From the NCBI GenBank assembly GCA_028281065.1, contig JANQKN010000193.1, positions 2,438 to 34,437 of the forward strand: 32,000 nt of DNA, given 5' to 3'. Below are positions 1-32,000 of the stretch, piece after piece; position 1 is the stretch's first letter; every line of letters starts with the position of its first letter. This DNA is from Flavobacteriaceae bacterium. Its GTDB lineage: Bacteria > Bacteroidota > Bacteroidia > Flavobacteriales > Flavobacteriaceae. The notes under the pieces were generated by a model that saw nothing but the letters and a program-made list of their open reading frames with translations, made no database searches and was not told where the DNA came from. Both the position numbers and the translations under genes were made by a program.

Positions 1-204
1 ATTTCTTGGCCGGGACAAGCACTTTCGTATAAAATAGGAGAGCTTAAAATACGGGAGTTACGGAAAAAAGCCGAAAAGGAGTTAGGCCCTAAGTTCGACA
101 TACGGGAGTTTCACGAAGTGATCCTGGAGCAAGGCACTGTCACCCTATCCATTATGGAAAAAAGAATTAATGCATATATCGAAAAAGCAAAGAATGGGTC
201 GTAG
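1..204 (+). CDS. C-terminal fragment of a DUF885-family protein (5' end lies outside the window)
   Basis: Frame 1 is open from base 1 to TAG at 202-204. The translation ISWPGQALSYKIGELKIRELRKKAEKELGPKFDIREFHEVILEQGTVTLSIMEKRINAYIEKAKNGS resembles the conserved DUF885 C-terminus. This is from recall, not a search. Confidence 0.6.
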   Translation: MSWPGQALSYKIGELKIRELRKKAEKELGPKFDIREFHEVILEQGTVTLSIMEKRINAYIEKAKNGS

Positions 205-1204
205 CACATTTCACTGCATAGACGGACATACTTGTGGAAATCCAGTACGGGTGGTCACTACGGGACACCCTCCCTTACAGGGAGACTCCATGAGCGAAAA
301 AAGACAACATTTTTTAAAAGAATACGATTGGATCCGTAAAGGATTGATGTTCGAACCCCGCGGTCATGATATGATGAGCGGGAGTTTCTTTTTTGAGCCC
401 CAATATCCCGAAAATGACTTTGGAATCCTCTTCATAGAAACTTCAGGATGCTTACCCATGTGTGGCCACGGAACCATAGGCGCTATTACCATTGCCATAG
501 AGGAAGGATTGGTAAGCCCTAAAACCCCTGGGGAAGTCCGTATGGAAACCCCTGCAGGTTTGGTAGCCATTGAGTATGGCGAGCAAAATGGGAAGGTTTC
601 TTGGGTAAAACTGAAAAACGTAGCCTCCTATCTCGCAGCAGAAGGCCTCACGGTAGATTGTCCAGAGTTGGGGGAAATCACTTTCGATGTGGCCTATGGG
701 GGTAACTACTATGCCATTGTCGATCCCCAGAAAAACTTTAGTGGGATTCAGGACTTTACAGGCAGTAAATTGATACAGTACTCGCAGGTGGTCCGAAAGC
801 GGATCAACGAAAAATACCCTGATATGTTTATTCATCCCGAAAACGAAACCATTAGGGATGTAAGCCATATGCAATGGACGGGAACCCCCATTCACGCTAC
901 CTCTACGGCAAGGAATGCGGTGTTTTATGGTGATAAGGCGATCGATCGGTCCCCTTGCGGAACGGGAACTTCGGCACGTATGGCGCAATTGCATGCCAAA
1001 GGGAAATTACAAAAGGGGGAACCCTTTATCCATGAAAGTTTTATAGGCTCCACTTTTGAAGGTTGTATTGAAGAAGAAACTGAAATAGGAGGAAAAAAGG
1101 CGATCATTCCTTCCATTAAAGGATGGGCCAAAATATACGGGCATAATGTTATTACGATCGATCCTGAAGATGATCCGTATGCCTATGGATTTCAGGTTAT
1201 ATAA
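194..1204 (+). CDS. 4-hydroxyproline 2-epimerase (proline racemase superfamily, Cys/Cys catalytic pair)
   Basis: The ORF track gives 170..1204. I prefer the ATG at 194 (MGRSTFHCIDGHTCGNPVRVV). Both catalytic positions are Cys: SGCLPMCGHGTIG and DRSPCGTGTSA. Confidence 0.8.
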   Translation: MGRSTFHCIDGHTCGNPVRVVTTGHPPLQGDSMSEKRQHFLKEYDWIRKGLMFEPRGHDMMSGSFFFEPQYPENDFGILFIETSGCLPMCGHGTIGAITIAIEEGLVSPKTPGEVRMETPAGLVAIEYGEQNGKVSWVKLKNVASYLAAEGLTVDCPELGEITFDVAYGGNYYAIVDPQKNFSGIQDFTGSKLIQYSQVVRKRINEKYPDMFIHPENETIRDVSHMQWTGTPIHATSTARNAVFYGDKAIDRSPCGTGTSARMAQLHAKGKLQKGEPFIHESFIGSTFEGCIEEETEIGGKKAIIPSIKGWAKIYGHNVITIDPEDDPYAYGFQVI

Positions 1205-1300
1205 ATTTCGATTGTAATCCTTTATCTTTAAACAATTCAACAACTAAACAGTTCAACGTTTCAACAACAAAACGTATAAACACATCAACCTCTTAACCTA

Positions 1301-2545
1301 TTGAAAAAAGTAGTAGTCATTGGCGGCGGTATTATTGGACTCTGTTCTGCCTATTATTTACACAAGGAAGGTCATGAAGTTATCGTGGTCGATAAATCCA
1401 AAATGAATGGAGGGGCATCTTACGTAAATGCAGGTTATATTACCCCAAGTCATATCATTCCTTTGTCTGCCCCTGGGATGATCACCAAAGGATTAAAGTG
1501 GATGTTCAATGCCTCTAGTCCGTTTTATGTAAAACCCAGAATGGACTTGGATTTTTTGAAGTGGGGATGGGCTTTCAAGAAATCGGCTAAACGGGCTAAA
1601 GTTGATAAGGCCATTCCAGTAATTAAAGATTTCAATATACTGGGGCGGGATTTGTACGAAGCCATGAAGTCTGCAAATGAATTCGACTTCCATTACGAAC
1701 GCAACGGACTTTTAATGCTCTGCAAAACCGAAAAAGCCTTGGAAGAAGAATGGAAAGTAGGTCAGCGGGCGATTTCTGAAGGGCTCAATGTGGTTGCATT
1801 GAATAAAGAAGAGACCCAAAAATTTGAACCGGATGTAAACTTGGATGTTAAAGGATCTGTGTATTTCGATTGCGATGCCCACATGACCCCTACCGAGTTT
1901 ATGGAACAAATGAAAAGCTATCTGTCAAGTAGTGGAGTTGTTTTTCATTCCGAAGAAAAAGTAGAGGACCTTACAATTTCTGAAGGGAAAATTGCTGAAG
2001 TTATAACAGACAGGCGTACCCTAAAAACAGACGAAGTAGTATTGGCGGCAGGTTCCTGGAGCCCCAAGGTTGTAAAAAAACTGGGATTGAAAATTCCTAT
2101 TCAAGCTGGGAAAGGCTATCGGATTAATGTAAATCGTACTACAGGGATAAAGTTACCCGCCATTTTGGTAGAGGCCAAGGTAGCCGTAACCCCCATGAGT
2201 GGTTTTACCCGTTTTGCGGGAACTATGGAAATAGGGGGGATAAACCATGACATAAATCCAGTTAGGGTAAATGCCATTGCCAATGCAGCATCGGCTTATT
2301 ACAACGGGTTGAAGATTACTGAAGATGAGAAAGCAGCCGCTGCCTGTGGTTTGCGGCCCTGTACTCCTGACGGACTCCCTTTTATTGGACGTTCCTCAAA
2401 ATGCAGTAATTTAACGGTAGCAACAGGCCATGCTATGATGGGTTGGAGTTTGGGCCCTGCCACAGGTAAGGTAGTTTCCGAAATTATTTCGGATAAAAAA
2501 CTGTCCATATCTTTAGATCCCTTTCATCCCGATAGAACTTTTTAA
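1301..2545 (+). CDS. FAD-dependent oxidoreductase, D-amino-acid dehydrogenase/oxidase family (candidate cis-4-hydroxy-D-proline dehydrogenase)
   Basis: TTG start. N-terminal dinucleotide-binding motif VVVIGGGIIGLCSAYYL. 414 aa. It lies directly downstream of the epimerase, and the functional assignment rests on that context only. Confidence 0.75.
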   Translation: MKKVVVIGGGIIGLCSAYYLHKEGHEVIVVDKSKMNGGASYVNAGYITPSHIIPLSAPGMITKGLKWMFNASSPFYVKPRMDLDFLKWGWAFKKSAKRAKVDKAIPVIKDFNILGRDLYEAMKSANEFDFHYERNGLLMLCKTEKALEEEWKVGQRAISEGLNVVALNKEETQKFEPDVNLDVKGSVYFDCDAHMTPTEFMEQMKSYLSSSGVVFHSEEKVEDLTISEGKIAEVITDRRTLKTDEVVLAAGSWSPKVVKKLGLKIPIQAGKGYRINVNRTTGIKLPAILVEAKVAVTPMSGFTRFAGTMEIGGINHDINPVRVNAIANAASAYYNGLKITEDEKAAAACGLRPCTPDGLPFIGRSSKCSNLTVATGHAMMGWSLGPATGKVVSEIISDKKLSISLDPFHPDRTF

Positions 2546-2546
2546 T

Positions 2547-3839
2547 ATGCGTTATCAAAACATACCCAATTCTCTATTCACGAAGAACCGAGAAGCTTTT
2601 ATGGCCAAAATGGAGCCCAATACAATTGCGATCCTCACTTCCAACGATACAAAGCATACCAATGCTGACGATGTGATGGGTTTTGCCCAAAATAACGATC
2701 TGTTATACCTGTCGGGAATTGATCAGGGAAACACCACCTTGGTTTTGTATCCCGATGCGTACAAACCCGAAAATAGGGTGGTTCTTTTTTTGGAAGAAGC
2801 CAGCGAACACTCCAAACAATGGGACGGGGAAAAGTTCACCAAAGAACAAGCTCGGGAACTCTCAGGGATTAAAAGGGTAGAATGGCAAAAGGATTTTGAA
2901 AAGATCCTTCAACTAATGGCTTTCGAGGCCGATGGTCTCTACCTAGGGCATAACGAACATATAAAAAGGGTGACCAAGGATCAGCAGACCCAGCAGGATC
3001 GTATGATTGCTTGGTGCAAACAAAAATATCCTTTGCATGAATACCATCGGGCCGCAAAGATTACGCGTGAACTGCGTCCTGTTAAATCCGAGGAGGAGAT
3101 TGCCCTTATTCAAAAAGCAGTGGATATTAGTGTGGTTTCTTTTCAAAATGTACTTCAACGATGCAAACCCGGAATGAAGGAATACGAATTGGAAGCAGAG
3201 CTTGCCTATAATTTGGTAAAGTCCGGGGCAACCCGTCATTCCTTTAAACCCATCGTAGCTTCAGGGAAGAATGCCTGTGTGCTTCATTACAATGAAAACA
3301 GTTCCACTTGCAAGGATGGTGAAATGGTATTGATGGATTTTGGGATATGCTATGCCAATTATAATAGCGATACCACCCGTTGTTTTCCCGTAAATGGAAA
3401 ATTTACGGCAAGACAAAGAGAAGTCTATACTGCTGTATTGAATTGCTTAAAGGAGGGAAGCCAATTGTTGAAACCGGGGATGCTCCCCCGCGATTACGAA
3501 AAAGCAATGGCTCAATTGGTCGAGGAACAACTCATAACATTGGGGCTACTCACCCAAGAGGCCATTAAAGAGCAAGATCCAGACAAACCTTTGTACAAAA
3601 AATACTTCATGCACGGAACGGCGCATTATATAGGCCTGGATGTACACGATGTGGGATTGTACAGCCGTCCTATGGAAGCAGGGATGGTGTTTACCTGCGA
3701 ACCCGGAATTTATATACCAGAAGAAGGAATAGGATGCCGATTGGAAAATGATTACCTCATTACCACAAACGGAAACCTAAACCTATCAGAGGCCATGCCC
3801 ATTGAGATCGATGAGATTGAATCCCTAATGGCTCAGTAA
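2547..3839 (+). CDS. pepP: Xaa-Pro aminopeptidase (peptidase family M24B, AMP_N-type N-terminus)
   Basis: Pita-bread fold metal-ligand motifs are present: LMDFG, YNSDTTR, HGTAHYIGLDVHD, EPGIY, RLEND. There is an N-terminal FAQNNDLLYLSG motif. The start is 1 nt after the upstream stop. Confidence 0.8.
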   Translation: MRYQNIPNSLFTKNREAFMAKMEPNTIAILTSNDTKHTNADDVMGFAQNNDLLYLSGIDQGNTTLVLYPDAYKPENRVVLFLEEASEHSKQWDGEKFTKEQARELSGIKRVEWQKDFEKILQLMAFEADGLYLGHNEHIKRVTKDQQTQQDRMIAWCKQKYPLHEYHRAAKITRELRPVKSEEEIALIQKAVDISVVSFQNVLQRCKPGMKEYELEAELAYNLVKSGATRHSFKPIVASGKNACVLHYNENSSTCKDGEMVLMDFGICYANYNSDTTRCFPVNGKFTARQREVYTAVLNCLKEGSQLLKPGMLPRDYEKAMAQLVEEQLITLGLLTQEAIKEQDPDKPLYKKYFMHGTAHYIGLDVHDVGLYSRPMEAGMVFTCEPGIYIPEEGIGCRLENDYLITTNGNLNLSEAMPIEIDEIESLMAQ

Positions 3840-3847
3840 GAAGCTTA

Positions 3848-5167
3848 TTATTTTAACCAACTGTCAATAATGGCATAGATCCTCTTTTGATCTTCTGGTG
3901 AAAAGGTTTTGATACGTGTTGTATGATCACCTTTTTCTTTTACAAACTTGTACATTTCCCTTTTATCAGCATTTTTTTCGAGCTCTACAGCTGTGGCACT
4001 CCAGGCATCGTACTCTCCATAAATAAAGAGCATTTTTTTTGCTGAAGTATCCAAAAACGATTTAATCTCCTGCATGGGTTTTAGGTTGTAGGCCTTGGTG
4101 ATTCCATCGGGGAATGCCCATTCAAACTTATATACTTCATCTGTACCCATGTATTTTTTAAAAGGAGCTGTTTCGTATCCATAGATTCCCTGTTCGGTAA
4201 GGGCTGCCCAAAAGTAGGGTTGTAAATCTTCTACCGACTTTTCTTCGAAGAAACCATAACCTACCACATTGATCAATTGCTTGTAGATTTCTTCAGGAGT
4301 TGCATCGCGACCTGGGATGTTATCTACTTTTGCGCCCCATTGCCAAAAAGCAAAAGAATATTCCAGGATGCTATAATCCAGTGCTTTTTCTTCCCCAAAC
4401 TCCCAAGTCATGCCTTTTTCTTTAGCAGTATCTTTTAAGATTTGAAGTAGCGCATCCCTGTTTTCGAAACACAACTCCTGAAAGGCTTGTACTTTGGCCC
4501 TTTCTTCGGCGGTTCCTACATTTTTTAGGAAGGAATACACCCTTGGATCTTCCCGTTCATAATTTAAAGGTCCCACATAACAAACCGAAGCATCTACATT
4601 ATCGGGGAAATAACGACGGTGTGCCATAGTGGTCTGGCATCCTTTGGATATCCCCGTAGTAATAAACTTGGCATTGGGATAAATAGCATTTTTAATAGAC
4701 GATATAATAGCCGCCTGATCTTTGGCAGCATTGGCTACCGTTAACGTGTTCCAGTCAATTACATCAGGGCGGGAATTGTTGAAATAACGATGCTCTATGG
4801 TTAACTGATTGGCTTTGTAATGATTGGCCAATTCCCCAGCTTTTTCCGTATAAATTCCATATCCCTGTAGTTCTACAAAAACAGGGAGGGTATTTCCTTC
4901 GAACCCTAAATACACTTTCTGTAAAAAGGTTCCTTTCGCAGGATTGCTGTGATCTATGGGTTGTTCGAACCAAATTTCGTAGTTTTCATCAAAATGGCTA
5001 GTGGCTTTCCGTTTTTCCAACCGAACCACATTTTCGATAGAAGCTAGTTTTTCAAAAACAGACTGGGTTACTGACGAAGCTGGAGCCACAACAGTTTGGG
5101 TGGTAGTACAACTAACAATAAGGAGGCTTATCCAGAGATAGAGTGCGATTCTAAATTTTGTCATCAT
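3848..5167 (-). CDS. secreted serine peptidase lipoprotein, S28/S37-like alpha/beta hydrolase (prolyl-specific peptidase families)
   Basis: Lipoprotein signal LLIVSC. The motif WFEQPIDHSNPAKGTFLQKVYL resembles the S28/S37 N-terminal motif. GxSxG nucleophile elbow GISKG. The family assignment is from recall. Confidence 0.5.
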   Translation of the reverse strand: MMTKFRIALYLWISLLIVSCTTTQTVVAPASSVTQSVFEKLASIENVVRLEKRKATSHFDENYEIWFEQPIDHSNPAKGTFLQKVYLGFEGNTLPVFVELQGYGIYTEKAGELANHYKANQLTIEHRYFNNSRPDVIDWNTLTVANAAKDQAAIISSIKNAIYPNAKFITTGISKGCQTTMAHRRYFPDNVDASVCYVGPLNYEREDPRVYSFLKNVGTAEERAKVQAFQELCFENRDALLQILKDTAKEKGMTWEFGEEKALDYSILEYSFAFWQWGAKVDNIPGRDATPEEIYKQLINVVGYGFFEEKSVEDLQPYFWAALTEQGIYGYETAPFKKYMGTDEVYKFEWAFPDGITKAYNLKPMQEIKSFLDTSAKKMLFIYGEYDAWSATAVELEKNADKREMYKFVKEKGDHTTRIKTFSPEDQKRIYAIIDSWLK

Positions 5168-5193
5168 GCTGTGTTTTTAAGTGCGTTTAAAGT

Positions 5194-11787
<6,594 letters not shown>

Positions 11788-11788
<1 letters not shown>

Positions 11789-13806
11789 TAATTTTCGGTT
11801 AGTAACATGATGAGGTGCGCTGCGCTCCAACTAAAATTCTTGGCATTTAGACCTTCGCCCGTAAGCGGATGGTAATTTTCCCTAATGGGCTTTCCTTTTT
11901 CCAGTATCCCGGAAGCACCTTCCACAATTGCTGTGGTTGCGGAATCGGCTTCTTTGTTAAAACCGTAGTTCCTAAGTCCTTTTACACCAAAATAGGCTTG
12001 ATCCAACCAATTGGGGCCTCTCCAGTATCCTTTAAGTGGGTTGAACTTTTCATGGTCGGCACTCATGGTTTGAAAAGGAACTTTGGTGAAAAATTTATTA
12101 GGATCCATCATACGTTTCTTTACCGCTTTGGCTTGTTCCTGAGTGGCTGCCTGTGCCCACAATGCGGTCCATCCTTCACTTCCTTCTCCTTTTATGAATT
12201 CGTTTCCTTCCAGATTGGTGTCGTAAAACCAACCGTCTTCAGGATCGAAAAATTGGTTTTGTACTAAGGTTTTTAAATGGGTAGCTTCTTTTCGGTAGGT
12301 TTCAGCTTCTTCCGTTTTCCCCAATACTTCGGCCAAGCCTGCCAAATACAACTTTTCGGCATACAAATAGGCATTAAGATCTACACTTTCTTGGTTCATG
12401 GAATAGGCGTTGGGACCGTTCTGAAGCATTTCTGAACCATCAAACCGAATGGCATTGTCCATACCACTTTCCCACTTAGCTGCCACGAGGCTCCCATCGG
12501 TAGAACCGTATTCGCAAAGGCCATCGCCGTCGTGATCCCTTTCATTATACCACCAAGTGTGGTATTTCTTCAGTTTCGGGTACATTTTGGTAACAAAAGC
12601 CGTGTCTTGGTCTTTTTCAAATACTTTAGATACCGCCCAAACAGAAAGTGGGGGTTTGGTATCGCGGTAATTGTGCCTTTCTATTAGGGTATCCCTAAAA
12701 ACACAATCGGCCACAAAACCATTATCATCTTGAAAATCGAACATCAATTCAATCTGCTCTTTCGCAAGTCCATTGTTGTAGTAGGAAAGACCTACGGCGT
12801 GTTTCCAAGAATCCCAAGACCAAAACCCATTAAACCATTTATAGTGGTAACTGGGGAATAGTCCTTCGTGTTTGATTTCTCCAGCGGGAATACGCCAATT
12901 GTTTTGAAGGGTAAGATGTGCTTTTGCCAATGCTTCTTTGTATTGACCGGCATTAAAGCTTGGGTTTTGTTGCGAAAAAAGATGCGCTAATTGGGTATCT
13001 TTTTCCATCTTCCGGAGCTTTAAAATTGAATCGAAAGAAAAAGTCTCGATTAAACGCTTTTCTTCCTTCCAAGAATACTCAGGAAAAATAAACGAAATGG
13101 ATACTTTCACCTTTTTGGATTCCCAGGGTTTTATTTCTGTGATGGGTGTGTTAACGGAAAAGGAAGACTTTTCTGTAAAAGAGATGGTTGGATTGGATTC
13201 ATCGACCATTAGATATCCAATGGCTTCACTTTTTGAAGATACCATCTGAATGCATTCCCCTTCTTGTTTCACGTTAATACCTATGGAAAACAAATCGTTT
13301 TGGGTTGTACAACTCAATGGGATTTTCTGATCGGTCCTATTGGTAATTTTGGTTTCGATCAATGCTGTATGGCCCGAAAGGAATACCAGTTTTTGATGTA
13401 CGGAAAGAACATCGTTTTTGTATTCGGCCTCTAAATGACTGTTGTAGCTTTTTTGACGGATCCTGTCTTTTTTCCAATCGATCAAGGATTCACCATCGCT
13501 CCCCGTTAGCACAAAATTGGGCAGGGTCTTACTAAACCAAATACCGTTGTCCTGTGTCATTAAAAAAGGACCCGAGAACCCTCCTGAGGAAGACGTGCTG
13601 TCTTGAAGTCCAAAAGCAAACCAAGCCCCTTGGTCCGAAAACATAAGGCCGTCCTTGTCTAAAGAGTCTTTAGGAGAGATTCTATAATCGAGCTGATTTT
13701 TGCTCCAGACAAGGTTTTTGAAAGTAACAATATCCTGCTTGGGACTTTGTTGGTTACAGCTCCAAGCAAGGATTAAAACGATGCATAAATATCCCCAGTT
13801 TTTCAT
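11788..13806 (-). CDS. GH63-like (alpha/alpha)6-barrel glycosidase (YgjK/MGH1-like, probable alpha-glucosidase), lipoprotein
   Basis: Signal ILAWSC. Motifs FWSWDSWKH, WESGMDNAIRFD and GYWRGPNWLDQAYF resemble the GH63/clan GH-G catalytic domain. The family assignment is from recall. Confidence 0.65.
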
Positions 13807-13809
13807 AAG

Positions 13810-14880
13810 CTAGCGTAAAATAAAACCTTTTTTCATAGGATCATTTGGGTCTATAACAAAGGTATGGAAACCTGTAATGTGGGCAGTTCCTTCAACCTGA
13901 GGAATCACCGCCTGAAAAGGACCAAAATCTTCCTTGGCAACTATGGAACCTTTAAAAACAGAGTTGGTAATGCTCTCTATGGTCATGGTCTGCCCAAAGG
14001 CGATTTCGTTTCGTGCTTCGTGTATGGCCATTCGTCCCGAAACCCCCGATCCTGTGGGGCAACGGTCTACTTCGCCTTCAGCAAAAATGCACACATTCCT
14101 GCTATCGTTTCCAGAGGGCTGCTTGTGGTTGTCTATAAAAATGGTTCCATATAAAAAGCTTAAGTCTGCCTCGAAAGGGTGTTGGATATCATCCCTTTGC
14201 GAAACGGCTCTCTTTATGTCCATACCTACAGTAATGAGTTCGCGATAGGAAGCGGGACTAAGATCGAAGCCAAAGTTGTTTTTTGCCATGTCCACATAGG
14301 CATAGAAGGCACCCCCGTAGGCCAGGTCGTAGGTAATGGTCCCCAAGCCATCTATTTGGATGGTGCGATCGAGCCCAACCACAAAACTGGGGACACAATG
14401 AAACCGAACACCGGTTACCTTTCCGTTTTCAACATTTGCATACGAAGTGATCCTTCCGCAGGGAGCATCGATCTTAAGGATGTTATCCCCTTCCTTAACT
14501 GAAATCCACTCCATCTCTACAGCTAATGTGGAGATCGCAATAATGGCATGGCCACACATGGTAGAGTACCCTTCGTTATGCAAGAAAATGATGCCAAAAT
14601 CACCCTCTTCGTCGTTGGGCGGAACCAAAAGGCAACCGTACATATCGGCATGGCCACGTGGCTCGAACATCAGGGAAGTGCGTAAATGATCGTAATGCTC
14701 TTTACAGTAACTACGGCGTTCTAGGACAGAGTTCCCTTGTAGTTCGGGAAATCCTTCTAGGATAACACGCAAGGGTTCACCACCCGTGTGCATGTCTATG
14801 GTTTTAATGGCTTGCCAATCGTTCTTAACGGGTAAAGAGGTTTGCTTTAGGATATTTTGGTAGGTAGTGTTAGGCATCAA
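13810..14880 (-). CDS. trans-3-hydroxy-L-proline dehydratase (proline racemase superfamily, Cys/Thr type)
   Basis: The first catalytic position is Cys (STMCGHAIIA). The second is Thr (DRCPTGSGVSG), where the paralogue at 194..1204 has SPCGTG. Confidence 0.75.
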   Translation of the reverse strand: MMPNTTYQNILKQTSLPVKNDWQAIKTIDMHTGGEPLRVILEGFPELQGNSVLERRSYCKEHYDHLRTSLMFEPRGHADMYGCLLVPPNDEEGDFGIIFLHNEGYSTMCGHAIIAISTLAVEMEWISVKEGDNILKIDAPCGRITSYANVENGKVTGVRFHCVPSFVVGLDRTIQIDGLGTITYDLAYGGAFYAYVDMAKNNFGFDLSPASYRELITVGMDIKRAVSQRDDIQHPFEADLSFLYGTIFIDNHKQPSGNDSRNVCIFAEGEVDRCPTGSGVSGRMAIHEARNEIAFGQTMTIESITNSVFKGSIVAKEDFGPFQAVIPQVEGTAHITGFHTFVIDPNDPMKKGFILR

Positions 14881-15829
14881 TTTTTTGGTTGTAATAGTAA
14901 TTGGCGGCGGCTAGGTCTTCTATGGCATGCCCTACGGATTTAAAAACGGTGATTTCATCAGCATGTGTTCTCCCTGTTTTCTTTTGGGAACACAATTCGA
15001 AAAGGTCACTTTTAATGGCTTCGGGTTGCAGGGTGCCATTTGCTATGGGGATAACAATATCCCCACTTTCTTTCAGTCCGCCTTGATAGGTGTCTAAGTG
15101 AACTGAAGCTTTTTGTATGGTGAGGTCGTCTGCTTCCCGCATGTCTTTTTTATAGGCCCCCACCAAATCGATATGTTGTCCCGGAACAAGGTATTCGCCA
15201 AGCACCAGAGGGGTTTTAGATAGGGTTGCGCAGGAAACAATATCTACTTCCGAAATCTTTTCTGTTATGGTTTTAACGGGTGATACTTTAACCCCTATTT
15301 CTTTAAAACGGTTGCAAAGATCCACGGCTTTTTCATACGATCTCCCCCAAACATATATTTCTTTAAGGTTCCTCACACTGGCATGGGCAGGGATTAAATC
15401 CCAGGCAAGGGCTCCCGTGCCAATCATTAATAGGGAGGAAGCTTCTTTCCGGGAAAGGTAACTGGATGCCAATGCCGAAGCTGCTGCGGTTCGCTTGGTC
15501 GTTAGGCTTTTGGCATCCATGATGGCTTTTATGGCTCCTGTATGGGTGTCCAGATGGATATAGATGCCTTGAATGGCGGGTAAATCTAATTTTCCATTTT
15601 CAGGACTTACGGTTACAATCTTAACACCGGCACTTTCCCCAGGATTCCAAGCAGGCATGAGTAAGAGGGTAGATTCTTTGCCGGCCTTGGGATTGGGGAA
15701 GTCGTGATGATGTCTTAACGGCACCTGTATTTCCTGTTTGGAGAAACCGTTTTTCAGTTCTTGGATGAGGGTAGGAAAATGGGTGTGCTCTTCAATAAAA
15801 TCTTTGTCTATTTGAAGCAGGTTTTCCAT
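14870..15829 (-). CDS. ornithine cyclodeaminase/mu-crystallin family protein (candidate Delta1-pyrroline-2-carboxylate reductase)
   Basis: Rossmann motif MIGTGALAWDL. 319 aa. It overlaps the start of the dehydratase by 11 nt. Confidence 0.75.
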   Translation of the reverse strand: MENLLQIDKDFIEEHTHFPTLIQELKNGFSKQEIQVPLRHHHDFPNPKAGKESTLLLMPAWNPGESAGVKIVTVSPENGKLDLPAIQGIYIHLDTHTGAIKAIMDAKSLTTKRTAAASALASSYLSRKEASSLLMIGTGALAWDLIPAHASVRNLKEIYVWGRSYEKAVDLCNRFKEIGVKVSPVKTITEKISEVDIVSCATLSKTPLVLGEYLVPGQHIDLVGAYKKDMREADDLTIQKASVHLDTYQGGLKESGDIVIPIANGTLQPEAIKSDLFELCSQKKTGRTHADEITVFKSVGHAIEDLAAANYYYNQKIDA

Positions 15830-15959
15830 AACTCAAAAATAAGTAAATCCCCTTTTGTTGTATCGGATTGTCTGCTATTCGTTAATAAAGTACAATGAAT
15901 GGATAATTTTATACCATAGGAGGGCATTTAAGTACAACGGGCTCTTTTGAAGAAGGAAC

Positions 15960-15995
15960 AAAAAAATCGGGGTTTAAGCATGCTTAAACCCCGAT
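15960..15995 (-). terminator. rho-independent terminator downstream of the DUF4407 gene
   Basis: Near-perfect palindrome tcggggtttaagcatgcttaaaccccga. On the minus strand it is followed by a run of 7 T (A-run 15960-15966 on the plus strand). Confidence 0.7.
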
Positions 15996-16020
15996 GGCAT
16001 TATACATACCTAATTGGCTG

Positions 16021-17121
16021 CTACAGGATGCTTTGTTGCTTTTTATAGAAGGCATTGGCCTGCTCTTGCATGAGTTGGCGGGCAATGCGCCGTTTGTATT
16101 CGTACAGTTCTTTTTCCTCGGCTATGTCTGCGTACACGCGGTTGTTTACATCGCGATCTGTAGTAACCAGGATCTCGCGTTGGGTTTTCTGTTGAGCCGT
16201 CCAGGATTGGATGGCTCCTTCCTGCTCGGCCAACTTAAGATCGTATGGTCCTTTTGGGGACAAAAGCTTGGCAAAGATGGGAGAGGTTTCTATAGCCAGG
16301 AACAATAGGAATATAAAAAACGAAGGAAGCCATGGCAATTTGCCCAAGGCATTTACCCGAGCCATGAGGCCGTCGAAACCATCGATTACGGGTTGGGTTT
16401 CCGATACTTTAGTATCGTATTCGGTAGCCAACTGAGTAATTTGAGCTTCTGTGGCTTCTATTTTTGCTTTGTTATCGGTGCGGAGTTGTTGTAAGGCGGC
16501 TAGCTCGGAATCGTGTTTTTCACGTTTTTCCTTATATACAGGGCCTTTTCCAACGATTTCGGTTCCTTTTCTACCTTCGGCTTCGGCGATATAGGTTTCG
16601 TATAGGTTGTTTACTTCGGTTTCCTTGTCGGCTACTTCCTGTTTTAGGTTGTCTATTTCGGCATTCAAAGCCTCTATGGTTGGGGTGTACTGCAAAGCCA
16701 ATTGTTCCTTGTTGTCCAAGGTCATTTGGTTTTTTTCTTCCAGGAGGACTTGGTCTATCTCCTTTTCAAAAATCTTCAACTCCAAGGGTTTTGCAATAAC
16801 AATGGCGATGATAATGGCCAAGAGGATCCTTGGAGAGGCTTGGATGAGTTCATCGAAGAAATTGTCCCTTTTCTTTATGGTTGAGACAATAAAACGGTCT
16901 AAGTTAAAAATGAGCATCCCCCATACAATTCCGAAAAAGATGGAGGGAAGTAGGCTGTCAAAAACTGTAAAAAGGGCGTAGGAAGCTGCAATGGTTGCCA
17001 TTACGGCTGTAAAGAAAACGGTGGCACCAATGCCTGCATATTTGGTCTGTTCCCCTGGGGAGCACTCGTCTAGGATGTCGGTGTCGGCACCGGAACAAAA
17101 GATAAAAAATCGTTGTAACAT
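16021..17121 (-). CDS. DUF4407-like membrane protein with central coiled coil
   Basis: N-terminus MLQRFFIFCSGADTDILDECSPGEQTKYAGIG. There are several TM segments and a long charged helical region. Confidence 0.6.
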   Translation of the reverse strand: MLQRFFIFCSGADTDILDECSPGEQTKYAGIGATVFFTAVMATIAASYALFTVFDSLLPSIFFGIVWGMLIFNLDRFIVSTIKKRDNFFDELIQASPRILLAIIIAIVIAKPLELKIFEKEIDQVLLEEKNQMTLDNKEQLALQYTPTIEALNAEIDNLKQEVADKETEVNNLYETYIAEAEGRKGTEIVGKGPVYKEKREKHDSELAALQQLRTDNKAKIEATEAQITQLATEYDTKVSETQPVIDGFDGLMARVNALGKLPWLPSFFIFLLFLAIETSPIFAKLLSPKGPYDLKLAEQEGAIQSWTAQQKTQREILVTTDRDVNNRVYADIAEEKELYEYKRRIARQLMQEQANAFYKKQQSIL

Positions 17122-17183
17122 AACTAGTTGGATGATGAATGATGAGTTAGTTAGAACGTAGAATACCTGAAAATGTTACAATT

Positions 17184-17214
17184 AAAAAAGCCCTTAACAA
17201 GGATAAGGGCTTTT
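17184..17214 (-). terminator. rho-independent terminator downstream of the BlaR1-like gene
   Basis: Hairpin aagccctta-acaagga-taagggctt, flanked by an A-run on the plus strand (T-run on the minus strand). Confidence 0.6.
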
Positions 17215-17226
17215 CTTGGGGTTTAT

Positions 17227-19332
17227 TTAACTTTTGGACCAGAAATAGACAATGGGTTTCCCATCTTCTCCTCCTACTACCTCTATCCTTGCCATTTTAT
17301 CGGTGTTTTTGGCTAATTTCTTTGCCTTTGCGGTGCTTATCTTTTTGTCATTGTAGTAAAAAGTAGCTCCTTGCTTTATCAAGTCGGTTAAGTCCATAAC
17401 GGGATCCGGCTTGTATACAATGGGCTTTTTGGAAATATGAACCGAAGGATGGTCCGAATCGTACCTGCGGGTTTGGACATGAAGCTTGGGATTGTCTTTA
17501 AGGAGTTGGATAGCCTCGTCCGAGGTAATCTTTCCATCGTCAGAGTAGAAAGTAGCTCCTTTTTTGGCCATTTCCACGATGTGATCCAATGGATTCTGGC
17601 GCAACGAAAAGTCTGGTTTTACTTTCGTCTTGTAGTCATAATTTGTTTTTATTGTGGGAGAAACCTCGATGTTGTAATCTGTTCTTAAGTCAACGGGTTT
17701 TACCTTCAAATTAAGATTAACATCGCTGGGTTGTATTTTCACTAGTTTCCCTTCAACTACAATATTATCAGTACTTTTGGCAGAAGCTACCTTTCCGCTT
17801 TTTTTCATGGCTTTGTTATACGATTCGATTGCCTTTTTGTACTTCTTTACCTGTTCTGGGGTTGCATCGTCAGGGATTGGCGGTGGTGGGGGTATTTGCC
17901 CTTTTGCTACGTTGTTAATATAAATCGCGGGTTTTTGGTTAGGTCCCCTACTAAAACCAAAGGAATAGGATTCTAATTCATCCACAAGCGCAAGGGCTTT
18001 AAAATAGGATATCTTTTTGTTGTTGAAATAAAATTCTCCTCCATCCTTTTGGTATTGAGCCAACATCTCCTTTCGTTCGTTGTTTGGAATCTTTACCAAT
18101 GTAAGGTTTTTGGTTTTTGATACTTTTGAAGGCGGTGGTGGTGGCGGTGGAGAAGGAGCTGTCTTCTTTGCCCTCTCGTAATTGTCCATCGCTTTTTTAT
18201 ACTTTTTTACTTGCGCTGGGGTTGCATCTTCTGGAAGTGGCGGTGGCGGCGGTGGAGGTGCCGGGAATTCTGGAAAAGGTTCCGCAGCACTTCTTTGGGC
18301 GCTCGTCATTTTATCGTAGAGGTATTTCATACGCTCTACATCTTTAAGAAGTATACGCTGCTTGCTTTTATCCATGGCATTGTACTTTCGGGCCAAAGCA
18401 TTGTATTCGTCTATTTCTTTCTGGGATGCTTTCTTCTGAAGGACTTCTTCCTTGGGGGAATCCCCATCTTCTATAAATACGGTCTCTTTCGAGCTAAAAC
18501 CCACTAGTAAAAGGGCAAGCAGGGGAAGGACCAATAGACTCCGTAGCCATAAGGCGGTCTTGGATGTTTGTTTGTTCATAACTGTAAATCGTTTTTTGAT
18601 GAATGAATAATTAATAGAATTTGCCAATGAAGGCGTACAGGCACTTGATGAGAATGCCAAGATTGTATTTTGATAGGCAGCTACGTCTATGCCGTCTTTT
18701 AGCACAGCCCGGTCTGCCAAAAATTCGTGATTCAGTTTTATACTGCGCTTTATGTAGTAGAGTAGTGGGTTAAACCAGAATACTACAAGCAACAGTTCTA
18801 TGAAAAGGATGTCTAGGCTATGCAATTCCTGTGCATGGACTTCTTCATGATCCAATACTTCCTGAGGGATTTCCTTGGACTCGAAGTTCTTTCGGTTCAA
18901 GAAAATATAACTGAAAAAAGTATGCGGCGTTGTAGGGGCTTGTAATAAAACATGGAACAGATTCTTGCTTTTTAAGCGTGGGTTCTTTCTTATTTTTTGC
19001 ACTATAACCGATAGGTTGTTTATGAACCTCCAGCCAAAAAACAGGACTCCAATGGTATAGATGCCCCATAAAAGATGGATGAGGTTTTCTATGGTAAATA
19101 GGGTCTCTTCGGGGGTTTCAAGAACCATATCGGACGTAATGATGGATATCGAACTTTCTTCTGCCACCACATATTCGGTAAAGGTGATAAAAGGAATGAC
19201 AAAGGAAACCAACAATATTCCAATAAGATAGAAGCGCTTTAGCGTATGCATGTTTTCCCGTTCCAGAAAAAGCTTATAGAAAGCAAACAGGGCTGCCAGA
19301 CAGGCTATCGATTTTAAGAGATAGATTTCCAT
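17227..19332 (-). CDS. BlaR1/MecR1-like M56 peptidase-family membrane sensor with a repetitive proline-rich C-terminal region
   Basis: HEEVH zinc motif. N-terminal TM helices. It lies immediately downstream of a BlaI-type repressor (3-nt gap). Confidence 0.8.
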   Translation of the reverse strand: MEIYLLKSIACLAALFAFYKLFLERENMHTLKRFYLIGILLVSFVIPFITFTEYVVAEESSISIITSDMVLETPEETLFTIENLIHLLWGIYTIGVLFFGWRFINNLSVIVQKIRKNPRLKSKNLFHVLLQAPTTPHTFFSYIFLNRKNFESKEIPQEVLDHEEVHAQELHSLDILFIELLLVVFWFNPLLYYIKRSIKLNHEFLADRAVLKDGIDVAAYQNTILAFSSSACTPSLANSINYSFIKKRFTVMNKQTSKTALWLRSLLVLPLLALLLVGFSSKETVFIEDGDSPKEEVLQKKASQKEIDEYNALARKYNAMDKSKQRILLKDVERMKYLYDKMTSAQRSAAEPFPEFPAPPPPPPPLPEDATPAQVKKYKKAMDNYERAKKTAPSPPPPPPPSKVSKTKNLTLVKIPNNERKEMLAQYQKDGGEFYFNNKKISYFKALALVDELESYSFGFSRGPNQKPAIYINNVAKGQIPPPPPIPDDATPEQVKKYKKAIESYNKAMKKSGKVASAKSTDNIVVEGKLVKIQPSDVNLNLKVKPVDLRTDYNIEVSPTIKTNYDYKTKVKPDFSLRQNPLDHIVEMAKKGATFYSDDGKITSDEAIQLLKDNPKLHVQTRRYDSDHPSVHISKKPIVYKPDPVMDLTDLIKQGATFYYNDKKISTAKAKKLAKNTDKMARIEVVGGEDGKPIVYFWSKS

Positions 19333-19334
19333 GA

Positions 19335-19700
19335 TTACTTCTTTTTAATTTGTTCGTCGATTAGACTTCGTAGCTTTTCCAATTCTTCTTTGCTTAGATC
19401 GGTTGCTTCTGTAAAGAAGGAAGCAAACTGCGTAGCACTGTCGTTAAAGAAATTCTTTATCAATCCGTTTACGTGTCTGGAGAAATAGTCTTTCTTTTTT
19501 ACCAATGGGAAGTATTCCCGCGAACGACCCAACTGTTTATAGTCCACAAACTTTTTATCCTGCATTCTCTTTAATAAGGTAGCAACGGTTGTAGTAGCGG
19601 GTCTGGGTTCTGGATAGGCTTCGATGAGGTCTTTCATAAAAGCTTTTTTCTGTTTCCAGAGGATTTGCATGAGCTGTTCTTCGGCATTGGAGAGTTGCAT
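19335..19700 (-). CDS. BlaI/MecI/CopY-family transcriptional repressor
   Basis: 121 aa. The N-terminus LSNAEEQLMQILW is winged-helix type. It is paired with an M56 sensor. Confidence 0.85.
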   Translation of the reverse strand: MQLSNAEEQLMQILWKQKKAFMKDLIEAYPEPRPATTTVATLLKRMQDKKFVDYKQLGRSREYFPLVKKKDYFSRHVNGLIKNFFNDSATQFASFFTEATDLSKEELEKLRSLIDEQIKKK

Positions 19701-19705
19701 ATTCT

Positions 19706-19766
19706 TCTACGTTTTTAGAATTGACTCTACAAATGTAGAATAAATTTTCAATTCTACAAACGTAGA
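19706..19766. promoter_or_regulatory. three BlaI/CopY-type operator half-palindromes (TACAnnTGTA core) in the divergent intergenic region
   Basis: tctacaaatgtaga at 19726-19739 has an exact TACA-AA-TGTA core. tctacaaacgtaga at 19753-19766 has one mismatch. tctacgtttttaga at 19706-19719 is degenerate. Confidence 0.65.
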
Positions 19767-19821
19767 GATTAAAAATTATGTTAATTCTACTACCTTTGCC
19801 CAAAATTCAAGAATAGAAACC

Positions 19822-20391
19822 ATGGAAAGGGAATTAAAAAAGCGTGCGGAAGGTAGCTGCGAACTTTGTGGAAACAATGAACAGCTTACTGTTTATGAAA
19901 TTCCCAATTCCCCAAAGGGCGGATTAGAATCCCACATCCTTGCTTGTGCTACTTGCATTTCTCAATTTGATAATGAAGAACGCGATCCCAATCACTGGAG
20001 GTGTTTAAACGATAGTATGTGGAGCCAAGAACCCGCAGTACAGGTGATGGCTTGGCGTATGCTCCATAGATTAAAATCGGAAGGTTGGCCCCAAGACCTG
20101 CTGGATATGATGTACTTAGATGAGGAAACCCAAGCATGGGCAGCTGCAGCTGGGGATGCCGATGATAATAGTAATGCCATGGTTCATAAAGATGCCAATG
20201 GAGCTATCCTTAGTGCGGGAGATAGTGTTGTATTGATTAAAGACCTAAAAGTGAAAGGCTCCAGTATGGTAGCTAAACAAGGAACCGCGGTGCGTAGGAT
20301 TTCCTTGGATCACGAAAACGAAAAATACATAGAAGGCAAGGTAGACGGCCAACATATTGTAATTATAACCGACTTTGTTAAAAAAATCTAA
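19822..20391 (+). CDS. phnA: PhnA/YjdM-family zinc-ribbon protein
   Basis: N-terminal CELCG...CATC zinc ribbon. The C-terminal segment GDSVVLIKDLKVKGSS...GTAVR is typical of the PhnA domain. Confidence 0.7.
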   Translation: MERELKKRAEGSCELCGNNEQLTVYEIPNSPKGGLESHILACATCISQFDNEERDPNHWRCLNDSMWSQEPAVQVMAWRMLHRLKSEGWPQDLLDMMYLDEETQAWAAAAGDADDNSNAMVHKDANGAILSAGDSVVLIKDLKVKGSSMVAKQGTAVRRISLDHENEKYIEGKVDGQHIVIITDFVKKI

Positions 20392-20438
20392 ATGGAATGG
20401 CACGACTTTTGACTTCGACTACGCCTAAATCAATTATT

Positions 20439-21347
20439 ATGAAAAAAAATACATTCACCCTTTTCTTAATTCTGCTCGGATTTGCTCCGCTTTTTGCCCA
20501 GAATACCTACGATTTGGTATTTTTTACCGAAGAAACCGAGCCTTTTACAGTTTCCATCAATGGGGTTCAACAACACGCTCAGCCCGAAACCAATGTTCGA
20601 GTTAACGGCTTTATTCAGCCCATTTTAAAACTCAATGTGGATTTCAACAATCCAAATATCCCGTCCATTTCCAAAAACCTCTATATGCCCGAAGGTTCTG
20701 CAGAGGTAACCTATCAGGTTAAAAAGACCAAGCGGGGATATAAGGTGCGTGGGTATTCCATGGTGCCCTTGGCGCAATTGCCACCACGTCGTGATGTTGT
20801 GGGACAACAAACGGTTATTTATACTACCACCCCTGTGGTTACACAAACCACCACAACAACGACAACTTCTGGGGGTAACAACGACAATATAAATGTAAAC
20901 ATGAATGTAGGTGGTGTTGATATGGGCATTAGTGTTGACGTGAACATGGGAGACGAGGAAGTAGTATATCAGGAAACAACAACCACTACCACAACTACTA
21001 CAGCAGGGTCGCACTATATTATGGAAGGGTACGACGGTTCCATTGGTTGTCCGTGGCCTATGACCTATCAGGATTTTGAAGAAGCCCGAGCGACCATCCT
21101 TTCAAAAACGTTTGACGATACCCGTTTGTCTTTGGCAAAACAGATTATACAGTCTAATTGTATGTTTTCCGATCAGATAAAGGATTTGGTAGCTGCTATG
21201 GAGTTTGAGGATACCAAATTGGAGTTGGCAAAATTCGCTTACGGATATACCTACGATATCGGGAATTACTTTAAGGTAAGCCAAGCTTTGGAGTTCGAGT
21301 TTTCGGTAGATGAACTGAATGAATATATCGCCAACTTTAGATGGTAG
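20439..21347 (+). CDS. secreted DUF4476-like protein with poly-Thr linkers
   Basis: I prefer the ATG at 20439 (MKKNTFTLFLILLGFAPLFAQ signal peptide). The track ORF begins at 20397. The C-terminal pattern FDDTRLSLAKQ ... FEDTKLELAKFA is a repeat typical of DUF4476. Confidence 0.6.
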   Translation: MKKNTFTLFLILLGFAPLFAQNTYDLVFFTEETEPFTVSINGVQQHAQPETNVRVNGFIQPILKLNVDFNNPNIPSISKNLYMPEGSAEVTYQVKKTKRGYKVRGYSMVPLAQLPPRRDVVGQQTVIYTTTPVVTQTTTTTTTSGGNNDNINVNMNVGGVDMGISVDVNMGDEEVVYQETTTTTTTTTAGSHYIMEGYDGSIGCPWPMTYQDFEEARATILSKTFDDTRLSLAKQIIQSNCMFSDQIKDLVAAMEFEDTKLELAKFAYGYTYDIGNYFKVSQALEFEFSVDELNEYIANFRW

Positions 21348-21367
21348 ATGCAACAATATGATACATT

Positions 21368-21398
21368 GAAAAAGGCTTGTGGAGACAAGCCTTTTTTA
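21368..21398. terminator. bidirectional rho-independent terminator between convergent genes
   Basis: Hairpin aggcttgt-ggag-acaagcct, flanked by an A-run upstream and a T-run downstream. Confidence 0.7.
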
Positions 21399-21400
21399 TT

Positions 21401-21910
21401 TTACTTTTTTGAAGAGGTAGCTCCCAGAACCACCGAAACCCCTGCGGCAACCAAGCCTAAAATCAAAAGGAAATTGCCATACGGCCAATGGAGTATGGAT
21501 AAGATGACCCCTAGGACAATGCAAACCCCAGCGATACTATAAAGGAGGGTTTCCCAACGTTCGGTTTTAGAAGTCTCCTTATCGCCAGAAAATTTGTTGT
21601 AGAGAAATGCTATTGCCAAAACAACAAGCGATAGTTGCGCCAATAGGGTAAATATATCGCCGTAGTTCCAATGAAAAACACGGAAGGTATAATGCAAGAC
21701 CCAAAAAACCACAAACGCCAATTTTGCATAGTCGAGGAATCGCTTTTTCCTTTTCTTCAGAAAGTGCAGCGGATACAAAAAGAGCACGCCCGCCAAGCCT
21801 ATGAGTAATATTGGGGATGCATAGGATACATGCAGTATTTTTAACATGATCCCTATAAGAACGATAGCACCCGCTATGCGCCAAGGCTGGTGAATTCGTA
21901 CCCTTGCCAC
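21401..21910 (-). CDS. multi-pass membrane protein of unknown function with three internal repeats
   Basis: 169 aa and strongly hydrophobic. A motif recurs three times: ILHVSYASPILLIGL, VFHWNYGDIFTLL, ILHWPYGNFLLILGL. Confidence 0.5.
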   Translation of the reverse strand: MARVRIHQPWRIAGAIVLIGIMLKILHVSYASPILLIGLAGVLFLYPLHFLKKRKKRFLDYAKLAFVVFWVLHYTFRVFHWNYGDIFTLLAQLSLVVLAIAFLYNKFSGDKETSKTERWETLLYSIAGVCIVLGVILSILHWPYGNFLLILGLVAAGVSVVLGATSSKK

Positions 21911-21913
21911 TCT

Positions 21914-23302
21914 TTAGGACTTCATTTCGGTAAAGTAATGATAGAACATCGGGATGGTTTCTATCCCTTTTAAATAGTTCCAAATTCCAAAGTGTTCGTT
22001 GGGGGAGTGGATGGCATCGCTATCCAACCCAAAGCCCATAAGGATGGTTTTACTTTTCAGTTCTTTTTCAAAAAGGGCTACAATAGGAATACTTCCACCA
22101 CTACGTTGTGGGATTGGTGTTTTGCCAAAGGTAGCTTCGTAAGCTTTGGAAGCGGCTTGGTACCCAATACTATCTATAGGCGTTACATAGGCCTGCCCGC
22201 CGTGATGCGGGGACACTTTTACGGTCACTCCCTTAGGCGCAATGCTTTCAAAATGATTTTGAAACAACTCCGTAATGCGCTCCCAATTTTGGTTGGGCAC
22301 CAGTCGCATGGAAATCTTGGCAAAAGCTTGACTGGCAATCACTGTTTTGGCTCCTTCGCCCGTATAACCACCCCAAATTCCGTTTACGTCCAAAGTAGGA
22401 CGGATGGAATTGCGCTCGTTGGTGGTATAGCCTTCTTCACCATATACATCTTCAATATCCAATGCTTTGGTGTAGGCTTCTTTACTAAAAGGTGCTTCGG
22501 CCATTTTATCGCGTTCCTCACGGGAAAGTTCTTCCACTTCGTCATAAAACCCAGGGATGGTAATGTGCTTGTTTTCGTCGTGAAGCGAAGCGATCATTTT
22601 GGTAAGCACGTTAATGGGATTGGCAACGGCACCACCGTACAATCCACTGTGCAGATCACGGTTGGGTCCCGTTACTTCCACTTCCACATAGCTTAATCCA
22701 CGCAGTCCTGTGGTGATGGAGGGAATGTCGTTGGCGATCATTCCAGTATCGCTAATGAGGATGACATCGTTGGACAGTTTTTCCTGATTGCGCTCCACGA
22801 ACCAACCCAAACTTTCACTTCCTACTTCTTCCTCCCCTTCGATCATAAACTTCACATTACAGGGAAGCTGTCCTGTGGAGGTCATGTATTCCAATGCTTT
22901 TATGTGCATGTACATTTGCCCTTTGTCGTCGCAACTTCCACGCGCGAAGATGGCACCGTCGGGATGCAGGTCGGTGGCTTTTATCACGGGCTCGAACGGT
23001 GGGCTGTCCCATAGATCGAGCGGATCGGGCGGTTGTACATCGTAATGTCCATAGACCAAAACAGTGGGGAGATCGGGATTTATGATTTTCTCCCCGTAAA
23101 CAATTGGGTATCCGGGCGTTTCACAGATTTCCACTTTGTCACAGCCTGCTTTTTCCAGACTTTCCTTAATGGCTTCTGAAGTTTTTATCACATCGTCTTT
23201 GTAGGCCGAATCGGCACTAATGGATGGAATTTTAAGCAATGCTATGAGTTCGTTGATAAAACGGTCCTTGTGTTCGTCTATGTAAGATTTTGCACTCTTC
23301 AT
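21914..23302 (-). CDS. M20-family dipeptidase (ArgE/DapE/ACY1/CPG2 family)
   Basis: Motifs GHYDVQP, RGSCDDKG and MIEGEEEVGS. I prefer the ATG at 23302 (MKSAKSYIDEHK). The track ORF extends to 23329. Confidence 0.8.
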   Translation of the reverse strand: MKSAKSYIDEHKDRFINELIALLKIPSISADSAYKDDVIKTSEAIKESLEKAGCDKVEICETPGYPIVYGEKIINPDLPTVLVYGHYDVQPPDPLDLWDSPPFEPVIKATDLHPDGAIFARGSCDDKGQMYMHIKALEYMTSTGQLPCNVKFMIEGEEEVGSESLGWFVERNQEKLSNDVILISDTGMIANDIPSITTGLRGLSYVEVEVTGPNRDLHSGLYGGAVANPINVLTKMIASLHDENKHITIPGFYDEVEELSREERDKMAEAPFSKEAYTKALDIEDVYGEEGYTTNERNSIRPTLDVNGIWGGYTGEGAKTVIASQAFAKISMRLVPNQNWERITELFQNHFESIAPKGVTVKVSPHHGGQAYVTPIDSIGYQAASKAYEATFGKTPIPQRSGGSIPIVALFEKELKSKTILMGFGLDSDAIHSPNEHFGIWNYLKGIETIPMFYHYFTEMKS

Positions 23303-23394
23303 GTATGTAGTTGTTATGCGAAGCCCCATAAGGAATTAGGGCTGTGGTTCGTTGGATGACGAAGGTACGAAAAGATGTAATTTTTGAAAGAAAG

Positions 23395-23428
23395 TTTGTT
23401 TGTTAATTATAAATCTTCCTTATATTTG
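23395..23428 (+). promoter_or_regulatory. putative Bacteroidota-type promoter for tRNA-Leu
   Basis: TATATTTG at 23421-23428 matches the TAnnTTTG -7 consensus and ends about 10 nt before the tRNA 5' end. TTTG motifs at 23395-23402 lie at about -33. Confidence 0.4.
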
Positions 23429-23438
23429 CCGTCCCTAA

Positions 23439-23520
23439 GCGGATGTGGTGGAACTGGTAGACACGCTAGACTTAGGATCTAGTGCCGCAAGGCGTGGGGG
23501 TTCGACTCCCTTCATCCGCA
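23439..23520 (+). tRNA. tRNA-Leu (anticodon UAG), class II with long variable arm
   Basis: The acceptor stem gcggatg pairs with catccgc. The anticodon stem-loop is ctaga-cttagga-tctag. The variable arm is gccgcaaggc. The T-arm is ggggg-ttcgact-ccctt. CCA is not encoded. Confidence 0.9.
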
Positions 23521-23523
23521 CAA

Positions 23524-23551
23524 AGCCTCTGAGAAATCAGGGGCTTTTTTA
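23524..23551 (+). terminator. rho-independent terminator after tRNA-Leu
   Basis: Hairpin agcctctga-gaaa-tcaggggct followed by tttttt. Confidence 0.75.
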
Positions 23552-23596
23552 TTTTATTTGTTGATGTCCGTCCCATTAGGAAACCCATTTCCCCCA

Positions 23597-23639
23597 ATTG
23601 GAAGAAAAAAACTACCTTTAGGGTTCTCCCCAGCTTTTA
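23597..23639 (+). repeat. direct repeat copy R1
   Basis: attggaagaaaaaaactacctttagggttctccccagctttta. It matches 25958-26000 with about 4 mismatches. Weaker similarity extends about 15-25 nt on both sides. Confidence 0.8.
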
Positions 23640-23704
23640 GTCCGGTACGATCCATACCTGGAATGTTCTGCAATAAGAAACCAATAACCTAAAAGCAATA
23701 CATC

Positions 23705-25393
23705 ATGAAAACGAGATCCATCCTTCGCTTTACGGCCCTTTTTTCCAGTAGCATCCTAGTACTTACTGTGTTCCTATTCGTAGGCTGCAAAGACAAGGCC
23801 CCAAAAGAAGAAAACGTACTGGTAACTGCCGAGCCCCCTCAAAAGGTACACGTAGCCTTTGCCGGTGGTGGTTGGAGGGCCCATACTGCGCACTCTGCCT
23901 GGACCATTTCACTATTGGACAACGGAAACAAAAAAGTGAGCGATGTATTTTCCAGCGTGGGGACCCTATCCTCAAACTCGGGGGGAAGCTGGTTTAGCAC
24001 CATGCTTACGTTTTCCAGTGATTTTGTTTCGGACCTTGAAGCCAAAGATGCCGCCAGCACATGGGCTACCTCCAGTGGTTGGATCGGCAAGCAACGACAA
24101 CTCTTCGATGCTGCTCCCTGCGGAAGTGAACCCGAAGGGATTTACTTGGAGTGTGTGTTCGATTACTATACCAACAAATCCTATACAGGCGGTACCTATT
24201 GGAAGTTGATGGTCGAAAACCTGGTTTTTAAAAGTTATCCGTTGGGAAGTACCACGTTGAGTGATCCTCATCTACCGTGGGCAGCAGACAAGCCTTTGTT
24301 ACTGGCTTCCACACTGCTCACTAATACTGTGGTGCTTAATAGTGAAGATAATGCAACCAACAATCATCGCTATTACCAAGCATGTCTTGCACCCAGTGAG
24401 ACCGTTTTAAATGGCGATTCCGGATCCAATTGCAGTGACGGAAGACCGCCCGATGTTACCCCCGCTACCTTTTCGAGCATTCCCTCAGGCAGTAGTTATC
24501 AGCCCTCGCCCTTTTTTGCCGAATTGGGAACCAATACCCAATCCGGTACCTTTAACCTTGGGTACACAGCGGACTATGTAGTAGAAGATGCGCCCAAATT
24601 TACAGAGCCCTTAAAATTGCCTTTGCGGGACAGTGGTGTACCCGTTATGACGGCTGCCGCGGCTTCCAGTGCAGCGGGAGGATTTGGCGCCAGTGAGCAT
24701 ATTACGGGGGATTTCGATCTTTCCTATCTTTTTGAAGACAACGCCGTAAGTTTTGGCATGTCTGGGGGTGCCGTGAACTATGTGGATGCTAAAGGTTTGG
24801 ACCTAAAAACACTATCCAACCAAAAAGTAGTACGGTTGGCCGATGGAGGCGCGGCAGATAATTCGGGCGTGGCCCAATTGGTACGTTCCCTGCAACTAAA
24901 CAACCAAGCCGATGGATTTCACATTGTGGCTTTCGATAACGTATCGGATATCACCACAGTTGCAGGAGGTGCCAATGTGGGAGTCGACATTGCCAGTTTG
25001 TTTGGGTATAAGGATCCCCTTTGTGTGAATTTAAAACTTACCAAATATTGTATTGAGACACCCGACCTTCAGATTTTCGAAGTGGCTCCGTTAACGGGCA
25101 CGAAGGCTACTTGGACACATCCCCTTAATTTAAAAGATGACAAGAGCGGCAATCAGTTGGTGTATACAAAATACGAAGTCACCACCAAGGCCAATCCTGC
25201 GTTGGGCATTGCGGGAGGCACTAAGGGAACCTTGCATTCCTTTACCTGTGCGTATCCTAAGGCATTTACGGCACCCATAGATGGTGATACCAATTTCGAT
25301 GCCTACAGCAATATGTTCACCTTTATCAACTCGGGATTAAATGCAAACCAAGCAGAAGGACTACAGTATTTACAAGCCGCGTTGGGCTTATAA
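23705..25393 (+). CDS. secreted lipoprotein with cPLA2-like / lysophospholipase (PLA2_B, patatin-clan) catalytic motifs
   Basis: Lipobox FLFVGC. AGGGWRAH corresponds to the GGGFRA oxyanion/Arg motif. SNSGGSWFSTMLTFSSDF corresponds to GLSGSTWYMSTLYSHPDF around the cPLA2 nucleophile Ser. LADGGAADN is a DGG-type catalytic Asp motif. Confidence 0.6.
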   Translation: MKTRSILRFTALFSSSILVLTVFLFVGCKDKAPKEENVLVTAEPPQKVHVAFAGGGWRAHTAHSAWTISLLDNGNKKVSDVFSSVGTLSSNSGGSWFSTMLTFSSDFVSDLEAKDAASTWATSSGWIGKQRQLFDAAPCGSEPEGIYLECVFDYYTNKSYTGGTYWKLMVENLVFKSYPLGSTTLSDPHLPWAADKPLLLASTLLTNTVVLNSEDNATNNHRYYQACLAPSETVLNGDSGSNCSDGRPPDVTPATFSSIPSGSSYQPSPFFAELGTNTQSGTFNLGYTADYVVEDAPKFTEPLKLPLRDSGVPVMTAAAASSAAGGFGASEHITGDFDLSYLFEDNAVSFGMSGGAVNYVDAKGLDLKTLSNQKVVRLADGGAADNSGVAQLVRSLQLNNQADGFHIVAFDNVSDITTVAGGANVGVDIASLFGYKDPLCVNLKLTKYCIETPDLQIFEVAPLTGTKATWTHPLNLKDDKSGNQLVYTKYEVTTKANPALGIAGGTKGTLHSFTCAYPKAFTAPIDGDTNFDAYSNMFTFINSGLNANQAEGLQYLQAALGL

Positions 25394-25957
25394 AACCCTA
25401 GCGGTTTTGGTTTATTAGAACTGGTCTGCCCTGAGCGGAGTCGAAATGTTTAAGGTTTAAGAAAGAAAAGTATTCCAAATTGGAATTTTACTTTCACGTT
25501 CTTTTTTCATTGATAAAAAAGAACCAAAAAATCTAGCCTGCCGATTCTTCTTCACCCATAGCATCCTCAATGCTGAACAAAATGAACTCGCTCCGATGGG
25601 CTCAAACAGCATTTTGTTCTTAACGCCTTTTCGGACTATGGGTCCCGAAGTCGAATCGAAGGCAGGATTGCCTCGACGTAACACTTTACCCTTTTATACA
25701 AGATAGGCGCAGTCAAGCTCCGAGACTCAGGTCAGCTGGAGGATGACCGCGGAGTTGACAAGTCGGTTTTCAGCGGGGCTGAAAAATCCCTTATAAAAGT
25801 GCCCTTTTCTTTGCACAAGCAAAGAAAATGAACATATAAAAATTAATCTCTGTAATATAAATGACAAAAATTTTTACATAAGACAATTATTTTGTCATGC
25901 CCCACACCCATGCACCACAACGGTACCCAACACTTTTACGGAAAACCGCTTCTGTAT

Positions 25958-26000
25958 ATTGGGAGAAAAAACCTACCTTTAGGGTTCTCCCCAGTTTTTA
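25958..26000 (+). repeat. direct repeat copy R2
   Basis: attgggagaaaaaacctacctttagggttctccccagttttta. See R1. Confidence 0.8.
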
Positions 26001-26153
26001 TTCTAGTAGATGGAAGGCTGTTCCTTTGGTAAGGGATGGTCTGATGGGGTGTGGTGTGGGGTTTTGCTAGCGGGTATTTATATAGTTTAAAAATATTTGA
26101 ATGGGAATCAAGTAACTCTTCGATAGATAGGTGATTGAAAGTTGAATAACGAA

Positions 26154-26705
26154 ATGGAAAAATTAATATCAAAGCAATTAATGTCTAAGGTTAGAAATGA
26201 AGTTCTGACAGAGTCCTTTAAAATTTTTTCTGATGCAAGTGAAAATAGAGAAAGGAAAAAGCGGACTTATGAGATATCAGTTTTTCTTTCACATAAGCAC
26301 AATGAAACTGAAATTATTAAACAAGCAGTAATACTATTTAAAGGGCTTGGAGTCAATGTTTATGTTGATTGGCTAGATTCTGAGATGCCAAAAACAACCA
26401 ATGGATATACAGCAAAAAAAATAAAGGAAAGAATTAGACAATGTGACAAGTTTGTTTTATTAGCTACAGAGCGGGCAATAGAGTCGAAATGGTGTAATTG
26501 GGAATTAGGTTATGGAGATTCTCAAAAATACTCCAAAGACATAGCTGTTATGCCAATAACAAATACTGAGGGGGGAGCTTTTAGCGGGAGTGAATATTTA
26601 GCAATTTATCCTATAATTACTTCTGGCTTTACTTATTCAACAGGAACGTATTATGTCGAATTTGAAGGAAAAAAAGTTAAATTGTCTGAGTGGTTAAAAA
26701 ACTGA
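26154..26705 (+). CDS. TIR domain protein
   Basis: The core ISVFLSHKHNE ... GVNVYVDW ... CDKFVLLATERAIESKWCNWELGYGD follows the bacterial TIR pattern: FISH strand A, then W-x-x-E with the putative catalytic Glu. I prefer the ATG at 26154. The track uses the TTG at 26142. Confidence 0.7.
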   Translation: MEKLISKQLMSKVRNEVLTESFKIFSDASENRERKKRTYEISVFLSHKHNETEIIKQAVILFKGLGVNVYVDWLDSEMPKTTNGYTAKKIKERIRQCDKFVLLATERAIESKWCNWELGYGDSQKYSKDIAVMPITNTEGGAFSGSEYLAIYPIITSGFTYSTGTYYVEFEGKKVKLSEWLKN

Positions 26706-26709
26706 TATT

Positions 26710-27141
26710 ATGGATGATAAAGAAATATTACATAAAGAAATTGATCTAATTCAAGGAGTAATTAACCGAATGGCAAATAACTCGTTTTTGCTAAAAGGAT
26801 GGACAATTGCAATAATTGTAGGTGTTTTAGCACTTACTAAAGATACATTGTTGACCAATGACATAACTTATTTTTCAATTATACTCCTCATTCCTCTAAT
26901 CGCATTTTGGTATTTGGATGCATTTTTCTTACACAAAGAAAGGTGCTATATAAAGTTGTATGATTGGGTTGTTGAAAACAGGTCAGAAACTAATGATTAT
27001 CTATACAACTTAGATTATAGAAGATTTAAAAACGACGTAGATAATATTTGGAAAATAATGTGGTCATCAACTCTTATAGTCTTCTATGGGATAACGGCTC
27101 TAATTTTAGTAGGGATTACAATTTATAATATAACAATTTAA
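26710..27141 (+). CDS. small (143 aa) predicted 3-TM membrane protein of unknown family
   Basis: Hydrophobic segments are LLKGWTIAIIVGVLAL, FSIILLIPLIAFWYLDAFFL and STLIVFYGITALILVGITIY. A K/R-rich loop lies between TM2 and TM3. The start is 4 nt after the upstream stop and the stop is 1 nt before the next start. Confidence 0.65.
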   Translation: MDDKEILHKEIDLIQGVINRMANNSFLLKGWTIAIIVGVLALTKDTLLTNDITYFSIILLIPLIAFWYLDAFFLHKERCYIKLYDWVVENRSETNDYLYNLDYRRFKNDVDNIWKIMWSSTLIVFYGITALILVGITIYNITI

Positions 27142-27142
27142 A

Positions 27143-27814
27143 ATGGGCAAGAAAATATTCGTATCCTACAAATATGCAGATAATAAAGTCGAAAAACTTC
27201 CAAGCAAGGAATGGTTTGAAAGTACTACTCCAAGGGATTATGTTGATGAGTTTGAAAGGAAATTGGACAAAGAAGATGATATTTATAAAGGTGAATCAGA
27301 TGGGGAAGATTTAAGTCATCTTTCTGAGATTACCATTGAAGCAAAGCTTAGAGATAGGATTTATGATAGTTCTGTGACAATAATTTTTGTTTCAAAAGGG
27401 ATGAAAGAACTAGGAAAGTCTGAAAATCAACAATGGATTCCTTGGGAAATTAGCTACTCACTTAAAGAAATATCTAGAGGAGGTAGAACGAGTCAAACGA
27501 ATGCAGTTTTAGTAGTTGTACTTCCAGACGAAAATGGATCATATGATTATTATATGTATCATAATCCTGAGTGTGACAGTACTACATATAGAACTGACCA
27601 AATGTTTCCGATAATGAGAGACAATATGTTCAATCAGAGAAAACCAAAAACAAAGGAATGCAATGGGAAAATTATTTATTATGGTTACTTTTCTTATATC
27701 TACTCTGTTAAGTGGGAATATTTTAAATCGGATTATAAAAGATATGTAAACATTGCAGTTTCAATTTTTGAGAATCGTGACAACTACGAAATAAAAAAAG
27801 AACTTGAAAGATGA
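27143..27814 (+). CDS. ThsB-like TIR protein (DUF1863 / MTH538 TIR-like type)
   Basis: KKIFVSYKYADN at the N-terminus. The segment IEAKLRDRIYDSSVTIIFVSKGM...QWIPWEISYSLKE parallels the Thoeris ThsB pattern, including the W-x-x-E Glu. Confidence 0.7.
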   Translation: MGKKIFVSYKYADNKVEKLPSKEWFESTTPRDYVDEFERKLDKEDDIYKGESDGEDLSHLSEITIEAKLRDRIYDSSVTIIFVSKGMKELGKSENQQWIPWEISYSLKEISRGGRTSQTNAVLVVVLPDENGSYDYYMYHNPECDSTTYRTDQMFPIMRDNMFNQRKPKTKECNGKIIYYGYFSYIYSVKWEYFKSDYKRYVNIAVSIFENRDNYEIKKELER

Positions 27815-27958
27815 CTTGCAGTTATCTCTGAGCTAATTGTTGATGAAAAAACTATCCCCCTGCTAGCGCCAGTCTCCAGACGGGTGCTTCCATCAGCATA
27901 AGTAAGGACTTACAGTACATGAGGCAACAAGAAGCAAGATTTACATTACTTTTATAGA

Positions 27959-28495
27959 GTGTTCTGGAAAAGAAAGAAAAAGAAATCAAATGAATTTAAA
28001 TGCAGGGAATGCGGGAAAGCCCATGAAGAATGGCCTGCCTTAGCTTTTAAGTCCCCTTATAATTATGCCTGTCTTTCTGATCAAGCCCAAAAAGAAAGGG
28101 GAAAATTGGATTCAGATTTTTGCCAAATCAAGCACGATGAGCAAACAGATCGATTTATTAGGGTCACCCTAACACAAAAAGTAAACGATCATTGCGAGGA
28201 TTTGGAATATGGGCTTTGGGTTTCCCTTAGTGAAAAGAGCTTTTTTGATTATCTAGAAAATTTTGATAATAAAAATCATAAAGTAATCTATTTCGGGTGG
28301 CTGTGTAGTAACATCCCTGAGTATGGAGATACCATGTCGATTCCTTGCGATGTAAAGACAAGAACTGGAAACTCTAGGCCAGAAATAATTCCGCATAATG
28401 ACCATGACCATCCTTTTGTAACAGACTATTACAACGGAATAACTAAAGAGGAAGCCGAGAAGAGAATAAATAAAATGCTGGAAAACGTTAAGTAA
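27959..28495 (+). CDS. DUF2199-family protein
   Basis: GTG start. CRECGKAHEEWPALAFKSPYNY ... DRFIRVTL ... YGLWVSLSEKSF matches the DUF2199 pattern, from recall. Confidence 0.6.
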   Translation: MFWKRKKKKSNEFKCRECGKAHEEWPALAFKSPYNYACLSDQAQKERGKLDSDFCQIKHDEQTDRFIRVTLTQKVNDHCEDLEYGLWVSLSEKSFFDYLENFDNKNHKVIYFGWLCSNIPEYGDTMSIPCDVKTRTGNSRPEIIPHNDHDHPFVTDYYNGITKEEAEKRINKMLENVK

Positions 28496-28525
28496 CAAGG
28501 TGCTGAATTCTTCCAATTCTATTTT

Positions 28526-29242
28526 ATGAAATTACCCAGAAACAGAGGCAAAGAAGGCCGTGACGATCTCCTTTTTGGTACCCCAAAAGTACAGGCGACC
28601 CTAAAAGAAGCGGTTGCAGATATACAGTACCTGCTCTCCCGCGGCTATGCCGAGAAGTCCGCACTGCAATTGGTGGGGAATCGGTACCGGTTGAACGTAC
28701 GCCAGCAAAAAGCCGTACAAGGCATGGGTGCTTCCCAAGAGCAGATCGCCCAGCGCAAACAAACCGAGCTGCCTTTGGAGCAACTAACAGGACAGGACAT
28801 CGCTATTGATGGCTTTAATCTGCTCATCATTCTGGAAAGCGCCCTGTCGGGCGCCTATGTCTTTAAAGGTCTGGACGACTGTTACCGCGATCTTTCCAGC
28901 GTACACGGTACTTACAAACGCGTACAACAAACCGAGGGCGCTTTACAACTCGTGGGCGATACCCTTAAGGAACTCCAAACCGGGAATGTGCTTTGGTATT
29001 TCGATCAGCCCGTTTCCAACAGCGGACGTCTTAAAACAATGCTGGGTGAACTCACCCAGGAAAAAGGCTACGATTGGAACATAGAGCTAGATTATAATCC
29101 CGACAAACTATTGGCCGAAACCGATCGCGTGGTGGTCAGTTCCGATGCTTGGGTACTCGATCGAGCAGGGCGGTGGTGCAACCTCGCCAAGGCGTTGATC
29201 GAAGGGAAAATTTCAGCAGCACAGGTCGTCTTTTCAAAATAA
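28526..29242 (+). CDS. DUF434-family protein with a C-terminal region resembling a NYN/PIN-like nuclease
   Basis: The N-terminus AVADIQYLLSRGYAEKSALQLVGNRYRL is DUF434-like. IAIDGFNLLI and VVVSSDAWVLD resemble YacP/NYN motifs. GC is visibly higher than the flanks. Confidence 0.5.
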   Translation: MKLPRNRGKEGRDDLLFGTPKVQATLKEAVADIQYLLSRGYAEKSALQLVGNRYRLNVRQQKAVQGMGASQEQIAQRKQTELPLEQLTGQDIAIDGFNLLIILESALSGAYVFKGLDDCYRDLSSVHGTYKRVQQTEGALQLVGDTLKELQTGNVLWYFDQPVSNSGRLKTMLGELTQEKGYDWNIELDYNPDKLLAETDRVVVSSDAWVLDRAGRWCNLAKALIEGKISAAQVVFSK

Positions 29243-29245
29243 AGC

Positions 29246-29267
29246 AAGGGTTAGGTCTCGAACCCTT
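29246..29267. terminator. candidate bidirectional terminator hairpin between convergent genes
   Basis: aagggtt-aggtctcg-aaccctt. The T-tract is weak. Confidence 0.35.
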
Positions 29268-29273
29268 CTCCTT

Positions 29274-29882
29274 TTAAGCTTCCTCAATGGTCCTAAAAGT
29301 CAGGTTTACCCGTGGGGTTTTTACCAATTTAGTAGGGGGGAGCCGATGCAACCAATGGGTTTGCGTAGTACCTTTCATGACCAATAGACTGCCATGTTCC
29401 AAAAGGAGCTCTACCTTTTGTTTGGATACCTTGTGCTTAAAGGCAAACTTCCGTACCGCCCCCAAACTTAAGGATCCAATGGCCCCGTTGCGTTTTAGGT
29501 CTTTTTCGCCATCACTGTGCCAAGCCATGCCCTCACTTCCATCGTGGTATAAGTTTAACAAACAGGAATTAAAGGTTTCCTTGGTTTTCTGTTCTACAAG
29601 TTCCTTTAGTTCGAGCAATTCGGGCGTCCAGGGTAGGGCGAGTTTGGTGGTGTTGGAATAGGTATATTCAAAAGGCTTTTCGGCATACCAGGCGACCTTT
29701 CGTTTGGTGACGATCTTTTTACCATAAATAATAGCCTCGTCGTTTTTCCATGCGATGGTCTCTAGCAATTGCTTCAAATAGTAATTGGCGCGTTCCTGTG
29801 TAAGTATGGCGCCATAATAATGCACCGTACCCTCTTTGGGCAATAGGTTTCGGGTAGGATCTAAAGCATTAAACAAGTCCAT
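29274..29882 (-). CDS. alkB: alpha-ketoglutarate/Fe(II)-dependent DNA dioxygenase AlkB
   Basis: Motifs LLNLYHDGSEGMAWHSDGE, THWLHRLP and RVNLTFR. Confidence 0.85.
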   Translation of the reverse strand: MDLFNALDPTRNLLPKEGTVHYYGAILTQERANYYLKQLLETIAWKNDEAIIYGKKIVTKRKVAWYAEKPFEYTYSNTTKLALPWTPELLELKELVEQKTKETFNSCLLNLYHDGSEGMAWHSDGEKDLKRNGAIGSLSLGAVRKFAFKHKVSKQKVELLLEHGSLLVMKGTTQTHWLHRLPPTKLVKTPRVNLTFRTIEEA

Positions 29883-30114
29883 TTTTCCATTTTTTATAAG
29901 CGTCCCTCATACAATGCCCGCAAGGTCTGTAGCCGTTTTGCAGGGCATCTTTTTCCGAGGCAAAAAACACACGGTTTTCCCGTTTCATTCGCTTACCCGA
30001 TTTACAGTGCAAGGTTCCATAAATCTTCAGGTTTTTGTTTCCCCCAAAGATAATTTTTTGTGTTTTAATTTCTTGGTATAAGGCATTTTTGGAAAGTTCC
30101 GAATGCAGTATCAT
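29869..30114 (-). CDS. stand-alone Ada N-terminal-type metal-binding domain protein
   Basis: LHCKSGKRMKRENRVFFASEKDALQNGYRPCGHC. I prefer the ATG at 30114 (MILHSEL). An alternative ATG is at 30129. Confidence 0.7.
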   Translation of the reverse strand: MILHSELSKNALYQEIKTQKIIFGGNKNLKIYGTLHCKSGKRMKRENRVFFASEKDALQNGYRPCGHCMRDAYKKWKNGLV

Positions 30115-30115
30115 A

Positions 30116-30841
30116 TTAACTTGCGGCATCGTGAAATATCACACCCAGTGTATGGCGTTGCCCCTTGTGTAGCTCACTTACCCCATGTTTCATCGTTGCC
30201 CGGTAATAACCCCGAGTGCCTTTTATGGGCCTAAATTGGGTAGTAAACAAGAGCATATCCCCTTTTTTAAGCGGTACCACTATGGCCTTGGACTGTGCCC
30301 TGGGCGTTTGTTGGGTAAGTACAAATTCCCCTCCTGTAAAATCTTTATTGGGTTCGCTCAATAAGAAAGCGGCTTGTATGGGGAAATAGATATCGCCGTA
30401 TAAATCCTGATGCAAGGTGTTAAATCCCCCTTTCCCGTAGCGTAAGATCAAGGGAGTGGGCTTCAACTGTCCGTGGTCATGGCATAGGGCTTGCAATTCT
30501 TGGAGTGTTTTGGGAAAATGCTTGTCAATCTTAAGCACCTTCATCCATGCATTGGCAATGGGCGCCAGTTTGGGGTATATCCTTTCCCGAAGGGTCTGTA
30601 GCATTTCAGGTAGCGGATAGTCGAAGTATTTGTACTCACCTAAACCAAAACGGTACCGTTCCATGATCACGGTCTTTCGATAGCCCGTGGGTTTATCGTA
30701 CAAATCCACCCATGTGGCACATTGCTTTTCCGATAGGAATTTGGGTACGATGGCATACCCTTTTTCATGCATGTTCTCGGTAATTTTTGCCCAATCCAAG
30801 GCTTCTATGTGTAGGTCTACGTGCTCCATTTTCCTATACAT
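30116..30841 (-). CDS. 2OG-Fe(II) oxygenase-family protein of the type co-operonic with ada/alkB
   Basis: HxD in TLHQDLYGD and a distal His in ATMKHGVSEL. It overlaps both neighbours. Confidence 0.6.
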   Translation of the reverse strand: MYRKMEHVDLHIEALDWAKITENMHEKGYAIVPKFLSEKQCATWVDLYDKPTGYRKTVIMERYRFGLGEYKYFDYPLPEMLQTLRERIYPKLAPIANAWMKVLKIDKHFPKTLQELQALCHDHGQLKPTPLILRYGKGGFNTLHQDLYGDIYFPIQAAFLLSEPNKDFTGGEFVLTQQTPRAQSKAIVVPLKKGDMLLFTTQFRPIKGTRGYYRATMKHGVSELHKGQRHTLGVIFHDAAS

Positions 30842-31676
30842 TAACCTGTGCCGCTTCCCAACCGATCATGGCCGATTTCCGGGTGGGACCCCACATATAT
30901 CCACCTATGTTCCCCGATGCCTGTATAACCCTATGACAAGGGATTAAGAATGCTACAGGATTGCTGCCGACGGCCGTACCTATGGCCCTTGCTGCTTTAG
31001 GTCGTTCAATTTCCTTTGCAATGCTGCCGTAGGTGGTTACATCGCCCATGGGGATCTTTAAAAGGGTTTCCCAAACCTTTAACTGAAATGGCGTACCGTG
31101 CAGATGCAGTTTTATTTCGTTCAATTTGCTCCAATCATGCTGAAAAATAAATAAGGCATCTTGCTGTATCGTATCTACCACTTGATTGTATACAGCATTG
31201 GGGAACTTCTGCTGTAAACTTTCAAAAGCTTCTTCTTTGTTATTAAAAAAAGCCATGTAGCAAATGCCTTTAGGGGTAGAGGCTACCAATAGGTGCCCGA
31301 AGGGACTTTCGGCAAAACTGTAGTTGATAGAAAGGTTCGCACCGCCGTTTTTAAATTCGCCAGGGGTCATTCCTTCTATGTTTACAAAGAGGTCGTGCAA
31401 CCTGCCTGTGCCGGACAATCCCATTTCGTGGGCCGTATCGAATAGTGTAGCTTGCTTTTCTTTTAATAGGCCCTTGGCGTAGTTAATACTTAGATATTGC
31501 ATAAACTTTTTGGGGCTTACCCCCGCCCAGTTTGTAAAGAGCCGCTGAAAATGATAAGGGCTTATATGTACAGCTGCTGCAATATCGTTTAAAGAAGGTT
31601 GTTCCTTAAAGTTTTCGTTTATATAATCGATCGCTACCGCAATCCGATCATAATTTAATTGTTCCTGTTTTGTCAT
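30834..31676 (-). CDS. AraC-type HTH regulator fused to methylated-DNA-protein-cysteine methyltransferase (Ada/Ogt-like)
   Basis: The N-terminus has an AraC HTH (LNDIAAAVHISPYHFQRLF). The C-terminus has the MGMT active site IPCHRVI. Confidence 0.8.
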   Translation of the reverse strand: MTKQEQLNYDRIAVAIDYINENFKEQPSLNDIAAAVHISPYHFQRLFTNWAGVSPKKFMQYLSINYAKGLLKEKQATLFDTAHEMGLSGTGRLHDLFVNIEGMTPGEFKNGGANLSINYSFAESPFGHLLVASTPKGICYMAFFNNKEEAFESLQQKFPNAVYNQVVDTIQQDALFIFQHDWSKLNEIKLHLHGTPFQLKVWETLLKIPMGDVTTYGSIAKEIERPKAARAIGTAVGSNPVAFLIPCHRVIQASGNIGGYMWGPTRKSAMIGWEAAQVNV

Positions 31677-31920
31677 TTTCCTGAAATTTTATGACACAAA
31701 AATATAGGGGTTTTATAGGTCATAAAACCCGTTTCTTGCTAAACACTTTATACACTTGCATTTTCTGAAGAAGACTTTGCAAAAGGGGATCCTTCAAAAT
31801 AAATTTGGAAGGAACCTAGTCTTTATTACATCTTTGTGGCAGTTCATTGAAAATGTTCTTTTGAAATTTTATGGGATATGTAAGTCAATAGTGGCTTGCA
31901 TAACGTATAAAATAAAGATT

Positions 31921-32000
31921 ATGAATTGGAAAATTCAGAAATTGAGTAATGGTGAGACCATTATTTCAAAAGAACCCGGTAATTCTATGCTACCTATTTT
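31921..32000 (+). CDS. 5' fragment of an ORF, possibly an S24-like peptidase (continues past the window)
   Basis: MNWKIQKLSNGETIISKEPGNSMLPI contains a G-x-S-M-x-P motif like the S24 (LexA/UmuD) nucleophile region. Only 26 codons are visible. Confidence 0.3.
   Translation, partial: MNWKIQKLSNGETIISKEPGNSMLPI

Follow-up and report, generated by a model that had tools for sequence, protein, structure and literature searches.

A probable type V Thoeris cassette with ThsB proteins of two clades around one ThsF homologue in a Flavobacteriaceae bacterium

INTRODUCTION

In a stretch of 32,000 nucleotides from a Flavobacteriaceae bacterium (the whole of which was analyzed and is called the window here), two genes for TIR proteins enclose a gene for a small membrane protein. 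A sequence-only reading of the window took this trio for an undescribed defence system without any known Thoeris effector. The question raised by the locus is whether it represents a new system or a copy of one that has already been described.

Type V Thoeris, composed of ThsB and ThsF, was named and validated against phage in December 2025 (Yirmiya et al., bioRxiv 10.64898/2025.12.03.692087). That study validated two systems, one from Bacillus thuringiensis DAR 81934 and the other from Bacillus sp. 1NLA3E, each with one ThsB, and reported an enrichment of the type in Bacteroidota. The effector, ThsF, spans the membrane with three helices, and AlphaFold3 models it as a heptamer that has basic pockets. 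The ThsB of B. thuringiensis produces 3'cADPR upon infection; for cells with the B. thuringiensis system, 3'cADPR supplied from outside is toxic even without infection, and the Tad1 sponge lowers type V defence.

RESULTS

Layout of the cassette

The open reading frame (ORF) list contains exactly three plus-strand ORFs at the locus, separated by gaps of 4 nt and then 1 nt, which bears out the close packing described from the letters alone. The features are as follows (positions are those of the window).

26100 to 27800, no strand: low-GC islet coinciding with the three genes (100-nt and 500-nt GC profiles, per-gene GC)
26142 to 26705, plus strand: gene 1, thsB-1, TIR-domain putative signal synthase, 187 aa, TTG start (ORF list); alternative starts of other gene callers are ATG at 26154 (183 aa) or ATG at 26181 (174 aa)
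26710 to 27141, plus strand: gene 2, thsF, homologue of the three-helix membrane effector, 143 aa (ORF list)
27143 to 27814, plus strand: gene 3, thsB-2, second TIR/ThsB protein, 223 aa (ORF list)

The true start of gene 1 is uncertain. The GC content is 0.321 for gene 1, 0.287 for gene 2, and 0.317 for gene 3, compared with 0.483 for the upstream gene and 0.427 for the whole window. It stays at 0.31 to 0.34 in four consecutive 500-nt windows, with a fall that starts at about 26100 and stops at about 27800. The earlier estimate that the trio lies some ten GC points below its flanks was thus sound (29 to 32% versus 43% for the window).

Two TIR proteins of different clades

The outer genes had been read as a TIR protein and a ThsB-like TIR protein, and profile matches agree. 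Protein 1, with its TIR domain at about residues 47 to 140 (numbering from the TTG start), matches Pfam TIR_2 with 37.9 bits (curated cut-off 28, E = 3e-9), the PADLOC ThsB model PDLC00423 (3e-53), and PDB chain 8btn_B, a TIR protein (2.4e-17). Protein 3 has a TIR core at about residues 6 to 129, followed by a conserved C-terminal extension. It matches Pfam ThsB_TIR with 32.1 bits (curated cut-off 21.2, E = 1.6e-7) and, at full length, both the PADLOC ThsB model PDLC00428 (1.2e-75) and PDB 9vyl_A, "Putative cyclic ADP-D-ribose synthase TIR1" (E = 1e-64). The "TIR1" in that name presumably follows the UniProt naming for multi-TIR Thoeris loci. Literature searches for the PDB codes 9VYL and 8BTN and for 8xMP returned nothing useful.

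The motifs quoted from the letters are all present (FLSHKH and SKWCNWELG in protein 1; KKIFVSYKYAD, SSVTIIFVS, and QWIPWEISY in protein 3). The claim that both proteins keep the catalytic Glu of a W-x-x-E motif holds for the residue but not for the motif: the putative catalytic residues, E121 in protein 1 and E102 in protein 3, line up with the Glu in the WVRYE motif of ThsB from B. cereus MSX-D12, and the actual spacing is W-x-x-x-E (WCNWE and WIPWE).

Gene 1 is 84% identical over 108 aa to the TIR domain IMG 2709405277 (TIR cluster 2612357774), and gene 3 shares 52% identity over 206 aa with IMG 2509795226 (cluster 2742576382); both reference domains are labelled "DUF2270 - Type V" in Table S1 of Yirmiya et al. 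(bioRxiv 10.64898/2025.12.03.692087). Gene 3 is also 45% identical to another TIR domain with this label in Table S1. The type V ThsB validated from Bacillus sp. 1NLA3E, a member of the same cluster as gene 1 (2612357774), shares 37% identity with gene 1. The two TIR proteins of the cassette match each other only marginally (17% identity, E = 0.08). Homology thus places genes 1 and 3 among the ThsB-type TIR proteins, in two different clades.

The middle gene encodes a ThsF homologue

We located a protein with 100% identity to the type V ThsB validated from B. thuringiensis DAR 81934. In two assemblies, the gene directly downstream of this ThsB encodes a 141-aa protein, in agreement with the consecutive IMG gene numbers that Table S2 gives for TIR and effector (bioRxiv 10.64898/2025.12.03.692087); this protein serves here as the reference ThsF. 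Some B. cereus and Priestia plasmid loci with relatives of the B. thuringiensis ThsB carry SIR2 or Macro partners and no ThsF.

Gene 2 is 43% identical to the 141-aa reference (BLASTP, E = 2e-33), and a profile of 85 diverse relatives aligns with the B. thuringiensis ThsF over 133 columns (hhalign, probability 100%, E = 2e-38). At the level of sequence comparison, gene 2 is clearly a homologue of ThsF. The earlier description of a 143-aa protein with three membrane helices also stands, being in agreement with the hydropathy profile (TM1 at about 30 to 48, TM2 at about 52 to 72, TM3 at about 119 to 141) and with an all-helical AlphaFold2 single-chain model (mean pLDDT 81). The predicted layout adds an N-terminal cytosolic amphipathic helix at about residues 3 to 29 and a conserved cytosolic segment at 73 to 118. 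Among relatives at 32 to 64% identity, the residues E10, Q15, R20, K29, W31, F66, W67, D70, E77, and Y84 are nearly invariant, and they concentrate in the two predicted cytosolic segments. The conserved basic residues R20, K29, R78, R91, and R105 also lie within these segments, which is consistent with basic pockets but is not a test of them.

Domain databases do not detect ThsF, which no Pfam or NCBIfam model recognizes. No match to PF10028 (DUF2270) was obtained by hmmscan for gene 2 (E up to 1) or its 85 relatives; the validated B. thuringiensis ThsF likewise has none (E up to 10), so the lack of this domain in gene 2 says nothing about membership. Against Pfam, gene 2 and its relatives gave only scattered sub-threshold matches to DUF3278, DUF4395, and CyanoTRADDas_TM, and Foldseek found no match for ThsF in the PDB.

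Against the models of PADLOC, a tool that had been proposed as a check on the trio, gene 2 matched all four PDC-M50A models (best 1.7e-40, nearly full length); the family of gene 2 was already modelled as a candidate in PADLOC-DB v2.0.0 (2023). The likeness to PDC-M50 concerns its component PDC-M50A. PDC entries are unpublished, unvalidated candidates (PMC11811056), and no mention of PDC-M50 was found in the literature searched.

ThsF genes and their TIR neighbours

The ThsF family is large, with 4103 representatives when clustered at 50% identity; the closest relatives of the cassette come from Bacteroidota. We examined 80 ThsF-family loci and the 124 immediate same-strand neighbours of their ThsF genes, among which Pfam matches were to ThsB_TIR in 69 and to TIR_2 in 38. 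At least 61 of the 80 loci have an adjoining TIR gene, and at least eight TIR clades partner the family. The pairing of ThsF with TIR also occurs on bacterial and haloarchaeal plasmids. TIR genes stand on both sides of ThsF in 27 of the 80 loci, nearly always from different clades. Six of these 27 have the clade-1 TIR, ThsF, and clade-3 TIR in the order seen here, and one more has the reverse order. The trio thus also occurs at other loci.

DISCUSSION

Assignment to type V Thoeris

The cassette is real but not new: it is an ordinary copy of a known defence type. It contains TIR ThsB genes that keep the TIR Glu and resemble the type V entries of Yirmiya et al., and between them a ThsF homologue with three predicted helices. 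We therefore assign it, with a probability of roughly 85%, to type V Thoeris in a two-sensor layout, thsB-thsF-thsB, with a mechanism that would follow that of the validated homologue. The proposal that the operon is Thoeris-like, with a minimal membrane protein acting as effector partner to the TIRs, gains support from the homology to ThsF. The claim of an undescribed system without a known Thoeris effector is not supported, since gene 2 is homologous to ThsF, type V had already been named, and Table S1 labels the TIR relatives as type V. That the trio belongs to a named subtype is the very finding by which the sequence-only reading had said that it would fall.

Compared with the validated systems, the effector family, length, and three-helix layout are those of the B. 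thuringiensis ThsF, gene 1 shares its TIR cluster with the 1NLA3E ThsB, and Table S1 assigns close relatives of both TIRs to type V. The reported enrichment of the type in Bacteroidota is in agreement with the nearest relatives of the cassette. However, ThsF is flanked here by two ThsB proteins of different clades, whereas both validated operons have one ThsB, and cluster 2734579397, the clade of the B. thuringiensis ThsB, includes neither TIR of the cassette; it is the sole clade with a cognate system shown to respond to 3'cADPR.

Other Thoeris types resemble the cassette in part. As in type II (ThsB with TM-Macro), an ADP-ribose-derived signal made by a TIR would act on a membrane-disrupting effector, but the type II signal is His-ADPR, and ThsF here is a 143-aa protein with no Pfam domain and no Macro domain; no Macro domain occurs in the window. 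SIR2 and SLOG domains, which would point to the ThsA of type I, were also absent from the non-nested ORFs of at least 120 aa in the window. Type VII combines ThsB with the SLATT effector ThsH, also a small membrane-spanning protein, whose oligomerization is predicted to follow the binding of a cADPR isomer. The signal of type VII is canonical cADPR, however, and SLATT/DUF4231, a family against which it had been suggested that the middle protein be checked, was ruled out, as neither gene 2 nor any of its 85 relatives has such a Pfam match. The type IX operon of Paenibacillus macerans 8244 (TIR/TIR-SLOG/TIR) has flanking TIRs of the same two clusters as the cassette (31% identical to gene 1 and 40% to gene 3), but its central effector is a TIR-SLOG protein and not ThsF. 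This operon gave no defence in B. subtilis (bioRxiv 10.64898/2025.12.03.692087).

Proposed mechanism and the role of two TIRs

By analogy with the validated homologous system, phage infection would activate either ThsB, each of which probably senses different phage cues. The active TIR would turn NAD+ into a cyclic ADP-ribose signal, most likely 3'cADPR, and the signal would be bound by a ring-shaped homo-oligomer of ThsF, in basic pockets that its conserved cytosolic segments form. The ring would then disrupt the membrane, and the infection would be aborted. The role of the second TIR is one that we infer, because both validated type V systems have a single ThsB. The activating molecule of the cassette is uncertain, given that the 1NLA3E ThsB belongs to the cluster of gene 1 and that 3'cADPR was without effect in its system.

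It could be argued that in this Bacteroidota clade the architecture is that of type V but the chemistry is not: the two dissimilar ThsB proteins might not be redundant sensors but might make distinct or joint signals, or act as a hetero-complex or in sequential steps, in which case ThsF would respond to some other molecule and not to 3'cADPR. We consider this unlikely, although several observations speak for it. 3'cADPR is not toxic in the 1NLA3E system (bioRxiv 10.64898/2025.12.03.692087), whose ThsB shares cluster 2612357774 with gene 1; clusters 2612357774 and 2742576382 also flank a different effector in the P. macerans type IX operon; and the two TIR genes present in about a third of the ThsF loci (27 of 80) are nearly always of different clades. 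However, the 1NLA3E system defends with its single ThsB, lysates of which activated a 3'cADPR-specific ThsA reporter (bioRxiv 10.64898/2025.12.03.692087). In addition, each TIR clade of the cassette can be the sole partner of ThsF (clade 1 in loci L004, L011, and L020; clade 3 in L013, L045, and L078), and clade-1 TIRs also occur with other second TIRs, such as cluster 2661146773 in seven loci. Such modular pairing of TIR and ThsF is more in keeping with independent sensors than with two TIRs that depend on each other.

Origin of the islet

The low-GC islet is probably a horizontally acquired cassette, a self-contained 1.7-kb module in an otherwise housekeeping chromosomal region. It lies between a gene for a 562-aa lipoprotein and a DUF2199 gene. 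The flanking genes are metabolic or housekeeping, and the window contains no defence island and no other defence genes around the cassette. At the islet borders we found no convincing direct or inverted repeats, no match to any Rfam family, tRNA families included, and no tRNA-like RNA; the motif TAnnTTTG was not found upstream of the cassette. The foreign GC content and the isolation of the cassette could suggest a silent or decaying remnant with no current function in the host. In the same direction, no consensus promoter or terminator signal exceeded the shuffled background; the sigma-70 promoter scan, however, is inapplicable to Bacteroidota-type promoters. A remnant is very improbable in view of three intact, tightly coupled ORFs that are full length relative to their homologues and that keep the near-invariant family residues and both putative catalytic Glu residues.

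Many bacterial TIRs act as NADases. Least likely of all is the alternative, raised by the sequence-only reading and compatible with the Glu kept in both proteins, that the TIRs deplete NAD+ directly with the membrane protein as an anchor, gate, or sensor: the homologous validated ThsB makes a signal, 3'cADPR, which is toxic when added without infection, the partnership of ThsF with at least eight TIR clades is the pattern of a common downstream effector and not of a dedicated anchor, and neither TIR protein has membrane segments or a recognizable docking domain (sequence and Pfam).

Implications

Read as type V Thoeris, the cassette offers a compact instance from Bacteroidota of a defence type whose validation comes from Bacillus alone, and two different TIR sensors around one ThsF are a common layout among the loci examined. 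Because ThsF is not seen by Pfam or NCBIfam, such cassettes look novel from domain annotation, and many false leads would disappear with a model built for ThsF. Two questions could be put to the cassette: whether a pair of ThsB proteins widens the range of phages recognized, and what signal ThsF responds to in systems other than that of B. thuringiensis.

A three-gene cassette of low GC content

The three closely spaced ORFs of low GC content described in the sequence-only reading were confirmed by their coordinates, by intergenic gaps of 4 nt (genes 1/2) and 1 nt (genes 2/3) and by the GC profile. The GC content is 0.321, 0.287 and 0.317 in genes 1, 2 and 3, respectively, compared with 0.427 for the window and 0.483 for the upstream gene, and the low-GC stretch, from about 26100 to about 27800, has the extent of the three genes. 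Other gene callers choose a different start for gene 1, either ATG 26154 (giving 183 aa) or 26181 (giving 174 aa).

Features of the cassette and its surroundings
26142-26705, plus strand: gene 1, ORF of 187 aa (protein 1) with a TTG start
26710-27141, plus strand: gene 2, ORF of 143 aa (protein 2)
27143-27814, plus strand: gene 3, ORF of 223 aa (protein 3)
17227-19700 and 16021-17121, minus strand: BlaI-like repressor and BlaR1/M56-like sensor pair, and the adjoining DUF4407 protein
23705-25393: 562-aa protein with a lipoprotein-like N-terminus and a weak PLA2_B (lysophospholipase domain) match below the cut-off (E 0.005)
27959-28495: DUF2199 gene directly 3' of the cassette, GTG start, E 6e-51, intermediate GC of 0.371
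29274-31676, minus strand: adaptive response to alkylation damage (Ada/AlkB/MGMT) cluster
Elsewhere in the window: GH2 and MGH1-like glycosidases; two proline racemases; peptidases; DUF434/DUF5616 genes; a protein with a GldL-like N-terminus

Housekeeping genes make up the remainder of the window, and no further defence genes were found in it. The alkylation damage cluster comprises an AlkB-like 2OG-Fe(II) oxygenase, an Ada zinc-binding protein, an Oxygenase-NA protein and an AraC-HTH/MGMT fusion. Neither flanking repeats nor RNA genes, nor any promoter or terminator signal, were found to mark the borders of the low-GC stretch. The approximately 750 nt upstream of the cassette (25394-26141), with a mixed GC content of 0.24-0.52 per 100 nt, contain neither a convincing ORF nor a match in Rfam, and could be a promoter region or an insertion remnant. 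The DUF2199 gene is absent beside ThsF in the other loci examined and is therefore probably not part of the system.

The outer genes encode predicted ThsB-type TIR proteins

Protein 1 scores above the Pfam cut-off for TIR_2 and protein 3 above that for ThsB_TIR, and both match PADLOC ThsB models (3e-53 and 1e-75, respectively). Protein 3 has a full-length match to PDB 9vyl_A, "Putative cyclic ADP-D-ribose synthase TIR1" (E 1e-64), and for protein 1 there is a match to 8btn_B, a TIR protein (2.4e-17). The motif first read as W-x-x-E is W-x-x-x-E (WCNWE, WIPWE). In an alignment with B. cereus MSX-D12 ThsB, the Glu of its WVRYE motif, known from the Thoeris literature as the catalytic residue, corresponds to E121 in protein 1 and to E102 in protein 3. 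The two proteins are essentially unrelated to each other beyond the fold (17% identity, E 0.08). Among the TIRs listed as "DUF2270 - Type V" in Table S1 of the preprint that defines Thoeris types V to XI (bioRxiv 10.64898/2025.12.03.692087), IMG 2709405277 (cluster 2612357774) is 84% identical to protein 1, and two members of cluster 2742576382 share 52% and 45% identity with protein 3. These matches identify the outer genes as ThsB-type TIR genes.

The middle gene encodes ThsF by homology

In the same preprint (bioRxiv 10.64898/2025.12.03.692087), type V, which is enriched in Bacteroidota, consists of ThsB and ThsF, the latter having three membrane helices and labelled DUF2270/PF10028 by the authors. 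Phage defence was reported for the systems of B. thuringiensis DAR 81934 and Bacillus sp. 1NLA3E; ThsB makes 3'cADPR in an infection-dependent manner, toxicity in cells with the B. thuringiensis system is specific to 3'cADPR, and defence is lost when the Tad1 sponge is co-expressed. AlphaFold3 predicts that seven ThsF protomers form a ring, with basic pockets lying between them.

Protein 2 has no match in Pfam or NCBIfam. It is matched by all four PADLOC PDC-M50A candidate models (best 1.7e-40), PDC entries being unpublished candidates (PMC11811056). The protein has three hydrophobic segments, and its AlphaFold2 model is all-helical (pLDDT 81), with helices at residues 3-43, 51-90, 103-117 and 120-142. 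For a direct test of the effector, the B. thuringiensis ThsB sequence in Table S1 was traced to a 100% identical protein, and the locus of that protein was fetched. Directly 3' lies a gene for a 141-aa protein, a neighbourhood that agrees with Table S2 of the preprint, where the IMG identifiers are consecutive. Since this protein is 43% identical to protein 2 (E 2e-33) and matches a profile of 85 diverse relatives (probability 100%, E 2e-38, 133 columns), protein 2 is identified as ThsF.

By hmmscan, the validated B. thuringiensis ThsF (L085:4773-5198) likewise lacks a PF10028 (DUF2270) match, so the absent Pfam match, the source of the novel look of the cassette, is an annotation gap and not a biological difference. 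The sole match of this ThsF is a weak but full-length one to PF24838, "Octameric membrane protein family (8xMP)" (E 0.012), which one of the 85 relatives also matches (0.033); ThsF may be remotely related to this other small oligomeric membrane family. The validated locus also carries genes for an OLD-like TOPRIM/AAA ATPase and a UvrD helicase (L085:5454-8759), which look like Gabija. It therefore lies in a defence island, whereas the cassette in the window does not.

Among relatives at 32-64% identity, the nearly invariant residues are E10, Q15, I18, R20, M21, S25, F26, K29, W31, F66, W67, L69, D70, L74, E77, Y84 and Y126. They concentrate in the N-terminal amphipathic helix and the segment after TM2, both predicted to be cytosolic, and together with R78, R91 and R105 they form a putative basic face consistent with a nucleotide pocket.

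Judged from sequence, the cassette is a real and intact type V Thoeris system with a common two-ThsB layout. The proposal that TIR proteins act with a small membrane effector in a Thoeris-like manner was sound; the proposal that the system is undescribed is not borne out, type V being already named and classified.

Distribution and TIR partners of ThsF

The ThsF family comprises 1013 proteins in a collection clustered at 90% identity and 4103 representatives at 50% identity (E ≤ 0.001 in both). Among one-genome-per-species contigs it occurs at 455 loci, in Bacteroidota, Bacillota, Pseudomonadota, Planctomycetota and others, including one archaeon. The closest relatives of protein 2 (64-81% identity) are from Bacteroidota. 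Plasmids also carry homologues: there are 133 such records, of which 76 come from Klebsiella or Escherichia, and 82 of the 133, all hosts counted, are classed as conjugative. Haloarchaeal plasmids carry the family at 40-44% identity. Adjoining TIR genes accompany plasmid homologues in Priestia, Klebsiella and the archaeal Halorussus; the plasmid loci looked at include NZ_AP022022.1 (L082) and NZ_CP100004.1 (L088). The cassette was probably gained by horizontal transfer.

Next to 80 ThsF-family genes, 124 immediate neighbours on the same strand were examined; 69 of them match ThsB_TIR and 38 match TIR_2. A local search seeded with the Table S1 TIR clusters found at least one adjoining TIR gene in 61 of the 80 loci, which is a lower bound (in some loci scored as non-TIR by this search, L043 and L072, Pfam does find TIRs), and TIR genes on both sides of ThsF in 27. 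The arrangement of the cassette, with ThsF between a TIR of the protein 1 clade and one of the protein 3 clade, recurs in six loci (L001, L002, L003, L009, L014 and L015) and in the opposite order in one (L040), while in seven loci the protein 1 clade is paired with a TIR of cluster 2661146773. TIRs 40-49% identical to B. thuringiensis ThsB also adjoin ThsF homologues. At least eight TIR clades occur as partners of ThsF, as would be expected if it is a downstream effector that they share.

In four Saprospiraceae/Lewinellaceae loci (L006:1353-4975, L007, L008 and L010), whose ThsF homologues are 61-64% identical to protein 2, a 322-326 aa protein without a Pfam match precedes ThsF in place of the small ThsB, and upstream of it, two genes from ThsF, lies a 728-757 aa EAD11-TIR-AAA_15/AAA_21 ATPase. 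These loci may represent a distinct three-gene variant centred on ThsF.

Proposed signal and mechanism

By analogy with the validated system, phage infection would switch on a ThsB, and its TIR domain would cyclise NAD+-derived ADP-ribose into a signal, most likely 3'cADPR. Binding of the signal by ThsF oligomers would then lead to a breach of the membrane, and the infection would be aborted. A signal other than 3'cADPR, or one made jointly by both TIRs, is conceivable because 3'cADPR caused no toxicity in the type V system of 1NLA3E, which has a ThsB from the TIR cluster of protein 1 (bioRxiv 10.64898/2025.12.03.692087), and because the TIR clusters of proteins 1 and 3 also flank a TIR-SLOG effector in the type IX operon of P. 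macerans; but TIR clades are combined around ThsF in a modular way, which speaks against an obligate TIR pair, and we consider such a signal unlikely. Multiple thsB genes per locus are a known feature of Thoeris, type I included. In the type V system proposed here, the two ThsBs most likely broaden the range of phages that are sensed.
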